NCBI GenBank assembly: GCA_030550155.1
Contig: JAUQPZ010000003.1
Coordinates: 22,916-86,915, forward strand
Reading direction: 5' to 3'
From: Thermoproteota archaeon
GTDB lineage: Archaea > Thermoproteota > Nitrososphaeria_A > Caldarchaeales > Calditenuaceae
Length of the DNA stretch: 64,000 nucleotides
Shown here: positions 1 through 64,000 of the stretch, piece by piece
Layout: every line of letters begins with the position of its first letter
How positions within the stretch are numbered: the stretch's first letter is position 1
Program-made: the position numbers and the translations under genes
The notes under the pieces: model-generated
Database searches by the model: none
What the model was told of the DNA's origin: nothing
What the model saw: the letters and a program-made list of their open reading frames with translations, nothing else

Positions 1-108
1 GAGCACGTGGAAGAGGCCGTTGAGTCTCTGAAGATAAGCCTCAGCGACGACGAGGTCAAATATTTGGAGGAGCCTTATAAGCCGAAGCCTGTCTTCGGCC
101 ACAGATAG
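1..108 (+). CDS. 3' end of an aldo/keto reductase-like gene (partial, truncated by window edge)
   Basis: Frame-1 translation EHVEEAVESLKISLSDDEVKYLEEPYKPKPVFGHR* resembles the conserved C-terminus of AKR family proteins. Only 35 codons are visible. Confidence 0.35.
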   Translation, partial: EHVEEAVESLKISLSDDEVKYLEEPYKPKPVFGHR

Positions 109-1503
109 CTACAGCATTATCCCCGGGTTAAGGATATTATTTGGGTCGAAGAACTCTTTCAGCCTCATCATCAGGTCCACAACCTCTCCGTGCTGGTCGC
201 GCATGAATTCTTTCTTCTCGACGCCGACGCCGTGTTCTGCAGAGAGTGCGCCTCCCACTTCTATGGCGTATCTGGTTAGGTCTGCATTTGCCCGCAGTGC
301 CCTCTCCCACTCGTCCCTATTCCGCCTATCTGTCAGCCAGTTTGCATGTATGTTTCCATCACCCAGATGCCCCATCACCCCAACTCTCACTTCATATTTC
401 CGAGCGAGCTCGTAGGCCTTCATAACGCCGTCAAGCAGGCGCGAGAGGGGCACTATGATGTCGCCTATGATAGGGGACCTGCAGGCCTTTAGGATTGATG
501 GGTAGGCACCTCTCCTAGCCTCCCAGATCCTCTCGGCCTCCCTCTCACTCCTAGGCACCACGAGCTCGACGGAGCCGCCCTCCCTCAGAAGCTCCAAGGC
601 GTCCGACAACTCCTCCTCTAGCCCCGCTCGAGAATAGCTGTGAAACTCAAGTATTATCATGCACTCGCGGTCCGGAAGGCTGAGTCCCGACCAGTCTGAT
701 ATAAGCCTCAGATGAGTTCTGTCGAGAAACTCTATCGCCGCCGGCTCTAGTCCTGAGAGCCGTATCCTGCCTATGCATCTTACACCGTCCTCGATTGAGT
801 CAAAATAGGCCGCCACCGTCCTCCTGTTTCGGGGGAGCGGCCTAAGCCTCAGCGTTGCCTCCGTAATCACTCCTAAGGTCCCCTCAGAGCCCACCAGCAT
901 CCTCGCCAAGTCGTATCCGATTGAGTACTTGAAGACTCGGGCGCCGAAGCGCAGGTCTAGGCCGGCCGGGAACACGACTCTCAGAGCCAGCACGTAATCC
1001 CTGGTCGCTCCATATCTTACGGCCTTCAGGCCTGAGGCGTTGTTCGAGATCATTCCTCCTATTGTGCATGACTTCCCGCTGGCGGGGTCTGGGGGGAAGA
1101 AGAGGCTGTAGGGCTCCAGCTCCTTGTTTAGCTGGTCATAGATTAGGCCTGGCTCAACGTCTACCTGCATGTCAAGCTGTCTGATATCCAGTATTTTGTT
1201 CATCTTCATCATGTTCAACACTATTCCGCCATATCTGGGGGTGCAGGCGCCTGTAAGCCCCGTCCCTCCGCCTCGGACCGTGACAGGTATGCGCCTCTTC
1301 GATGCATAGGTCAGGATTTTTAGGACCTCTGAGCTGCTCTCCGGCCAGACGACTGCCTCGGGCAATGTTGGCTCTCCCGGGAAGGCATCCGACGAGTTTG
1401 TGACTAGGTCATAGTCCTCGGTCGAGACGTCTGAGGCTCCAGCAATCGAGGCCAGGGCCTTCAGGTCATCAGAGCTGACCTTGTTATACTCCACTCTACC
1501 CAT
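109..1503 (-). CDS. FAD-linked oxidase (GlcD / D-lactate dehydrogenase family)
   Basis: 464 aa. FAD-binding PCMH-type domain with a GGGTGLTG-like glycine motif and the C-terminal FAD-oxidase domain typical of the glycolate oxidase subunit D / D-LDH family. Confidence 0.85.
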   Translation of the reverse strand: MGRVEYNKVSSDDLKALASIAGASDVSTEDYDLVTNSSDAFPGEPTLPEAVVWPESSSEVLKILTYASKRRIPVTVRGGGTGLTGACTPRYGGIVLNMMKMNKILDIRQLDMQVDVEPGLIYDQLNKELEPYSLFFPPDPASGKSCTIGGMISNNASGLKAVRYGATRDYVLALRVVFPAGLDLRFGARVFKYSIGYDLARMLVGSEGTLGVITEATLRLRPLPRNRRTVAAYFDSIEDGVRCIGRIRLSGLEPAAIEFLDRTHLRLISDWSGLSLPDRECMIILEFHSYSRAGLEEELSDALELLREGGSVELVVPRSEREAERIWEARRGAYPSILKACRSPIIGDIIVPLSRLLDGVMKAYELARKYEVRVGVMGHLGDGNIHANWLTDRRNRDEWERALRANADLTRYAIEVGGALSAEHGVGVEKKEFMRDQHGEVVDLMMRLKEFFDPNNILNPGIML

Positions 1504-1562
1504 CTCACCAGCTCCTTCCTTTTATTGCCACAGCCTGATAAAAATGAGTATAGCGTCTCCGC

Positions 1563-1967
1563 TCAGGTCTGGCGCCATCCCTCTTCAAGCGCCTTCCTGA
1601 GGTCCTTGGTCTCTCCCTTCCGATGCACCATCAATTTTGACTCTACTTGGACTCTGAGGCCCAGGCGCCTGAAGAGTATTAAGAGGTCGCCAGCGTCGAT
1701 AGGGGTCTCCAGCCTACCGGACTTCAGGGCCTTGAGAAGAGCATCAGCCACCCTCCTTGTCAATTCAGGATTTTCCATGAACGCGGTGTCTATCACCTCG
1801 TCTCCTCTCTCTGAGACATGCCTTTTCAGCTCCTGCAGCGGGTCCTGCTCCTGAGGCGAGCTCAACTCACCTTTTCCTGCCTCGTCCTTCGCCTTGGCCG
1901 CCAGTGCCATTCGCTCCCTCAACTTCTTCATCCTGATAAGTCTGAGGGCGATATCCTCGTCCTCCAA
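1563..1967 (-). CDS. PDCD5/TFAR19-like DNA-binding protein (COG2118-like), tentative
   Basis: 134 aa, charged and helical. The N-terminus (EDIALRLIRMKKLRE) and C-terminal segment resemble archaeal PDCD5-family proteins. Assignment is by motif resemblance only. Confidence 0.4.
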   Translation of the reverse strand: MEDEDIALRLIRMKKLRERMALAAKAKDEAGKGELSSPQEQDPLQELKRHVSERGDEVIDTAFMENPELTRRVADALLKALKSGRLETPIDAGDLLILFRRLGLRVQVESKLMVHRKGETKDLRKALEEGWRQT

Positions 1968-2013
1968 GCCCAGGAATATCTACGCTGGATGCTTCTAAAA
2001 AACCTCCCCGGAC

Positions 2014-3078
2014 TCACCCTGCTCTTCTCTTATCAACCCTCGCCCTGAGGGCGTCACGCCTCGCCTCTCGGCGGTAGTATTGAATCGGGTTCTTTATTCC
2101 GGGGCAGAGCCTCCCCTCCTCCACACACAGCCCATGAATCTTCATGGTGCTGCATGAGGGTGGGCTGTACTTGACCCTGCTACCCTTCTGGCCCGCGATG
2201 TGTTCTGTCTGGTAGCGTGCGATCTTCTCGTTGAAGTCGCTCCGCTGGGAGTACATTGCTACCACCTGCTCCGGGGTGTAGCCGGCTGTTATCATGAATG
2301 CTGCTAGGGCGAAGTTTGCGAAGTGGCCTATGCCCAGGCCAGCCAGCAGCTCTTTCTTAATCTTCGCCATGCACGGTGGCCAGTACTTCTCGCTGACCTG
2401 GCTTACCTCCGCCTCATAGCTCCTCTTTTCTGCGAGCATCTCTCTGACCTTCTTGACAGGCCCTAAGAGCGAGTCAGGCAGGGGTGTTCCACGGGCCTCG
2501 CGATATCTGTTGAGAATCCTCCTCTCGATGACCTCTACCGCCATTCTAGAAAGCTCCTTGGGCGTGACGTAGACCCAGCCCTTCTTCACTACTCTGTTTA
2601 TGAGCCTCCATTCGAGCGCGTCTATCCTCGAGGTCAGTGCTAGGAAGTGGGGGACATAGACCTTGTAGGCTCCCAGATGTGCTTCATTCTGAGGAGTGGG
2701 TTCGACACGGATTCCCAGCTCCGACCTAAGGAGCTCGACCACGATTTCAGGCGGCTCATCCTCTAGTAGTCGCCCGCACCTCAGCGCCTCAGCCAGAGCC
2801 CACCGCCTCGCGAGCCAATCATCTCCCACCGCGGAGACTATCAGCAAAGCGATGGGGAAGCTTAGAAGATCAACCTCAACGTCTTCGTGTATGCCAATCT
2901 CCGCCTCTTCACCTCGCCTCAAAGCCTCCAAGACCCTCTCTAGGGCCCGCTCGACATCCGGCCTGTGCATCTCAGACCCCAGCTCATCTAGGGAGATGGC
3001 CCTCTCTGACAGATACTCTCTGGCTGCCGCTATGAAGGGGTACTTTGCTAGCATCTTCTCAGAGCGCAGCATCGACAA
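2014..3078 (-). CDS. priL: DNA primase large subunit PriL
   Basis: 354 aa. The C-terminal Fe-S domain carries the conserved Cys cluster (KYSPPSC...GLC...C) and the helical N-terminal domain typical of archaeal/eukaryotic PriL. Confidence 0.85.
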   Translation of the reverse strand: MSMLRSEKMLAKYPFIAAAREYLSERAISLDELGSEMHRPDVERALERVLEALRRGEEAEIGIHEDVEVDLLSFPIALLIVSAVGDDWLARRWALAEALRCGRLLEDEPPEIVVELLRSELGIRVEPTPQNEAHLGAYKVYVPHFLALTSRIDALEWRLINRVVKKGWVYVTPKELSRMAVEVIERRILNRYREARGTPLPDSLLGPVKKVREMLAEKRSYEAEVSQVSEKYWPPCMAKIKKELLAGLGIGHFANFALAAFMITAGYTPEQVVAMYSQRSDFNEKIARYQTEHIAGQKGSRVKYSPPSCSTMKIHGLCVEEGRLCPGIKNPIQYYRREARRDALRARVDKRRAG

Positions 3079-3207
3079 GAGGGGACTGCCACCCTACCCA
3101 ACATCACCGCAGACGGACTTCTTAAATAGGCTTCACCTAAACTATTCGGGGAATCTCTTTCGGAAAGGTCTAACCAAGTATATTTACCCCCTTCAGGAGC
3201 AGCTAAT

Positions 3208-3921
3208 TTGACGGGGGATAGCCTAAGAGAGATGCCGTATCGTGCTCTCATGGAAAGGATTGCCGGCCACTTCGGCAGCGCAGGATATTCTGTCTCGGTC
3301 AAGGATGGAATTCTGTGGCTGGCCAAGGAGGGGTTCAAGGGCGCTGTCTGGGTGGTGCCGGCTGATGGGGGCCTAGACGAGTTACTCTCCGCCGTAATGG
3401 GCGCCACCGAGTATTTGAACAGGCATGGGGCCTCCTACATAGCACTGCCTCTACAACTGGCGAAGAGGATAGATGAGAGTCATTTCTGGACATACGGAAT
3501 AGGGCTGATAGTTTATGACGACGAGGTCTTGAGGGAGGTTCTTCAACCCCGCCTGAGAAAGGAGGAGAGCCTAGCCCCGGAGAGGGCCCAGGAAGACATT
3601 GTCAGATCTGCCGAGGGGGGTGCCGCCACGGTTTTTAACGACACGTTAGTGGAGGATTTGTTGAGCAGGGTCGAAAGAATTGAGAGAGAACTTCGGAGAC
3701 TGGATGAGATGGACTACCTGGTAGCCAGGCTGGAGGCTCTGGAGAAGAGGATGCGTGATAGCCCGGCCCGGGAAGAGCGACCCTCTCAGAGCCCCGCACC
3801 CATGAAAGTATACGCGGAGGCGGCCCAGACACCCGCTAAGGCCGGTGCTCCACCCTATAGCTCTCTGCCCTCATTTCTTCAAGGAAATCCCTGGATAGAG
3901 GTATTGACCCAGAAGCGGTGA
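3208..3921 (+). CDS. hypothetical protein with C-terminal coiled coil
   Basis: 237 aa on a TTG start, divergent from priL. Globular N-terminal domain followed by a heptad-like charged segment (RVERIERELRRLDEMDYLVARLEALEKR) and a disordered Pro/Ala tail. No recognisable catalytic motif. Confidence 0.5.
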   Translation: MTGDSLREMPYRALMERIAGHFGSAGYSVSVKDGILWLAKEGFKGAVWVVPADGGLDELLSAVMGATEYLNRHGASYIALPLQLAKRIDESHFWTYGIGLIVYDDEVLREVLQPRLRKEESLAPERAQEDIVRSAEGGAATVFNDTLVEDLLSRVERIERELRRLDEMDYLVARLEALEKRMRDSPAREERPSQSPAPMKVYAEAAQTPAKAGAPPYSSLPSFLQGNPWIEVLTQKR

Positions 3922-3926
3922 CATGG

Positions 3927-5249
3927 TCATCGGATCTCGACGTACTTGTAGGCCTCTGTCAGGTTTGTGAAGGCGTAGTGAACCTTGTTGTAGTCTTTCC
4001 TGAACTCGGCCACTTCCTGCCCAACCTTCCTCGGGTCCTCGCCCCTGACCACCACCCTAGAGATAAACCTCGCGATCTCCTTCATCTCACTCGGACCCAT
4101 ACCCAGCCTAGTAACTTCCTGAGTCCCGATTCTTATTCCGCTGGGATTTTTGTAGTCGGTCTTCAACTCGTAGTCTTTCGGTATTAAGTTCCTGTTCAGG
4201 ACTATTCCAGCCTCCTCAAGCTTTACCTCCGCGTCCCTGCCACCCATGAACTTACTAACATCTATTAGGACTTGGTGCGACTCGGTGTAGCCAAGCTCAC
4301 CATACAGCGGCGGCAGGCCTTCCTCGCTGAGGGCGGAGGCCAGAGCCTTAGCATTGCGAACTATCGCGCTGGAATATTCGTGATAGAAGGCTAGGGCCTC
4401 TGCTAGTGCTATCGCCACACCTGCCACTGCGTGAAGATGGTGGTTGCTGTGAAGTGGTGGAAACATGACACTCTTTAACTGCTCCGCATACTTCTCTTTA
4501 CTCACAACCAGTCCGTGCTGTGGGCCTGCAAGCGTCTTATGCGTGCTCATGGTCATGACGTCAACGCCCTCACCTATGGGGTCTTGGAATACACCGCCAG
4601 CTATCAGCCCCGCTACATGCGCAGCATCATAGACTACCGCCGCCCCGTACTCTGAGGCAAGACTGGCCACCTCCTTAACTGGGTGCGGGAAAAGGAAAAC
4701 ACTTGCTCCAAGCATGAATATCTTGGGCCGCGCGTTCTCTTTCTCAATCCTCCTCCTCGTCCCATCCACGTCGATGTTGAACCTCTCATAGTCAAACTCA
4801 TAGCGTATAATATCCAGCCCCCTGACCCTGCCCGCCGTCCCGTTCCAGGACCGTTTCCCGTGACTGATGTGGCCGCCGTGAGGTATCGCTAAGGCCACCA
4901 TAGTGTCTCCCGGCTCTGCGAGGGCAGTGTAAGCTGCCAGATTAGCCACCACGCCCGAGATTGGCCTCAAGTCTGCGAAGGGCGCCTTGAAGACCTTTTT
5001 TGCCAGCTCAACTCCTATCAGCTCAACCTCGTCTATCCACTTACAACCCGCATAAAGCCTCTCACCGGGGTAACCCTCGGCATACCTATTCCCGAAATCG
5101 CTTGCCAGGGCCTCCCTCACGGCGGGGCTTGGAACGTTCTCGCTGGCGACTAGCGGTATGGCTCTGCTGAAAAACTCGTGATGCTTTCTGAGACGGTCTA
5201 GGACACGGGTGAAATAAGCATAGCCCTCGGACACTCTGTCATCGGTCAT
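3927..5249 (-). CDS. glyA: serine hydroxymethyltransferase
   Basis: 440 aa. PLP-lysine region ...MSTHKTLAGPQHG... and overall SHMT fold-type I signature. Confidence 0.9.
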   Translation of the reverse strand: MTDDRVSEGYAYFTRVLDRLRKHHEFFSRAIPLVASENVPSPAVREALASDFGNRYAEGYPGERLYAGCKWIDEVELIGVELAKKVFKAPFADLRPISGVVANLAAYTALAEPGDTMVALAIPHGGHISHGKRSWNGTAGRVRGLDIIRYEFDYERFNIDVDGTRRRIEKENARPKIFMLGASVFLFPHPVKEVASLASEYGAAVVYDAAHVAGLIAGGVFQDPIGEGVDVMTMSTHKTLAGPQHGLVVSKEKYAEQLKSVMFPPLHSNHHLHAVAGVAIALAEALAFYHEYSSAIVRNAKALASALSEEGLPPLYGELGYTESHQVLIDVSKFMGGRDAEVKLEEAGIVLNRNLIPKDYELKTDYKNPSGIRIGTQEVTRLGMGPSEMKEIARFISRVVVRGEDPRKVGQEVAEFRKDYNKVHYAFTNLTEAYKYVEIR

Positions 5250-5319
5250 GTAGAGAACCTACGCAGGCCACTTATTTAAGTCTCTTATACCAGTTTGTTG
5301 AGGAGGTCATGGTTTAACA

Positions 5320-5868
5320 TTGTATGGGAGGGGAGACCGCGGGGAGACAGACCTCTTCGGCGGAGGCAGGGTTCCAAAGAACCATCCTAGGGTAGAGTGT
5401 TACGGGGAACTTGACGAGCTCTCCTCTATAATCGGCCTCTGCAGGTCGCTGCTGAAAAAGAGGCACCGAGATCTGGACGAGATATTGAGAGGCGTGCAGG
5501 AGGCGTTATTTAGGATCGGCGCTGAGCTAGCTTCTGCAGACAGAAGTAGACTAACGATAGAGCTGGCAAGTGAGAATGATGTTGAGGCTCTCGACAAGCT
5601 CATCGAGGAGTTCGAAGCCAGACTTCCACCCCTCAAGCACTTCATCTACCCTGGTGGCTCGCTGACTGGAAGCATGCTCCACGTAGCTAGGGCTGTCTGT
5701 AGAAGAGCTGAGCGGAGTGCCGTGGCCCTAAGCTTAACAGAGCAAGTCAACCCATACATCCTGAGCTATCTCAACAGGCTCTCAACCTTGCTCTTCATAC
5801 TCGCAAGGCACGTTAACCTGAGCGAAGGGGTCGGAGAAGAAATCTGGCGAGGACGCGGGCTAGGCTAG
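5320..5868 (+). CDS. PduO-type ATP:cob(I)alamin adenosyltransferase
   Basis: 182 aa. N-terminal signature GDRGETDL...RVECYGELDELSSIIG is the hallmark of PduO/MMAB-type corrinoid adenosyltransferases. Confidence 0.85.
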   Translation: MYGRGDRGETDLFGGGRVPKNHPRVECYGELDELSSIIGLCRSLLKKRHRDLDEILRGVQEALFRIGAELASADRSRLTIELASENDVEALDKLIEEFEARLPPLKHFIYPGGSLTGSMLHVARAVCRRAERSAVALSLTEQVNPYILSYLNRLSTLLFILARHVNLSEGVGEEIWRGRGLG

Positions 5869-6554
5869 ACAGCCTTTAACCCCTTCTTCCTCACCTTAAT
5901 GAGCTCTAAGACCAGATATTCGGCCGAGTCTACGGCCTCCTCAGCGGTGAAGATGCTAAGATATGAGGAGCTGAACATCATGTTGGCCGTCGGAGGCCTA
6001 TATGTCCTGTCATAGCCCGACCAGAGCTGGAGCAACAGCCGCATCATGGGGAAAATGTTGAAGGAGTAGCTCAGGCCTCCCAGCTTCTCCTTCTTCCCGT
6101 CAATCGTTTTGCAGGACGCATCAAACCCCTGCGGGTCCTGTCCGAAATGGTCGATAAGCGGCCTGTAGGCCCGCCTCATCATCTCTCCCGCATAAGCCTG
6201 ACCATTCGGAAACTTCTCCAGCGGCACCCAGTCCCCAGGCTTTTCTCCACGATACCTTGCCAGATATTTTATGATCAGCTGCGAGAGCTTGGACGAAGGT
6301 GGCTTATGAGTTACGGCGTCCGTGACCATGCCTGAGGAGAGGTCTAAGACGTATGACCCGTTTAAGACATTGACGAGAAATCTGTCGCCTTTCCCCTCAC
6401 GCGGTGGGAGATGAACCACGTGACATACCCTAACAACATGATCCGGCTGGCGCTGTCTCAGCTCAGCTAGCAGGTCGTCCAATCGCCCCCCATGCATAAT
6501 TATCCCAGCCAATACGGGAGAAAAAAATTTAGCGTTAAGGTATAGGCTCTGCAA
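5865..6554 (-). CDS. hypothetical protein
   Basis: 229 aa ORF overlapping the 3' end of the adenosyltransferase gene by 4 nt. No motif I recognise. The true start may be an internal Met (MHGGRLDD...). Confidence 0.45.
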   Translation of the reverse strand: MQSLYLNAKFFSPVLAGIIMHGGRLDDLLAELRQRQPDHVVRVCHVVHLPPREGKGDRFLVNVLNGSYVLDLSSGMVTDAVTHKPPSSKLSQLIIKYLARYRGEKPGDWVPLEKFPNGQAYAGEMMRRAYRPLIDHFGQDPQGFDASCKTIDGKKEKLGGLSYSFNIFPMMRLLLQLWSGYDRTYRPPTANMMFSSSYLSIFTAEEAVDSAEYLVLELIKVRKKGLKAV

Positions 6555-7395
6555 ACCCTAAATCCATGCCACGGGGAAAATAGAGGCTTGGCGGGGGTCT
6601 ATACCTCTATACGATACTGAGAACCGACCCCCAGAAAATGGAGGAAGAGGGGATTTATGGGCAATGTGTAAAAAGTCCGGGAGGGGCTATAATAAGACTT
6701 TACAAGCTTTACTATATGCTGAATCTATATCTTGGGCAGATCCGACATCACCACCTCCCAATCGGTTGAAAATCTGAGAGCAGGGAAGGCGGGGAGGGAG
6801 AAAGCCTACATGGTTCAGCACGCAATGGGGCTATGGCTTAAAGCCTCTTGACACGCCGCTTCCCAGATGGGAGAAGACGTATGGCTCTGTCGGTGCGCTG
6901 CTGTAAGCAATTGCCTAGTTCAGGCAGGGCGAGGGAGGCTTCCGCCGATACACTTCCATAATCCACGTAACACCGCAAGATGGAGTCTCAGACCTCTGAC
7001 CATTAACCTTAACGGCGAGTGAGTATTATTAATGCGAGTTTCTCTCAGTACCAAATATCAAGAGATTTTGATACGGGTTCACCGCGCAACTATTGCTCAT
7101 GTTTCGGCAGATGTCTTCCTACAGTTTAGAGTTCCCTTCAAGATCTCTTAATCTCTTAAATGTTAGATAAATGAGTGGCTGTGAAACGTTCATAGAGGCT
7201 TCGATGGTGCCCTTTATACATAGATGTATCTGTGGGGGGTTCTGAGAGGACTGCTGAGGCCAAACCATTCTACGCTTAGCACACCAAACGGCCCAAAGCC
7301 TTGAAGGAAAGGACAATGTCTAAGGTCAGGATGAATTCGCGAAACCTAAGCATCATAAATAAAATAATTTTTAGCATCACTGCATGTATGTTGGC

Positions 7396-7959
7396 CTAAT
7401 CCCCGTGATCGTGGCTATGGCCCTCATGCGATCCGTCCATAGGCGTCTCGATTAGCTGTTCCTTGGCCTCAAAATCCACTGTAGCCCCGCTGGCTAGGAC
7501 TAACCTTATCTTCAAGGTATGGATGCCCTCAGGAATCTTTGAAAGTATCATCACATGATAACCTTCTCCCTCCAAACCTAGCGCACGGACCTCGCCGCGA
7601 GGCGGAATACAGATCTTCTCAACCTTCCTCATCGTGGCTACGCCCCCTTCAATCACCGTGATATGGAGCTCGGCCCTCAGCCCCTTGGGTTCAAGAGTCT
7701 CCGCGGCGACGATGCAGGACTCTGAATATCCATGATTGTGGGCAATAAAGAAAACACCCGCAGCCATAGTTCCACGTCTGAAGAAGGCTCCATGGACCTC
7801 GACCGCCTCTTCCGTCACTCCTGAAAACAGGAAAAATACTCCCACTACGACGAGCGCCGCCGCAACTACCGCCAATATGAGGAGCATAGGTCTCGTCAAC
7901 CCTGCATCTCTGCGGAAAAAGTGGTGGTAGCGCTTATCCATGTCCATATGTTGGGACAT
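7396..7959 (-). CDS. membrane-anchored protein with His-rich C-terminus (putative metal-binding)
   Basis: 187 aa. One N-terminal TM helix (LLILAVVAAALVVVGVFFLF), an extracytoplasmic beta-rich domain, and a C-terminal HEGHSHDHGD tail. Confidence 0.5.
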   Translation of the reverse strand: MSQHMDMDKRYHHFFRRDAGLTRPMLLILAVVAAALVVVGVFFLFSGVTEEAVEVHGAFFRRGTMAAGVFFIAHNHGYSESCIVAAETLEPKGLRAELHITVIEGGVATMRKVEKICIPPRGEVRALGLEGEGYHVMILSKIPEGIHTLKIRLVLASGATVDFEAKEQLIETPMDGSHEGHSHDHGD

Positions 7960-8027
7960 GCATTAATGAGGGGGTTCTATGTTCTATATAATGGTAGCTA
8001 ACTTTATCGACCATGTATATGCGTGAA

Positions 8028-8036
8028 GTATAAAAC
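8028..8036 (+). promoter_or_regulatory. TATA-box-like element upstream of the 8061 gene
   Basis: agtataaaac lies ~25 nt upstream of the ATG at 8061, consistent with archaeal TATA/BRE spacing for a near-leaderless transcript. Confidence 0.35.
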
Positions 8037-8060
8037 ATCAGAAGTAAGCCATTCGCGGGC

Positions 8061-9170
8061 ATGGGAGTCAGGGTTGCAGGCATAGACCCTGGGACTAGAA
8101 GCTTCGACATCCTCGGGCTTGAAGATGACAGGGTTATCCTTGACGTCTCCATACCTTCTGAGGAGGTTGCAGCGAGGCCTGGCATCCTTATCGACGTTTT
8201 AAGGAGGGCGGGGCCTTTGGACCTAATCGTCGGCCCCTCGGGATATGGGATAGCGCTGAAACACATCTCGGAGATAGATGACAAGGACATCTTCTTGATG
8301 ACGCTGGTAAGGCCTGAGGAGTCGGATATACCTGTCCTAGTCGGTCTGAAAAGGGTTGTTAAAGAGCTGAGGAAAACAGACCTCAACATCTACTTCATCC
8401 CGGGCGTGGTCCATCTTCCCACAGTTCCGGCATACAGAAAAATCAACGCCATCGACATGGGTACCGCCGACAAGCTTTGCTGCGCGGCCCTAGCGCTCTA
8501 CGACTACACTACAAAGAGGAGCCTACCCCTAAGCGAGGCTTCAGTCATTCTAGTAGAAGTTGGCTACGGCTATAACGCGGTAATAGCGATTGACCGCGGA
8601 GTTGTGGTTGACGGAGTCGGAGGAACAAGGGCGGGGCCGGGCTTCCTAACCTCAGGAGGCCTCGACGGCGAAGTAGCGTATCTGTTGGGCGCCCTCAGGA
8701 AGGAGATGCTGTTCAAGGGCGGTGTAAAGACAATAGCGGGTGGAGATATCACGCCTGAATCTCTGCCAGAAGAGGCCCGAGTCAGCGGGCCGGCGAGGAT
8801 TGCCTGGTACTCTTTTTTGGAGGGCGTCGAGAAGAATGTCTGGTCCCTGGTGCCTGTCATGAGTAGGGTAGACGCTATCTTGTTGTCAGGGAGACTCAGC
8901 AGAGTTGAAGCGATCTGCAGCGAGCTCGCAAAGAGGCTAAGCAGGCTCGCACCAGTCAGCAGAGTAGGGGGCTTCAAGGCCGCGTCGAAGGAGGCGGCAC
9001 AGGGAGCGGCCCTTATAGCCAACGGCCTTGCAGGCGGATTCGCTGAAGGCCTCATCGAGCACATGAGGATAAGAGAGGCTGGTGGGACGGTTTTGGACTA
9101 TGTCGTCGTCGAGGACTTAAAGCAGATTTATCTTAGAGAGAGTACAACATTAAAAAATAAACAACTTTAG
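8061..9170 (+). CDS. ASKHA-superfamily (actin/Hsp70/sugar-kinase fold) ATPase-like protein, DUF1464-like
   Basis: 369 aa. N-terminal phosphate-1 motif VAGIDPGTRSFDI and later Gly-rich motifs (DGVGGTRAG, IAGGD) match the ASKHA fold. No specific kinase family signature. Confidence 0.55.
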   Translation: MGVRVAGIDPGTRSFDILGLEDDRVILDVSIPSEEVAARPGILIDVLRRAGPLDLIVGPSGYGIALKHISEIDDKDIFLMTLVRPEESDIPVLVGLKRVVKELRKTDLNIYFIPGVVHLPTVPAYRKINAIDMGTADKLCCAALALYDYTTKRSLPLSEASVILVEVGYGYNAVIAIDRGVVVDGVGGTRAGPGFLTSGGLDGEVAYLLGALRKEMLFKGGVKTIAGGDITPESLPEEARVSGPARIAWYSFLEGVEKNVWSLVPVMSRVDAILLSGRLSRVEAICSELAKRLSRLAPVSRVGGFKAASKEAAQGAALIANGLAGGFAEGLIEHMRIREAGGTVLDYVVVEDLKQIYLRESTTLKNKQL

Positions 9171-9218
9171 AAGAGATTATTCAGAGGAATATAGAATTTC
9201 GGCGGTGTGACGTGTTTC

Positions 9219-9229
9219 AAATATATATT
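9219..9229 (+). promoter_or_regulatory. TATA-box-like element upstream of ppdK
   Basis: aaatatatatt lies ~30 nt upstream of the TTG start at 9260. Confidence 0.3.
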
Positions 9230-9259
9230 GTCCTTGACCTAGATAGAGCCTGAGAAAGC

Positions 9260-11914
9260 TTGCAGCGCGTTTATCTCTTTCACGAGGCTAAGGGACTGAC
9301 CAGATTCGAGCTCGGAGGAAAAGGATATGGTCTTGTGGAGATGACTGCTGCGGGGCTTCCGGTTCCACCAGGCTTCACGATACTAACCTCAGCGTGTAAA
9401 GAGTATTATGCCAACGGCGGTAAGATGCCGAGCGGGTTGCTGGACGAGGTCCGGGGAAAGCTGAAGAAACTCGAAGAGATAACAGGTAAAAGGTTTAACG
9501 ACGCTGAGAACCCTCTGCTTGTCTCGGTCAGGTCCGGCGCGCCCTACTCTATGCCCGGAATGATGGACACTATTCTTAATCTGGGTATGAATGACAAGGT
9601 CGTCGAGGTTTTAGCTAGGCTCACAGGGGACAGAAGGTTCGCCTACGACGCCTATCGACGCTTCATTCAGATGTTCGCCAGGATAGCTATGGGTGTAAAG
9701 GGGGAGTTCTTTGAGCAGGCCCTCGAAAGGGCGAGGCACAGGCTCGGCGTCAAACATGACTTCGAGATTCCGGCCGCGGAGCTCGAGAAGCTGGTTAAGG
9801 AATTCAAAGAGATTGTGAAGAGGGAGACCGGCAGGGAGTTTCCGCAAGACCCGTGGGAGCAGCTTACTATGGCTATAGAGGCGGTCTTCAAGTCATGGAA
9901 CAATCCGAGAGCTATAGAGTATCGACGCTACTACAAGATCTCAGACGAGCTGGGCACCGCGGTGAATGTCCAGCTTATGGTCTTCGGAAACATGGGGATG
10001 GACTCCGGCTCAGGCGTCGGCTTCACACGGAACCCATCCAACGGGGAGAAGAAGCTATACGGCGAGTACTTACCAAACTCTCAGGGAGAAGACGTTGTAG
10101 CAGGCATAAGGACCCCCGTTCCAATCGAGCGCGTTGAAGAGCCCATCTACAAGCAGCTGCTCGACATCGCAGACAGGCTTGAGAAATACTTCAAGGACAT
10201 GCAGGACTTTGAGTTCACTGTCGAGCGCGGAAAGCTCTACATGCTACAGACAAGGAACGGGAAGCGTACTGCACAGGCAGCAGTAAAGATTGCGGTTGAC
10301 ATGGTGAAGGAGGGGCTGATAACGAAGGAGGACGCGCTCGCCAGGATTGAGCCCAACGACTTAAACCAGTTGTTGCACAGGAGGCTTGACCCTAGCGCCA
10401 AGATCACTCCGATAGCGAAGGGCCTCAACGCTTCTCCGGGCGTCGCCACGGGAAAAGTGATCTTCGACACGGACGAGGCGGCTGAACTGGGTAACAAGGG
10501 TGAGAGGGTTATTCTTGTGAGGCCCGAGACCACTCCCGAGGACATTAAAGGAGTCATCGCGGCTCAGGGAGTGTTGACAAGCAGGGGAGGCATGACAAGC
10601 CATGCAGCTGTGGTAGCCAGAGGGATGGGGAAGCCCGCTGTCGTTGGCTGTGAGAGCATCAAGATATTCATGGATATGGGCTACTTCGTAACTGATAAGG
10701 GCCTCAGAGTTAACAAGGGCGAGGTTATTACAATAGACGGGACCACGGGCAGCGTAATTCTGGGAGAAGCGCCAACCATAGAGCCTGAGCTGACAGAAGA
10801 GTTCAGGCTCCTCCTGTCCTGGGCTAACGAGGTTAAGAGGCTCGGCGTCAGAGCTAATGCAGACACACCTGAGGCGGCGGCGAAGGCCAGGGAATTCGGT
10901 GCGGAGGGCATAGGATTATGCAGGACTGAGAGGATGTTCAACGCGCCAGACAGGCTGCCCATAGTTAGGGAGATGATAATGGCTGAGACCGAGGAGGAGA
11001 GAAGGAGGGCGCTCGAGAAGCTCTTCCCACTCCAGCTAGGCGACTTCGTCCAGATCTTCAAAATAATGAAGGGGCTCCCCGTGACCGTGAGGCTCCTCGA
11101 CCTCCCGCTTCACGAGTTCCTACCCTCCGAGGCCCAGCTCCTCGTAGAAATTCAAGAGTTAAGGTCTAGGGGTGCTCCTCAGAAAGAGATAGATGAGAAG
11201 GTCAAAGTCTTAAACAAAGTGCGCCAGCTACAGGAGCATAACCCGATGATAGGCCACAGGGGCTGCAGGCTTGCCGTAAGATATCCAGAGATATATGAGA
11301 TGCAGGTTAGGGCAATACTCTCCGCGGCGATAAGCGTCCTGAAGTCTGAGGGCGAGACAGTTCAAGTCCAGATAATGATTCCGCTCGTCTCAGAGGTGGC
11401 CGAGCTCGAGTATCTCAGAGGCATAATCGAAAAGACAGCGGAGAGGGTTTTCCAGGAGCAGAAAATCAGGATACCCTACAAGGTAGGGACTATGATCGAG
11501 ACGCCCCGAGCCGCACTGACCGCCAGCAAGATAGCCAAAGTAGCTGACTTCTTCTCGTTCGGAACTAACGACCTAACACAAACGACGTTCGGGTTTAGCA
11601 GAGACGATGTGGAGGCGAAGTTCATGGCAGACTACTTAGAAAAGAAGATCTTGAAGGAGAATCCCTTCGAGGTCCTTGACACGGAGGGCGTCGGCAGGCT
11701 TGTGAGGATCGGGACTGAGGAGGGTAAGGGAGCTAATGGTCATCTGGAGGTCGGTATCTGTGGAGAGCACGGCGGCGAGCCTAACAGCGTAAAGTTCTTC
11801 CACAATGCGGGGCTTGACTACGTCAGCTGCTCACCATACAGAATACCGGTAGCAAAGATAGCAGCGGCCCAAGCAGCGATAGCTGTGAAAGAGAAGGCCC
11901 CCATAACTGTATAA
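9260..11914 (+). CDS. ppdK: pyruvate, phosphate dikinase
   Basis: 884 aa on a TTG start. PPDK-type N-terminal nucleotide-binding domain (VYLFHEAKG...GGKGYGL), phospho-His domain GGMTSHAAVVARGMGKPAVVGC, and C-terminal PEP-utilising TIM barrel with GICGE. Confidence 0.9.
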   Translation: MQRVYLFHEAKGLTRFELGGKGYGLVEMTAAGLPVPPGFTILTSACKEYYANGGKMPSGLLDEVRGKLKKLEEITGKRFNDAENPLLVSVRSGAPYSMPGMMDTILNLGMNDKVVEVLARLTGDRRFAYDAYRRFIQMFARIAMGVKGEFFEQALERARHRLGVKHDFEIPAAELEKLVKEFKEIVKRETGREFPQDPWEQLTMAIEAVFKSWNNPRAIEYRRYYKISDELGTAVNVQLMVFGNMGMDSGSGVGFTRNPSNGEKKLYGEYLPNSQGEDVVAGIRTPVPIERVEEPIYKQLLDIADRLEKYFKDMQDFEFTVERGKLYMLQTRNGKRTAQAAVKIAVDMVKEGLITKEDALARIEPNDLNQLLHRRLDPSAKITPIAKGLNASPGVATGKVIFDTDEAAELGNKGERVILVRPETTPEDIKGVIAAQGVLTSRGGMTSHAAVVARGMGKPAVVGCESIKIFMDMGYFVTDKGLRVNKGEVITIDGTTGSVILGEAPTIEPELTEEFRLLLSWANEVKRLGVRANADTPEAAAKAREFGAEGIGLCRTERMFNAPDRLPIVREMIMAETEEERRRALEKLFPLQLGDFVQIFKIMKGLPVTVRLLDLPLHEFLPSEAQLLVEIQELRSRGAPQKEIDEKVKVLNKVRQLQEHNPMIGHRGCRLAVRYPEIYEMQVRAILSAAISVLKSEGETVQVQIMIPLVSEVAELEYLRGIIEKTAERVFQEQKIRIPYKVGTMIETPRAALTASKIAKVADFFSFGTNDLTQTTFGFSRDDVEAKFMADYLEKKILKENPFEVLDTEGVGRLVRIGTEEGKGANGHLEVGICGEHGGEPNSVKFFHNAGLDYVSCSPYRIPVAKIAAAQAAIAVKEKAPITV

Positions 11915-11941
11915 AACACGTCCTAATCAGCTGAGAATTTT

Positions 11942-12301
11942 CTAATATTTTGTCTGAGTCTTACTGTTGATTATCGCGAGGTGTGCAAATTCTGAGTCAG
12001 GTGCAGCGCCATGCCAGTGTCTCTCGCCCGCGGGTATCAGTATTATGTCCCCCTCACCGACTTCTTTCTCCTCAGACTCCGTGCCAACGTAGCCATGACC
12101 TTTGACAACAAAGAGTATCTGTTCATGGTCGTGAGTGTGGAGCCTCGTCCTCGCGCCCGGCGAGAAGGATACAAGGGCCGCGAGATACTCTTGGGAGCCG
12201 GTCTCTCCACTAATGAGAGTTGCGACCTCTACGTCTCCTACGAATAGGCCCCCCGACCTTCCCTCACCCTTAACACTGTCTCTACGGATAACTCTCATCA
12301 A
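11942..12301 (-). CDS. cupin-domain protein
   Basis: 119 aa. Two cupin motifs (HTHDHEQILFVVKGHG ... GDIILIPAGERHWHG). Confidence 0.75.
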   Translation of the reverse strand: MMRVIRRDSVKGEGRSGGLFVGDVEVATLISGETGSQEYLAALVSFSPGARTRLHTHDHEQILFVVKGHGYVGTESEEKEVGEGDIILIPAGERHWHGAAPDSEFAHLAIINSKTQTKY

Positions 12302-12326
12302 ATTTTACAGAATACTTCACCCAAAT

Positions 12327-12755
12327 CTAAAGCTTTCTCAGCTCGTCCTTTACTTTTTTAAATCCCGGTTTCACACCATTCAAACCGCTCTGCACGCCTC
12401 GAACCTCGCTCTGACCTATTACCCACTTTTCGCCCCAGCTCCTCAGATACTCCAAGAGCGGTGCAAGATCAATACCCATCTCAGTCAGCGAGTATCTAAC
12501 CGCGAAGGGCTGGACACTTATGACCTCCCTCCGCACCAGCCCAGCGGCCTGGAGAGACTTCAGCGTCCTTGACAGAGTCTTGGAATTGATTACACGTATG
12601 GCCCTCAATAGCTCGTTAAAACTCTTCGTATCATCTAGTAGATAGGTTATGACGACCAGCGACCACACACTCTTCAATAGTTTTGACGCCGCTACCACAG
12701 GGCAAACCGCTCCAGCATCGCCTCGGAAACTGCAATCCCGTTGCAGGTCGGCCAC
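12327..12755 (-). CDS. HxlR-family winged-helix transcriptional regulator
   Basis: 142 aa. HxlR-type HTH (CPVVAASKLLKSVWSLVVITYLL...FNELLRAIRVINSKTLSRTLKSLQAAGLVRR). Divergent from a DoxX gene, a common pairing. Confidence 0.8.
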   Translation of the reverse strand: MADLQRDCSFRGDAGAVCPVVAASKLLKSVWSLVVITYLLDDTKSFNELLRAIRVINSKTLSRTLKSLQAAGLVRREVISVQPFAVRYSLTEMGIDLAPLLEYLRSWGEKWVIGQSEVRGVQSGLNGVKPGFKKVKDELRKL

Positions 12756-12828
12756 CTAATGGCTTATGTGTCAGCTACTATTTAAAATAGTGTCGTTTCG
12801 CTATCTAGTAGCGTAAGGTGAGTTCCAA

Positions 12829-13305
12829 GTGGTTCTTCTCGGTTTCTTGGAGCCGCATATGGGCTTCGCGCTACTTATGCTCAGAGGAGCTTTGGGGCTT
12901 ATAATGGTCGTGCATGGCGCCCCCAAACTTTTTGGCCCGGCAAGGCCCCAGATGCGAGCCAGCATGAGTCAGATAGGTGTCCCGCCGCTACTCTTTGACT
13001 CGGTAGGGCTACTAGAGTTTCTGGGGGGAATATTCTTGATAGCAGGGTTTCTTACCAGGATTGTCGCCCTGCTCTTCGCCCTACAGATGATTGGGACCAT
13101 CATACTTTACGTATCCGTCTTGGGCAGGTGGGTTCCGCCGCCCGAGATAATGAGCCAGATGGTTGCCAACTCAAGAAGAGTCATGCGCGGATTTATCTCG
13201 GGTGTTGGCGGATGGGAGTTCGACCTGTTGATACTTTGTGTCTCGGTACTGCTGCTCACGACCGGCGCGGGGCCAATATCACTTGACGCGGCGATAAACA
13301 TCTGA
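12829..13305 (+). CDS. DoxX-family membrane protein
   Basis: 158 aa, four predicted TM helices with the DoxX-like pattern (GLLEFLGGIFLIAGFLTRIVALLFALQMIG). Confidence 0.75.
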   Translation: MVLLGFLEPHMGFALLMLRGALGLIMVVHGAPKLFGPARPQMRASMSQIGVPPLLFDSVGLLEFLGGIFLIAGFLTRIVALLFALQMIGTIILYVSVLGRWVPPPEIMSQMVANSRRVMRGFISGVGGWEFDLLILCVSVLLLTTGAGPISLDAAINI

Positions 13306-13397
13306 CGCCTCTAATACCACGCTTTTGTTGAAAACCCTCTCGGCAACCTAGCTGGCTCACAGAGCCTTCAGCCCTCTTTCACCCAAAGGTTGAGTAA

Positions 13398-13850
13398 TTA
13401 AAGGGGCTGAGAGTCCACTTTTTTCAGCTTTTCTATGTTTTCTCTCTCACTCTCATCTATCTTTTCGACGGAGAGCCATGCATCGATTATCTCTCGAGCA
13501 ACATCGGGCGTGGTGAGTCTTCCACTCATCGCAAGGATATTCGCATCGTTCCAAAGCCTCGCCCCTCGTGCAGTCTGAGCATCTAGACATAAGGCGGCCC
13601 TCACTCCCTTAACCTTGTTAGCGGCTATTGACACGCCTGTCCCAGTATAGCAGACCACAATACCCCAGTCCGCCTCACCTTCCGCCACCATTTTTCCGGC
13701 CTCCAAAGCCACATCCGGCCACGGCTCAACCTTCCCGCTCCTAAGCGCCCCCTTCTCAACGACTTCGAACCCTCTTGAAGCTAGGTATTTTGCGGCTTCC
13801 ACCGCCGCGGGATACTTGTCATCAGAGCCTATGACTACTCGCCGCCGCAT
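13398..13850 (-). CDS. rpiB: ribose-5-phosphate isomerase B (RpiB/LacAB family)
   Basis: 150 aa. RpiB signature ...GIVVCYTGTGVSIAANKVKGVRAALC... and matching size. Confidence 0.85.
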   Translation of the reverse strand: MRRRVVIGSDDKYPAAVEAAKYLASRGFEVVEKGALRSGKVEPWPDVALEAGKMVAEGEADWGIVVCYTGTGVSIAANKVKGVRAALCLDAQTARGARLWNDANILAMSGRLTTPDVAREIIDAWLSVEKIDESERENIEKLKKVDSQPL

Positions 13851-13861
13851 GTCCTTCGAGA

Positions 13862-14491
13862 ATGTATGTTAATACTGGCTTAAAGAATTTAGCCAACTGC
13901 TTACTGCGTCATGGTGTCCAAGCTCTTAGGTGGAGAGGCTTGGTATCGGGACGCATCGAGCCTCACAGATTTCGCCTCTACAAGGCCGAGCTTCTCGAGA
14001 AATTTAGCGGGGATGCTGGGAGGGTTTTGGATATAGGCTGCGGGTATAGAAGATATGAGAGATTTTGCAGGGGAAGCGAATATATCGGGCTCGATAAGGA
14101 CCTTAGCTTCAGGCCCACGGTGCAGTCCGTCGGCGAGAAGCTCCCCTTCAGAGACTCTTGTATCGACACGGTAATAATGTTTGACGTCGTAGAGCACTTA
14201 TCGGATGTGAAAGAGGCTCTGAGGGAGTGTGTCAGAGTTCTCAGAAAGGGAGGTAGTCTCGTAATCACAACACCAAACACGTGGGGATTCGGGTTCTACG
14301 ACAGTTTTGCCGACAGGACGCACCGCCACCACTTCAGCTGGGCTAGCTTAGAGAAGAGGCTGAGAGAGAGCGGCCTAGTGGTTGAGAAGCGAATACCCCT
14401 ACACCTACACATATTCTGGCCCTTACGACGCATCCATTCCAAGCTACTCATGCCTCTTCAGCAATCCATCTGCGTGGTGGCGAGAAGATGA
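13862..14491 (+). CDS. class I SAM-dependent methyltransferase
   Basis: 209 aa. Motif I VLDIGCGYRRY and downstream motifs of the Methyltransf_11/25 type. Confidence 0.7.
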   Translation: MYVNTGLKNLANCLLRHGVQALRWRGLVSGRIEPHRFRLYKAELLEKFSGDAGRVLDIGCGYRRYERFCRGSEYIGLDKDLSFRPTVQSVGEKLPFRDSCIDTVIMFDVVEHLSDVKEALRECVRVLRKGGSLVITTPNTWGFGFYDSFADRTHRHHFSWASLEKRLRESGLVVEKRIPLHLHIFWPLRRIHSKLLMPLQQSICVVARR

Positions 14492-15480
14492 GTAAGACTG
14501 CAAAACTACTTAGAAGATCACTCCTGGGGGTCGTCGTGAGTATAGGGATAACACTCCTCATAGTAGCTCTATTCAACGTCTCTATACACCGCCTACTCTC
14601 CATACCTATGCCAATTCTCTTATCCTCCATAGCTATCTGCATCTCGAGACTCGTTGCTCAGGGGCTGAGGTTCCACATACTCGTGAGATACTGCTCAAGC
14701 ATTAACATGAGATTTAGAGACTCCTTTATCGCCCGGGGCGCAAGCGAGTTTTTCGCATTGACTACAATACCTTTCGTCGCCGACGAGGCTGTTAGAACTT
14801 GGATATTGACTGAGAGGGGTGAGAAAGCTCTCACGGCTTTGTGGATAGCTTTTTCCGAGCTCTTTTTCGACGTTTTAATTGCGGCCCCAATATCCATCAT
14901 GGCGGGGGGAGCTGCCTTGATGCATAGAGAAGTTGGGATATCATCTGTCATACTGGCTATCTCTGTCTCGCAGATTTTGATGGTGTTGAGCATACTCTTA
15001 CTGGCTAGGCGCGTTGCGTGGAGCCTGCTGAAGTTGGTCGAGCCGCTCAGCCGGCTCTCCCCCTTCATCAAGAGAGTCTTCGACAGAACTCGTGAAGAGT
15101 TACCCATGATAGCCGATGCATCTCAGCTATTTACAGGCCGGCCGATCAGAGCAGTAATCCCCACAACCTTCGCTCTAACAATAGTCATCATGACCACGCC
15201 CGCCCTCATACTCTACATGGTCCACCTGAACTATTCAGAGCTCAATCTTCTCGACTCGCTATACGCCTTTCATGCAGGCAACACGCTAGGGGTCCTGCCC
15301 CTGACTGTCGGTGGCTCTGGCCTGACCGAGACAGGCATATACCTCTTTTCTGATCGCGTCTACGCCCGTGGCAACTGGGAGGCGGTGGTTATTTGGCGAG
15401 TACTGACTTATTATCTGACGCTATTGATGACAGGCGCCATCTTTGTGAATTACGTGCTTTGGCGTTCGAGAAGGAGCTGA
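14488..15480 (+). CDS. polytopic membrane protein (UPF0104 / lysylphosphatidylglycerol-synthase-TM-like)
   Basis: 330 aa with ~8 TM helices. Overlaps the preceding methyltransferase gene by 4 nt (ATGA), suggesting co-translation. Confidence 0.5.
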   Translation: MSKTAKLLRRSLLGVVVSIGITLLIVALFNVSIHRLLSIPMPILLSSIAICISRLVAQGLRFHILVRYCSSINMRFRDSFIARGASEFFALTTIPFVADEAVRTWILTERGEKALTALWIAFSELFFDVLIAAPISIMAGGAALMHREVGISSVILAISVSQILMVLSILLLARRVAWSLLKLVEPLSRLSPFIKRVFDRTREELPMIADASQLFTGRPIRAVIPTTFALTIVIMTTPALILYMVHLNYSELNLLDSLYAFHAGNTLGVLPLTVGGSGLTETGIYLFSDRVYARGNWEAVVIWRVLTYYLTLLMTGAIFVNYVLWRSRRS

Positions 15481-15483
15481 CCA

Positions 15484-16128
15484 CTAGGCCCGGCAGGCAT
15501 TCAAGGTGTTTAGAATCTTTTTGAGGTTTATCAATGTTGGCTGGGTTGTGTTTGAAGATTTCTGAGTGGGCGCACTTACTCCCTTAATGTATTTGTAGAG
15601 CCTGTGTTTCCTCGCATCTGAGCTCGACCAAGTGTCTAATGTCTCGACCGGCCGCCACCCCGGAATAGGGTAGTTATGCGTGACTATGATTGCTTCCTGA
15701 GGAGCTGTGAGGAGGACGTGCTCTATCCTTTTCAGGGCCTCGCTCGTGAGATAGGCCGTGACATGCGTTACCCCTTCGAGGCTGATCATCCTGATATCGG
15801 CGTTAAGGAAGGATACGCCCTCCAGCCCCAGTAGCCGCGTCTTTCTGTTCGAGATATCAACGAGTATGGGGTTGAGCTCAACGCCGATTGAGCGCGCGCC
15901 ATAACTCCTGTTAGACTCAATTGCCAGCCTCCCATCTCCCGACCCCAGGTCTACAACAACCGAGCTCTCCTCGACGTCGGCAAAATCTATCATCTTCCCG
16001 ACAATATCCCAGCCCGTCGGAACAAACGGGTCGAGCCTTGAATGCCCTCTTCTAGGCATCCGGAATAGAGGTGGTGTTAGCCTCCTCTTATTCTTATTTC
16101 GACTACGGAGGGTTCTGGGAGCTTGCAA
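15484..16128 (-). CDS. class I SAM-dependent methyltransferase with basic N-terminal tail
   Basis: 214 aa. Motif I VVDLGSGDGRLAIE, motif II-like VSFLNADI, and an Arg/Lys-rich N-terminus that suggests RNA binding. Confidence 0.65.
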   Translation of the reverse strand: MQAPRTLRSRNKNKRRLTPPLFRMPRRGHSRLDPFVPTGWDIVGKMIDFADVEESSVVVDLGSGDGRLAIESNRSYGARSIGVELNPILVDISNRKTRLLGLEGVSFLNADIRMISLEGVTHVTAYLTSEALKRIEHVLLTAPQEAIIVTHNYPIPGWRPVETLDTWSSSDARKHRLYKYIKGVSAPTQKSSNTTQPTLINLKKILNTLNACRA

Positions 16129-17985
16129 CTTATAAGCCCCGAGCTACTGGTAAAATTGGCCGGGTTGAGTAAGGAGAAAATAGCCCCCGACACCAGCATC
16201 CTAATCAACCAAGTATTGTCGGCTATGCTTGAACGCGGAGAGTTGGAAAATGTCGAGATAGTTATTCCCGTGGCCGCACTCGACGAGCTTCAGGCACAGG
16301 CTTCACGGGGCAGGATGGAGGGTATTGTGGGCTTAAGTGAGGTGAAGAAGCTGAGGGAGCTGGGCGTTTCCCGCGGAGTCGAGGTCAGGTTTGCTGGTGA
16401 GAGGCCGAGCCTCGAGGATATACGGCTCGCTAAAGGCGGGAGGATTGACGCCCTGATAAGGGATGTGGCGAGGAAGGAGAAAGCAACACTCTACACCTCA
16501 GACTATGTCCAATACCTAGTGGCTGAGGCTGAGAATGTCTCCGCAAAATACTTCAAGGTGGTTGAAAAAGAGAGGGAGCCGCCATTCCAGAAATACTTCA
16601 CGGATGACACGATGAGCCTTCACCTAAAGATCGGTGTCCCGCCTATGGCGAAGAGGGGGAGGCCGGGAAGTTTTAGGCTCGTTAAGCTGCGGGAAGAGCC
16701 GTTCACCAAGGAGGAGGCTGACGCAATGATCAACGATATAGCCTGGATTACGCAGCATAGTGAGGAGGCGTCTGTGGAGATTAATCGTAGCGGCGCTACA
16801 GTGATTCAGCTAGGCCAGTATCGCGTATCGATCACCAAACCGCCCTTCAGCGACGACGTAGAAATTACCGTGGTTAGGCCGATAGCAAGGCTTACAATAC
16901 AGGACTACAAGCTCTCCGAGAAACTCCTAAAGCGCCTCTCAAGCAGGGCCGAGGGTATATTGATAGCTGGGCCGCCAGGGTCTGGGAAAACGACCTTCGC
17001 CTCAAGCCTAGCAGAGTATTACTGGAGCCTAGGCAAGATTGTCAAAACTTTTGAGTCGCCTCGCGACCTCCAAGTTGGTCCGGAGATAACGCAGTTTGGC
17101 CCGCTGGAGGGCGACTTCGAGAAGAGCGCCGAGATTCTGCTGCTCATCAGACCCGATTTCACGATCTTCGATGAGATGAGGCGCTCCAGAGACTTTCAGG
17201 TCTATATAGACATGAGGCTGGCGGGGGTCGGTATGGTTGGGGTGATTCACGCAAGCGACCCGATAGACGCCATTCAGAGATTCATCTCGAAGACCGACCT
17301 CGGACTTCTGCCATACATCATCGACACCGTGATATTCATTAGAAATGGGGCCGTCGAGAAGGTCTACGAGCTTAGGCAGACTGTCCGAGTGCCAATGGGC
17401 ATGTCGGACCGAGACCTAGCCAGACCAATAGTTGAGGTGGTGGACTTGGAGGCATCGAGGCTCGAGTATGAGATCTACACTTTCGGCGAGCAAGTCACAG
17501 TTGTGAAGGTTCACGGCCGCGAGGGACAGCTTGTCAGCGTCGAGGAGGCTGTAAAGAGGCTCACGAGGGCTTTGAGAAAAGTTGCCAAGGATTTTGACGT
17601 CTCAGTCGAGGATGGGAAGATCGTTGTGAGCTGTGAGAGGGAGGATGTTGAGAGGCTTCTCAAACGCTACTCCGAGAGAATAAAGAGGCTTGAGAAGAGG
17701 TGGGGAGTTACGATCGAGGTGGTGCCTAGGCTTTTAGCGGTGGGGGAGGAGCTTGAATGCTCTGTTAACGAGGGGGGAGCCACGGTTGAGCTTCTGATCA
17801 ACGGCTCAAAGGAGGGTGAGCAGGTCGCTGTCTACGCCGGAGACAGCTTCATAACCATGGCCACGGTGGGGAAGGGGGGCAGAATTAGGATTTCGAAGAG
17901 GGGGGAAGGTGGGCAGAAACTAGTGAAGAGCATACTAAGTGGGTCAAGGGTTCGAGTCTTTAGAGTGGGCGGGATGGGGAGCTGA
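16123..17985 (+). CDS. PIN-domain / P-loop ATPase with KH domain (COG1855, 'PilT-family ATPase')
   Basis: 620 aa. N-terminal PIN-like domain, central Walker A LIAGPPGSGKTTFASSL with Walker B-like IFDEMR, and a C-terminal KH-like RNA-binding region. Confidence 0.8.
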   Translation: MQLISPELLVKLAGLSKEKIAPDTSILINQVLSAMLERGELENVEIVIPVAALDELQAQASRGRMEGIVGLSEVKKLRELGVSRGVEVRFAGERPSLEDIRLAKGGRIDALIRDVARKEKATLYTSDYVQYLVAEAENVSAKYFKVVEKEREPPFQKYFTDDTMSLHLKIGVPPMAKRGRPGSFRLVKLREEPFTKEEADAMINDIAWITQHSEEASVEINRSGATVIQLGQYRVSITKPPFSDDVEITVVRPIARLTIQDYKLSEKLLKRLSSRAEGILIAGPPGSGKTTFASSLAEYYWSLGKIVKTFESPRDLQVGPEITQFGPLEGDFEKSAEILLLIRPDFTIFDEMRRSRDFQVYIDMRLAGVGMVGVIHASDPIDAIQRFISKTDLGLLPYIIDTVIFIRNGAVEKVYELRQTVRVPMGMSDRDLARPIVEVVDLEASRLEYEIYTFGEQVTVVKVHGREGQLVSVEEAVKRLTRALRKVAKDFDVSVEDGKIVVSCEREDVERLLKRYSERIKRLEKRWGVTIEVVPRLLAVGEELECSVNEGGATVELLINGSKEGEQVAVYAGDSFITMATVGKGGRIRISKRGEGGQKLVKSILSGSRVRVFRVGGMGS

Positions 17986-18134
17986 ATGCTCTTTCAACTT
18001 GCGGCGAGGAGCAGTGGTTGGAGTCTCTTAGAAATAAATTTCTACTCGATATACCCTCATTCATCGAAACAACTCGTTAAGCTTGGAGAAGAAGTGTAGT
18101 GTGAGCATCCGTTGCCGGTCGGTGGTGAGAAGAG

Positions 18135-18416
18135 GTGCGCGGAGGAAAGGAGTATAGGTCGCGGCTCAGAATCTATGTGGATATTCTGGAGTCTGTGTCG
18201 TCTCAGGGAGCCGCTCGAGTGACAATAATCATGAGGGACGCAAACCTTCCCTATGACCGTGTAATGAAGTATCTAGACGAGCTGGTGAGCCGCGGCATGT
18301 TGGAGAGACGGGGTGAGGTCCAGCCTCTCTACTATCTAACGGAGAAGGGCTCAAAATTCATCGAGGAATTCAGAAAATTTGAGTCACTCGCGAGAGCCTT
18401 TGGACTAAAGCTTTAA
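18135..18416 (+). CDS. small winged-helix DNA-binding protein
   Basis: 93 aa. wHTH pattern (YDRVMKYLDELVSRGMLERRGEVQPLYYLTEKG). Confidence 0.55.
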   Translation: MRGGKEYRSRLRIYVDILESVSSQGAARVTIIMRDANLPYDRVMKYLDELVSRGMLERRGEVQPLYYLTEKGSKFIEEFRKFESLARAFGLKL

Positions 18417-18604
18417 GAGGCTGGCCAACAACAGCATGAGCCTGTAAAAGCGTATTTTCCGCATGTTTTGGTCTGGTGCCTGCTGAATATGCTTATATCC
18501 ACGACCCGCCTCTTTGAGGGTGGGTTTTAGTATTGTTGTCTCGGGGAGGCGACTCGGGGAATAAAAACATCCTCGGGAGCTTTCCGCAACAGTTCGAGAA
18601 CACC

Positions 18605-19537
18605 TTGGCTGGCCGAGACATTATTAGCTGCAGAGACTTTAACCGCGAGGATGTCGAGCTGGTCTTCGGGGTGGCGGAAGAGATTGAGTCTGGTGTAGCT
18701 GGGGTTGAAGACGCGCTTAGAGGGAAAAAAGTGGCCCTGATTTTCGCCGAGCCCTCCACCAGAACTTTTCAGAGCTTCTACGTGGCTGCGAAGTCGCTTG
18801 GAGCAGATGTAATCTCGATTCACGACCCCTCTATCTCATCGATGGCGAAGGGGGAGACGCTATATGATACCGTCAAGATGATCGAGGGATATGGCGTGGA
18901 CTGCATTGTTCTACGCCATCCCGCTAGGGGCTCTGCGAAATTTGTCGCTGAGTCTACGTCGATCCCGGTTATAAACGCGGGGAGTGGAAGCCAAGAGCAC
19001 CCGACTCAGGCGTTGCTCGACACCTTCACCATCAAGAAAAAACTTGGACGGGTTGACAACTTCTCCATGGGGATGCTCGGAGACTTGAGATTCTCAAGGA
19101 CTATTCCATCACTCTGCTACCTACTCTCAAAACACGACGGCGTCAGGATATTCTTTATGGCTCCCGAGCTGTTGCAGGTTAGGAGGGAGGTGGAGCTACA
19201 TCTCTCTCAGAGGGGGGTGGTGTTTAGGAAGGTCGTTAAGAGTGAAGAGATTAGAGAGATTATGCCTGAGCTTGATGTTCTCTACGTTACGCGAATCCAG
19301 AAAGAGAGATTTCCCGACCTTACCGAGTATGAGAAGGTGAAGGGCTCATACATAGTGGACATGAAGCTCCTCTCATATGGCAAGAAGGAGCTGGGCGTCA
19401 TGCATCCGCTTCCAAGAGTGGACGAGCTCTCACCTGAGGTCGACAGCCTGCCCAATGCATGGTATTTTGAACAGGCGAGGAACGGCCTCCCTATCCGAAA
19501 GGCTCTCTTATACCTCATCCTGGGTGGGGTTGCATGA
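18605..19537 (+). CDS. pyrB: aspartate carbamoyltransferase catalytic subunit
   Basis: Carbamoyl-phosphate binding STRTFQSF and the HPLP motif. The ORF track extends to 18533 (TTG), but homologues align from ...LAGRDIISCRDF, so the in-frame TTG at 18605 is the more likely start. Confidence 0.85.
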   Translation: MAGRDIISCRDFNREDVELVFGVAEEIESGVAGVEDALRGKKVALIFAEPSTRTFQSFYVAAKSLGADVISIHDPSISSMAKGETLYDTVKMIEGYGVDCIVLRHPARGSAKFVAESTSIPVINAGSGSQEHPTQALLDTFTIKKKLGRVDNFSMGMLGDLRFSRTIPSLCYLLSKHDGVRIFFMAPELLQVRREVELHLSQRGVVFRKVVKSEEIREIMPELDVLYVTRIQKERFPDLTEYEKVKGSYIVDMKLLSYGKKELGVMHPLPRVDELSPEVDSLPNAWYFEQARNGLPIRKALLYLILGGVA

Positions 19538-20010
19538 GCGGCGAATCCCTCCTGGTCCGGAAGATTGACTGGGGGACCGTGCTCGACCACATCCCCGCGT
19601 GGCGGGCCAACCAAGTCCTCAAGCTCCTCAACTTAGAATCACTCAATAGAAGCTCAGACATCTCGGTCATAGTTCTCTACAATGTCCCAAGCAAGAAGCT
19701 CGGAAGAAAAGACATAGTAAAGCTCTACCACCACATGGTTAGCGAGGAGGAGGCCAAGATACTCGCACTCGTTTTTCCCCAGATGACTATAAACTACATC
19801 AGGGACTGGAAGGTCGAGAAGCATAGCCCTGGGCTGCCTGAGAAGATAATTGGGAAGATAAGGTGCCCGGAGACGACTTGTATAACCAATTATGAGAGGG
19901 AGCCTGCCACGCCTCGCTACATTGTCGAGAGGGAGCACGGCGTCGTAGTCTGTGAATACTGTGATACTTTGCTGGAGATCAGCAGGATTCCCGACTTCCT
20001 GAAAGGGTAG
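19534..20010 (+). CDS. pyrI: aspartate carbamoyltransferase regulatory subunit
   Basis: 158 aa. C-terminal zinc domain CPETTC...CEYCD. Start overlaps the pyrB stop (ATGA). Confidence 0.9.
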   Translation: MSGESLLVRKIDWGTVLDHIPAWRANQVLKLLNLESLNRSSDISVIVLYNVPSKKLGRKDIVKLYHHMVSEEEAKILALVFPQMTINYIRDWKVEKHSPGLPEKIIGKIRCPETTCITNYEREPATPRYIVEREHGVVVCEYCDTLLEISRIPDFLKG

Positions 20011-20023
20011 GGGTGCCGGCCGC

Positions 20024-20992
20024 TTGGAGGGGTGGAGATGCATAGACCCCCACGTTCACTGTAGAGACTGGAATGAGAGCTACAAGGCCACTATTCGGGA
20101 AGTCGCCATACTTGCGAGCACCCAAGGTGTGGTGGCAATCATAGACATGCCCAACACAGACCCGCCAGTAACAACCCTTGACACTGCTAGAAGAAGGGTT
20201 GAGACTGCGAGGCGGGAGGGGGTGGAGCGCGGATACTATATCTACGTGGCCGCGACGCCGGACATCGGGCAGCTGGAAGAGGCCGTCGGGGCCGTGGCAA
20301 ACCTGAGATGGGTAGCGGGCCTCAAGATGTATACCGCTCCTATGAAGGGGCTAGAGGCAAGCACCATCGAGGCCCAGCGCACGGTCTACAGGAGGCTCTC
20401 GGAGCTCGGGTATAGGGGTGTGCTTGCAGTCCACTGTGAGAAGACCAGCCTCTTCAGGGAGGAGCTGTGGGACCCTTCCAAGCCTTGGACATGGGGATAT
20501 TGCAGGCCGCCTGAGGCTGAGGTCGAGTCTGTTAAGGACCAAGTAAGGCTGGCGCTGGAAAACGATTTCAGGGGCACACTCTACATAGTCCACACAAGCA
20601 CTCCTGACGCAGTCAGCATAGTAGCCTCAGCAAAGGAGCAAGGCCTCAAAACAGTCTGTGGAGTCACACCGCACCACTTAATGCTAAGCCTAGAGGATAT
20701 GGCCAGAAGCAGCGGCCTAGCCCTCAAGGTCAACCCACCTCTTAGGCAGCGGAGGCTCAAAGAGGGGCTTTTAGATAAGGTCAGGGAAGGCCAGGCTGAC
20801 TTTCTCGAGACCGACCACGCACCTCACGCACCGTCAGAGAAGCTTGGGCCACCCTATCTCTCAGGGATAAGAAGCCTTGATAATTACTCCAAATGTCTAG
20901 AGTGGCTGTTGGGCAACGGCGTGTCGGAGAAGATTCTGAGAGATATGACATACAATAATGCGAAGAGGGTGTTTCCCATGATTGAGGAGTAG
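20024..20992 (+). CDS. pyrC: dihydroorotase-like cyclic amidohydrolase (PyrC-like, short form)
   Basis: 322 aa. Metal-binding DPHVH at the N-terminus and DHAPH near the C-terminus. Sits immediately after pyrBI. Shorter than typical PyrC (~400 aa). Confidence 0.6.
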   Translation: MEGWRCIDPHVHCRDWNESYKATIREVAILASTQGVVAIIDMPNTDPPVTTLDTARRRVETARREGVERGYYIYVAATPDIGQLEEAVGAVANLRWVAGLKMYTAPMKGLEASTIEAQRTVYRRLSELGYRGVLAVHCEKTSLFREELWDPSKPWTWGYCRPPEAEVESVKDQVRLALENDFRGTLYIVHTSTPDAVSIVASAKEQGLKTVCGVTPHHLMLSLEDMARSSGLALKVNPPLRQRRLKEGLLDKVREGQADFLETDHAPHAPSEKLGPPYLSGIRSLDNYSKCLEWLLGNGVSEKILRDMTYNNAKRVFPMIEE

Positions 20993-21015
20993 CTGTGTGT
21001 GGAGAAGGCCTCTGG

Positions 21016-21834
21016 CTATCCCAGCCCCCGGAGCAGCGACTGATGCCTATGGCAAAGCCCCCCGCTCTTTATCTGAGCCCTGATCAGCTCCTCATGGGTG
21101 TGAGAGTTATAGAGCCTACAGCTGGGGTCGGTGCAGAAAGCCTCTCCAAACAGGTAGTAAAATACCGCTTGGAGGACGTATCCCACAACGACACTAGTCA
21201 TCCTCTCATCGTCATATGAGAGGACCATGTCCCCCAGCCTACGCCTCTCCTCCTCCACAGCTAGCCGCTGCACGTCAGGGCTGCTAAGTAGCCATAGCCC
21301 CATGTAGACCTCTGGCGGAAGCGCGGGGGCCTCGACCAAGCCTGTCGTGGAGATGATTGCAGGGTTGCCCAGCATTATTGTCCTCGCGTGCGCCCTCCCC
21401 TCCCCCTCCTCCTTCGTCACCAAGAGCCGAGACGTCAAGACCGTGTGGAGCAGGCCGTATCGCCTCTCCTCCACCGGGATTAGGGAGTGGAGAAAAGACT
21501 GGAAGAGGTATCCTTCGTAGAGTATGCCTGCTGTGCTCCGGCTAGGGTCTTGCAGGACACGCTCCTCGTATGCGATCTCACCGATAAGAGGCTCTCCTAC
21601 AGGCTCACATCTCAAGATATCCACGACCCTGAGCGAGGCCAGCCGGGCCGCAGTCTCTTTTGGATTGACCCTCCAGCGCCTCATCGCGTATGCCAGATAA
21701 TCCTCTCTTAGCTCGACCTCGCATTCAGGGATTTGGTCCTCGAGCGTGCTGGAGAGTTTATCGTAGCTCAGCGCTCTGGACTTAGGGTCTCTGTAGATGA
21801 GTAATTTGAGGCCTCTGTATGGTCTAAGCGTCAA
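21016..21834 (-). CDS. archaemetzincin-like protein with degenerate active site (tentative)
   Basis: 272 aa. The C-terminal FGEAFCTDPSCRLYNSH...C..H resembles the archaemetzincin zinc-ribbon region (FGLGHCxDPxCxM...CxxC). The segment aligned to HExxHxxGxxH reads QAVFYYLFGEAF, so the catalytic His/Glu appear absent. Confidence 0.35.
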   Translation of the reverse strand: MTLRPYRGLKLLIYRDPKSRALSYDKLSSTLEDQIPECEVELREDYLAYAMRRWRVNPKETAARLASLRVVDILRCEPVGEPLIGEIAYEERVLQDPSRSTAGILYEGYLFQSFLHSLIPVEERRYGLLHTVLTSRLLVTKEEGEGRAHARTIMLGNPAIISTTGLVEAPALPPEVYMGLWLLSSPDVQRLAVEEERRRLGDMVLSYDDERMTSVVVGYVLQAVFYYLFGEAFCTDPSCRLYNSHTHEELIRAQIKSGGLCHRHQSLLRGLG

Positions 21835-21847
21835 GAGCTGGGGTCCT

Positions 21848-22690
21848 CTATCTTGCCTCGGCCTCCAGCTTCTGGAGCTCTGTTAGAGCTATCTCCGCGG
21901 CTCTCTTACCTGAGAGCAGCATGGCTCCGAAAGTTGGCCCCATCCGCGGCAACCCGTAGGTCTCGACGACCGCCATGCCTGCGACGATTAGTCCCGGAAA
22001 GATGACTCCTGTATGCTCCACAACCGCGTCCTCAGACTGTTCGACCCACATCGCACCCATCCCCCTAGTCCTAACCAGCCCCCTCGCCTCAAGTCTCTTG
22101 ACAGCGGCAGCATCGTGCCCGGAGGCGTCAATGACTATTCTCGCCTCAAGGGCGATAGGGTCGACACACGTGATCTGCCGGGGGAGGCCCTCTACGGGCG
22201 TCCAGTTTACGACGACGCCGCGGACCGCGTTCTCTCTCACGACTACGTCGTCAAGTTTTGTTAAGTTGAGGAACTTCACTCCTGCGTCGCAGGCGGAGGC
22301 AATTAGTTTTGAGCAGGCGTGCGGGCCGTGAGCCACGTAGAGCCCTTCAACATATTTCCTGAATGGGACTCCGAGCTCCCTCAGAATCTCTTGGGCGGGA
22401 GCCCTGAACGTCACTGGGTTCATCAAGTATCCGCCTATCCAGAAGCCGCCTCCTAAGTAGTTGTTCTGCTCAACGACAAGAACTTTCAGACCGTTTTTAG
22501 CGAGCTCCCTGCCAGCCATCAGCCCCGCCGGTCCTGCGCCAACGATGATGACGTCGCTTCGAGCATAGTCAGTGAACATCTCCATGAAGGTTGACGCAAT
22601 AGCCTTTGTGATGTCTGACTCTTTTATAGGGCTGAAGATTGTCACGCTGATAGGGTCTAAAACCCTTTTATAAACTGGTATATAACACAC
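21848..22690 (-). CDS. thi4: Thi4-family thiazole synthase
   Basis: 280 aa. FAD/NAD dinucleotide motif [14 protein letters not shown] and Thi4 motifs ([12 protein letters not shown]). Confidence 0.85.
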
Positions 22691-22795
22691 TTATGGCTAA
22701 TCCCGAGGTATATCCCCTATAAAATCCACTCCGCCACACAGGCTAAAGACTTTTTAAGCCAAGCGGCCGACCAATAGTTCCGGAGAGAGCCATAC

Positions 22796-23551
22796 ATGTT
22801 CACCATGAGGCTTCCCAACGCGGACTATGCTGCCGACCTCTTCAAAGCAATAGCGGCGGTGGTCGATGAGGGCTCCTTTAAGGTTACGCAGGACTCGCTC
22901 AGGCTGGTCTCCATGGACCCTGCGCACGTGAGCTTAGTTGATTTTGAGTTGAGGAAGGAGGCCGCCGAGGAGTTCGAGGTGGATAGGGAGACGGAGCTGA
23001 CCGTGAATCTGCAGGAGCTGTTGAAGTTTTTGAAGAGAGCCAAGAAGGGAGAGTCAATCACGCTTGTATATGACGATGAGAAGAGGAAGCTAAACATAGT
23101 GTTGACGGACCCGACGAAGTCTAGGGAAAGACGATACCAGCTTAACACGCTGGAGCCAGTCGCAACCACGAGCGCGTCTCCGAGGCTGGCCTTTGAGGGG
23201 CGGGCCAGAGTAAACGCTGAGGCCCTCTGGGAGGCTATAGAGGATGCAAGTCTTGTATCGGATGCTGTGAGAATAATAATTCAGCCAGCGGCGGTCGTCT
23301 TGACGGCGAAGGGTGATATGGGCGTGGTTGAGAACAAGCTTACAAAGGACGGCGCGCTGGTCTACGAGGTTGAGGCCTCGACCGAGGTTGTGGCCAGCTT
23401 TAGTCTAGCATATTTGGAGCGAATAGTTAGGCCAGGCAAAGACCTATCAGAGGAGACGCTGATTCAGCTAAGCAGCAACAAGCCCATCAAGCTAACATTC
23501 ACGCTCCCCGCGGGCAGGCTCGAATACTTAGTAGCTCCAAGGCTAGAGTAG
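22796..23551 (+). CDS. pcn: DNA polymerase sliding clamp PCNA
   Basis: 251 aa with a two-domain PCNA pattern (FTMRLPNADYAADLFKAIAAVVDEGSFKV ... LAPRLE). A TATA-like tttttaag lies upstream at ~22751. Confidence 0.9.
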   Translation: MFTMRLPNADYAADLFKAIAAVVDEGSFKVTQDSLRLVSMDPAHVSLVDFELRKEAAEEFEVDRETELTVNLQELLKFLKRAKKGESITLVYDDEKRKLNIVLTDPTKSRERRYQLNTLEPVATTSASPRLAFEGRARVNAEALWEAIEDASLVSDAVRIIIQPAAVVLTAKGDMGVVENKLTKDGALVYEVEASTEVVASFSLAYLERIVRPGKDLSEETLIQLSSNKPIKLTFTLPAGRLEYLVAPRLE

Positions 23552-23557
23552 GCGTGG

Positions 23558-24715
23558 CTAGGTGGCCGCGCTAATAATGTAGCCGGATATCGAGCCGAGC
23601 AGAATCCGCCTCTCACCCAACACGGCCCAGCCCGAGTTTTCCAGCGCCCTTACAACAACCACAGGCTTGCTTGCCAGCACAGTCAAGCCCGCTCCAGGAC
23701 AGGCCCTTCTCATAGACCTGAAGGCCTCCGTGTAGAACGTTTCCGGGTCTCTTAGCCCCATCCTCAATCCAAAAGGTGGATTGCAGACGATTCTCCTGGC
23801 CGGCTCGGTTAAGACTCTCTCAAGCCTGAGAGCGTCACCCACAGTGAAGCTGACACACCCCTTCAGCCCCGCGGCCTCCAGATTACTCTCGGCGTCTGCG
23901 ATAGATCTCGGCGACGCATCGACTCCCGTAATGTCTAGTGGCTCCGGATTTTTCTCAGATTCAAGCAGTCGTCGAGACATCTCCTCAAGACGCTCAGCGT
24001 CAAACATCCTCAGCTTTCTTAGGGCCAGTTTCTCGGCCCTCAACCCAGGGTGAATGTTGAGAGCGTGTATAGCGGCTTCTATGGGGATTGTGCCTGCGCC
24101 GCAGAAGGGGTCGAGAAGAGGCTCGCCCGCGGTCCAACCAGAGATCATGAGCATGGAGTACGCTATGGTTGGAGCGAGCCCTGCCCTGTGGTGTCTGAGC
24201 CTGTAGTATCTGTGGTGGAGAGAGGGGCCGGTCGTGTTGAGTCCTAGGATGAAGTCGTTGTCCCTGAGAATTGCGAGAAACTCTACATCAGGGTTGCTTA
24301 AATCAACTCTCAGTCTAACGCCAGTAGCGCTCCTATAAGACTCGATGATGGCTCTTCCAACGGTCGCAGCCATGTCCAAGCTGGTGAAGCTGTGGACGCC
24401 GTGTCTCTCTGCTCTAACTGCGAAGCTCTGCTCCCGGCCGATAAACTCCTGAAAACTCTGAGACCCAACAACAGACTCAATCTCAGACAGACTGCTAGCC
24501 TTTGACCTAGCCAATAATAAGTAGAGCCTGTTAATGCTCTTAGCGGAGAAGTTTAGGAGGGCGCAGCCCTCGAGTGTAGACTCAAAGAACACCTTCGAGA
24601 CATCAGTGAAAGCCTCAACACCCAGAAGTCTCCAGACTTCGTCGGCAGCTACATCCTCTAACCCAGTTATCGTCGTCGCGAAAAACTTCAAGACGACCTT
24701 GACCCCGCCGCACAA
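23558..24715 (-). CDS. THUMP-domain tRNA (guanine-N2)-methyltransferase (Trm14/TrmN or Trm-G10 family)
   Basis: 385 aa. N-terminal THUMP-like region, SAM motif I DPFCGAGTIPIEAA, and catalytic NPPFG (VCNPPFGLRMG). Confidence 0.8.
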   Translation of the reverse strand: MCGGVKVVLKFFATTITGLEDVAADEVWRLLGVEAFTDVSKVFFESTLEGCALLNFSAKSINRLYLLLARSKASSLSEIESVVGSQSFQEFIGREQSFAVRAERHGVHSFTSLDMAATVGRAIIESYRSATGVRLRVDLSNPDVEFLAILRDNDFILGLNTTGPSLHHRYYRLRHHRAGLAPTIAYSMLMISGWTAGEPLLDPFCGAGTIPIEAAIHALNIHPGLRAEKLALRKLRMFDAERLEEMSRRLLESEKNPEPLDITGVDASPRSIADAESNLEAAGLKGCVSFTVGDALRLERVLTEPARRIVCNPPFGLRMGLRDPETFYTEAFRSMRRACPGAGLTVLASKPVVVVRALENSGWAVLGERRILLGSISGYIISAAT

Positions 24716-24789
24716 TAAAAAAGTCCCGCCAAAATATAATTATTCACGATTTCGGGTGCCAACGAGTCAGTCTCAGCAACAGTCTATAT

Positions 24790-25818
24790 CTACATCCAAT
24801 CCAGCACTACTATGCCCGTTGCCCCCCTCTCTTGAAATATGCGCTGATAGGCTTGGGCAGCCATATCCCACCTGAAGCGATGCGTAATAAGTTCTCTGAC
24901 AGATATCTCGCCTCTCCGAACAAGGTCGAGGTATAGTTCTCCGTTCCTTCTGCGCGTCCACGGATTGTCTGCAGACTCGGTCTCTGGATGGGAGTTTACA
25001 TGCGCCCCAATGATTATGTAGCTAGGCCAGTTGCAAAGGTCGTGAAAGTCAAAAGGCACCGGTCCCCTAGGGCTGCTCAAAACTATCAATCTGCCTTGCC
25101 TACGTAGTGCCTGAAACTCAGCCAGAATGGCCTCAGGGCTCCCAGTAGCCTCGAAAACTACATCGGCCAATCGACCGTGATTTGCATCCTTAATCTTCTC
25201 GGCAACCCGAGGATCTGCACCATCCAAGGTCAAATGAGCTGCACCAATTTTTTCGGCAAGTCTTCTACGATGCTCGAAAAGGTCGATTCCGATAACGGGG
25301 AAGCCGCCCTCTAGTCTCGAGAAGAGCGCCGCCAAGACGCCTATGGGGCCAAGCCCATAGACGGCTACGCATTCCCCAAGCTGTATCTTAGCCCTTCTCA
25401 CAGCATTTATAGATATTACTGCCAAGTTCGTTATCACTGCCTCCTCATCAGATACCTCCACAGAAACCTTGACCCAGTGATCTCCACGGCCATAGATTGA
25501 GTACATGCTGTGCGGCTTCCAGCCCACGACTCTATCACCTACGCTAACATCTTTTACGCCCTCGCCAACATCGACAACCTCGCCCAGATGACAATACCCC
25601 AACGCCAGCGGATATTTCGCGATGCTGTGCCAGACACTTCCCGCAGGATACTCACCAGCGTAGAGAGTGAGCTCTGTCCCCGTGCTGATTGCTGTCATAC
25701 GAGCCTTGACCAAAAACTCTCCGGCCGCGAGCTCCGGGAGAGCTCGCTCAACCAGCTCAATCTCCAGAGGACCTTTACAGACTACTGTAGGCGTCTTCAA
25801 CAAGCTCATAAATAGCAA
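24790..25818 (-). CDS. zinc-binding medium-chain dehydrogenase/reductase (alcohol/threonine dehydrogenase-like)
   Basis: 342 aa. GroES-like N-domain with metal ligands (CHLGEVV) and Rossmann motif VAVYGLGPIGVLAA. Confidence 0.8.
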   Translation of the reverse strand: MLFMSLLKTPTVVCKGPLEIELVERALPELAAGEFLVKARMTAISTGTELTLYAGEYPAGSVWHSIAKYPLALGYCHLGEVVDVGEGVKDVSVGDRVVGWKPHSMYSIYGRGDHWVKVSVEVSDEEAVITNLAVISINAVRRAKIQLGECVAVYGLGPIGVLAALFSRLEGGFPVIGIDLFEHRRRLAEKIGAAHLTLDGADPRVAEKIKDANHGRLADVVFEATGSPEAILAEFQALRRQGRLIVLSSPRGPVPFDFHDLCNWPSYIIIGAHVNSHPETESADNPWTRRRNGELYLDLVRRGEISVRELITHRFRWDMAAQAYQRIFQERGATGIVVLDWM

Positions 25819-25854
25819 GTGTGGTAAAAATGGTTTTTAACTTTTAGAGCCCTT

Positions 25855-26670
25855 TCAAGCCTTTATTTTTTCCGGCTTGAGCAGCTCCGCGGCCTCTTCA
25901 GGAGTCATGTTCTCGTGCACGATACCTCTGAGAGCCTTTGCCATTCCTACAGGGTTGGGGTTCTGGAAGACGTTGCGCCCGAAGTCTAGGCCAGCGGCGC
26001 CCTCCGAGACTGCGTTATACGCGAGCCTCAAGACATCCATGTCAGTCTCGAGCTTCGGGCCGCCAGCTATAACTAACGGCACAGGGACGGAGTCCACAAC
26101 TCTGTGGAAATCATCAGTATAGTATGTCTTTATGAAATGGGCCCCCAGCTCTGCCGCGACCCTGCAAGAAAGCCCAATATACCTCGCGGTCCTCTTCTCC
26201 AGTTCACGCCCCACAGCAGTTACAGCCAGCACCGGCACTCCGTACTCCTCCCCCGCGTCCACCAACCTCGCCAGCGCCTTAAGCGTCTGATGCTCAAACT
26301 CTGTCCCGACGTATATTGAGAACGCGAGCGCCGAGACATTCAGCCTCAAGGCATCCTCGACGGAGGTAACTATCTCCTCGTTCCCGAGCACAGGCCCGTC
26401 TATCGTGTTGCCGCCTGAGACCCTTAGCACAACTGGGATATCAGCTGTTGGGTCTATGGATGTTCTGAGAACACCTCTCGTAAGCATCACGGCGTCTACG
26501 TGTGGGAGTAGGGGCGTAATGGCTCGCTTTGGGTTCTCCAAACCACGGATAGGCCCCAGAAAATATCCATGGTCCACAGCCAGCATCAGCGTCCGGCCGT
26601 CGCTCGGCTTGATTATCCGCGCAAGCCTATTCCTTAACCCCCAGGTTGAGCCTTGACCAGCCTGAAACAT
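25855..26670 (-). CDS. DhnA-type class I aldolase (archaeal fructose-1,6-bisphosphate aldolase / ADH synthase family)
   Basis: 271 aa TIM-barrel aldolase with family-conserved segments (LMLAVDHGYFLGP, Schiff-base Lys region AHFIKTYYT). Confidence 0.75.
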   Translation of the reverse strand: MFQAGQGSTWGLRNRLARIIKPSDGRTLMLAVDHGYFLGPIRGLENPKRAITPLLPHVDAVMLTRGVLRTSIDPTADIPVVLRVSGGNTIDGPVLGNEEIVTSVEDALRLNVSALAFSIYVGTEFEHQTLKALARLVDAGEEYGVPVLAVTAVGRELEKRTARYIGLSCRVAAELGAHFIKTYYTDDFHRVVDSVPVPLVIAGGPKLETDMDVLRLAYNAVSEGAAGLDFGRNVFQNPNPVGMAKALRGIVHENMTPEEAAELLKPEKIKA

Positions 26671-26807
26671 CGGAGAGACATAGGCCTCAGCAATATAATG
26701 CTTTAATCTGAAAAACTTGGCTGTCCTTAGATAATCGCATTAATATTTCACACCTCCTTGAAATATGCAATGAAGAGTTATAAGAGAGCCCCCGAACTCT
26801 AGCTGAA

Positions 26808-27065
26808 TTGACTGAAGAAAAAAAGTTTAGCAAAAAAGGGTATCTGACCCAGACAGGTGAGGGGGAGCTCCTCCTCGTCAACGAGAAAGGCGTCGCATAC
26901 CTCGTAAACGAGTCAATCGTAGCTATATGGGACAGGTTTGAGGGGAGAACCATGGAGGAGGTTATCCAAGAGGTGGCTGAGATCTCGGAGCTGAGCCCCG
27001 ACGAGCTCCGCGAACCAATAAGAGAGCTTGTTGACGCCCTAGTTAAGGCAGAGCTACTCGTTTAG
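26808..27065 (+). CDS. PqqD-like small protein (RiPP recognition element-like)
   Basis: 85 aa on a TTG start. Pattern LLLVNEKGVAYLVNESIVAIWDRFEGRTMEEVIQEVAEI...LSPDELREPIRELVDALVKAELL matches the PqqD/RRE consensus. Confidence 0.5.
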   Translation: MTEEKKFSKKGYLTQTGEGELLLVNEKGVAYLVNESIVAIWDRFEGRTMEEVIQEVAEISELSPDELREPIRELVDALVKAELLV

Positions 27066-27155
27066 TGTGAGAACTGCGGGAGGCCCAAACATCCATTTTT
27101 ATTAATGAATTTAGAATACCTATCAGAGTCAGCGTGGGCTGGGTTTTGTAGAGCT

Positions 27156-27509
27156 TTATGGAAGTTTGTTAACGAGCTTTATCATCTCCTCATAGTGGTG
27201 TTTGATGATTGCGGAGCCCTTCTCGCCCATCATCTTCTCGGCGTTCGACTTGCAGGACTCTATGGCCATTAGAAGTCCTTCCTTGGTGGGGTTCTCGATG
27301 CTCACGCCACATTGCCTAAAGACGCCTTCCAAGAACTGCCTCACCTGCTTTTTCAGCTCGGCATCCTGATACGGCTGTCCGAGAATCTCCATAAACTCCC
27401 TGTTAGCGCTCTCAAAGCACTTCAGCAGCTCATCTCTCACGATCTCGGGCGTAACCTTCTCGGCAGGAATATCGGGAGCCCTGTACCTGGCCATGCCCCT
27501 CTTATGCAT
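27156..27509 (-). CDS. hypothetical protein
   Basis: 117 aa helical, charged ORF with good coding statistics and no recognisable motif. Confidence 0.45.
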   Translation of the reverse strand: MHKRGMARYRAPDIPAEKVTPEIVRDELLKCFESANREFMEILGQPYQDAELKKQVRQFLEGVFRQCGVSIENPTKEGLLMAIESCKSNAEKMMGEKGSAIIKHHYEEMIKLVNKLP

Positions 27510-27657
27510 CAGGCTAATATATATTCTTTCTAAATTTGGTGAAATAATCCCATAATAAAGAAACTACGGTCCAGCGCTAATGGAACTAAAGACTCCGTGT
27601 ATAAAAGGCATATCAAGTAATCATTTCGTCTTTTAAGCGGGGCGTTTCTTATAAAGG

Positions 27658-27665
27658 TTTAAATA
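27658..27665 (+). promoter_or_regulatory. TATA box of the polar amino-acid ABC transporter operon
   Basis: tttaaata lies 27 nt upstream of the ATG at 27692, inside an AT-rich ~180 bp intergenic stretch. Confidence 0.4.
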
Positions 27666-27691
27666 GGGTCTGACCCGCCCAATAGGCGAGT

Positions 27692-28522
27692 ATGACGGCT
27701 AAAAGTATCAGTTCAGTCTGGCTCGCTGTTGCGCTAGTAGTCGGAATCGTTATCGGTGCTGGAGGATTCTATGCCGTCTCGTCCCTCACGCCGCCGCCGA
27801 CCAAGCCCTCACTCTTGGAGACTATCAAGAGTAGGGGTGTGTTGATTGTGGGGACAAGCGCGGACTGGCCTCCCTTCGAGTATATCGATGCGGGTGGGAA
27901 TTTTGCTGGGATAGACATCGCGTTCGCTGAGAGAATTGCTAGAGAGATAGGTGTTCGGCTTGAGGTGAGGGACATGAAGTTTGGGGCCCTGATACAGGCC
28001 CTGAAGGCCGGACAGATCGACCTCATACTGGCCGACCTTCACCATACCGCCGAGCGTGAGACGGAAATCGACTTCTCGAAAGGCTACTATGTTGCCTATG
28101 ATGGCGCGGTCGTCACACTGAAGGGGAAGGCCTCGCAGATAAACTCGGAATCCTCGCTAGTCGGTAAGAACATAGGCGTGCAGCAGGGAACAATACAGGA
28201 GGAGTGGGCTAGGACCAACCTTGGAGGGAAGGCGAACATCGTCTCATACGACAGGGTGTATCCAGAGATGATTATGACTCTTAAGAGAGGCGATCTCGAC
28301 GCAATCGTGGTGGGAGACATCATCGGCAGCGTGCTGGCCGCCAGAGACCCTGACCTCGTGGTAGTTTTGAAGATTGGGAGCCTCAGCGGTGCAGCGGTAG
28401 GTATACCGCAAGGCGAAGAAGAGCTGAAGTATGTCGTCAACAAGGTAATAGAGGACTTGACGTCTACAGGGGAGATGGCGAAGATCTTCCAGGACGAGAT
28501 TAATAAGTGGCTTGGACAGTAG
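27692..28522 (+). CDS. ABC transporter substrate-binding protein, polar amino acid family (SBP_bac_3), membrane-anchored
   Basis: 276 aa. N-terminal TM anchor followed by a type-II periplasmic binding fold typical of His/Gln/Arg binding proteins. Confidence 0.85.
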   Translation: MTAKSISSVWLAVALVVGIVIGAGGFYAVSSLTPPPTKPSLLETIKSRGVLIVGTSADWPPFEYIDAGGNFAGIDIAFAERIAREIGVRLEVRDMKFGALIQALKAGQIDLILADLHHTAERETEIDFSKGYYVAYDGAVVTLKGKASQINSESSLVGKNIGVQQGTIQEEWARTNLGGKANIVSYDRVYPEMIMTLKRGDLDAIVVGDIIGSVLAARDPDLVVVLKIGSLSGAAVGIPQGEEELKYVVNKVIEDLTSTGEMAKIFQDEINKWLGQ

Positions 28523-28536
28523 CTTGAAAGTAGGAG

Positions 28537-29205
28537 TTGGACCTTAACCGTTTTTTGTTCGAGATCCTGCCATATCTTGCAGAGGGCATTCCCGTCACCC
28601 TTCAGCTGACCGTCCTCTCCTTCGCGCTGGGCTTGGCGCTAGGCTCTCTGCTTGCCGCCGCACGCGTATTCGGCTCCGCCCCTCTCTCAGTGGTCGCGCG
28701 CTCCTACATTGAGTTCTTCCGCGGAACACCTTTACTTGTCCAGATATTCTTCATCTATTTCGGCCTCCCCGCGTTAGGAGTCAAGCTCGACGCCTTCACA
28801 GCCTCGATAGTCGCTATTGGGCTGAACAGCGCCTCCTACCAGGCCGAGCTTCTCAGGTCGGCAATCAAGAGCATACCCGAGGAGCAGTATTTAGCCGCAG
28901 AGTCGCTCGGAATGTCCACACTTCAGACATATAGGCACATCATCTTTCCACAAGCTATCCGGGTTGCTACGCCCGCGCTGGTTAACGAGTTTGTGGCGCT
29001 CGTCAAATACACATCCCTCGCCTCGATAATCGGCGTGGCAGAGCTCTTCAGAAAAACAGAGTATATGGTTTCGTATACCTTTATGCCTGAGATCTATCTG
29101 GTGGCTGCGGCGATATACTTGGCCATATGCCTCCCAACTTCGCAGTTTGCTAAGACGCTTGAGAGCAAGTATGCTATACCTGGGTTTAAGAGGGCGTTGA
29201 TTTGA
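28537..29205 (+). CDS. polar amino-acid ABC transporter permease
   Basis: 222 aa, 5 TM helices and the EAA loop (AAESLGMSTLQTYRHIIFPQA). Confidence 0.85.
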   Translation: MDLNRFLFEILPYLAEGIPVTLQLTVLSFALGLALGSLLAAARVFGSAPLSVVARSYIEFFRGTPLLVQIFFIYFGLPALGVKLDAFTASIVAIGLNSASYQAELLRSAIKSIPEEQYLAAESLGMSTLQTYRHIIFPQAIRVATPALVNEFVALVKYTSLASIIGVAELFRKTEYMVSYTFMPEIYLVAAAIYLAICLPTSQFAKTLESKYAIPGFKRALI

Positions 29206-29960
29206 GCGAGCCGTTGCTATTGATTGATGGGTTGAAGGCTGGGTACGGCTCTGTCGAGGTGTTGAGAGGTGTTCACCTCTCTGTAGATAAGGGTGAGAAG
29301 GTTGTCATACTGGGGCCTAGTGGCTCAGGCAAAAGCACGCTCCTGAAGTGTATCCCCTACCTAGTGAGGCCGTGGTCGGGCGAGATAAGAGTTGACGGAG
29401 AGCTCGTGAACTCTGACCCCTCAACTCTTAGGAGGATTAGGTCGAGCATCGGCTTTGTCTTCCAGCAATACAATCTCTTCCCTCACATGACATCGATCAG
29501 GAACGTTGCACTGTCTTTAGAGCTCAATCGGAGGCTGCCAAGGCAGGAGTCAGAGAAGATTGCCTACTCTGTGATGAGTATGCTGGGTATAGGGGAGCTA
29601 GCTGGCAAGTATCCCTTAGAGCTCTCGGGCGGGCAGCAGCAGAGGGTTGCAATCGCTAGGGCTCTGGCGATAGACCCCAAGCTCCTCCTACTTGACGAGC
29701 CGACCTCGGCCTTAGACCCCGAGCTCAGATACGAGGTTGTGGAGACCCTCTACCAAGTCGCGAAGCAGGGTAGGTCGATGCTTATTGTGACTCACGAGGT
29801 AGACTTCGCGGAGGCCGCCGCCGATAGGGTTGTTTTTATCGATGAGGGGGTTATAGTGGAGGAAGGCGATGCGCGGGAGGTCCTTGAGCGCCCTCGAAAG
29901 GAGAGGACTGAAAGATTCCTTAAGAGGCTGAGGAGTAAGGTAGGGAATGCAGCCACGTAG
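29202..29960 (+). CDS. polar amino-acid ABC transporter ATP-binding protein (GlnQ-like)
   Basis: 252 aa. Walker A GPSGSGKST, ABC signature LSGGQQQRVAIARAL, Walker B LLLDEPTSALD. Overlaps the permease gene by 4 nt. Confidence 0.9.
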   Translation: MSEPLLLIDGLKAGYGSVEVLRGVHLSVDKGEKVVILGPSGSGKSTLLKCIPYLVRPWSGEIRVDGELVNSDPSTLRRIRSSIGFVFQQYNLFPHMTSIRNVALSLELNRRLPRQESEKIAYSVMSMLGIGELAGKYPLELSGGQQQRVAIARALAIDPKLLLLDEPTSALDPELRYEVVETLYQVAKQGRSMLIVTHEVDFAEAAADRVVFIDEGVIVEEGDAREVLERPRKERTERFLKRLRSKVGNAAT

Positions 29961-30019
29961 AGGCGCTTAGCTTGGTCAAGCTTAAATCCCGATATCCCAA
30001 GTTTCAGCGGCTAGGCTAA

Positions 30020-30436
30020 ATGACCAGCTACATCCTCTGCATACCCGAGAGTCTAAGCCTCTCCGAGAGAAGAAGCATAATCGTCTGGGATGCTATTACT
30101 GAGCTGGTGGGAGAGCTGCTACCTGAGAGGAGGGGCCTGCTGAGCCGCTGGAACGAGAAGCACGTGGCGTCGAGAGAGGAGTCGGCGGCTTGGCTTGAGG
30201 CGTGTTTCCGTGTCAGGGATTACAAGCCGCGGGTTCCTGTAGACCTTTCACAGTTCTACACCCCCTTTGGCTATGACATTGAGAAGGCGGCGAAGGCTTT
30301 GAAGATTAAGCAGAGGCAGGCTGCAATGATGTTCAGGAAGCTGGAGAAGGCTTTGATGCTAGCCGTGTGCAACGAGGTCGCGTATGCCGTTAAACACAGC
30401 TGGGAGAATCAGCACACCATAGTGTTGACAGAGTAG
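30020..30436 (+). CDS. hypothetical protein
   Basis: 138 aa ORF, no recognised motif. Confidence 0.4.
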   Translation: MTSYILCIPESLSLSERRSIIVWDAITELVGELLPERRGLLSRWNEKHVASREESAAWLEACFRVRDYKPRVPVDLSQFYTPFGYDIEKAAKALKIKQRQAAMMFRKLEKALMLAVCNEVAYAVKHSWENQHTIVLTE

Positions 30437-30441
30437 CCAGT

Positions 30442-32232
30442 TCAGGCCGCCTCCACGTAATAATACTCCCCCATCTCTTTCTGCGCCTTGTCAAGCCTAG
30501 AGCCAGGCTTGTTGACACGCGGCCTGTTGCTCTTCTTATCCCGCCTGAATGTTATCCCCAGCTCTGAGAGAAATCTGTTGAAACCGTCACGGAGATTCAT
30601 GGGAGGATTGGCATATCCCTCGATTCCCGGCCTACCTGAGAAGACCATCAACCTTGTGGCCGCAAAGTCGATAAGCATCAGGTCATGCTCGACAAGGAAG
30701 ATGTATGCTCCTCTCTCCCTCGCAAGCCTCTTCAAAAGCCTTGCAACAACGTATCGCTCCTCAACATCCAGAAATGCGCTCGGCTCGTCTAGAAGATAGA
30801 TTTCAGCCTCTCGGGAGAGAGCCTCAGCCACAGCGAAGCGCTGAAGCTCGCCACCGCTAAGCTCCGCCAAGTTTCTGTCGAGAAGTCTGTCGAGCCCAAG
30901 CGGTTTTAGGATCTCTGAGCGGTATAGCTCTGTGTCGAGGGCTCTCCCGGCCGCCTCCTTTAGGGCATCTATTACAAGTTGGTCTCGAGGCTCGGGGTGT
31001 TGGGGCTTGTAGCTGAGAGACCTGTATTCTATCCTGTTACCTTCGTCGTCTTTTTCTTGGCCTGCCAAGAGCTTGATGAATGTGGATTTGCCTATGCCGT
31101 TGGGGCCGACTATTCCGATTACCTCGCCCATCTTCGCATACCCTTCCTCGACCACGAGCCTAAAAGATTCGTAGGTCTTCGTCATTCTTAGCCAGTAAAT
31201 CGATGGGCCACCCCCCGCATCCTGTGTTGATGGCGTGTGGACTGAGAAAGCAATCTCATAGTTTCTGAACCTGACGTTGTCTAAGGGCGCGTAGCCCTCC
31301 AAGTATGTGTTGACGCCCTCGCTGAGGCTGTAGGGGCCCGACACAACGCCATAAACGCCGGACTCGCCATAGAAGATGAATATCGTGTCGGATACATAAT
31401 CAAGGAATGAAAGGTCATGGTCCGCCACGAAGACTCGGGCTTCACCACTCTCAACCAAGCCTCGAATAGCTGATGCCGCCCTCACCCTTTGCCTTACATC
31501 GAGGAAGCTTGAAGGCTCGTCAAAGATAAAACAGTCGCCACCCCTTAGGATGGCCGCGGCTATTGCGAGACGCTGGAGCTCGCCACCGCTGAGGGCGGAG
31601 ACATCTCTATCGAGGAGATGTCTAAGCTCTAGTTGGTCAACAACTTCGTGGATGGGGCGGGAGCCTGCGATTCGTGTGAGTATCTCGCCAACCTTCCCCT
31701 TAACTGCTCTCGGAATTAGAGTTATGTTCTGAGGCTTATAGGCCACTTGAAACCGCCCCTCAGCCATCCTTCTGAAGTAGTCTTGAATGAGTGTGCCCCG
31801 AAACCTCTTAGCAACCTCCTCCCACCCCTGACCATCCTCCAGCCTCCCGAGGTTGGGCTTTAGGCTCCCAGCCAGTATCGAGAGAGCCGTAGACTTACCG
31901 ATTCCATTCCTGCCAAGGAGGCCTGTGACCGTCCCCGGCTCGACGAATGGGAGCCTGTACAGCCTGAAAGAGTTCACACCATATTGGTGGATTAAGTCCT
32001 CCCCGAGCTCTGAGGGTAAGTTGACAATCGATATCGCCTCGAAGGGGCATTTAGCGATGCATATTCCGCATCCTATGCAGAGCTCCTCGTTTATGACGGG
32101 GAACCCATTCTCCCCCATCTTTATGGCCTCGATCTTGTTTCTGACGGGTGGGCAGAAGGCTATGCAAGGTGTCCCACACTTTGTCGGCTGGCAGTGGTCT
32201 AGGTCTATCACGGCGACACGTAACACCCTCAC
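30442..32232 (-). CDS. abcE1: ABCE1 / RNase L inhibitor (ribosome recycling factor)
   Basis: 596 aa. N-terminal two [4Fe-4S] ferredoxin motifs (CQPTKCGTPCIAFCP; CIGCGICIAKCP) followed by two ABC ATPase domains (GRNGIGKST / GPNGIGKST, LSGGELQR x2). Confidence 0.9.
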   Translation of the reverse strand: MRVLRVAVIDLDHCQPTKCGTPCIAFCPPVRNKIEAIKMGENGFPVINEELCIGCGICIAKCPFEAISIVNLPSELGEDLIHQYGVNSFRLYRLPFVEPGTVTGLLGRNGIGKSTALSILAGSLKPNLGRLEDGQGWEEVAKRFRGTLIQDYFRRMAEGRFQVAYKPQNITLIPRAVKGKVGEILTRIAGSRPIHEVVDQLELRHLLDRDVSALSGGELQRLAIAAAILRGGDCFIFDEPSSFLDVRQRVRAASAIRGLVESGEARVFVADHDLSFLDYVSDTIFIFYGESGVYGVVSGPYSLSEGVNTYLEGYAPLDNVRFRNYEIAFSVHTPSTQDAGGGPSIYWLRMTKTYESFRLVVEEGYAKMGEVIGIVGPNGIGKSTFIKLLAGQEKDDEGNRIEYRSLSYKPQHPEPRDQLVIDALKEAAGRALDTELYRSEILKPLGLDRLLDRNLAELSGGELQRFAVAEALSREAEIYLLDEPSAFLDVEERYVVARLLKRLARERGAYIFLVEHDLMLIDFAATRLMVFSGRPGIEGYANPPMNLRDGFNRFLSELGITFRRDKKSNRPRVNKPGSRLDKAQKEMGEYYYVEAA

Positions 32233-32405
32233 TCACCATCCATGCGCCGGCCTATGCAGCAGACCCTCATCGGCCCTTCCACAACCACGGATACTAAAGC
32301 GATTGCCACAATTTCAACCCTACAACACGACCCACGCAGCAATACTCATGGGCCACGCCCTTATTCTCTTAAATATGGGCGCGGCTTGAACTGTTTTAGA
32401 AAAAG

Positions 32406-33089
32406 ATGGTACTTACAGCGAAGATTTTCGAGGTAAGAGAAGAGACAACTCTGGCGACCATCGCGGCTAAGCTCAGAGAGTTCAGGGAGCCCGAGATAGT
32501 TAAGGAAGGCGATATGGAGATTGAGCTTGTGACAGATGTCCACGACATTAATGCGGGCAACAACTATCTTTCAGGAATCTTTAGCAGGGATAAGCTTGTC
32601 AGAATCAGCCAGAGGGGGAAGCGTGTCCCCGTGGTGAAGACGATCGACGCTTACATCGAGTTCAGGAACTACAGCGACAAGACGCTACTTACAGTTGCCC
32701 AAGAGAAAAATTTCGCAAACTCTGCCGCGACGATTCTCTCCAGGGCCCTCTTCCTAAACTACAAGAGCATCACGGAGGCCTTCATCCCCCCGGAGAAGAT
32801 GCAGGAGATTCATGAAACCAACCCTGAGGGCACCCGCCTGATCTGGTTTGACCAAGTTGACATTCCGGGTGTTGATAAGCTTGCACTTGCGGGTCCCTCA
32901 CTGATGGACACCTCGCTCTACCAAGAATACCTGAGCCATGGCAAGATATGGTATATCGTCTATACTACGAGGAGCGGGGGTAAAATAATAGGCTTGACCA
33001 GGAACGGCGTGGTTACGGCCTTCACGAAGATGCCTGAGTCAGAGTTCATAGATTACATAGTTAGTAGCATCTTCCCCCTGATTAGGTGA
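32406..33089 (+). CDS. hypothetical protein
   Basis: 227 aa ORF between abcE1 and the lys cluster, no recognised motif. Confidence 0.45.
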   Translation: MVLTAKIFEVREETTLATIAAKLREFREPEIVKEGDMEIELVTDVHDINAGNNYLSGIFSRDKLVRISQRGKRVPVVKTIDAYIEFRNYSDKTLLTVAQEKNFANSAATILSRALFLNYKSITEAFIPPEKMQEIHETNPEGTRLIWFDQVDIPGVDKLALAGPSLMDTSLYQEYLSHGKIWYIVYTTRSGGKIIGLTRNGVVTAFTKMPESEFIDYIVSSIFPLIR

Positions 33090-33215
33090 GAGAGAATAGG
33101 TGACAACCAAAGAATCTTTAGAGAGTGGCTGTTCTTACTTACTTTTCTTCAGGAATTTTATGGGTTTTTATTTAGGCTTATCATCTTGCTTTAGCGCAGC
33201 AATGGGGCAGACGGG

Positions 33216-34079
33216 GTGGGTGTCAAGGTAGTGATGGGGGTTGAGCTACTATACGATACGCCAAGGCTGGAAGAGAAGCTGATGATAGAGGGGTTGAGGT
33301 CTATGGGCGTGACGGTTACGCTCACAAATGTCAACACTACGCCATTGCTCATAGGCGAGGCCTCGACAGACATAGCTCTCGTGAGGGTCATGTCGATGCA
33401 AAAGGCCCTCTACTCAGCCGCCATAAGAGAAGCCGCGGGCTCCAAGACAATCAACAGCTCCACCACTTTAGTGCTATGCGGAGACAAGATACTTACTTTG
33501 AGCAGGCTCATGGCTATGGGAATCAAGGTGCCCAGAAGCATGGTGGTCATGGGGACAGAGTCGGCTGAGATAGCCTTCAGACAGTTCCCCAAACCCTTCG
33601 TCGACAAGCCGCCTATAGGTAGCTGGGGAAGACTTGTCACCTTAGTAAACGATGCCGCCACCTGGAGGAGCGTCTTAGAGCACAGACAGATGATGCAGAG
33701 CCAGCAGCTCAGAACACACATAGTTCAAGAATATATCAAGAGTGGGGGCAGGGATATCAGGACAATCGTCATTGCCGGCGAGATTGTTGGCGCGATAACT
33801 AGGAAGAGTGTGGGGGATGAGTGGAGGACCAATGTGGCTCTCGGGGGTAAGACCGAGCCTATCCGGCTGAATGGGGAGATTGCTGAGCTGAGTCTTAAGG
33901 CCGCTGAGGCCGTGAACGGCGACTGCATCTCTGTGGATATACTGGAGGATATGAATACGGGGGAGCTCTATCTCAACGAGGTGAATGGTGTGCCCGAGTT
34001 CAAGGGCTTCATGGAGGCAACGGGCATAAACGTTGCTAACGAGCTGGTCAAGTATATCATTAGTGTGATGAAGAGATGA
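33216..34079 (+). CDS. lysX: LysX/ArgX-family ATP-grasp ligase (LysW-glutamate/alpha-aminoadipate ligase)
   Basis: 287 aa RimK-like ATP-grasp. First gene of a LysW-type cluster. Confidence 0.8.
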   Translation: MGVKVVMGVELLYDTPRLEEKLMIEGLRSMGVTVTLTNVNTTPLLIGEASTDIALVRVMSMQKALYSAAIREAAGSKTINSSTTLVLCGDKILTLSRLMAMGIKVPRSMVVMGTESAEIAFRQFPKPFVDKPPIGSWGRLVTLVNDAATWRSVLEHRQMMQSQQLRTHIVQEYIKSGGRDIRTIVIAGEIVGAITRKSVGDEWRTNVALGGKTEPIRLNGEIAELSLKAAEAVNGDCISVDILEDMNTGELYLNEVNGVPEFKGFMEATGINVANELVKYIISVMKR

Positions 34080-35131
34080 GCCACCGCGTAGCGATAATCG
34101 GTGCAAGCGGCTATACAGGCGGAGAAGTCCTTAGGCTTCTCGCATCCCACCCCAGCGTCGAGGTAGTCGCTGCAACCTCCCGCGAATACGCAGGCAAACC
34201 CGTCTCCTCTATCCATCTTCATCTACGCTCCATCCTCGGCTCGCTTAAGTTCACGGAGCTAAACATAGAAAAAATGGCCTCTGAAGCCGATGTCGTCTTT
34301 CTAAGCGTACCCTCAGGCGTCTCGCAAACCCTCACTGCAAGGCTGCTGGAGGGAGGGCTCAGAGTAGTTGACCTCAGCTCAGATTTCAGGCTCAAGTCCC
34401 CCAGCCTCTACGAGGAGTGGTATGGCTTCAGCCACAGCAACCCCGGCCTCCTCTCAGAGAGCGTCTACGGCCTGCCGGAGCTTCACCGGGACGAGATTAG
34501 GGGGGCGAGGCTGGTTGCTTGTCCGGGCTGTAACGCCACCGCCGCGATACTGTCTTTGGCGCCAGCTGTTCGCGAGGGGCTGATAGACTTGGAGCACATA
34601 GCGGTAGATGTCAAGGTTGGTAGCAGCGAGGCGGGTAGGCAGCCGAGCCATGGGACACACCATCCCGAAAGGGCTAACGTCATTAGGCCCTATGAGGCGG
34701 AGGGGCATAGACATGTAGCCGAAGTCGAACAGGAACTCTCTGCGCTATGTGGAAGAAGACTCAGGGTCGCGATGGTCCCCCACGCTGTCGGGAATGTACG
34801 CGGCGCCCTTGCGACGGCGCATGTATGGCTGGCCGACGATTTCGACGAGGCGGCCATTTGGAGAGCCTATGCAAAACACTATGGAAAGGAGCCATTCATC
34901 AGAATAATCAGATCTGGCCCGGTGAAGTATCCTGACCCAAAATACGTGATTGGCAGCAACTACTGCGATGTGGGATTTGCGGTTGAGCAGGCTAGGGGTA
35001 GGGCGGCGCTCTTCGCCGCGATAGATAACTTGATGAAGGGGGCTGCTGGGCAAGGGGTCCAGTGCATGAACATTATGCTGGGGCTTGATGAGCGGGAAGG
35101 GTTGAGATACCTGCCCATCAGCCCGGTGTAG
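34076..35131 (+). CDS. lysY: LysY/ArgC [LysW]-aminoadipyl/glutamyl-phosphate reductase
   Basis: 351 aa. N-terminal NAD(P) motif VAIIGASGYTGGEVLRLL, catalytic Cys region (ACPGCNATA). Overlaps lysX by 4 nt. Confidence 0.9.
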   Translation: MSHRVAIIGASGYTGGEVLRLLASHPSVEVVAATSREYAGKPVSSIHLHLRSILGSLKFTELNIEKMASEADVVFLSVPSGVSQTLTARLLEGGLRVVDLSSDFRLKSPSLYEEWYGFSHSNPGLLSESVYGLPELHRDEIRGARLVACPGCNATAAILSLAPAVREGLIDLEHIAVDVKVGSSEAGRQPSHGTHHPERANVIRPYEAEGHRHVAEVEQELSALCGRRLRVAMVPHAVGNVRGALATAHVWLADDFDEAAIWRAYAKHYGKEPFIRIIRSGPVKYPDPKYVIGSNYCDVGFAVEQARGRAALFAAIDNLMKGAAGQGVQCMNIMLGLDEREGLRYLPISPV

Positions 35132-35160
35132 CGGAGGTAGAGGCAGGGAGGGGATCCAGC

Positions 35161-35958
35161 ATGGTTGTTGTCGTGAAGGCCGGTGGAAGAGTTCTTCAAA
35201 AAAATATGGAGACCATCGCTAAGAGCCTAGCCGGCATGTCGGGAGAGGGCTTGGTCTTTGTGCACGGCGGCGGAGACGTGGTGACGGAGTACTCGAAGAA
35301 GCTGGGGATAACTCCCATGATAGTAACCTCGCCGTCAGGAATTAGGAGCAGATACACTGACGAACGCGAGCTGGAAGTCTACGTGATGACCATGGCTGGG
35401 AAGATAAACAAAGAGATTGTCTCGGCCGTTCAACGCTTCGGCGGAAAGGCCGTCGGGCTTTCGGGTGTCGACGGCGCGCTGCTCTTAGCCGAGAGGAAAA
35501 AGAGAATCATAATCGTTGACGAGAGGGGAAGAAATAGAGTGATTCCTGGAGGATATACGGGGAGCATAAGATCCGTGAACTCCGCGCTACTCACGACGAT
35601 TCTTGAGGGAGGTTTCACCCCCATAGTGGCCCCTCTCGCCTTGGGGACTGAGGGAGAGATACTTAATGTGGATGGCGACCAGGCGGCCTCATGGATTGCG
35701 AGGAGCCTCTCGGCGGAGCTTCTAGTCTTTCTCAGCGATGTGGAGGGAGTGATGGTTGGTGGGAGGGTTGTTGAGCGCCTCTCACCATCCGAGGCACTGG
35801 AGCTTTCAAAAACAGTTGGCCCGGGAATGAACAGGAAGCTCGCGCTGGCCGGCGAATCTGTGATGGCTACCGTGGGTAAGGCCTTAATCACCAGTGGGCT
35901 TGGAGAAGACCTGCTCTCGAGAATACGGGCGTCTCAAGGAACCGTGATTCAGCCTTAG
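35161..35958 (+). CDS. lysZ: LysZ/ArgB [LysW]-aminoadipate/glutamate kinase (amino-acid kinase family)
   Basis: 265 aa. Amino-acid kinase fold (VVKAGGRVL...FVHGGG). Confidence 0.85.
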   Translation: MVVVVKAGGRVLQKNMETIAKSLAGMSGEGLVFVHGGGDVVTEYSKKLGITPMIVTSPSGIRSRYTDERELEVYVMTMAGKINKEIVSAVQRFGGKAVGLSGVDGALLLAERKKRIIIVDERGRNRVIPGGYTGSIRSVNSALLTTILEGGFTPIVAPLALGTEGEILNVDGDQAASWIARSLSAELLVFLSDVEGVMVGGRVVERLSPSEALELSKTVGPGMNRKLALAGESVMATVGKALITSGLGEDLLSRIRASQGTVIQP

Positions 35959-36067
35959 GGGGGAGGTCAAAGTTTATAGTATTGCTGATTCAGTTCAAAA
36001 AATTACGAAATTCAATAATGGAGATACGTTTATCAATTAGGAATTTATTACCCTTAATACTGAATAG

Positions 36068-36250
36068 GTGGTAGTCTTGCCGGAACTCAAATGCCCAGTC
36101 TGCTACGGCACGGTCAAGGTCCCAGAAGACGCCCTCGACGGCGAATTATTCGAGCACGAAGAGTGCGGCGCCCAGCTTGAACTAGTCACAAGTAACGGCT
36201 CTAAGGTGCTTAAGCTGGCCGAGGAAGTGGGGGAGGACTGGGGAGAGTAG
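36068..36250 (+). CDS. lysW: LysW amino-group carrier protein
   Basis: 60 aa. Zinc-ribbon CPVCYG...EHEECGAQLEL and the acidic C-terminal EDWGE that is the attachment site in LysW/ArgW. Confidence 0.85.
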   Translation: MVVLPELKCPVCYGTVKVPEDALDGELFEHEECGAQLELVTSNGSKVLKLAEEVGEDWGE

Positions 36251-36254
36251 GGTA

Positions 36255-37100
36255 GTGATTATTGGCTTAGTCTATGACCTGTTGCGGCATGAAGAGCGAA
36301 TGCTTATAGAGGCTATCAGGAGCAAAGGTCACGGCCTTAAGCTTCTATTCGTCCCTGAAAGGATAGATTACCTAGGCGAGAGGAACAGCGAGCAGTTTGA
36401 TTTCGCTTTTCAGAGGAGCGTCAGCCATTACCGGGCCCTGGCGTCATCCGCGATACTCGAGTCGCGCGGCGTCCGCGTAGTCAACTCATATCAGACGATT
36501 AGGGATAGTGGAGATAAACTGGTAACGACCGCGATACTTGCAAGCCGCGGAATAAAAGTGCCTAAGACCGCTGTGGCCTACAGTAGGGATGGAGCCATCA
36601 TGGCTGCGCGCGAGATAGGCTATCCGGTCGTGGTCAAGCCGATATTGGGGAGCTGGGGCCGCATGATTGCTAGAGCTAAGAACGAGGACGACTTGCTGGA
36701 CATCATGGATTTCAGGGAGGCGATGAGCTCGCCTCACTTCAAGATACACTACATCCAGCAGTACATTGACAAGCCCGGCCGAGATATCAGAGCCTTCTAT
36801 GTATGGGGCGAAGTCCCGACAGCCATCTACAGAATCAGCCAGCGCTGGAAAACAAACACGGCTCTCGGAGCCAAGGCGGCCCCCGCCAGCCTGTCGGAGG
36901 AGCAGGTCGACTTGGTGATTCGGGCCGGAGAGGCGATGGGTAGCGGGGTGCTTGGGATAGACCTGCTCGAGACCAAGGAGGGTGATACGCTGGTGGTCGA
37001 GGTAAATGCTGTGGTGGAGTTCAGGAATACTGTCCAAGTGACGGGCTACGACTTGGCGGGTAAGATGGTTGAGGAGACTGTCCGGGTCATGAGGAGCTAA
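36255..37100 (+). CDS. argX: second LysX/ArgX-family ATP-grasp ligase
   Basis: 281 aa RimK-like ATP-grasp, paralogous to 33216..34079. Two ligases imply separate Lys and Arg branches sharing LysW. Confidence 0.8.
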   Translation: MIIGLVYDLLRHEERMLIEAIRSKGHGLKLLFVPERIDYLGERNSEQFDFAFQRSVSHYRALASSAILESRGVRVVNSYQTIRDSGDKLVTTAILASRGIKVPKTAVAYSRDGAIMAAREIGYPVVVKPILGSWGRMIARAKNEDDLLDIMDFREAMSSPHFKIHYIQQYIDKPGRDIRAFYVWGEVPTAIYRISQRWKTNTALGAKAAPASLSEEQVDLVIRAGEAMGSGVLGIDLLETKEGDTLVVEVNAVVEFRNTVQVTGYDLAGKMVEETVRVMRS

Positions 37101-37105
37101 ACGTC

Positions 37106-38272
37106 ATGACCTCTCTCCTGAAATTCTCTGCACCGCGAGGCCTCAGAATAGCTAGGGCGGAGGGGCAGTATGTCTGGGACACCTCTGGGAGAAGATACAT
37201 AGACTTCCACACGGGACACGGCGCGGCGTTCCTAGGGCACAGAAACAAGTACGTGGTTGCGAGGCTGAGAGAGCAGCTTGAGACACTTACATCTATGCCG
37301 CCAGTCTTTGACCACGCAATACTGGATGAGGCTTTGAAGAGCTTAGACAGAATCCTACCGAGCCATCTAAGAAACGTCTTCTTCATGAACAGTGGAAGCG
37401 AGGCGGTCGAGCTCGCGCTCAAGCTGACTAGGAAGAGGAGTGGAAGGAAGTTCTTCGCCTCATTCATGGGGGGGTTTCATGGAAGGACGATGGCTGCTCT
37501 GGGAGTCACTCACAACCCACGCTACAGGCAAGGGTTCGACCCCTTCCCAGGCGAGACTCTCTTTCTGCCTTTCAACAGGCCTGACCTGCTCCAAGGCTTA
37601 AACGACTCTATCTCCGCCGTTATTGTTGAACCAGTCCAAGGAGAGGCAGGAGTCCACCCGGCAACGCGCGAGTTCATGAGGGCCGTGGAGGAGAGGTGTA
37701 GAGAGGTGGGCGCATATCTCGTAGTCGATGAGGTGCAGGCGGGGTTTGGAAGGGCTGGGTACGTGTGGAGTCATCTCGAGCTTGGAGTTAGGCCTGACGT
37801 GATGGTCGCGGGCAAGTCTGTGGGCGGCGGCTTCCCTGTCAGCTTTGTCGCTGTCTCTAACGAGATCGCTGAGAGGGTTGAGGAGGGGGAGCATGGCTCG
37901 ACCCACGGCGGTAATCCACTGGCGTTGGCCGCGCTTGTTGGCGGGATCGAGGCCCTTGAGAAGGAGGATGTACCCGGAAAGGCGAGACATATGGGCGAGA
38001 TACTCGCGTCTCAGTTGAGCGAGGTTGTGGGAGAGTATGAAGGAGTGGTTAGAGAGCTGAGGCATAAGGGGTTGATGATCGGTCTGGAGCTGAGGCAGAG
38101 GGTTGCGCCTATAATCTCGCAGTTGCAGGAGAGGGGGCTCCTAGCGTTGAGGTCGGGCTCGATAGTTCTCAGGTTTCTGCCACCCTACCTCATAACAGAG
38201 CAGGACATAGAGAGCGGCGTCTCGATCCTTAGAGAGGCTCTTTCAAATGCGAGGAAAGGTGTCGAGGTTTGA
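37106..38272 (+). CDS. lysJ: LysJ/ArgD class-III aminotransferase (acetylornithine / LysW-lysine aminotransferase)
   Basis: 388 aa PLP enzyme. Lys region VMVAGKSVGGGFP and class-III layout. Confidence 0.9.
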   Translation: MTSLLKFSAPRGLRIARAEGQYVWDTSGRRYIDFHTGHGAAFLGHRNKYVVARLREQLETLTSMPPVFDHAILDEALKSLDRILPSHLRNVFFMNSGSEAVELALKLTRKRSGRKFFASFMGGFHGRTMAALGVTHNPRYRQGFDPFPGETLFLPFNRPDLLQGLNDSISAVIVEPVQGEAGVHPATREFMRAVEERCREVGAYLVVDEVQAGFGRAGYVWSHLELGVRPDVMVAGKSVGGGFPVSFVAVSNEIAERVEEGEHGSTHGGNPLALAALVGGIEALEKEDVPGKARHMGEILASQLSEVVGEYEGVVRELRHKGLMIGLELRQRVAPIISQLQERGLLALRSGSIVLRFLPPYLITEQDIESGVSILREALSNARKGVEV

Positions 38273-39321
38273 AGGTGGAGCAGATCCTACTCCAGCTCCT
38301 CAGCAAATACACCCCCACAGGCATGGAGAGTAGGCTGGCAGAAACTATGCGGGACTTGGGGGAGAAGCTCGGCTACACCTCGCTCGAGATAGACTCTGCG
38401 GGCAATTATCTCTTCAGGCGGGGTGAAGGGGCCCGCACCCTACTTCTCGCGGGGCATGTCGACACTGTGCCGGGTGAGCTCGAATATGGAGTCAGGGGGG
38501 TGGAGGTCTTCGGAAGGGGGGCTGTCGACGCGAAGGGGCCGCTAGCCGCGATGCTTTGGGGTGCTGCTATGGCTAGAATCGATACCTCTGAGGCTTCCGT
38601 GGTGGTTGCAGGCTTAGTGGATGAGGAGGGCGAGGGGAGGGGCGCCAAGGCGCTTCTAACAAGAAGTCCAAGGTTCAACGGCGTAATTATTGGTGAGCCG
38701 ACTGGGTGTAACGGCATAGCTATAAGCTACAGGGGGAGTCTAACCCTTAGAGTCCTAGCCTCTGCGAGAGGCGGGCACAGCTCAGCGCCCTACATGGGAG
38801 AGTCCGCGCTGGACAAGCTCCTAAACATGATATCCGACATTAAGCTGAGCTTCCGGGGAAAAAACTACGAGACCCCCACGGCGGCAGTCACGCAGATCAG
38901 GGCCGGGGATTGGCCCACAAAGCTACCTGAGAATGCTGAGGCGACGATAAACATTAGATACCCTCCTGGCGTCGAGACATCCGCGGTATTGGAGAAGGTT
39001 GAGGCCGCGGCCACACTACACGGCTGCAAGATCGAGATAACGGAGCTAACTGAGCCGGTGTCAACTAGAATCTCCATGCCCATCATCCGAGTGCTTATGC
39101 GCTCTATACTTAGGCAGGGTGGGAAACCGCGCATATTGAAGAAGACGGGTGCGAGCGACATGAATATTCTTTACAAGCTCTCAAGCAATATAGCCGCCTA
39201 TGGCCCAGGCAACTCGCTGCTGGCCCACACATCTAAGGAATCTATAAGCATCGCGGACTTGGAGTTCGCCGCGCGCGTCATTCAAGGTGCTGTCGAAGAG
39301 TTTCTCGCCGCCAGTGCCTAG
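38269..39321 (+). CDS. lysK: LysK/ArgE M20-family [LysW]-lysine/ornithine hydrolase
   Basis: 350 aa. M20 peptidase metal ligands (GHVDTV, ...DAKG..., ...GEPTG...). Overlaps lysJ by 4 nt. Confidence 0.8.
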   Translation: MKVEQILLQLLSKYTPTGMESRLAETMRDLGEKLGYTSLEIDSAGNYLFRRGEGARTLLLAGHVDTVPGELEYGVRGVEVFGRGAVDAKGPLAAMLWGAAMARIDTSEASVVVAGLVDEEGEGRGAKALLTRSPRFNGVIIGEPTGCNGIAISYRGSLTLRVLASARGGHSSAPYMGESALDKLLNMISDIKLSFRGKNYETPTAAVTQIRAGDWPTKLPENAEATINIRYPPGVETSAVLEKVEAAATLHGCKIEITELTEPVSTRISMPIIRVLMRSILRQGGKPRILKKTGASDMNILYKLSSNIAAYGPGNSLLAHTSKESISIADLEFAARVIQGAVEEFLAASA

Positions 39322-40757
39322 CCTGTCTGGGTGCTAAATGCCCTCTCGACCACATCCTCTAACAGCCTCCTGTTTTTAGTGATCCAGTCGCGTATCTCAC
39401 TAACTCTCTTTCTGTAAGCCTCCACCATCCTCTTGACCTCGCTGGGCTTTGCTGAGCCTGACGTAGAGTAGGCGGACACAATGGCCTGTGGGCTCAGAAT
39501 GGCCCTGACCTCCTCTATGCTGAGGGCCTCGCTGATGCCGTTCTTCTTCAAAACCTCTCTCAGCGCCGTCTCCGATAAGCCGCCCTCCGCCAGAATCCTC
39601 GCCAGCTCGCCGCAAGCCCTATGCGCCCTTCTAAATCCAACCCCATGCCTGAACACCAGATAGTTCGCCAGCTCCACCATCCCGACCTCTAAGCCACACC
39701 GCCTCAAAGCCTCATCCCTATTCACGTCCAGACTCTCCATAACATCCGCCAAGACGTTGAATGCCTGATCAGCATCCCTCATCAACCTCCAAATCGCGGG
39801 AGTGACCTGCTGCAGATCCAGGACATACCCCCCAATCCTTCTCTGAAGGATCGATGAGATCTTCACGAGCTCTCCCAGAGCCTCTGAGGCCTTAGTCCTC
39901 AAAACCTCTAAGACGACAGGATTCCTCTTCTGCGGCATTATGCTGCTGGTGGAGCAGAACTCGTCCCCAATATCCAAGAGCCCAGCTGTGAAGTCGTGGA
40001 TCAAGTGCTCAACGAGGTCGGAGGCCACCACAAGCCCTCTCAGAGAGGCCGCCGCCAACTCCACCGCGAAGTCACGGCTCGACGAGGCCTCGAGCGCGTT
40101 CTCTAAGACACCGCTAAACCCCAGCTGCTGTGCGAGTAAATTCCTATCCAGTGGGAGCGTTGAGCCACAGCACGCAGCCGAGCCCTGGGGGCAGAGGTCC
40201 AGTCCTTCATATATCCGCTTGAGGTTTTCGGCTGTTGAGAGGAGTCTCGAGGCGTATGACGAGAGTATGAAGCCCAGTGTCGCCGGGGCCGCGGCTTGCT
40301 GATGCGTGGTCGCAGGGTAAATCGTCTCCAAGTTTTGGAGAGACTTTTCCAAGAGCCTGTCCACAAGCGTCATCGCGCTCTCGCAGAGGTGGAGGCACAG
40401 CTCTTTAGCCCTCATTCTGATGGCAGTCGAGACCGTGTCATTCCTGCTCTTGCCTAGGGCGAGATTCTCTCCGGCCTCTGGGACGATTCTTGACAGATAC
40501 TCCTCTACGACCATGTGGACATCCTCAAGCCTCGTGTCGTCAAGCCTCAGCGGATTCTCTAGCGCCTTCCTCAAGGCCTCCAACGCCCTGCTGAGTGTCC
40601 TGTCACTTATGATGCCGAGCCTTGTAAGCATCTTGAGATGGACAGCGTTTATCACCAACACTGCTTGGTAGATCTCATGGTCGAAGCTCAGAGACGAGAT
40701 ATATGCAGCTATCTTCTCTGGCATTTCACGCCTAAGTCTAGCCGAGCGGAATGCCAT
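39318..40757 (-). CDS. argH: argininosuccinate lyase
   Basis: 479 aa. Fumarate-lyase signature GSSIMPQKRNP (TSSIMPQKRNPVVLE). Convergent with lysK. Confidence 0.9.
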   Translation of the reverse strand: MAFRSARLRREMPEKIAAYISSLSFDHEIYQAVLVINAVHLKMLTRLGIISDRTLSRALEALRKALENPLRLDDTRLEDVHMVVEEYLSRIVPEAGENLALGKSRNDTVSTAIRMRAKELCLHLCESAMTLVDRLLEKSLQNLETIYPATTHQQAAAPATLGFILSSYASRLLSTAENLKRIYEGLDLCPQGSAACCGSTLPLDRNLLAQQLGFSGVLENALEASSSRDFAVELAAASLRGLVVASDLVEHLIHDFTAGLLDIGDEFCSTSSIMPQKRNPVVLEVLRTKASEALGELVKISSILQRRIGGYVLDLQQVTPAIWRLMRDADQAFNVLADVMESLDVNRDEALRRCGLEVGMVELANYLVFRHGVGFRRAHRACGELARILAEGGLSETALREVLKKNGISEALSIEEVRAILSPQAIVSAYSTSGSAKPSEVKRMVEAYRKRVSEIRDWITKNRRLLEDVVERAFSTQTG

Positions 40758-40808
40758 GGCTTCGCCCTTGCCTTTCAGTGTGGAGAGCCGAATAAATGTT
40801 AGTATAGT

Positions 40809-41678
40809 TTATCGAGCCAGTCTTACGAGGTTCTCTCGGCCCTCCCTCTCCCTCACCACCCTGCCCTCCGACTCCAAGACCTTCAATATGGTGCTGACCG
40901 TGGACTTAGATAGGCCGCTCTCTCTGACTATCTGGGACTGATAGATGACGCCGCCGTGGCTCTTGATTATTCGTAAGACCGTGTCAAGCTCACTCTCCCA
41001 CAGCGGCCGCCTCCTTCTACGCCTGAGAATAACCAGCGTAACGGATAACGCTAAAGCTGATGCCGCCAAGGCGTATAGAGGGGACATATCCATCATTATT
41101 GTCTGCGGGGTTTGAGAAGCTGTAGAGGCCGGATTCACGACTAGGCGGGGCTCACCATCTGAAAATACAATCCTTCCCCGCCACTCGACGTAGTCCACGC
41201 TTAACGTGTCTGGAGCAGGCCTCGCCTCTGAGACTCTGAACCCCTCGGGCGCAGTAATCCTCAAGGTCTCACCATCAGCTAGGTAGAATCCGCCTATGAA
41301 GACATCCCCAAGCTCCAGCGCCCCAGACTCCAAGGGTTTGCTGAATCCCCGCCAGACGAATGTGATTTTTATGAGGCCTATCTCTCCGCTCATTGTCTTT
41401 GCGGTCTTCAACTCGATTCTGAAGTCTTCAATCCACATAGAGCGGCCGAGGGTGAATGAGGCCTCGGAGACAATTGACTCCACCGCCTCCCTATACTCCA
41501 GAGTCAGGTTGTCGGAGCGGGCCGAGAGCCTTCCAAATGCTTCAGCCTCCTCGGGCTTTAAGAGCGGAAACCTATGCTCAACAGTCCAGATAGCCGAGCC
41601 ATCTGGGAGCAACGATACATGATATGCAATAATAGGAGAAAGTGTGGAAGCTATAACGAGCGCGACGAGCCATAGCAT
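40809..41678 (-). CDS. membrane-anchored winged-helix transcriptional regulator with extracytoplasmic domain
   Basis: 289 aa. N-terminal signal/TM, ~200 aa extracytoplasmic domain, TM helix then RRRRRRP stop-transfer, and a C-terminal wHTH (LRIIKSHGGVIYQSQIVRESGLSKSTVSTILKVLESEGRVVRE). Confidence 0.55.
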   Translation of the reverse strand: MLWLVALVIASTLSPIIAYHVSLLPDGSAIWTVEHRFPLLKPEEAEAFGRLSARSDNLTLEYREAVESIVSEASFTLGRSMWIEDFRIELKTAKTMSGEIGLIKITFVWRGFSKPLESGALELGDVFIGGFYLADGETLRITAPEGFRVSEARPAPDTLSVDYVEWRGRIVFSDGEPRLVVNPASTASQTPQTIMMDMSPLYALAASALALSVTLVILRRRRRRPLWESELDTVLRIIKSHGGVIYQSQIVRESGLSKSTVSTILKVLESEGRVVREREGRENLVRLAR

Positions 41679-41764
41679 GCCTCAACCCCCAGCCAGCGCC
41701 TACGACTTAGACACTAATGCCGCGTAAATAATAATATTCACGTCGGGCTTCAAAGCCGTCTCAG

Positions 41765-42685
41765 CTACTGTCCTCTGCCCTCATCATCTTCTGATTGTCG
41801 CCCCCTGCCTTCCCCGCGCGATGGATTGATGGATGGCCTATTCTCTTCGCGGCCATCGTTTCCGTGCCCTCTATTTTCATGTCCACCAGCACGCCCTCTC
41901 TCGAATTCTTCCACGCTGGTCGCTGTAGTCATAGTGGCTGAGGAGACGTGGTCTCTGTCCCTCCTCCTTTCCCGTATTTGCGTCTCGCTAGTTGCTGTGG
42001 TTGAGCTCGTTTCCTCGACGGTGGACTCGCTTCTTAGCTCCTCCCTTATCCTTCTAGCCTCCTCAGAGACCTGTTTACCGAGCTCTCTATTAATCTCTCT
42101 CAACCGCTCTACCTTCTCCTTCACAGCCTCAAGCAGTGATTCATGTATGAATTCCTTAAGCCTCTCATAAGAGCGATGCAATGCCTTCAGCTCAGCTCTA
42201 AATATACTTAGCTCCGCGAGGTATTTCTCAGCCGTAATGTTGCCTGCAAGATATAATTCCCTCAGCTCTCTGATGCTCTCCCTTATCTCTCGTGTCCTGT
42301 TAATCCGCTCCTCCAGAAACTCTTCAACAAGCTCGGTCCTATTCTCGATAAGTCCACCCAGCTCAAGCCTGAAATCTAGGATTGTAGCCGCGATGGCCTC
42401 TTTGTGCTCTCTTATGATCTGGTGGAGTGTCTCAGTTATTCGCAGTCCGAGCGGGATGCCCTCTTCATCTTCACTGTGCATCTCTCCAATAGTCGTTGTA
42501 ATCTCTCGGGCTGAGACAACATGCATGAAGAGCGATGACAATAGTAGGAGCAGCAGCACGGCTGATGCGTGGGTCTTGAGCCTATGCATCAATTGACGGT
42601 GTCCTCGTTGCCGGTGATAAGCTTTGAGAGGTCTGTAGGTTTGGAAATTGGTTCCACATGGTTCTTGAATGTTAAAACGTTTCAA
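41765..42685 (-). CDS. secreted/membrane-anchored coiled-coil protein with Gly/Arg/Glu-rich C-terminal tail
   Basis: 306 aa. Signal peptide (AVLLLLLLSSLFMHVVSA), long heptad-rich helical region, and a disordered low-complexity tail (GRAGGHENRGHGNDGREENR...). Same strand as, and directly upstream of, the regulator gene. Confidence 0.5.
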   Translation of the reverse strand: MKRFNIQEPCGTNFQTYRPLKAYHRQRGHRQLMHRLKTHASAVLLLLLLSSLFMHVVSAREITTTIGEMHSEDEEGIPLGLRITETLHQIIREHKEAIAATILDFRLELGGLIENRTELVEEFLEERINRTREIRESIRELRELYLAGNITAEKYLAELSIFRAELKALHRSYERLKEFIHESLLEAVKEKVERLREINRELGKQVSEEARRIREELRSESTVEETSSTTATSETQIRERRRDRDHVSSATMTTATSVEEFERGRAGGHENRGHGNDGREENRPSINPSRGEGRGRQSEDDEGRGQ

Positions 42686-42730
42686 CAGCTCAGTCCTGAG
42701 CCAATGAGTGGTGACCGCGTGGGCGGGGGG

Positions 42731-43450
42731 CTATTTTATCTCTCTGACACGTCCATCCTCTAGGCCAATCAGAACCCTGTATCCCTTGTTGGGAAAGATC
42801 CCCACCTCCACTACGCCCGGAATCATCTTGAGTTCACGCTCCATCTCCTCGGGCTCCTCCACCTCACCCACTTCTACTAGCATCAACAGGTTCCCGTTGT
42901 CCGTGATCACGGGCCCAGCCTTTCCCTCCGAGACCTTAGGGCACGCTTTCCAACCCCTGCTCCTCAGAATTGAGGATGCTGCGGGTGCAGCGAATGGGAT
43001 GACTTCAAGAGGCACGGGGGCTTTGAGCCTGTCTGAAAGCTTTTCTTCTGTACCTATGAGGAGCACGTTTTTGGCCAGACTCATTAGGAGCTTCTCTCGC
43101 GCGAGCGCTCCACCCATGCCCTTGATTAGGTCTCCACGGATGTCGCACTGGTCGAAGCTATCCACGTATATATCGATGTCTAGGTAATTGTATAGGCTTC
43201 CAGCCCTGAAGCCTAAGCTAGTTGCGCGGGACTCTGCCTGGATTGAGGTGGGGATAACGGCCTCAATAGCCTGAGTGCCAACCGTCGTTGCGAGCCTCTC
43301 GATAAACGCTGCCGAGGTCTGGCTTGTCCCAAGGCCCAGAATTACTCCGCGGCCAAAGCTAGTTACCCTCTGTACAGCAGCCTGGACAACGGACTCCAGA
43401 GCAGCTCTACCCGGCAACCTGCATTCACCAACCGTAACTCGCACAGTCAC
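42731..43450 (-). CDS. rpiA: ribose-5-phosphate isomerase A
   Basis: 239 aa. RpiA motifs ILGLGTSQTS (GxGTGST-like), DIYVDSFDQCD (DGADE-like) and KGMGGALAREK (KGGGGAxxREK). Confidence 0.8.
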   Translation of the reverse strand: MTVRVTVGECRLPGRAALESVVQAAVQRVTSFGRGVILGLGTSQTSAAFIERLATTVGTQAIEAVIPTSIQAESRATSLGFRAGSLYNYLDIDIYVDSFDQCDIRGDLIKGMGGALAREKLLMSLAKNVLLIGTEEKLSDRLKAPVPLEVIPFAAPAASSILRSRGWKACPKVSEGKAGPVITDNGNLLMLVEVGEVEEPEEMERELKMIPGVVEVGIFPNKGYRVLIGLEDGRVREIK

Positions 43451-43821
43451 CGTCCCATAAGTCTATACTCTTTGAGAATGGGCTCCCCCGGGCTACGACG
43501 TGAATATCTTGGCTGGGAAGGGTGGAAACTGTTTATTAGTAGTGAGCTGGCCGTCCTTGCTAGGGGAGGTGCTTGAGAGGCTGAAGCTGTTACAGAGGAT
43601 AGCCGGCCTACTCCTCAGGCGTCGCGGGGCTGAGGTGATTAGGCCGACGGGGGAGGATAGGGAGCTCGCGGAGCGGCTCCTCAACGGGTCCCGTGGGGGG
43701 GACCAGGTCTCTAGGCTGGAGGCGAGGCTGGAGGATATTAGGCGGCGGATTCAGGAGCTTGAAGGCGGCGGCTCCGGGTAGCTGGGTTGGTATTTAAGGC
43801 GGTTAACTTATATAGAGATGG

Positions 43822-45111
43822 ATGGATAATCCATCTATGCCTGTTGGAAGAAACACCCCCCTAATCGCCGCCACCCTGATCGCAGGTATACTCATTGGAG
43901 TCGCCGCCGCCTACCTCACCCCCATAGCGCCCCTACAAGCCAAGACGGTTACCCTCAACTCCACGACAGTGGTTACGAGGACCGTTGCCATCACTGAGAT
44001 GGCTCAAGCCACCACCAAGACCGAGATAGTTACAGTCACCTTACGAGAGCTCACAACAAAGACATTCTCGCCTCTTCCTCAAGTGCCGCTGAGGCTTGAG
44101 GTGAAGTATTCGCGCCAGTTCGAGGTCCTTCTCATCAACGGCTACAAGGTTGTCAAAGATGCCCTCAACAGGACGTTGATACTTGTCCCGCGCGGCTTCC
44201 AGCCTCCAAAAGACCTTGAGGGCACTGTAGTCTACACTCCCGTGGAGAGGGTTGCTCTAATGTCTGCTACGCAGGTCGCGCTGATTGAGAGGCTCAAGGA
44301 GAAGGAGCCTCAGATACTTGAGAGAGTTGCGGGGATAATGTGGGGTGAGCAGTACGAGTGGTATTTCAGCGACTTGGAAGAGAGACTCATGAGCGGCAAG
44401 ATCAAGGACCTGGGACCAGACTACTCGCCGAGCATCGAGGAGCTAGTCGCCCTGAAGCCAGACCTAGTTATAATTTACACATTCCCGGGGTCCGACTTTC
44501 CCCAGAGGCTCGAGGAGCTGGGGATACCTTTCGTGGTGGATAACGAGTATCTGGAGACCAGCCCTCTAGCTAGGTTTGAATGGATCAAGCTCATTGCTAC
44601 GTTCTTTGACCTCGATGAGGAGGCCTTCAGCATTTTCCGCGATGTCGAGAATAGGGTCTCAGAGGTTGTGGGGGATGTTGAGACGTCAGGGGCTACGTCT
44701 CCACTGGTCTGTTGGTTCATGGTCTATAGGGGTGTGGTTTACGCGGCGGGTGGAAAGTCTTTCCCTGCCAACGCCCTCAACATGCTGAGGGCGCGATACG
44801 CTTTCACTGATGCGGGGAGCACGGGCAGCGTGACCGTGAATATTGAGGAGGTGTTGAATAGGTGTAAGGATGCGGATGTGGTGGTTTATCCGACCAGCTT
44901 TGTCTCAGGAGTGTCTGACATTCTGTCTGAGGCGCCCGAGCTTGGCGAGCTGAAGGCCTTCAAGGAGAGGAGGGTCTATGCTTACGCGCCTTCGGTCTTT
45001 CAGCTCGGCTACTACGATACTGAGGGCTGGGTCAAAGACTTGGCCAGCATCTTATATCCCAACCTCTATCCGGGCTATGAGCCAAAATACTTCGTGAGGC
45101 TTGGAGGGTGA
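43822..45111 (+). CDS. ABC transporter substrate-binding protein, BtuF/FecB (iron-siderophore/cobalamin) family, membrane-anchored with Thr/Val-rich linker
   Basis: 429 aa. N-terminal TM, T/V-rich stalk, then a class-III periplasmic binding fold (LKPDLVIIYTFPG...). Confidence 0.8.
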   Translation: MDNPSMPVGRNTPLIAATLIAGILIGVAAAYLTPIAPLQAKTVTLNSTTVVTRTVAITEMAQATTKTEIVTVTLRELTTKTFSPLPQVPLRLEVKYSRQFEVLLINGYKVVKDALNRTLILVPRGFQPPKDLEGTVVYTPVERVALMSATQVALIERLKEKEPQILERVAGIMWGEQYEWYFSDLEERLMSGKIKDLGPDYSPSIEELVALKPDLVIIYTFPGSDFPQRLEELGIPFVVDNEYLETSPLARFEWIKLIATFFDLDEEAFSIFRDVENRVSEVVGDVETSGATSPLVCWFMVYRGVVYAAGGKSFPANALNMLRARYAFTDAGSTGSVTVNIEEVLNRCKDADVVVYPTSFVSGVSDILSEAPELGELKAFKERRVYAYAPSVFQLGYYDTEGWVKDLASILYPNLYPGYEPKYFVRLGG

Positions 45112-46172
45112 AGGGGCGGGATTTGGAGACTGGTGCGAGGCTTAAACAATCATCCTCCGTTGTCGGCTCGACTAGGAGCCGGCTTCTAATCCTCTATAGC
45201 CTCCCTATTCCAACACTCTTACTTGCCTCACTCCTAATAGGCGGATATAGTATCAATCTTCAAGACGCTGTTTCAGCGATAGTGGGTGGCGGTAGACCTG
45301 AGGCAGCTCTGATTGTCCACTCCATCAGGCTGCCGCGCGCCCTGGCAGCGTTGTTTGGGGGAGCCTGTCTCGGCGTCTCGGGAGCTATTCTTCAAGCACT
45401 TTTCAGGAATCCACTAGCAGATTCATACATACTGGGGGTCTCCGCAGGTTCGAGCCTCTTTCTAGCCCTCTCCATGCTGCTGGGGGTTACTCTCGGAGCC
45501 TGGTCTCCCACTAATCCATACGCTCTATACCTAGCATCATTCTCAGGGGCGCTTCTCGTCACAGCCCTCATGACGTCGCTCTCAGGCGTCGTCAGGTCCA
45601 CCACGACAATATTGATAGCGGGGCTCATGATCTCATACATAGCCTACTCTCTGACAAGCATATTGCAGACGCTGGTGGAGATCGAGAAGCTCAGAGCATT
45701 CACCTACTGGATTATGGGTAGCTTCGCCGGTGCCAGGTGGAGCATCTTGACTCCGGGCCTCCCAGCCATCGCCATCTCCCTCTCATCAACCCTCCTATTA
45801 GCGAAGCCCCTGAACGCTCTCCTGCTAGGCGAGGACTATGCGCGGAGCATGGGAATGAATCTGAAGAGGACAAGAATGATGATCGTCGCAGCAGCCTCTC
45901 TCCCTGTCGCGATAGTAACGGCGCTCGCGGGCGCGGTCGGATTCATAGGGCTCTGCGCACCATACCTAGCACGTCAGCTAAGCCGGACCTCAAACCACTT
46001 CACAATCATCCCAGCCTCAGCCCTACTAGGCTCAACGCTCACACTTGCAGCCGATCTGCTCTCCCGCCTCGCGCTGCGCCCAATAGAGATTCCTATTACA
46101 GGGGTCACAGCACTCTTCGGCGCTCCACTCGTCATCTACCTCCTACTCAGGGGTAGGGGTGTTCAGCTGTGA
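45108..46172 (+). CDS. FecCD/BtuC-family ABC permease
   Basis: 354 aa, ~9-10 TM helices, FecCD signature regions. Overlaps the SBP gene by 4 nt. Confidence 0.85.
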   Translation: MKGRDLETGARLKQSSSVVGSTRSRLLILYSLPIPTLLLASLLIGGYSINLQDAVSAIVGGGRPEAALIVHSIRLPRALAALFGGACLGVSGAILQALFRNPLADSYILGVSAGSSLFLALSMLLGVTLGAWSPTNPYALYLASFSGALLVTALMTSLSGVVRSTTTILIAGLMISYIAYSLTSILQTLVEIEKLRAFTYWIMGSFAGARWSILTPGLPAIAISLSSTLLLAKPLNALLLGEDYARSMGMNLKRTRMMIVAAASLPVAIVTALAGAVGFIGLCAPYLARQLSRTSNHFTIIPASALLGSTLTLAADLLSRLALRPIEIPITGVTALFGAPLVIYLLLRGRGVQL

Positions 46173-47401
46173 TTCACACAGTCAGGCTCTCGTTGGGCTA
46201 TGGCGACAAGGTCATCGTAAGAGACGTGAATATCTCAGTGAGGCCCGGCGAATTCGTCTCGGTCATCGGACCGAACGCCGCGGGTAAGACAACGCTCCTG
46301 AAGACTCTTGCCTCGCTCCTGAAGCCCATCGCCGGCGTGGTATACATTGACGGATTAGCGGTGGCTAATTTGCGGCCAAGGGAGCTAGCCAGCTTGATAG
46401 GGGTCGTCTTGACCGACCAAGTCAAGCTAACCATGCTGACTGTTGCAGAGGTCGTTGCTCTCGGCAGATATCCATACACTGGGCTTCTGGGATCGCTCTC
46501 ACAGGAGGATAGGCGAGAGGTGTTGAGGGCGCTTAGCGATGTGGGTCTCGAAGAATTGGCCGACCGCAGGTTCTGTGAGCTCAGCGATGGTCAAAGGCAG
46601 AAAGTCATGATAGCCAGGGCCTTGGCGCAGGAGCCCAGAGCCCTCATACTTGACGAGCCTGTTACCCATCTCGACCCGAAGGCTAGAGTGGAGGTCCTCA
46701 TGATGATTAAGCGTGTCTGCAGAGAGAGAAGAATAGTGGTGGTCGCGTCTCTCCACGAGGTAGACCTGGCCCTCAGGATGGCTGACAGGCTAATAATAGT
46801 CTCTGATGGAGGTGTTATCGCTTATGACTCGCCAGAGGAGTTTATCATGGATGGGGGCCCCACAGCCCTTTTTGGCCTAGGCGAGTGCATACTTTTCTCA
46901 CCGGAGCTCGCTACCGTGGAGTTTAGGTGGCCTCAAGACAGGGACGAGAGGATATTTGTTGTGGCCGGTGGAGGAAGTGGCTCCCTCGTCTACAGAATGC
47001 TCAACAGGCTGGGATACAGCTTCTCGACAGGCGTGCTCCACAAGGGAGACGTGGACTACATAGTAGCCAAGTCACTAGGCGGAGTCGTTATCGAGGAGGA
47101 GGCCTTCCAGCCGATAAGCCCGAGAAAAATGGTCCAAGCCCTAGAAGAGGCTAGGAGCTGCGCCGCCGTAATCTACACCTCGCCTCCAATCGGGCCCCTT
47201 AACTCTGAGAACCGCAAGCTAGCCGAGGCAGCCGCGGTTGAGGGGAGGCCGCTTATAGTCTTGGGCCCGCGAGGAATAAGAGGGGCCTGGAGGGTCGTAG
47301 ATAGCTTCCCGGAGCTTGAGCAATCTCTTCAGCTGTTGAGAGAAAAAGCGGTGGCCCCCACTATTCCCCGTGGCGGCTCGGGGCGCAGTATAAATCCGTG
47401 A
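46169..47401 (+). CDS. FecE/BtuD-family ABC ATPase with ~150 aa C-terminal extension
   Basis: 410 aa. Walker A GPNAAGKTT, signature LSDGQRQKVMIARAL, Walker B LILDEP. Residues ~255-410 form an extra Gly-rich (VVAGGGSGS) domain not found in canonical BtuD. Confidence 0.85.
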   Translation: MIHTVRLSLGYGDKVIVRDVNISVRPGEFVSVIGPNAAGKTTLLKTLASLLKPIAGVVYIDGLAVANLRPRELASLIGVVLTDQVKLTMLTVAEVVALGRYPYTGLLGSLSQEDRREVLRALSDVGLEELADRRFCELSDGQRQKVMIARALAQEPRALILDEPVTHLDPKARVEVLMMIKRVCRERRIVVVASLHEVDLALRMADRLIIVSDGGVIAYDSPEEFIMDGGPTALFGLGECILFSPELATVEFRWPQDRDERIFVVAGGGSGSLVYRMLNRLGYSFSTGVLHKGDVDYIVAKSLGGVVIEEEAFQPISPRKMVQALEEARSCAAVIYTSPPIGPLNSENRKLAEAAAVEGRPLIVLGPRGIRGAWRVVDSFPELEQSLQLLREKAVAPTIPRGGSGRSINP

Positions 47402-47423
47402 AGCCGCTAATAGCGTCAGAGGG

Positions 47424-48053
47424 TTGTCGTCAGCACACTTGGTCGAGTTCTTCACAGAGGTTCAGAAGAGGCTGTCATGGTTGATAAGAGTCTCTCCCCT
47501 GGACCCACGGGAGGTAGAGCTCCTCTGTGGCCTCGACATCTCATACAGGGGCTGTGAGGGCGCCGCGGCAGCTGTAACGTGGTCTACAAGGACTAGGAGC
47601 ATAACGGAGACCGCAACCTACCGGGGCAGCGTAATCTTACCCTACATCCCTGGACTCCTCTACTCTCGCGAGGCCCCCCTCATGCTAGCGGCTCTAAAGA
47701 TTCTGGAGACGAAGCCCAGCCTTCTGTTAATCGATGGCCATGGCTTAGCCCATCCTAGGAGGGCGGGTCTCGCGAGTATAATGGGTCTGCTTGCGGAGAC
47801 GCCTTCTATAGGTGTTGCTAAGTCGCTCCTTTATGGCACGGTCAGGGCTGAGGATGGTGTTGAGTATCTTGAGGCGGATGGTGAAGTTGTCGGAATAGTT
47901 TTGAAGAGCGCGAGGGGTAGGAAGCTCTACGTTAGCGTAGGATATAGAGTAGATGTTCAGTCAATCTTGGGGCTGGTGAGCCTGCTGGGTGAAGACCTAG
48001 CTCAGCCCGTCCGCGAGGCACACCGCCTCTCTAAGGCGGCTCTAAGGGTTTGA
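47424..48053 (+). CDS. nfi: endonuclease V (deoxyinosine 3'-endonuclease)
   Basis: 209 aa. Motifs CGLDISY, LIDGHGLAHPRRAGLASIMGL and GVAKS match Nfi catalytic regions. Confidence 0.85.
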   Translation: MSSAHLVEFFTEVQKRLSWLIRVSPLDPREVELLCGLDISYRGCEGAAAAVTWSTRTRSITETATYRGSVILPYIPGLLYSREAPLMLAALKILETKPSLLLIDGHGLAHPRRAGLASIMGLLAETPSIGVAKSLLYGTVRAEDGVEYLEADGEVVGIVLKSARGRKLYVSVGYRVDVQSILGLVSLLGEDLAQPVREAHRLSKAALRV

Positions 48054-49055
48054 TACGGCTTCCGGCTCCTCACCCAGCGCTTTCGCCGTGCGGTATTCCT
48101 GCGTCAGCCTCTCGGGCCACCCCCCTTCTATGAACCTTATCGCCTCCATAGCGGCCATGCACCCGAATCCAGCAGCCGTTATTGCTTGCCTATACCTCTT
48201 GTCGTGAACGTCGCCCGCCGCGAAAACGCCCCTCACGCTCGTCTCAAGACCATTTCTAAGCCTGATGTAGCCCTCCTCATCAAGCTCTATCTTCCCTCTA
48301 AATATCTCGGTGCTTGGCGCATGGCCGATCGCCACGAAAAGGGCGTTGCAAGGTATAACGCGCTCCTCTCCAGTTAACGTGTTCCTGATCTTGACGCCCT
48401 CGACGCGCAACTCACCCAGAACATCTACGACGACGCTATTCCAGACGAAATCTATCTTCGGGTTTGAGAGGGCTCTCTCCTGCATGATTTTAGAGGCCCT
48501 CAGCTTATCCCTTCTATGAACCACCACAACTTTCTCGACGAGATTAGATAGAAAGAGTGCATACTCCATCGCAGAGTCCCCGCCACCCACGACGACTGCG
48601 CATTTGGCACCCTTGAAGAGCGGGCCGTCGCAGGTCGCGCAGCTTGAAACACCTCGGCCTAGCAGCCTCTTCTCGGACTCGAGCCCCAGCCACCTAGGCG
48701 AGGCCCCGGTAGCTATGATTACAGTCTTAGCGAGAAAAGTATTACTGTCCGTCATCACCTTTCTCGGATACGTGTTGAAGTCGACATCCACTGCGTCTTC
48801 GTAAACTATCTCCACGCCCATCCGCTCAGCCTGATTACGCATAGCGTCCATTAACTCAGGGCCCATCACGCCTTCAGGGAAGCCCGGAAAATTCTCGACA
48901 ATACCGGTCAGCATTAGTTGTCCGCCCGCCGTGACACCAGCTATTATCAGCGTCCTGAGATTGGCTCTCGCGGCGTAGATTCCTGCCGTGTAGCCAGCGG
49001 GGCCTGAGCCAATTATTACGACATCATATAGCTCGCTATTCTTGTTAGACTCCAT
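48042..49055 (-). CDS. trxB: thioredoxin-disulfide reductase
   Basis: FAD motif YDVVIIGSGPAGYTAG, redox-active SCATCDG, and NADPH-binding second Rossmann motif. The ORF track extends to 49109 (TTG); the Met just before ESNKNS...YDVVIIG is the more likely start. Exact coordinate is approximate. Confidence 0.85.
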   Translation of the reverse strand: MESNKNSELYDVVIIGSGPAGYTAGIYAARANLRTLIIAGVTAGGQLMLTGIVENFPGFPEGVMGPELMDAMRNQAERMGVEIVYEDAVDVDFNTYPRKVMTDSNTFLAKTVIIATGASPRWLGLESEKRLLGRGVSSCATCDGPLFKGAKCAVVVGGGDSAMEYALFLSNLVEKVVVVHRRDKLRASKIMQERALSNPKIDFVWNSVVVDVLGELRVEGVKIRNTLTGEERVIPCNALFVAIGHAPSTEIFRGKIELDEEGYIRLRNGLETSVRGVFAAGDVHDKRYRQAITAAGFGCMAAMEAIRFIEGGWPERLTQEYRTAKALGEEPEAVSNP

Positions 49056-49581
49056 TACGCCTCTCATATTACATGTGCTCAAATATATATTCCTGAGGTG
49101 CGCGGTCAATTCAGTGATAAAAAGGCGTCAACTCTTCAAATGTACTAGATGCGGCTACGAGGTCTATCTTCAGGCGTGGAAGGCTGAGTGCCCTTCGTGT
49201 GGAAGTGGTTTTACTCTCGCCCCCGTCGCCGGCGATGAGGAAAAGACAAGGAGCCGGATGATCGGGTATATTCCACCTATCTTCTCGGCGGCCTATCTCG
49301 CCTTGACTCTGTTCATTCCCAAGATGACCCTAGCACCGCTTCTCCCATGGCCCACGACCCAAACGGTGGTTCTCGCAATCACGATACTCTCACTCACATC
49401 ATCTACGCTGAGTAATCTTCTGTCCATCGTGGCGGGCGCCATCATAACATCCCTTCATATGTTGCTGGTTGCGCCATCAAATCCCGCAGAGATAGGCGTA
49501 GCTCTTCTCCCGTTAGGGCTGTCGGCCTCAGCGTTAATCAACGAGCTCTCGATTAGGAGGGTTATTTGGAAGGCGGTGTGA
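49042..49581 (+). CDS. zinc-ribbon membrane protein (hypothetical)
   Basis: 179 aa on a TTG start. CTRCG...CPSCG zinc ribbon followed by 3-4 TM helices. Its N-terminus overlaps the trxB start, so the true start may lie downstream. Confidence 0.4.
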   Translation: MLDSITPLILHVLKYIFLRCAVNSVIKRRQLFKCTRCGYEVYLQAWKAECPSCGSGFTLAPVAGDEEKTRSRMIGYIPPIFSAAYLALTLFIPKMTLAPLLPWPTTQTVVLAITILSLTSSTLSNLLSIVAGAIITSLHMLLVAPSNPAEIGVALLPLGLSASALINELSIRRVIWKAV

Positions 49582-49587
49582 GAGGGG

Positions 49588-49914
49588 TTGCCGCTCTACG
49601 CTATTGAATTCTTTGTTCAGGGGAGGGGCTGGGTAAGACAGGAGGAGCTGGGTTTGAGGGGCGGAGTTCCGACCAAGGAGGATGCAGAAAACCTCGCTGC
49701 ATATGTGATAGACGAGAAGATGAGGGGCGCAAAACATCCCTACGGCTCTAGGCTCGGAGACCTGGTAGGCTTCAAGATAGTAGAGACCGAGGGTGTGGAG
49801 AGAATGGCGCTAACGTCTGAGGCTTCGCAATTCAGGTTTGACGAGATAAAACACAGGTTTTACAAGCGTGGAGAGGCCTACATGCTTTACAAGTTCTGGA
49901 GCTGGCCTGACTAG
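49588..49914 (+). CDS. hypothetical protein
   Basis: 108 aa soluble ORF, no recognised motif. Confidence 0.4.
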   Translation: MPLYAIEFFVQGRGWVRQEELGLRGGVPTKEDAENLAAYVIDEKMRGAKHPYGSRLGDLVGFKIVETEGVERMALTSEASQFRFDEIKHRFYKRGEAYMLYKFWSWPD

Positions 49915-49934
49915 CGTTGAGCCTCGGCGTCTCT

Positions 49935-50507
49935 TTACTCTATCTTTATCGACTTGGAGGGCCCGCCTTCGCCCTTCTTGGGCAGCACCACCTCTAAGAC
50001 ACCGTTATTGTATGTGGCCTTAGCCTTCTCTAGCTCAACCTCCTCCGGCAGGTCAATCTCCTTGTAATATTTCCTCGCCTCAGTATCGACTCTGATTATG
50101 AGCTTTGAGTCTCGAACCAGCAGATTTATGTCCTCCTTCTTGACACCAGGCACCTCTGCGACAACCTTAATCTGCTTATCCTCATCAATCATATCAACTA
50201 GGGGCTCTCTCTCACCGGTCAACGCCGGCACCTCACCCCTCCGACCCGGCCTCACATTTCCGAATTCTCTGATAACTGGGCGGCCGTCAGGGCCTATTGT
50301 AATGGAGTAGCCGTAGACTATTGGGCCTATCTCTCTCCTGATGCCTGTGGGCGTCCTCACCTCCCTGACGAGCTCCCGGGGCCACTCCCTCTCAAACCTC
50401 CTGAACTCCTCATCGAACCATCTCTCAAACTCCCTCATCATCTCGTCAATAACATCGAAGGGCCGCATCCATCTTCTCCTACGTATCCAATCTTCACTCA
50501 TGTCCAA
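49935..50507 (-). CDS. small heat-shock protein (Hsp20 / alpha-crystallin domain)
   Basis: 190 aa. ACD core (IKVVAEVPGVKKEDINLLV...YKEIDLPEEVELEKAKATYNNGVLEVVLPKK) with an unusual W/R-rich N-terminal arm. Confidence 0.8.
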   Translation of the reverse strand: MDMSEDWIRRRRWMRPFDVIDEMMREFERWFDEEFRRFEREWPRELVREVRTPTGIRREIGPIVYGYSITIGPDGRPVIREFGNVRPGRRGEVPALTGEREPLVDMIDEDKQIKVVAEVPGVKKEDINLLVRDSKLIIRVDTEARKYYKEIDLPEEVELEKAKATYNNGVLEVVLPKKGEGGPSKSIKIE

Positions 50508-50654
50508 AGTAATAGAGGGGCCCTTGTATAAATAATGTTAGGCATGGAAAACAGTTGTTCCAGGCAATCTCCCCCACCAAAATTCCCCTTTTAAAGGGGC
50601 GCCCCGCTGCCGAGGCTTATACTTTTTTATTATGAATGCTGGCTACCTTACTGC

Positions 50655-51122
50655 ATGCAAGAGACGGGGCAGGGAGAGAGTTACGAGATAGAAGTCGAGG
50701 TCCAGCTCACGCCCGCTGCCAGGGTGCGTGTTAGAAGCGTGGTCGGGGCATCGAAGCTGAGGGAAGCAATCGAGGCGGCCCAGAAACTGGTAAGCGAGCT
50801 CCTCCCAACAAGCCACCCTATCATGGAGGACGCGGCCAGGCGCTTTCCACAAGACCTCCTCGCGCATCTAGGCTCCCTGAAGTATAGGGATCTGGCGCTC
50901 CTCTTGACATATTTTGAGGGCCCGCTGACCAGGGAGCAGATAAACCAGAGGTCTAGAGAGCTGGGGAAAGAAGTTTCAAAAGACTGGCTTGACACAGAGT
51001 TCTTCAGGAGGCCCTATAAGGATTATTTCGTGGCTGAGGCCGACGCCTCGGGCGCAAAGGTTTACAGGCTGTCAGAGAAGGGGAAGATGCAGGCAGAGGA
51101 GATATTAAGGAGGCTGAGGTAA
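50655..51122 (+). CDS. hypothetical protein (possible C-terminal winged-helix)
   Basis: 155 aa. The C-terminal YRLSEKGKMQAEEILRRL resembles a wHTH wing/recognition segment. Confidence 0.4.
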   Translation: MQETGQGESYEIEVEVQLTPAARVRVRSVVGASKLREAIEAAQKLVSELLPTSHPIMEDAARRFPQDLLAHLGSLKYRDLALLLTYFEGPLTREQINQRSRELGKEVSKDWLDTEFFRRPYKDYFVAEADASGAKVYRLSEKGKMQAEEILRRLR

Positions 51123-51201
51123 CTCTGAAATTATTTTTCGTGAAGAGCCGCCGTGATTAGGGGGCAGCCTCTCGACGAAGCGGCTGAGGGGAGTGATACT
51201 G

Positions 51202-51624
51202 CTATGACTCTGGGGGGAAAGCGGCGACGAACTCTTCAACGTCGCCCCTGAGGTGGTGGGTGGCGGGTGCGCCTCTCAGCCATTTGGAGAGGTGGCTTAC
51301 GAGAGATTTCAGGAATCCGTCAGGGTCAGACACAATTTTTGAGATTGCCTCAGCCGGTATATTTTTCACGGGTACTTCTCTCATCCTCGTATCCATGAAG
51401 GGGCCAAACTCGTCCCTCGAGATGCTTAGTGCCACTATCCTGCCATCTTCCGCGATGTATAGGATTCCGGGCGTCCGGCCGATCTCAAACCCCCACTCTA
51501 CCCCGGGCGGACAGACATCCTTGACGAGCCCAACCAGCTCGTAGGCCGTCTCGACCCGCCTACTCTCCTTGATCATCTTTACCAGAGCCTTCACCCTCTC
51601 CGCCCTTGTCTCTGATTGATTCAA
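51202..51624 (-). CDS. hypothetical protein
   Basis: 140 aa ORF. Its 5' end overlaps the 3' end of the XPF gene. Confidence 0.4.
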   Translation of the reverse strand: MNQSETRAERVKALVKMIKESRRVETAYELVGLVKDVCPPGVEWGFEIGRTPGILYIAEDGRIVALSISRDEFGPFMDTRMREVPVKNIPAEAISKIVSDPDGFLKSLVSHLSKWLRGAPATHHLRGDVEEFVAAFPPES

Positions 51625-52384
51625 CCCTTCTCTCCAAATCGCTGATGCTGGGCTCCGTATAAACCGTGTTTATGACCATGTGCATCCGCTTCACGGTAGT
51701 GGAGGGTATTCTCCTTCCACCCACCTTGACGCTCTTCAGGGTGTTCTCCACCACCGGCAGACTGTTGTTGTGAAAGAGCGCTATGACGCCTCCTAGAGTC
51801 TTAAAGCGTTGAAGGAGCGCTTTGGCGGTCTTGTGCCCACACATGCCTTCTAGGGTGTAGAGGGCCTGCTCCTGAGGTGTCATCTCCCTCCCGCTAACCC
51901 TCAACGGATACTCCCTCAAAGCCTTCTCCTCCCCCAGCCTCTTATGCTTCCAGAGCAGATATGTCATCGTGGCCTTAACATCCGGCATGGGGATTATCGG
52001 TATTCCCCATTCGACAACAATCCTGTCGATAAGCCCGAGAACCGCGGCCTCATTCCACTTACTCTTCCGATACAGGCCCAGATACCCCTCCAGTACCAGC
52101 AACCTCTCACCCTCAAAGGTCTTGAGAAGAGCCAGCTGGTCCCACAGCCTTCCCTTCAGACTGTTTAGGAAGTCGAAGATCCTCTTCCTCTCTATGAGTA
52201 CTTGCCCCCGAGAGCCGAGTATCAGGTAGTCTCCCGCGTCTAGGGGTTTGACAGCAACTTCTACCACTTTTTTTAGGGCCTCAACCATCTTAGAGTTCTC
52301 AGAGGCCTCATTAGCGTCTACGACTATCATCTGCTCCTCTGTCATAATTAAGTTCAGGTTATAGTTAAGGTTCGCTGGACTCAA
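51560..52384 (-). CDS. xpf: XPF/ERCC4-family structure-specific nuclease (short crenarchaeal type, nuclease + HhH2)
   Basis: 274 aa. ERCC4 motifs IVVDANE, GDYLI, and LIERKRIFDFLNS matching the VERKxxxDLxxS core. C-terminal helix-hairpin-helix region (TLEGMCGHKTAKALLQRFKTLGG). Confidence 0.75.
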   Translation of the reverse strand: MSPANLNYNLNLIMTEEQMIVVDANEASENSKMVEALKKVVEVAVKPLDAGDYLILGSRGQVLIERKRIFDFLNSLKGRLWDQLALLKTFEGERLLVLEGYLGLYRKSKWNEAAVLGLIDRIVVEWGIPIIPMPDVKATMTYLLWKHKRLGEEKALREYPLRVSGREMTPQEQALYTLEGMCGHKTAKALLQRFKTLGGVIALFHNNSLPVVENTLKSVKVGGRRIPSTTVKRMHMVINTVYTEPSISDLERRVESIRDKGGEGEGSGKDDQGE

Positions 52385-52593
52385 ACCTCACAAAACCATA
52401 GCAGCCCACGTCAATCAGGGAGCGGCTGAAACAACACTAACAGTGAAGAGTTTTTCTTTGATGTTCACCAGAAGACTAAAGAGACGCCACAAATAGTCTT
52501 CGGTGGTGAAGGATTTAGAAAGGTTAAGCAGTTGTCACGCATTGAGGCGGGAATCGGTGATGAAGTCCTCGAGCTTTTAAAGATGGGTGCGAG

Positions 52594-53122
52594 GTGTTCG
52601 TCCGTAAGAGGACGGACATTCTACCCCGGCTGAGAGCCGCAAACAATGTCGGAAAGAGCCATGAGCATGATGCAAAGATGCTGTCGATGCTCGATAACAC
52701 CCACTATCTGGAATTGCGTGAATATGAGGTAGGGCTGAAGATTATGCTGCAGAAATACCATAACATACAGGGGGTCGCAAAACTTGCGAAGCAATTATGA
52801 TGCCGACAGAGAAATGGTTAACTATCTTGTGAGGGCAAAAAACAGGTTGGCGAATGAAATCATTAACAATGCTGAAAAGCACCAAATCTCGCTTAAAAGT
52901 CTATATGGACGGGGCGCTTTAGCTGAGAACCTGTTAAACATCGGCTTCAAGAGGGGTCTTAGGAAGATAAAATGCTACTTAGGACTTCATGGACAAAGTG
53001 GGAGATACTTTAACCATAGATTGCGGCAGGCAGCGCAAGGTCTCGCCATTAGCTATTATAGGAGACTAAGTGTCTCTTGCAACGAAACATTAGGAGTGAT
53101 AAAGACGGTCAGGACATATTAG
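52594..53122 (+). pseudogene. two overlapping out-of-frame small ORFs in an AT-rich island, possibly a decayed gene remnant
   Basis: ORFs 52594..52800 (GTG start) and 52784..53122 overlap in different frames inside a ~1 kb region of visibly lower GC than its neighbours. Both are basic and lack family motifs. Confidence 0.25.
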
Positions 53123-53404
53123 CTGGAGGCCCGGCTTGACGGCAGGAAAAAGAGCTGCATGAGGAGCTGGGCGCCTTTAAATAAGATGTCGGTGGCCTTC
53201 TGCTCTTGGCGCTTTAAGGTTAAATGCCGCGGCCCTCATATAGCTCTCCTATAATGCTGCCCGGTCGGTCGACAGCCTGCCGATACCCTTTATTTTTCGC
53301 TCTTCAAATTTATTTAAACCGCTTAGCAGTGAAAGTTGGCGTTACTTTGGTGGAGGATGGCCCGGCAGGGGGGTGGGACGAGGCTAATCGGCGAGTGAGG
53401 AGCG

Positions 53405-53929
53405 ATGGAGCTTAACCTTAGAGAGAGAATAGAGTTGATGAGGCAGGGCATTATCCAGAGAGCACTTATACCGCTCCTTGAGGAGCGGGGGTTCTTCCCA
53501 TCATTCTGGAAGAGACCGGTCTCTCTGGAGGATATGGAGCTTCGCGAGGACGGCTGGATGCCGTTCTACACCCGCTACACAACTTGGGAGACCTACGTGA
53601 GGGAGGAGCCCCTCAACCTCTACTTCAACACCTTCTACGGAGACGTCCATGAAAAGGCATACAGGTACTGCTTTGTAGAGTATTTACTTTCATGGCCAAA
53701 CTACGAGCTGAACAAGAGGCTGGTCGGTCTCTTCACCAGACTCAACCTGAGGAGCGGGGGATACATCTGGAAGTGCAAACGGATGGTGGATATCACATCG
53801 CCAGACAGCGCGTTGATGGATATCGAGAAGAATTATGACGAGCTCCTCCTGGCCCTGATGGATGCCGGAGTAGTTGACACGAATGCATCAGCAGAGGGCG
53901 TTGGAAGGCAGAGGCGCCACCGACCCTAA
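53405..53929 (+). CDS. hypothetical protein
   Basis: 174 aa ORF rich in aromatic residues (W/Y/F), no recognised motif. Sits at the right edge of the AT-rich island. Confidence 0.45.
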   Translation: MELNLRERIELMRQGIIQRALIPLLEERGFFPSFWKRPVSLEDMELREDGWMPFYTRYTTWETYVREEPLNLYFNTFYGDVHEKAYRYCFVEYLLSWPNYELNKRLVGLFTRLNLRSGGYIWKCKRMVDITSPDSALMDIEKNYDELLLALMDAGVVDTNASAEGVGRQRRHRP

Positions 53930-54077
53930 GTGCTGCAAGGCACCCTAATGGCGGCCAACCTCGCCTAACATCTCGACCCATGCCGTATTACTTTTCCGAA
54001 AAGAGCCAAAAATGTGTGATTATTATGTCGAGCTCTGCCGTGAGTAACGCTTTAATTGTTTAGCGCCGGCCCCTCTT

Positions 54078-56573
54078 TTATGAGAGATTTATGGTTAGCT
54101 GCTGCCTCTTTCCGTTGTCTCTGATCTTTACCTGTAGGAGCTTTTTAGCGTCGTCAAATATCCATCCTTGCTCTGCCTTCAGCATCTCTTCTGGCGATGT
54201 GGCTTGGGTCAGTGCTGCGTCGTTGAGAGAGACTCTTGTGGGCTTCTTTTCGACTAGGTGGATGATTATCATGAAGGAGCGCGGCGAGGGCTTATAGGCG
54301 CCTTCTCTATCACCAACTTGGAGCACCAGCCTGTCTCCTTCTTTTGTGAACGTGAAGGGCGTCAGGAGGTAGATTCCTTTTTCATAGTCTCGGGTTTCTC
54401 CGTCGTCTTCATAGAGTGTGAACATTGAGGGCTTGTCTGAGGGGTATACGTGGATGAAGAGTGTGTCAGCTGGCTTCTCATCGACGTATAGCATACTCGG
54501 CTGCATGGGTAGGATGGTTCCAGACTTGATGAAGATGGGCGCCCTGTCTATGGGCGCGTCCACCTCCAGGTATGCGGGTCCCTGATGCTTTGATTCGCTC
54601 CAGTAGTCTATCCACTCGCCCTTAGGGAGATATACTATGCGCCTTCTGGAGTCTTCGTGGATGATGGGTGCCACGAGTATGAATTCGCCTACGAGAAACT
54701 CGTCTTGGATGGTGTATGTGTTAGGGTCGTCCTGATGTTCGAGGAGGAGGGGCCTGATAATTGGGTGGCCTGTCTTTGATGCCTGGTAGAGGAGTGTGTA
54801 GAGGTAGGGTATCAGCTGGTATCGCAGCTCCAGGAACTCCCTGATTACTCGGAGGTATTTTTCCCCGTATACCCATGCTTCCTGGTCGAAGGAACCTAAT
54901 ATCGTGTGGTTTCTGCAGAGAGGAATGAAGGCCCCGATCTGATACCATCGCGTTAGGAGCTCCGGAGTCGCTGTGGATGCGAAACCGCCTATGTCGTCTC
55001 CAGCCATCGGGACGCCTGAGAGACCTAGGTTCAGGAGCATGGGTATCTGCAGAGCCAGGTGCTCCCAGCTCGACGTGTTGTCTCCTGTCCAGACGGCGGA
55101 ATATCGCTGTATGCCCGCGTAGGCCGCCCTGGTGAGTATAAATGGCCTCTTGTTAGGCATCAGCCTCTTTAGCCCCTCGTAAGTGGCCATGCACATTAGA
55201 AGCCCATACACGTTGTGAATCTTTTCATGTGGGGAGTTCTGTCCACGGTCGTAGTGAATTACGTCGAGGTCCATGGTCCTGTGGGTCATTAACTCGATAT
55301 AGGGTGCTCCTCTGCCTAGCATGAGATTCATGTATGGCTCGAGAAGTGAGGCGAGCTGCCGGGGGATACTTCTTTCAACAAAGACGGCGGGCTCGTTCAT
55401 GTCGTTCCAGATGCCCGCCAAACCCAGCTTGACGTACTCTGCGTGGAGGCTGCCCCACCACCCCCTCACGTCCTCTCTCGTAAAATCTGGGAAAGCGCAG
55501 GTCCCGGGCCAGACCTTCGCGAGATAGAGCTCGCCCGTCGCATATTTGCAGAAATAGTCCTTCTGTACACCTTCAACGAAGATTTTGTTCGAAGGGTCTG
55601 CCTTGACTCCCGGATTTACTATGGGTATGAGCCTGAAGCCCTTGGCCCTCATCTCTGAGACAAGCCTCGCCGGGTCGGAGAACCTGTTTCTGTCCCACGT
55701 GAATGACTGGTAACGTTCCTTGTAGTGGATGTCAAGGTAGAAGACGTCGCATGGTATGCGGGTCTTCCTGAATTCGTCGGCCAGGAGGAGGAGCCTCTCG
55801 GCGGGGTAGTAGCTGTAGCGTGACTGCTGGTGTCCGAGGGCCCAGCGGGGGTGTAGGAGGGGGCGGCCGGTCAGCTCCGTATACCTTTCTATAACCTTCT
55901 TGACGCTGGGGCCATAGATGAAGTAGTAGTTGAGTTCCCCTCCATCGGCCTCGAAGCTGTAGAAGTCCTCAGCCGTGTGACCCATGTCGAAAATCGTTTT
56001 ATATGTGTTGTCGAAGAAGATTCCGTAGGCCTTTTTTCTCCGGAGGCCTATGAAGAATGGAATGCTCTTGTATAGAGGGTCAGTTTCAGGCCCATACCCG
56101 AATGCGTCTGTGTTCCACATTACCATGACGCTCCGTCTCTTGTCTAGGCGGCCCGTCTTCTCGCCGAAGCCGTAGAAGTGCTCATCATATTCGAGGCTCT
56201 TCCAGCACTTCACTCGCCTTCCACTCCACCCAATTCCGTAAGGAGGATAATCAGAGTTGATCGTGAATCCCTCTGTGTCGAGGATAGCTAGCCTGCAGGG
56301 GGAGCGCTTGACCTCTACAATAAGCTCCGCGGTCCTTATTCTCAGCACCTCGCCAGCGTCCTCGACCTTAAAGTCTGCTGGAGGCCAGTCCCTCTTCACA
56401 ACCGCCCACGAGTGGTCTGGCTCGAAGACGCCTTGTGGCGCAAGCCTCACTCTTAACAGATCAGGAGCTAGGATTTGCAGCTCCACCTTGGCCGCGCCGC
56501 AGACCAGTAAGACCCTATTGTCTTTTACCTCGTAGGATGTTATATCGCCAAGGAGGATAAAATCCTGCTGCAT
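54078..56573 (-). CDS. GH31 alpha-glucosidase
   Basis: 831 aa. Catalytic nucleophile motif GIWNDMNEP and GH31 domain order (N-terminal beta-sandwich, (beta/alpha)8 barrel, C-terminal beta domains). Confidence 0.9.
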   Translation of the reverse strand: MQQDFILLGDITSYEVKDNRVLLVCGAAKVELQILAPDLLRVRLAPQGVFEPDHSWAVVKRDWPPADFKVEDAGEVLRIRTAELIVEVKRSPCRLAILDTEGFTINSDYPPYGIGWSGRRVKCWKSLEYDEHFYGFGEKTGRLDKRRSVMVMWNTDAFGYGPETDPLYKSIPFFIGLRRKKAYGIFFDNTYKTIFDMGHTAEDFYSFEADGGELNYYFIYGPSVKKVIERYTELTGRPLLHPRWALGHQQSRYSYYPAERLLLLADEFRKTRIPCDVFYLDIHYKERYQSFTWDRNRFSDPARLVSEMRAKGFRLIPIVNPGVKADPSNKIFVEGVQKDYFCKYATGELYLAKVWPGTCAFPDFTREDVRGWWGSLHAEYVKLGLAGIWNDMNEPAVFVERSIPRQLASLLEPYMNLMLGRGAPYIELMTHRTMDLDVIHYDRGQNSPHEKIHNVYGLLMCMATYEGLKRLMPNKRPFILTRAAYAGIQRYSAVWTGDNTSSWEHLALQIPMLLNLGLSGVPMAGDDIGGFASTATPELLTRWYQIGAFIPLCRNHTILGSFDQEAWVYGEKYLRVIREFLELRYQLIPYLYTLLYQASKTGHPIIRPLLLEHQDDPNTYTIQDEFLVGEFILVAPIIHEDSRRRIVYLPKGEWIDYWSESKHQGPAYLEVDAPIDRAPIFIKSGTILPMQPSMLYVDEKPADTLFIHVYPSDKPSMFTLYEDDGETRDYEKGIYLLTPFTFTKEGDRLVLQVGDREGAYKPSPRSFMIIIHLVEKKPTRVSLNDAALTQATSPEEMLKAEQGWIFDDAKKLLQVKIRDNGKRQQLTINLS

Positions 56574-56719
56574 ATCTATGCAGAGAGAATATTTTCCGTG
56601 AGATATTTAGCAATTTAGGCTGATGTTGACGGGCTAGCTGTTGAAGTTGGATCGGCGAGAAAGGTAGACGGGTTTATGTTTTTGTGGAATATTTTAGAGC
56701 CGCCGTTTAGGTTCTATAA

Positions 56720-56983
56720 TTGTTGAATCCGCCCCTGATATTCTCTGGCATGCTAGTGGCGATCACGGGCTTTATCCTCTTTTTTGTGGGTCTACAGGCT
56801 TTCTGGATACTGGCGGCTGTGGGTGTCTTGATGGTTGTTGTGGGCTTCTTCACAGAGAAGCGGGAGGAGGTGGTGCCGGAGAATCCTGGGATGAAGTTCT
56901 GCTGGTATTGTCTTAGGGAGATTCCGGTGGAGGCTGAGGAGTGTATGTATTGTGGGCTGAGGCAGGAGCCTCTCAAGAAGTAG
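56720..56983 (+). CDS. small two-TM membrane protein with C-terminal zinc ribbon
   Basis: 87 aa. Two hydrophobic helices then CWYCLREIPVEAEECMYCG. Its 3' end overlaps the 3' end of the CPBP pseudogene on the opposite strand. Confidence 0.4.
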   Translation: MLNPPLIFSGMLVAITGFILFFVGLQAFWILAAVGVLMVVVGFFTEKREEVVPENPGMKFCWYCLREIPVEAEECMYCGLRQEPLKK

Positions 56984-57814
56984 AGGGCTCCGCCTGCTGC
57001 GGTTTTGCACGGAGGAGGGCGATGTGGGTTATCGCCGACGTTACCGCCCAAGCGGCTATTCCGGCTGGGCCGAGACCTCCGAGCTCGCGCTGCAGAGTCG
57101 TCACGAGAATTGTTAGGCCCCATACCGCGTTTATGGTCCCGTGGAGGGAGGCGGCGGGCAGCACGCTGGATGAGCTGCGGCGGACGTCTGCGTGTGGGAG
57201 GGAGAGGGAGGCGGTGAAGGCTATGAACAGGGCTGCTCCGAGTAGTCTGTTCTCGGGATAGTTGTGCCCGAGGAGTATTATTCCTGAGGCGTGCCAGAGC
57301 CCCCAGACCAAGCCCACGACGAGGGCGGCCCTCACCGCTCCGAGTCCCCGCTCCTCCAGCTCGACCTGTAGATAGCCTCTCCAGCCAATCTCCTCGCCCA
57401 GAGCGAAGAGGGTGTTAATCGTGAGAGCCGCCAGATAAGAGTTCAGAAGTATCAGGGCAATAGGGCCTTATCAGTTATCTGGGGCGGCGTCAGGCCCCGG
57501 AGAGGCTCGAGGGTGAAGAAGCCCATGGACGCTGTGATGAGGATGTAGAAAAGGAGCGCGGCGAAAACTATCAGTGGGGAGGCGAGGAAGTAGATGAAGA
57601 CCCTCATGCCGAGGCGCAGAGACCTCCTCAACACGCCGGGGCCGGCCACGAGAACGGCCGAGGCCGCGCGCGTATACATCCTTGCGGCGCCCCAGACCAG
57701 GGTTGCGAGGCTGTCCGTCAGCCCGCCTAGCAAGTAGGCTGCGGCATCGATGAGCCCCGCGGGAAGCATAGAGAGCGCAGAGTAGGCGATAATCCTGCGT
57801 AGGCTTGTGTCCAT
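56973..57814 (-). pseudogene. CPBP (CAAX protease / Abi) family intramembrane metalloprotease, interrupted by a frameshift
   Basis: ORF 57452..57814 encodes N-terminal TM helices. Translating upstream of ORF 56973..57335 in its own frame gives ...FALGEEIGWRGYLQVELEER... (motif 1, EExxxR), and that ORF contains GLWHA (motif 2) and HGTIN (motif 3). The two segments are in different frames, with stop codons near 57452 and ~57468. Confidence 0.7.
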
Positions 57815-57858
57815 GCGGCAGGGAGGGCCCGCTTGGATATAAGTGTGAGGGCCTGTTT

Positions 57859-59199
57859 CTAGGGGAGCCGCTGAGCGGCCGCGTAAATCCGCTCTGCAGC
57901 CTCGGTTATTCTCAGACCGTAGAGGCCGGGGATGTAGCTCTCGAGAACGTCGCTGAGCGGCTCAAACCAGACTCTCCTCACCCGGTCCCCCAAGCCTTTG
58001 TAGCCCTTCATGACTCCTATGATTGAGCCCACGGTTGCTCCGTTGCAGTCTGTGTCGAGGCCGCAGCTCACGGCCATCGTTATCGACCTGGTGTAGTCTC
58101 CCCCGCCCCAGAGGAGTGCTGCGGCGACTATCGCTGCGTTAGGTACTGTGTGGACTGGGTGGTATTGGCGTAGCTTGTCCTCCATGAGGCTTACTACTTC
58201 TTCCCAGCCAGCGCCCCTCCTCCAAGCATCTACGACCAGCTCCACAGCCTCTCTCAGCCTACACCTCTCAGGTATGACGGATATTCCAGCATCAATAACC
58301 CTCTCCACATCATCCTCGACAAAGGCCCACGCAATCATCCCCGCAACCATCATCTCGCCGTAGACACCATTCTTGACATGGCTTAGTGCAGCGTCTCTGT
58401 AGGCGAGCTCGGAGGCCCTAAGAGGGCCGCCGGGGCAGACATATCCCCACAGGTCTGCCCTAATCTGGGCGCCGATCCATTCCCTGTAGGGGTTCATGTG
58501 GAGGGCGGTCTCGGGCGGTTCGAGACAGTTCACCAGGTTCCTGTAGGCTGCTCTCTCGGCGGTGTAGACTCCGGCGTATGGGAGGTTCTCAAGCCACTCC
58601 TGGCCGATGTCTAGGCTGTTGAAGTCTCCGCCTCTCTTCTCGACTACGCGGAGATTGATGAGCGTGTAGTCGATGTCGTCGTCTCTGAGGACTCTGTCGA
58701 TGTTTCCCGCCGTGGCCTTGAGGATGTGGCTGCGCCGCAGCTCCTCCTCCGTGAAGAAGGCTGGGGGAACAAATCCCTCCAGCGCCTTTATGCCTCGGCT
58801 CGAGAATCTCTGCGAGACTCCTCTCCAGCCCTGAGAGATTCCGATGAACTCGAGGGGCTTGCCCAGCATGTTCCCAGCGCACCTGCCGAAGAACCCGCCT
58901 AGTATCTTGTCTCTAACCATCTCGGGAATTGGCGTCTCCTCTCTCCGCCAGCCCGGGGAGCAGGCCCTTATCTCGCTGAGCTCGGACGGCTCGTGATACG
59001 GATACCCCCTCCTCATGGGCAGCGATCTCAGCTCGCCGAAGATCTCCTCTGCAACCCTTGAACCACCTTCCGCCAGTCTTCTAAGTAGCTCGTCCCTCAT
59101 GACCCCCCTTAGTTCCCTGCCCTCCTCGCCTAGCTGGATAAGCTCATGTTCAAGGAGCTCAAAAGCTTCCGGGCCGACGACACAGCGGCTAGGATGCAC
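57859..59199 (-). CDS. ADP-ribosylglycohydrolase family protein
   Basis: 446 aa. ARH motifs DKILGGFFGRCAGNMLG near the N-terminal core and C-terminal GLDTDCNGATVGSIIG (metal-binding Asp/Thr). The first ~93 residues may be an extension or over-call; an internal Met lies before VRDKILGG. Confidence 0.75.
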   Translation of the reverse strand: MHPSRCVVGPEAFELLEHELIQLGEEGRELRGVMRDELLRRLAEGGSRVAEEIFGELRSLPMRRGYPYHEPSELSEIRACSPGWRREETPIPEMVRDKILGGFFGRCAGNMLGKPLEFIGISQGWRGVSQRFSSRGIKALEGFVPPAFFTEEELRRSHILKATAGNIDRVLRDDDIDYTLINLRVVEKRGGDFNSLDIGQEWLENLPYAGVYTAERAAYRNLVNCLEPPETALHMNPYREWIGAQIRADLWGYVCPGGPLRASELAYRDAALSHVKNGVYGEMMVAGMIAWAFVEDDVERVIDAGISVIPERCRLREAVELVVDAWRRGAGWEEVVSLMEDKLRQYHPVHTVPNAAIVAAALLWGGGDYTRSITMAVSCGLDTDCNGATVGSIIGVMKGYKGLGDRVRRVWFEPLSDVLESYIPGLYGLRITEAAERIYAAAQRLP

Positions 59200-59222
59200 G
59201 ATAGACGCATAGCCGAGCCCGG

Positions 59223-59232
59223 TAATTATATC
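59223..59232 (+). promoter_or_regulatory. TATA-like element in the divergent ARH / GH78 intergenic region
   Basis: taattatatc lies ~25-34 nt upstream of the ATG at 59257, the likely GH78 start. Confidence 0.3.
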
Positions 59233-59256
59233 TATACGGCACGACGAAGTTTAAGC

Positions 59257-61986
59257 ATGCATCAAGCTTCGAGTCCACCGCCCCCCCATAGCCTCCGCTG
59301 CGAATACATGGTGAACCCTGTTGGGCTTGACATTCATAGACCAAGATTCTCTTGGGCTCTTACTCACGGTGAGCGGGGTAGGGTCCAGTCGGCCTACCGG
59401 ATAATAGTCTCTAGCAGTCTCGAGAGTGCGGAGCGTTGTGTCGGAGACATCTGGGATAGTGGGAGAGTAGAGTCGGACCAGTCAACGAATGTGGAGTACG
59501 GTGGCGGGCCGCTTAAGAGCAGATGGAGATATTACTGGAGGGTGAAGTGGTGGGATGATCTGGGGAGGGAGAGCCGGTTCAGCGATACCGCATTTTTCGA
59601 GACAGGCATACTCCATCCAGGTGAGTGGAGGGCTAAGTGGATTACCGGGGGAAGGCTGCTCAGGAGAGAGTTTAGGATAGATGGGAGGGTCAGACGTGCA
59701 CGAGCATACATCTGCGGCCTCGGATACTATGAGCTGCGGATAAATGGTGAGAAGATAGGCGACAGAGTCCTAGACCCTCCCTGGACCGACTACGAGAAAT
59801 TAGCGCTCTATACGGTCTACGACGTGACAGGCAAAGTCAGAGAAGGGGCCAACGCTGTTGCGGTCATGCTGGGGAACGGCAGATACTCGCTTAGGCATGA
59901 GTGGAGGATGGGGGATTTTCAGGTTAAGAGATACAGGGATGCTGAGCCCAAGGTGATTGCAGAGATCTGGGTCTGGCTCGAGGATATGGGCCAGATGGTT
60001 ATCGTGACTGACGAGGATTGGAGGGTCTCGGAAGGCCCGATAGTCTATGACGACATTTACGGCGGCGAGGTCTATGACGCTAGGCTGGAGAGGCCTGGAT
60101 GTGATATGCCCGGATACGACGACTCTGGATGGAGGAGGGCAACGATGGCTGCTCCTCCCTGCGAGGCGCTGCTCTCCTCAGCCACTTCACCACCCATCAG
60201 AAGAGTAAGGCTACACACCCCTAAGAATATACTGAGTCCGCGGCTAGGCGTTTATGTCTTCGACTTCGGCCAGAACTTCTCTGGCTGGGCAAGGCTGAGA
60301 GTCAGCGGCGAGAGGGGGAGGGAGGTTAAGCTCAGATATGCTGAGCTGCTAAACGAGGATGGAACTGTGAACACGGCTCCGAACAGGGCCGCCAAGTCCA
60401 CGGACATTTATGTGCTGAAGGGCGAGGGGCTGGAGGAGTATGAGCCGCGCTTCACCTATCATGGTTTTAGATACGTGGAGCTGACAGGCTACCCGGGGAC
60501 TCCGAACATCGAGAGCCTCACGGGAGTCGAGGTGCACACAGATGTCCCGGCAATAGGCGGGTTCTCATGCTCAAACTCTCTGATAAACGATATCCACCGC
60601 GTCATCATCTGGTCGATATTGAGCAACTTGATGAGTGTGCCGACTGACTGCCCACAGCGGGATGAGAGGCTCGGCTGGATGGGCGACGCTCACTTGGTCG
60701 CAGAGGCTGCGATATTCAACTTCGACATAGCCGCCTTCTATCACAAGTGGCTGAGGGACGTCAGGCTGGCTCAGGCGGAGGATGGAAGCGTCCCCGATGT
60801 CGTCCCGCCCTACTGGATGCTCTACCCCGCAGACCCGGCCTGGGGCTCGGCCTGCACAATAATTCCCTGGCTCCTCCACCTATACTACGGAGATAGGAGA
60901 GCCCTAGAGGAGAACTATGAGATGATGAGGAGATGGGTAAGCTTTCTCGCATCCAAGGCGGAGAACGGCATAGTTAGGCTTAGCAAATACGGCGACTGGT
61001 GTAGGCCGGGCTTCATATCCTCCCCCGAGACACCGGGAGAGCTCGTATCCACGTGGTTCTACTACTACTCGGCGAAGATTGTGGCTGAGGCCGCGAGGGC
61101 GTTGGGCAGAGATGAGGATTGGAGGAGATACTCAGCCTTGGCCGAGGAGATAAAGAAGGCGTTTAACCGAGAGTTCCTAGCGGACGGGCGCTACGGTGTC
61201 GTGAAGCCGTCAGGTCAAACAGCCCCGCTCAGCAGCCAGACCTCCAACACGCTCCCACTCTATCTCGACATAGCCCCGGAAGACAAAGCTCAGAGCATCC
61301 TCAAGAGCCTCCTCGAGGACATAGCCCTGCGGAGGGACTATCACCTCGCCACAGGAATCATCGGAACGAGATACCTTCCTGAGACACTATCAAAGTATGG
61401 TGAGAGCGAGACAGCATACAGGATCCTGAGCCAGACAAGCTATCCCAGCTGGGGATACATGATTAGGGAGGGGGCCACAACGCTCTGGGAGAGGTGGGAG
61501 CTATTAACTGGAAGCGGAATGAACTCCCACAATCACGCGATGTTTGGAAGCATAGACTCGTGGTTCTACAAAGTGGTAGCCGGCATAAACATCGACCCCC
61601 AAGAACCCGGGTTCAAGAGGATAATAGTGAAGCCCCATATCGTCGGAGACCTGAAACATGCCTCCGCGTCGATCAACACTCTCAGGGGGCCGGTCTACTC
61701 GGGCTGGCGAAAGAGCGGCGAGAGACTGGCGGTGGAGGTCTCGATACCGGTTAACAGCGCCGGGTCGATATGGCTACCCGTCAAAGACATAGTTAACCCG
61801 TTGATCTCCGAGGGCGAGACGACTCTGTGGAGGGACGGCCGCTACGTTCCAGGAGTTGAGGGTATAAAATCCGCGCATAGAGAGGGGGATTATGTCGTAT
61901 TAGAAGTCGGCTCAGGCACCTATCACTTCGAGATAGTACCCGGGGCGTCGGCCACTAGAGAATATCGCTCAGAGCCTCTTGGCTGA
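59257..61986 (+). CDS. GH78 alpha-L-rhamnosidase
   Basis: Six-hairpin catalytic domain motifs DCPQRDERLGWMGDAHL and HAMFGSIDSWFYKVVAGI. The N-terminus aligns from ...LRCEYMVNPVGLDIHRPRFSWAL. The ORF track starts at 59146 but overlaps the ARH gene, so the ATG at 59257 (MHQASSPP...) is preferred. Confidence 0.85.
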   Translation: MHQASSPPPPHSLRCEYMVNPVGLDIHRPRFSWALTHGERGRVQSAYRIIVSSSLESAERCVGDIWDSGRVESDQSTNVEYGGGPLKSRWRYYWRVKWWDDLGRESRFSDTAFFETGILHPGEWRAKWITGGRLLRREFRIDGRVRRARAYICGLGYYELRINGEKIGDRVLDPPWTDYEKLALYTVYDVTGKVREGANAVAVMLGNGRYSLRHEWRMGDFQVKRYRDAEPKVIAEIWVWLEDMGQMVIVTDEDWRVSEGPIVYDDIYGGEVYDARLERPGCDMPGYDDSGWRRATMAAPPCEALLSSATSPPIRRVRLHTPKNILSPRLGVYVFDFGQNFSGWARLRVSGERGREVKLRYAELLNEDGTVNTAPNRAAKSTDIYVLKGEGLEEYEPRFTYHGFRYVELTGYPGTPNIESLTGVEVHTDVPAIGGFSCSNSLINDIHRVIIWSILSNLMSVPTDCPQRDERLGWMGDAHLVAEAAIFNFDIAAFYHKWLRDVRLAQAEDGSVPDVVPPYWMLYPADPAWGSACTIIPWLLHLYYGDRRALEENYEMMRRWVSFLASKAENGIVRLSKYGDWCRPGFISSPETPGELVSTWFYYYSAKIVAEAARALGRDEDWRRYSALAEEIKKAFNREFLADGRYGVVKPSGQTAPLSSQTSNTLPLYLDIAPEDKAQSILKSLLEDIALRRDYHLATGIIGTRYLPETLSKYGESETAYRILSQTSYPSWGYMIREGATTLWERWELLTGSGMNSHNHAMFGSIDSWFYKVVAGINIDPQEPGFKRIIVKPHIVGDLKHASASINTLRGPVYSGWRKSGERLAVEVSIPVNSAGSIWLPVKDIVNPLISEGETTLWRDGRYVPGVEGIKSAHREGDYVVLEVGSGTYHFEIVPGASATREYRSEPLG

Positions 61987-62458
61987 GGTTAGCCGAGACC
62001 ACGACCACCGGCACCGTGGCCTTCTCAATCACTTTTTTGATGACGCGGCCGCCGCTAGGGTCCATGAATACGCCACCCCTATAGCCCATGACTATGACGG
62101 CCGCAAGCTTCTCAGCCTGCTCCAAAATAACCCTCGCAGGGTCCCCCGCGAGGCTCAACAATTTCACCCTCGCACCACTATCTACCAACTCCGAGACGAT
62201 GTTGTGAACAGCCAGCAGCTCCTCGTTCAGAGACTTATCCTTAAGAGCAAGAATGGGCTCGGGACCGACCTCGCCGGGGCTCGGCCTTCCAATTCCTTGG
62301 ACGCCGGATACAATATGCTCGCTAACCACGTGAAGCAGGATTAACTGGAGCCCAAGCCTCTCCGCCAGCCTCCGCGCCACCCAGGCCACCTTCCTACTCA
62401 CGGGCGACCCATCGATGCTAGCTAATACCGCCTTCACCAGTCTCATAGACCTGCTCAC
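61955..62458 (-). CDS. universal stress protein (UspA family)
   Basis: 167 aa. USP ATP-binding motifs (ILLHVV ... VIVMGYRGG ... GSVSEKVIKKATVPVVVV-like). Confidence 0.8.
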   Translation of the reverse strand: MSRSMRLVKAVLASIDGSPVSRKVAWVARRLAERLGLQLILLHVVSEHIVSGVQGIGRPSPGEVGPEPILALKDKSLNEELLAVHNIVSELVDSGARVKLLSLAGDPARVILEQAEKLAAVIVMGYRGGVFMDPSGGRVIKKVIEKATVPVVVVSANLSQEALSDIL

Positions 62459-62495
62459 AATGATTTAAATCATGAGCAACACTGGGACCTAGGCA

Positions 62496-63680
62496 TCACT
62501 TCGAGAGCTGATTATGCAGCAGGCCAAAGACCAGCCTACCAATGGCTGAGATGGTAAGGGTTATTCTGAGCGCGTCCGCCAGCCCCATGCTCTGCTCAAG
62601 CTGCTGCAGGAGTTGGCCACCGACGACGGAGCCGAAGAAGAATGCGACCCCCTGTAAGAGGTTATAGACGGCTGTGAATGTACCTCTATCCTCAACGCTC
62701 GTAATGCGGGTGATATATAGCAGAAGGGAGATGTTGATACCCGCGTTCACCATCCCCGCGACGATGTCTATTAAAAGGAGGGACTCGAAGGATGGGATGT
62801 ATGCGTAGACAACAGGGAGAGAGGCGAGAGAGGCCCTGCAGTAGGCCAGAGAGCGGACATCTCCCAACTTCTCGAAGACTCCGCGGCCAATGCTTGAGAA
62901 TATCAAGCCGGAGACCGCAGAGACGATGGAGAGTATAGCTATCTCGAAGAAACTGAGCTCCAAAACCCTTGTCATGGTTATGGTGAAGCCGGGCCAGGCG
63001 ATCGACATGTAGAATCCATAGACGTTGGAGATTATCGTGAATCTGAGAAATTGACGCGAGGCTATGATATGCTCTATAACGTACTGTACTGTTAGCTCGC
63101 TACTCAGGACTTTCGGCCTGTGAGGTTCTTTCATCCCCCAGAAAACAAGCGCGGATAGGACACCCGCAACCGCAGCTATCGCGAAACCGAGCTGATACCC
63201 AGGCAGCCCGAGGAGAGAGCCAAAGCCAACCGAGAACGTTGAGATTATAGATCCAACCTGCCCCCAAAAATTCAGAGTAGCCATAACCACCGAACGCACA
63301 GCCAGCGGCACAACCTCGCCTATTAGCGCAGTATATATCGGCGCAGAGACTGAGGCAATTATGAACTGTGCCCCAACCAGTGCAATATAGAAAAGCGGGT
63401 CGTTAACCACAAGTATAGGCACCCACAGCAGAGAGGAGATCAGCGTGCTGTAAAGAATAGGCCGGACCCGAGACCCTCTCTTATCGCTCAGGAATCCCCA
63501 GAGAGGCTGCAGGGCGCTCGCCGCCAAGTTGTTTACGGCGTGGAGGAAGCCGATTTGAGATGATGTAGCTCCAAGCACCGCCGCATAAACCGCGATGAAT
63601 GGTTGCGAGGCCCCGCCTGAGAGGGAGGACAATATAGACCTCGCATAAAGCCTCTTAATCCGCCCATTCGCCGCAGCCAA
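62496..63680 (-). CDS. MFS transporter
   Basis: 394 aa, 12 predicted TM helices, MFS loop 2-3 motif region (GFLSDKRGSR). Confidence 0.85.
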   Translation of the reverse strand: MAAANGRIKRLYARSILSSLSGGASQPFIAVYAAVLGATSSQIGFLHAVNNLAASALQPLWGFLSDKRGSRVRPILYSTLISSLLWVPILVVNDPLFYIALVGAQFIIASVSAPIYTALIGEVVPLAVRSVVMATLNFWGQVGSIISTFSVGFGSLLGLPGYQLGFAIAAVAGVLSALVFWGMKEPHRPKVLSSELTVQYVIEHIIASRQFLRFTIISNVYGFYMSIAWPGFTITMTRVLELSFFEIAILSIVSAVSGLIFSSIGRGVFEKLGDVRSLAYCRASLASLPVVYAYIPSFESLLLIDIVAGMVNAGINISLLLYITRITSVEDRGTFTAVYNLLQGVAFFFGSVVGGQLLQQLEQSMGLADALRITLTISAIGRLVFGLLHNQLSK

Positions 63681-63811
63681 CTTTGCAGGAGAAGAAACAT
63701 AATTTACAATTTAGACATTACAGCAAAACTGCGCAACAGTCATCTCCGCGAACAATCGGACCGCGCGCAAATAATTTAATATGCTCCAGGCGGAGAAGTA
63801 TACTTGGACCT

Positions 63812-64000
63812 ATGAGGATAGAGACTCTGACAGGGATGATCCTCGTGGTGCTCGGCATAGTCCTCATACTAATTGGTGTGGCTCCACGCATACTCGAGAC
63901 TATACCTAGACTCCACCCCCTCATCTATACACAGATAACAATAGGCGACCTTAAAATCGGGACCTCACCCCTCATAATCATCATATTAACTGTCCTCTAC
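63812..64000 (+). CDS. small hydrophobic membrane protein, 5' portion (truncated by window edge)
   Basis: ATG at ~63812 followed by an uninterrupted hydrophobic reading frame (MRIETLTGMILVVLGIVLILIGVAP...) to the window end. AT-rich putative promoter upstream. Confidence 0.3.
   Translation, partial: MRIETLTGMILVVLGIVLILIGVAPRILETIPRLHPLIYTQITIGDLKIGTSPLIIIILTVLY

Follow-up and report, generated by a model that had tools for sequence, protein, structure and literature searches.

Lineage-specific intergenic insertions and 'orphan' non-coding spacers occur in prokaryotic genomes. In archaea, species-specific intergenic sRNAs and long 5' untranslated regions are known from RNA-seq in Sulfolobus, Haloferax and Methanosarcina, and these are often poorly conserved and weakly structured. 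Mobile elements of the IS200/IS605 type lack terminal inverted repeats and carry subterminal hairpins. Here we describe a large spacer between two minus-strand genes, encoding a PCu(A)C-type copper chaperone (PCuAC) and a DUF3786 protein, in a 64-kb stretch of archaeal DNA (64,000 nt, referred to as the window). It resembles the orphan spacers in that it is confined to one species, the syntenic site is empty in relatives, no signal of coding, of an RNA family or of repeats is recognisable in it and its composition is native-like. It differs from them in being large (~0.83 kb of extra DNA) and in lying precisely between a conserved promoter element and the former start codon of that element. 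An insertion as such is an ordinary kind of genomic event. We consider it probable, with reservations set out below, that the gap is an inert, lineage-specific, non-coding insertion of ~0.83 kb between the PCuAC and DUF3786 genes.

The original prediction had pointed to an ORF-free gap of ~840 bp between the two flanking genes. The gap is real, the largest ORF inside it being only 65 aa long, and, when genes are mapped greedily from ORFs of 90 aa or more, 6555..7395 (841 bp) is the largest gene-free interval of the window, followed by intervals of 485 and 478 bp. The true spacer is nevertheless larger than first noted (Table 1), because DUF3786 most likely starts at ATG 6497 and not at TTG 6554; the latter is the start in the ORF list of the window, whereas public gene calls and homologues use the former. 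The exact 210-aa product of the ATG is present on 24 public contigs, and exact DUF3786 and PCuAC proteins are found in NCBI MAGs labelled Nitrososphaerota archaeon, in JGI 3300000865 and in Logan assemblies. The genes of the neighbourhood are PPDK, DUF1464, PCuAC, DUF3786, CobAT, SHMT and PriL. Spacers are mostly under 150 bp in the compact, ~54% GC genome of the host, and the gene map bears out that many genes in the window overlap by 4 nt. The 485- and 478-bp gaps hold plausible smaller ORFs (85 and 179 aa), and these two gaps as well as those of 399 and 328 bp all have coding scores above that of 6498..7395; the latter is therefore the sole large stretch without coding signal in 64 kb. Its longest stop-free run is 71 codons, compared with a mean of 88 in shuffled sequences. 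The gap had also been described as more AT-rich than its flanks, which is correct relative to the window as a whole (GC 0.464 vs. 0.541) but not relative to most other large gaps, five of the eight others measured having a GC content of 0.46-0.48 and the remaining three of 0.53-0.63. Since low GC is typical for gaps here, it constitutes neither a special signature nor a mark of foreign DNA.

Two side observations concern the next-largest gaps. The ORF at 26808-27065 (+) plausibly encodes an acidic protein of 85 aa. That at 49042-49581 (+) plausibly encodes a protein of 179 aa with an N-terminal CxxC...CxxC motif and hydrophobic segments; it overlaps the start of the 48042-49109 (-) gene, so that start sites there are in doubt.

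Table 1 Features of the PCuAC-DUF3786 spacer and its flanking genes, in window coordinates.
Feature	Position	Strand	Remarks
DUF3786 protein, 210 aa from ATG 6497	5865..6497	-	Pfam PF12654, E=2e-26; downstream flank
Whole non-coding spacer	6498..7395		898 bp, PCuAC stop codon to DUF3786 start codon
Lineage-specific insertion, ~0.83 kb	6517..7340 (approx.)		Ends uncertain by tens of bases
Proximal A/T run GCTAAATTTTTTTC	6520..6533	-	Ends 23 nt upstream of ATG 6497; contains U7 tract
Inverted repeat GGGGGTC/GACCCCC	6593..6632		26-nt loop; hairpin-region folding z -0.8 / -1.1
43-codon ATG ORF, judged no gene	6638..6769	+	Coding score -2.57 per 100 nt vs. gene mean +5.29; uncalled by gene callers
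Purine tract AGGGAAGGCGGGGAGGGAGAAAG	6782..6804	+	23 nt, one pyrimidine
Longest gap ORF, 65 aa, judged no gene	7119..7316	-	Coding score -6.55 per 100 nt; frameshifted in a strain lineage; no Pfam match
Distal TATA-like box AAAATTATTTTAT	7359..7371	-	24 nt after PCuAC stop; 13/13 match to L013
PCu(A)C-type copper chaperone, membrane-anchored, 187 aa	7396..7959	-	Pfam PF04314, E=2.7e-10; upstream flank

An important question is whether the gap is shared with other organisms. The host and its relatives had been taken for Thermoproteales. The organism is instead a Caldarchaeales/"Aigarchaeota" (Nitrososphaerota) archaeon, and the literature places it among the Calditenuaceae/Caldarchaeales from springs of the Gongxiaoshe and Great Boiling Spring type; a literature search returned nothing on the PCuAC-DUF3786 spacer locus. 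For comparison we used 13 related loci from Caldarchaeales/"Aigarchaeota" MAGs and metagenomes, e.g. Candidatus Calditenuaceae and Archaeon HR02. DUF3786 identity of the relatives is 62-83%, with 83% for L013, the closest, 76-79% for L008-L012, 71% for L014-L018 and 63-66% for L019-L023. The order PPDK-DUF1464-PCuAC-DUF3786-CobAT-SHMT is kept wherever the contigs reach, some of them covering only part of it. Where both genes are present in the 13 related loci, the PCuAC-to-DUF3786 spacer measures 59-110 bp, and the extra ~0.83 kb is therefore specific to the species of the window. Only at its two ends does the gap resemble the ancestral spacers. The distal end resembles the spacers of the relatives over ~37 nt from the PCuAC stop codon, a stretch that includes AAAATTATTTTAT, and at the proximal end about 12 nt before the DUF3786 ATG can be aligned to them by eye; the matches at both ends delimit the insert to roughly 6517-7340. 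Neither blastn (word size 7) nor tblastx found any similarity between the interior and the rest of the window or the loci of the relatives. Conservation of the gap in syntenic regions of relatives, which the original prediction had proposed to look for, is thus absent from all sampled loci, and what the comparison reveals is a species-specific insertion of ~0.83 kb within an ancestral short PCuAC-DUF3786 spacer.

Within the species, the 898-bp gap does not differ among seven contigs, which are too alike overall (99.94% identity over 12 kb) to inform on constraint. A second strain lineage (99.7% identical) carries the insert too, with a gap of 897 bp, and the insert is fixed in both strain lineages. 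Between the lineages there are 2-3 differences in the 898-bp gap vs. 35-41 in ~12.5 kb of mostly coding flanks, which amounts to the same rate. One difference, a 1-nt indel at 7240 in L024-L027, frameshifts the 65-aa ORF, and another, at 7353, lies just downstream of the distal TATA-like box.

The flanking genes vary in ways of their own. Seven to nine of the 35-41 inter-lineage differences in the 12.5 kb fall within the 564 bp of the PCuAC gene (7396-7959), i.e. at 4-5 times the local average, and this cluster could be a recombination patch or could reflect diversifying selection on the copper chaperone. In addition, a 2-nt indel at 9135-9136, in the 3' part of the DUF1464 gene (8061-9170, +), sets apart L003, L005 and L006; DUF1464 is called there as 365 aa and not 369 aa, so its C-terminus is strain-variable.

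We next consider what the insert might encode. A 3-periodic Markov model trained on the genes of the window gives the gap a mean best-of-six score of -2.71, compared with -2.84 ± 0.82 for shuffled sequences and an average of +7.1 per 120 nt for real genes in the window. All gap ORFs score below the gene mean, and the only one above zero is a 39-aa ORF at 6732-6851 (+). In Pfam, the best match to six-frame fragments of the gap (E 0.21) was not significant, and the concatenated six-frame translation had no match at E<=10 among 5.8 billion proteins. Taken together, there is no positive evidence for the decayed gene that had been offered as one candidate. Like a pseudogene, the gap is ORF-free, of gene-like length and bordered by intact genes; unlike one, it retains neither protein similarity nor codon periodicity, and the relatives have no gene at the site.

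The ATG ORF of 45 codons that had been proposed at ~6639 does exist, starting at 6638 and being 43 codons long, but its coding score is negative. That one or more small proteins are encoded in the gap, for example by this ORF or by the 39-aa ORF, is very improbable in our view. A TATA-like sequence, CTATACGA, does lie at a promoter-like distance of about 28 nt upstream of the ATG at 6638, and the coding score rises to 5.4 in one 120-nt window, 6721-6840 (+), with p=0.055 vs. shuffles. Against this, the whole-ORF scores of the 43-aa and 39-aa ORFs are -2.57 and +0.76 per 100 nt, respectively, vs. the gene mean of +5.29; the 43-aa ORF has no match among 1.84 billion representative proteins, and no homologue of either was found there or in the 5.8 billion. 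Moreover, the small ORFs are uncalled on every public contig and absent from the relatives.

Two further candidates for coding were rejected. In the JGI 3300000865 annotation, a 'gene' of 191 nt with a product of 41 residues is called within the gap at 6716-6906 (+), corresponding to L002 5592-5782 (-); the interval is not an open frame when translated, and its fold (z 0.13) is no more stable than that of shuffled sequence. Stop-codon recoding (Sec/Pyl) fails as well, given that TAG, TGA and TAA terminate 26, 22 and 9 genes of the window, respectively, and that read-through frames score negative. As an aside, over ~175 codons upstream of the ATG (-, 6498-7023) the DUF3786 frame is interrupted by four TAG codons but by neither TGA nor TAA. 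The length of this TAG-only run has p=0.044 vs. shuffles and that of a 151-codon TGA-only plus-strand frame p=0.11, both before multiple testing; we judge the 175-codon run a coincidence, given its strongly negative coding scores and the fact that no stop codon ends more genes here than TAG.

Where could such DNA come from? Inert DNA of this kind would either have been captured during repair or be what erosion has left of foreign or decayed DNA. A search for terminal inverted or target-site repeats gave best end-to-end alignment scores of 14 (inverted) and 15 (direct), the shuffle mean being 14.65 (inverted). Tandem or dispersed repeats above chance are absent from the gap, and no second copy of the insert was found in the 64-kb window or in 20+ other loci. 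The A/T-rich promoter-like motifs GCTAAAAATTATTTTAT and GCTAAATTTTTTTCT, which lie at opposite ends of the gap, might suggest a duplication; as their alignment is not above that of shuffles, this idea was dropped. The insert has no blastn match among 50,697 phage and 72,556 plasmid records, and four 21-25-mers taken from it are absent from IMG/VR, both results being weak evidence given that all of these collections are poor in archaeal elements. An integrated virus or plasmid fragment is not supported, there being no viral or plasmid match in them and no tRNA gene for an att site; indeed, a tRNA/tmRNA scan found neither kind of gene in the whole 64-kb window. Like MITEs and IS remnants, including those of the IS200/IS605 type, the insert is a non-coding sub-kilobase segment with a hairpin near one end (6593-6632). 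It differs from them in having no terminal inverted repeat or target duplication above chance, no second copy in the window or the relatives' loci, no Y1 or TnpB transposase remnant in any frame and no HEARO/omega-RNA-type match in Rfam.

These data bear directly on the idea that the insert descends from a protein gene or mobile element (an IS, a MITE or a fragment of an integrated element) that has decayed beyond recognition, which we regard as decidedly unlikely. It would be consistent with the lineage-specific nature of the insertion, with a left third whose plus strand is rich in purines (0.59), as sense strands of genes sometimes are, and with a coding score that is least negative in plus-strand frames throughout 6560-7040. 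It is at odds with the lack of protein similarity in any frame and with coding scores equal to those of shuffles, with the lack of terminal repeats, of a target duplication and, in the window and the relatives' loci, of a second copy, and with the absence of matches in the phage, plasmid and viral collections together with a GC content like that of native intergenic DNA. The remnant explanation concerns the origin of the insert, and is compatible with the inert insertion that we favour.

A structured RNA was another candidate of the original prediction, and this has found no support. A covariance search with Rfam returned 0 matches at the gathering threshold in the whole window; within 6400-7500 there are three matches at E<=10, all at chance level, with 17, 17 and 15 bits vs. 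gathering scores of 45, 33 and 39. No tRNA is present in the gap, and a fuzzy scan of both strands of 6480-7420 for C/D-box sRNAs (C box RUGAUGA, D' box CUGA, C' and D boxes, guide spacers of ~12 nt) gave 0 matches. The single C/D-box match of the window, at 54362-54412 (-), lies inside a gene, has weak boxes and was dismissed as noise. Compared with dinucleotide shuffles, 160-nt windows of either strand have folding z-scores between -1.3 and +1.7; the values for a putative 816-nt minus-strand RNA and for the region 6716-6906 are +0.62 and +0.13, respectively. Folding is thus like that of shuffles, and the region is absent from all relatives; no homologue of the insert was found outside the species (relatives' loci, rest of the window, phage and plasmid records). 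Of the three findings that the original prediction had named as refuting it, two therefore apply, the lack of an Rfam match and the lack of conservation in relatives. A scan for sigma-70 promoters and intrinsic terminators, which is not designed for archaea, was at or below chance.

The local features that had been singled out are present. The 7-bp stem GGGGGTC/GACCCCC with its 26-nt loop is exactly as described (arms at 6593-6599 and 6626-6632); the gap contains two 7-bp stems vs. 2.2 expected in shuffles. As a curiosity, the arms of the second stem (6580-6586 / 6604-6610) alternate with those of the first in the manner of an H-type pseudoknot. The purine-rich tract is also genuine and mildly unusual, with p about 0.014 vs. 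shuffles and 0.028 vs. tiles of the window, before multiple testing. A long gene-free region in a compact genome, and the hairpin at 6593-6632 with its interleaved second stem, could speak for a structured ncRNA of a known or new class (SRP RNA, RNase P RNA, C/D, H/ACA or a riboswitch-like leader) or for a DNA element such as a replication origin. This is very unlikely and largely refuted: the Rfam result is null, there is no C/D pattern, the z-scores of -1.3 to +1.7 and the stem count are those expected by chance, and, for an origin, there are no repeated boxes and no orc1/cdc6 among the neighbours. In addition, an essential RNA or an origin would not be missing from the syntenic site of all relatives.

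The ends of the gap are more informative than its interior with respect to expression of DUF3786. The AAAATTATTTTAT motif is conserved in the spacers of the relatives, where it is located 22-23 nt upstream of the DUF3786 ATG, and a profile of those spacers matches the window at 7395..7359 only (E=0.01). No Shine-Dalgarno-like sequence precedes the DUF3786 ATG in the window or in the relatives, which, together with the position of the box, implies a leaderless or near-leaderless mRNA in the latter. Archaeal TATA boxes are centred about 26-27 nt upstream of the start site. The spacing of the proximal A/T run to the ATG is that of the TATA-like box in the relatives, and the run resembles the CTAAAT-type motifs that precede other start codons of the window by 27-45 nt. 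Judged by its sequence and position, the proximal run is likely the present TATA box of DUF3786. The gene is intact and would still be expressed as a leaderless or short-leader mRNA, from TAAATTTTTTT (6531->6521, -), and the distal box (7371->7359) would have been left stranded about 860 nt upstream of the ATG.

The retention of the conserved distal box at the far end of the gap means that it could fire into the insert. If still active, it would give rise to a non-coding minus-strand transcript starting near 7335. Oligo-U tracts serve as termination signals in archaea, and such a transcript might end at U5 (6674-6670) or at U7 (6527-6521), or might continue as a long leader; the U7 tract is a possible stop signal for transcripts running through the insert. 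The earlier suggestion of an extended 5' leader or regulatory region for DUF3786 is therefore viable and indirectly supported, in that the promoter element of the orthologous spacers is present upstream of the stretch. In this scenario the retained ancestral promoter would drive minus-strand transcription of the insert, giving a young, species-specific and largely unstructured ncRNA of ~0.66-0.81 kb or a regulatory 5' leader of ~0.84 kb. We see this as possible, if unlikely. The distal box agrees at 13/13 positions with the closest relative and its motif is conserved in the other spacers, the U5 and U7 tracts follow it on the minus strand, and the insert is fixed in both strain lineages with a divergence no higher than that of the coding flanks. 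Conversely, the insert has no thermodynamic structure and no homologue was found, the lack of a Shine-Dalgarno sequence combined with a proximal run at the ancestral 23-nt spacing favours a leaderless mRNA, and the strain difference at 7353 falls just downstream of the distal box. Known archaeal intergenic sRNAs share with the putative transcript the intergenic location, the upstream promoter-like element and the downstream oligo-U on the same strand; at ~0.7-0.8 kb it would be much longer than is typical. The combined outcome, in which an insertion just downstream of an intact promoter has created both a new, weakly structured ncRNA of ~0.7-0.8 kb (or a ~0.84-kb DUF3786 leader) and a replacement promoter at the proximal edge, is quite unlikely; if true, it would show promoter capture giving birth to a transcript.

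Returning to the inert insertion, coding, RNA-family and mobile-element signals are absent from the insert and the distal box is retained. As it shows no sign of a protein, of a known or stably folded RNA or of a mobile element, the insert is most probably ordinary filler, and from these data we infer that it has no function and that the proximal run is the promoter in use. Several points argue against the inert explanation. It is unusual for an insert of this size to persist in a compact genome, and the insert sits exactly in the interval between promoter and start codon. Neutral DNA might be expected to diverge faster than is seen here, the counts being too small for a test. Finally, the purine tract (p about 0.02) and the interleaved 7-bp stems (6580-6632) are mildly non-random.

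With this result, one candidate ncRNA or pseudogene can be set aside, and a compact thermophile genome is shown to contain a clean insertion of ~0.83 kb that can be dated. If the stranded promoter does transcribe, the locus would illustrate on a small scale how archaea can gain a new non-coding transcript together with a replacement promoter. The insert could also be used in hot-spring metagenomes to recognise this Caldarchaeales population at the strain or species level.

Follow-up and report, generated by a model that had tools for sequence, protein, structure and literature searches.

The gene for a CPBP-family intramembrane protease in the window, by which we mean the whole stretch of 64,000 nucleotides that was analysed, is split between two reading frames of the minus strand at a site where a single base is missing. 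The locus is very probably a recently inactivated unitary pseudogene of a CPBP/Rce1-like glutamic-type intramembrane protease, and its host is a Caldarchaeales-like (Nitrososphaerota, 'Aigarchaeota') hot-spring archaeon. The event is one of ordinary gene decay. The parts of the broken gene are as follows.

57452..57814, minus strand: N-terminal remnant of the CPBP gene, 120 codons and a stop (ATG at 57814, TGA at 57454..57452)
57457..57462, minus strand: single-base deletion with a -1 frame change, located by DNA alignment and codon comparison
56973..57461, minus strand: C-terminal remnant of the CPBP gene in the -1 frame, 162 codons and a stop

Codons 1-118 of the upstream ORF are homologous to residues 1-118 of the intact orthologues with which it was aligned, and this ORF encodes the N-terminal helices (predicted H3-28, H35-57, and H70-96). 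In the minus-strand reading, the upstream ORF ends in ...ITDKALLP (TPPQITDKALLP) directly before the stop, and the terminal L-P and the stop codon are out-of-frame read-on past the deletion. The second frame is closed by the stops TGA TAA at 57473..57468, is then open, where it reads GPIALILLNSYLAALTINTLFALGEEIGWRGYLQVELEER..., and continues to the stop at 56975..56973. The C-terminal remnant in this frame contains motif 1 (EEIGWR), motif 2 (WGLWHA), and motif 3 (HGTIN). The upstream and downstream frames overlap by 14 nt, and the passage from the former to the latter is a -1 shift, equivalent to the addition of 1 base to the DNA, which yields a product of 280 aa. In the AF2 model of the fused protein, the break at residue 118/119 coincides with the start of the long helix 115-155, which bears motif 1. 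The earliest ATG, GTG, or TTG of the second frame is GTG 57335, which lies downstream of motif 1, and motif 1 is therefore untranslatable from a canonical start. The stop of the N-terminal fragment overlaps a CTG of the downstream frame (C-TGA), and an ATT is located 2 codons upstream; judged by sequence, rare non-canonical re-initiation may occur there.

In the public NCBI MAG records, the N-terminal remnant appears as a separate 'hypothetical protein' and the C-terminal part as a 'CPBP family intramembrane glutamic endopeptidase', the CDS of which is given as 162, 153, or 146 aa. By position, these CDS start at ATT (162 aa) or at CTG (153 and 146 aa).

L001:5354-5842, L168:10381-10821, and L169:10354-10842: public CDS of the C-terminal remnant in the NCBI MAG annotations, corresponding to 57461..56973 of the window

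The fused 280-aa translation matched the Pfam profile PF02517 with 46.7 bits over profile positions 5-93 of 93, above the gathering cut-off of 22.4 bits. The downstream ORF alone scored 19.8 bits, below the cut-off, and the upstream ORF alone gave no Pfam match. In an HMM built only from orthologues (17 homologues, with the window sequence left out), the upstream frame matched positions 3-119 (121 bits, E 2e-36) and the downstream frame matched positions 120-274 (265 bits, E 3e-80), the HMM covering both frames end to end (119|120). Across the 64-kb window, this HMM found nothing besides the two frames. The matches are far beyond chance and confirm the preliminary description, which had taken the two ORFs as co-linear halves of one CPBP gene and had proposed the comparison of the fused protein with PF02517 as a check; its coordinates, translations, and motif calls (EExxxR, WGLWHA, and HGTIN) were also all correct on the minus-strand reading.

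In the fused protein, the motifs are E141-E142-x3-R146, W171-x3-H175-A176, and H225-x3-N229, at columns that are invariant in 18 aligned sequences, and motifs 1-3 lie in order on separate helices (115-155, 160-182, and 219-237) of the AF2 model. This model (pLDDT 93, pTM 0.88) exhibits an Rce1-type all-helical membrane fold, and its sole significant fold match in the PDB was 4cad, MmRce1 (Foldseek E 4.2e-4, TM 0.53/0.58). Aligned by profile with the MmRce1 (4CAD) sequence, the fused protein has E141/E142 and H175 opposite the EE and WH residues of that enzyme. These results indicate that the restored protein is a clear CPBP/Rce1-like family member by profile, motifs, and fold, which shares with MmRce1 of Methanococcus maripaludis (4CAD, PF02517) the helical-bundle fold and the EExxxR, (F/W)xxxH, and HxxxN motifs. 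It belongs to an uncharacterised Caldarchaeales/Nitrososphaerota subfamily. The fused protein scored far under every cut-off of the NCBIfam equivalogs (myxosortases and the MmRce1 family), and thus no substrate is assignable. In contrast to the members of the CPBP/Rce1 family, the gene here is broken by a 1-nt deletion and is a relic, not a working member. No single uninterrupted frame for the whole CPBP domain was found at the locus, and the stop after 120 codons, together with the lack of a canonical start before motif 1, identifies the locus as a pseudogene derived from a CPBP member.

The full-length homologues of the fusion in the protein collection are 272-286 aa long, with 45-74% identity and 94-99% query coverage, and in their sources they are labelled as CPBP proteases from Nitrososphaerota, Calditenuaceae HR02, or Caldarchaeum; the homologues listed for the fusion query did not include the species' own fragments, but the query with the N-terminal fragment did return its own cluster, which shows that the search does not conceal near-identical matches. 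The closest orthologue, P0001 (72-74% identity), is encoded on L167, directly downstream of an ADP-ribosylglycohydrolase gene. The same adjacency, with an intact CPBP gene following the ADP-ribosylglycohydrolase gene, was observed in three related Caldarchaeales-like species (L167, L172, and L174, the last of these being HR02), and the search for intact orthologues at related loci, which the preliminary description had suggested, thus returned syntenic orthologues of 272-285 aa. All of the orthologues outside the 99.8-99.9%-identical population are uninterrupted. By this comparison of sequences, an intact CPBP gene is the ancestral state.

When the DNA was aligned with that of L167, the window read GGCCCT-ATTG against GGCCCTGATTG, with exactly 1 base missing. 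The codons at the site are CTG ATT in both L167 and L014, and CTA TTG GCC in L172, and the lost base would be either the third position of the Leu codon CTN that precedes ATT or a single G from TTG GCC. Whichever base was lost, the length of the restored protein is exactly that of the orthologue. The proposal in the preliminary description that one single-nucleotide indel separates the fragments, and that a protein of ~280 aa can be restored, therefore holds, whereas the G/C homopolymer context that it assigned to the indel was overstated. The longest base run at 57457-57462 is 3, and base runs of <=3 at the deletion do not constitute a slippage-prone homopolymer.

In the pseudogene reading, the transmembrane helix carrying catalytic motif 1 has lost 1 base at its start. 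Owing to this deletion, translation from ATG 57814 ends after 120 residues (118 native residues followed by L-P), and the truncated product consists of the N-terminal helices only, with zero catalytic residues. The residual 162 codons, with EExxxR, WxxxH, and HxxxN, sit in the -1 frame, and since no canonical start precedes motif 1, the C-terminal part is most likely untranslated. The remnant is now collecting unconstrained substitutions. Neither fragment would be expected to have protease activity, and the C-terminal part is presumably not expressed.

The exact 120-aa truncated product was found on at least 23 contigs, and a one-residue variant of it (P18L) was found on 5 further contigs. The junction was identical in all 10 of the contigs that were fetched from the NCBI (GCA_038829665.1, GCA_038886845.1, and GCA_038740925.1), JGI (3300022541), ENA (ERZ27245615), and Logan (SRR27730014/15/19/49 and SRR7786981) assemblies. 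The fetched loci are 99.8-99.9% identical to the window and have SNPs between them, and these SNP differences indicate that the contigs are separate reconstructions. No intact near-identical allele was found, as the search of the protein collection with the N-terminal fragment gave only the truncated 120-aa cluster. These results indicate that the deletion is real and is fixed in the sampled species-level population.

Among the strains carrying the frameshift, the remnant exhibited five nonsynonymous SNPs (P18L, F137I, A176S, S214R, and Q274*) and one synonymous SNP. A176S hits the invariant motif-2 (WHA) column, and the nonsense mutation Q274* is carried by L168/L171. The C-terminal part accounts for 4 nonsynonymous SNPs, including the nonsense mutation, and 0 synonymous SNPs. 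The 15 flanking genes, in contrast, exhibited 8 nonsynonymous and 22 synonymous SNPs, a difference from the remnant that is significant in a one-sided Fisher test (p = 0.016), although the sample is small, with 6 sites in the remnant and p ~0.02. The SNP density was 7.1 per kb in the remnant and 2.3 per kb in the flanks (p = 0.019), a comparison that is approximate as the coverage is uneven along the flanks. A further amino-acid variant, T->M, was seen in P0131. The skew of the SNPs relative to the flanks indicates that the constraint on the remnant is relaxed: the ratio of nonsynonymous to synonymous SNPs in the remnant fits neutral drift, whereas the flanks are under normal purifying selection.

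In the reference allele, 47 of the 47 invariant residues are kept. The mean identity to the outgroups is 58.2% for the window, compared to 59.8% for the intact sister P0001, with no clear rate acceleration, and the unique deviations at otherwise invariant columns number 3 in the window (P49R, A178G, and P242Q), compared to 3 and 4 in P0002 and P0027, which are both intact. The retention of all of the invariant residues and the lack of a clear rate acceleration indicate that the inactivation was recent. The reference allele, considered by its sequence alone, may be compatible with continued function.

Three further readings, and one that draws on two of them, were weighed against a recent pseudogene. 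It is very unlikely that the locus represents a functional split gene, in which the N-terminal helices and a catalytic C-terminal fragment with its own initiation site come together in the membrane as a two-piece active protease. Such an arrangement would agree with the position of the break at a helix boundary, outside the catalytic core (the helix spans 115-155 in the AF2 model), and with the overlap of the upstream stop with CTG (CTGA), which is akin to ATGA-type termination-reinitiation overlaps. In addition, the C-terminal part is annotated publicly as a CDS of 146-162 aa, with ATT 57461 or CTG 57455 as the initiation candidates in the NCBI annotation. However, zero ATG, GTG, or TTG codons precede motif 1, and the ATT and CTG starts here are annotation rescues; ATT and CTG are exceptional as start codons. 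Direct reading of the sequence upstream revealed no convincing Shine-Dalgarno-like motif, and among the best 120 homologues listed, 0 were of fragment size (120-165 aa). The 4 nonsynonymous versus 0 synonymous SNPs of the C-terminal part also reflect relaxed constraint and thus argue against a working fragment.

The broader notion that the split gene is still expressed, either via non-canonical -1 recoding (GCC-CUA-UUG-CCC-UGA) or via termination-reinitiation at CUGA, is in our estimation highly improbable. If it were true, a full-length or two-piece intramembrane protease would be made at a level set by the recoding efficiency, and the locus would be only the second archaeal case of -1 frameshift-type recoding, as well as the first that lacks a canonical slippery site.

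That programmed -1 ribosomal frameshifting, or another form of recoding, yields a full-length protease from the split gene is extremely unlikely. In the proven archaeal case, fucA1 of Saccharolobus solfataricus, the programmed -1 frameshifting requires the heptamer A-AAA-AAT, the site is accompanied by a flanking putative stem-loop and rare codons, and the full-length product has been demonstrated (PMC1616953). The CPBP locus is like fucA1 in that an archaeal gene consists of two ORFs with a -1 frame change and a short overlap, and the direction needed is the same, -1 (PMC1616953). The split is moreover fixed across the population, every invariant residue is retained in the reference allele, and the stop 3 codons past the shift site could pause ribosomes. 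Unlike fucA1, however, the CPBP junction is without a slippery heptamer or a stable structure and bears population-genetic signs of decay. None of the six zero-frame heptamers over the 14-nt overlap (TGATAAG, TAAGGCC, GGCCCTA, CCTATTG, ATTGCCC, and GCCCTGA) fits X-XXY-YYZ or A-AAG. The RNA downstream of the site is not unusually stable (z = +1.0), the 126 nt from the site onwards having an MFE of -34.4 kcal/mol compared to a shuffled mean of -38.0, with 173 of 200 shuffles folding at least as well. The lack of both a slippery heptamer and a stable downstream structure argues against programmed -1 frameshifting. Furthermore, the site has no A/T run on which transcription could slip, the ORFs of the closest orthologues are plain and uninterrupted, and the strain SNPs, 5 nonsynonymous versus 1 synonymous, include one that creates a nonsense codon and one that alters an invariant column. 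The frameshift was not found in diverged relatives, and purifying selection on the two ORFs was not seen.

That the frameshift arose in sequencing or assembly, or that it is a phase-variable indel and living cells have an intact gene at least sometimes, is exceedingly improbable: single-base indels arise commonly in assembly and the site is rich in G+C, but the same junction was recovered in 10 contigs from different assemblers and different samples with SNPs between the contigs, no run at the site is longer than 3, and the protein collection has no near-identical N-terminal cluster other than the truncated one. Neither a repeat tract nor a pair of ON and OFF alleles was found, with one allele in 10/10 contigs, and the lack of an intact near-identical allele in the protein collection argues against phase variation. 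Accordingly, among the three causes that the preliminary description had offered, recent pseudogenisation is borne out by the intact syntenic orthologues, the relaxed constraint, and the secondary nonsense mutation among strains, whereas the sequencing or assembly indel is contradicted by the identical junction in independent samples and assemblers, and phase-variable expression finds neither a repeat tract nor an intact near-identical allele in the protein collection.

Recent pseudogenisation also agrees with what is seen in ordinary prokaryotic frameshift pseudogenes. The locus resembles these in having a single-base indel with a premature stop a few codons beyond it, intact sister orthologues, more nonsynonymous polymorphism than expected under constraint, and, in some strains, a second inactivating (nonsense) mutation, and there is no notable difference from them.

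The genes around the pseudogene are in the order MFS, Usp, GH78 rhamnosidase (on the opposite strand), ADP-ribosylglycohydrolase, CPBP, a convergent mini-protein, and GH31, of which the closest are given below together with the spacer upstream of the CPBP gene.

56720/56723..56983, plus strand: mini-protein gene, 86-87 aa, two hydrophobic helices and a CxxC...CxxC zinc-ribbon tail
57815..57858, minus strand: spacer of 44 nt between the ADP-ribosylglycohydrolase stop and the CPBP ATG
57859-59199, minus strand: ADP-ribosylglycohydrolase, 446 aa, directly upstream of CPBP
59257-61986, plus strand: GH78 rhamnosidase, upstream of ADP-ribosylglycohydrolase in the window and in L174

The mini-protein gene and the CPBP gene converge, with an overlap of 11 nt at the 3' end of the latter, and the 2-TM zinc-ribbon mini-protein of the preliminary description is real as described. 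Its Pfam matches are to zinc ribbons under threshold only (E 0.006). The mini-protein is 84% identical to its L172 orthologue, compared to 63% for CPBP in the same species pair, and its SNPs among strains are 3 synonymous and 0 nonsynonymous. The mini-protein gene is intact, conserved, and separate from the pseudogene. A small ORF (82-106 aa, no Pfam match; 86-87 aa in L172, as in the window) occupies the equivalent convergent position in L172, L174, and L176, where it overlaps or abuts the end of the CPBP gene, the L174 and L176 ORFs being equated by position.

L172:5833-6093: small convergent ORF
L174:4348-4596: small convergent ORF
L176:4312-4632: small convergent ORF

The mini-protein may work together with the protease, or it may just be a neighbour that has persisted.

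For the ADP-ribosylglycohydrolase gene, the adjacency to CPBP is missing in the more distant contexts L175 and L176, and a functional link between ADP-ribosylglycohydrolase and CPBP is not claimed. The order in L176 is MFS-Usp-CPBP, which suggests that the rhamnosidase/ADP-ribosylglycohydrolase pair was inserted between Usp and CPBP in the clade of the window. In the spacer, TTATAT at 57842..57837 lies ~25 nt ahead of the CPBP start codon and is a candidate archaeal TATA box; the transcript would then be leaderless, and if this is so, the truncated 120-aa N-terminal fragment may still be made.

The window differs from all of the fetched contigs that cover positions 59195 and 56923. The difference at 59195 is H2R, in codon 2 of the long ADP-ribosylglycohydrolase ORF, and that at 56923 is a synonymous site in the mini-protein. 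These window-only differences indicate that the window comes from another strain or assembly of the same population. An apparent 227-bp insertion between the mini-protein gene and GH31 in L168 was rejected as a scaffold gap.

L168:11221-11318: scaffold gap of 98 N between contig ends that are duplicated (window 56595-56723), an assembly artefact of GCA_038886845.1

The bacterial Abi/CPBP proteins of bacteriocin immunity and abortive infection belong to the same Pfam superfamily and have the same motifs. In contrast to the bacterial proteins, the host here is archaeal, and the neighbours are glycosidases (GH78 and GH31), an ADP-ribosylglycohydrolase, Usp, and an MFS transporter; genes for bacteriocins, phage defence, or mobile elements were not found at the locus. 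The role in bacteriocin immunity or abortive infection that had been attached to the gene is a generic association of the bacterial family and is unsupported at this archaeal locus.

Overall, the locus is a clean, well-controlled case of recent gene loss that has been fixed in an uncultured hot-spring archaeal population. For annotation hygiene, the two CDS listed in the public MAGs should be flagged as one frameshifted pseudogene. For the organism, the loss means that this lineage can do without the CPBP protease.
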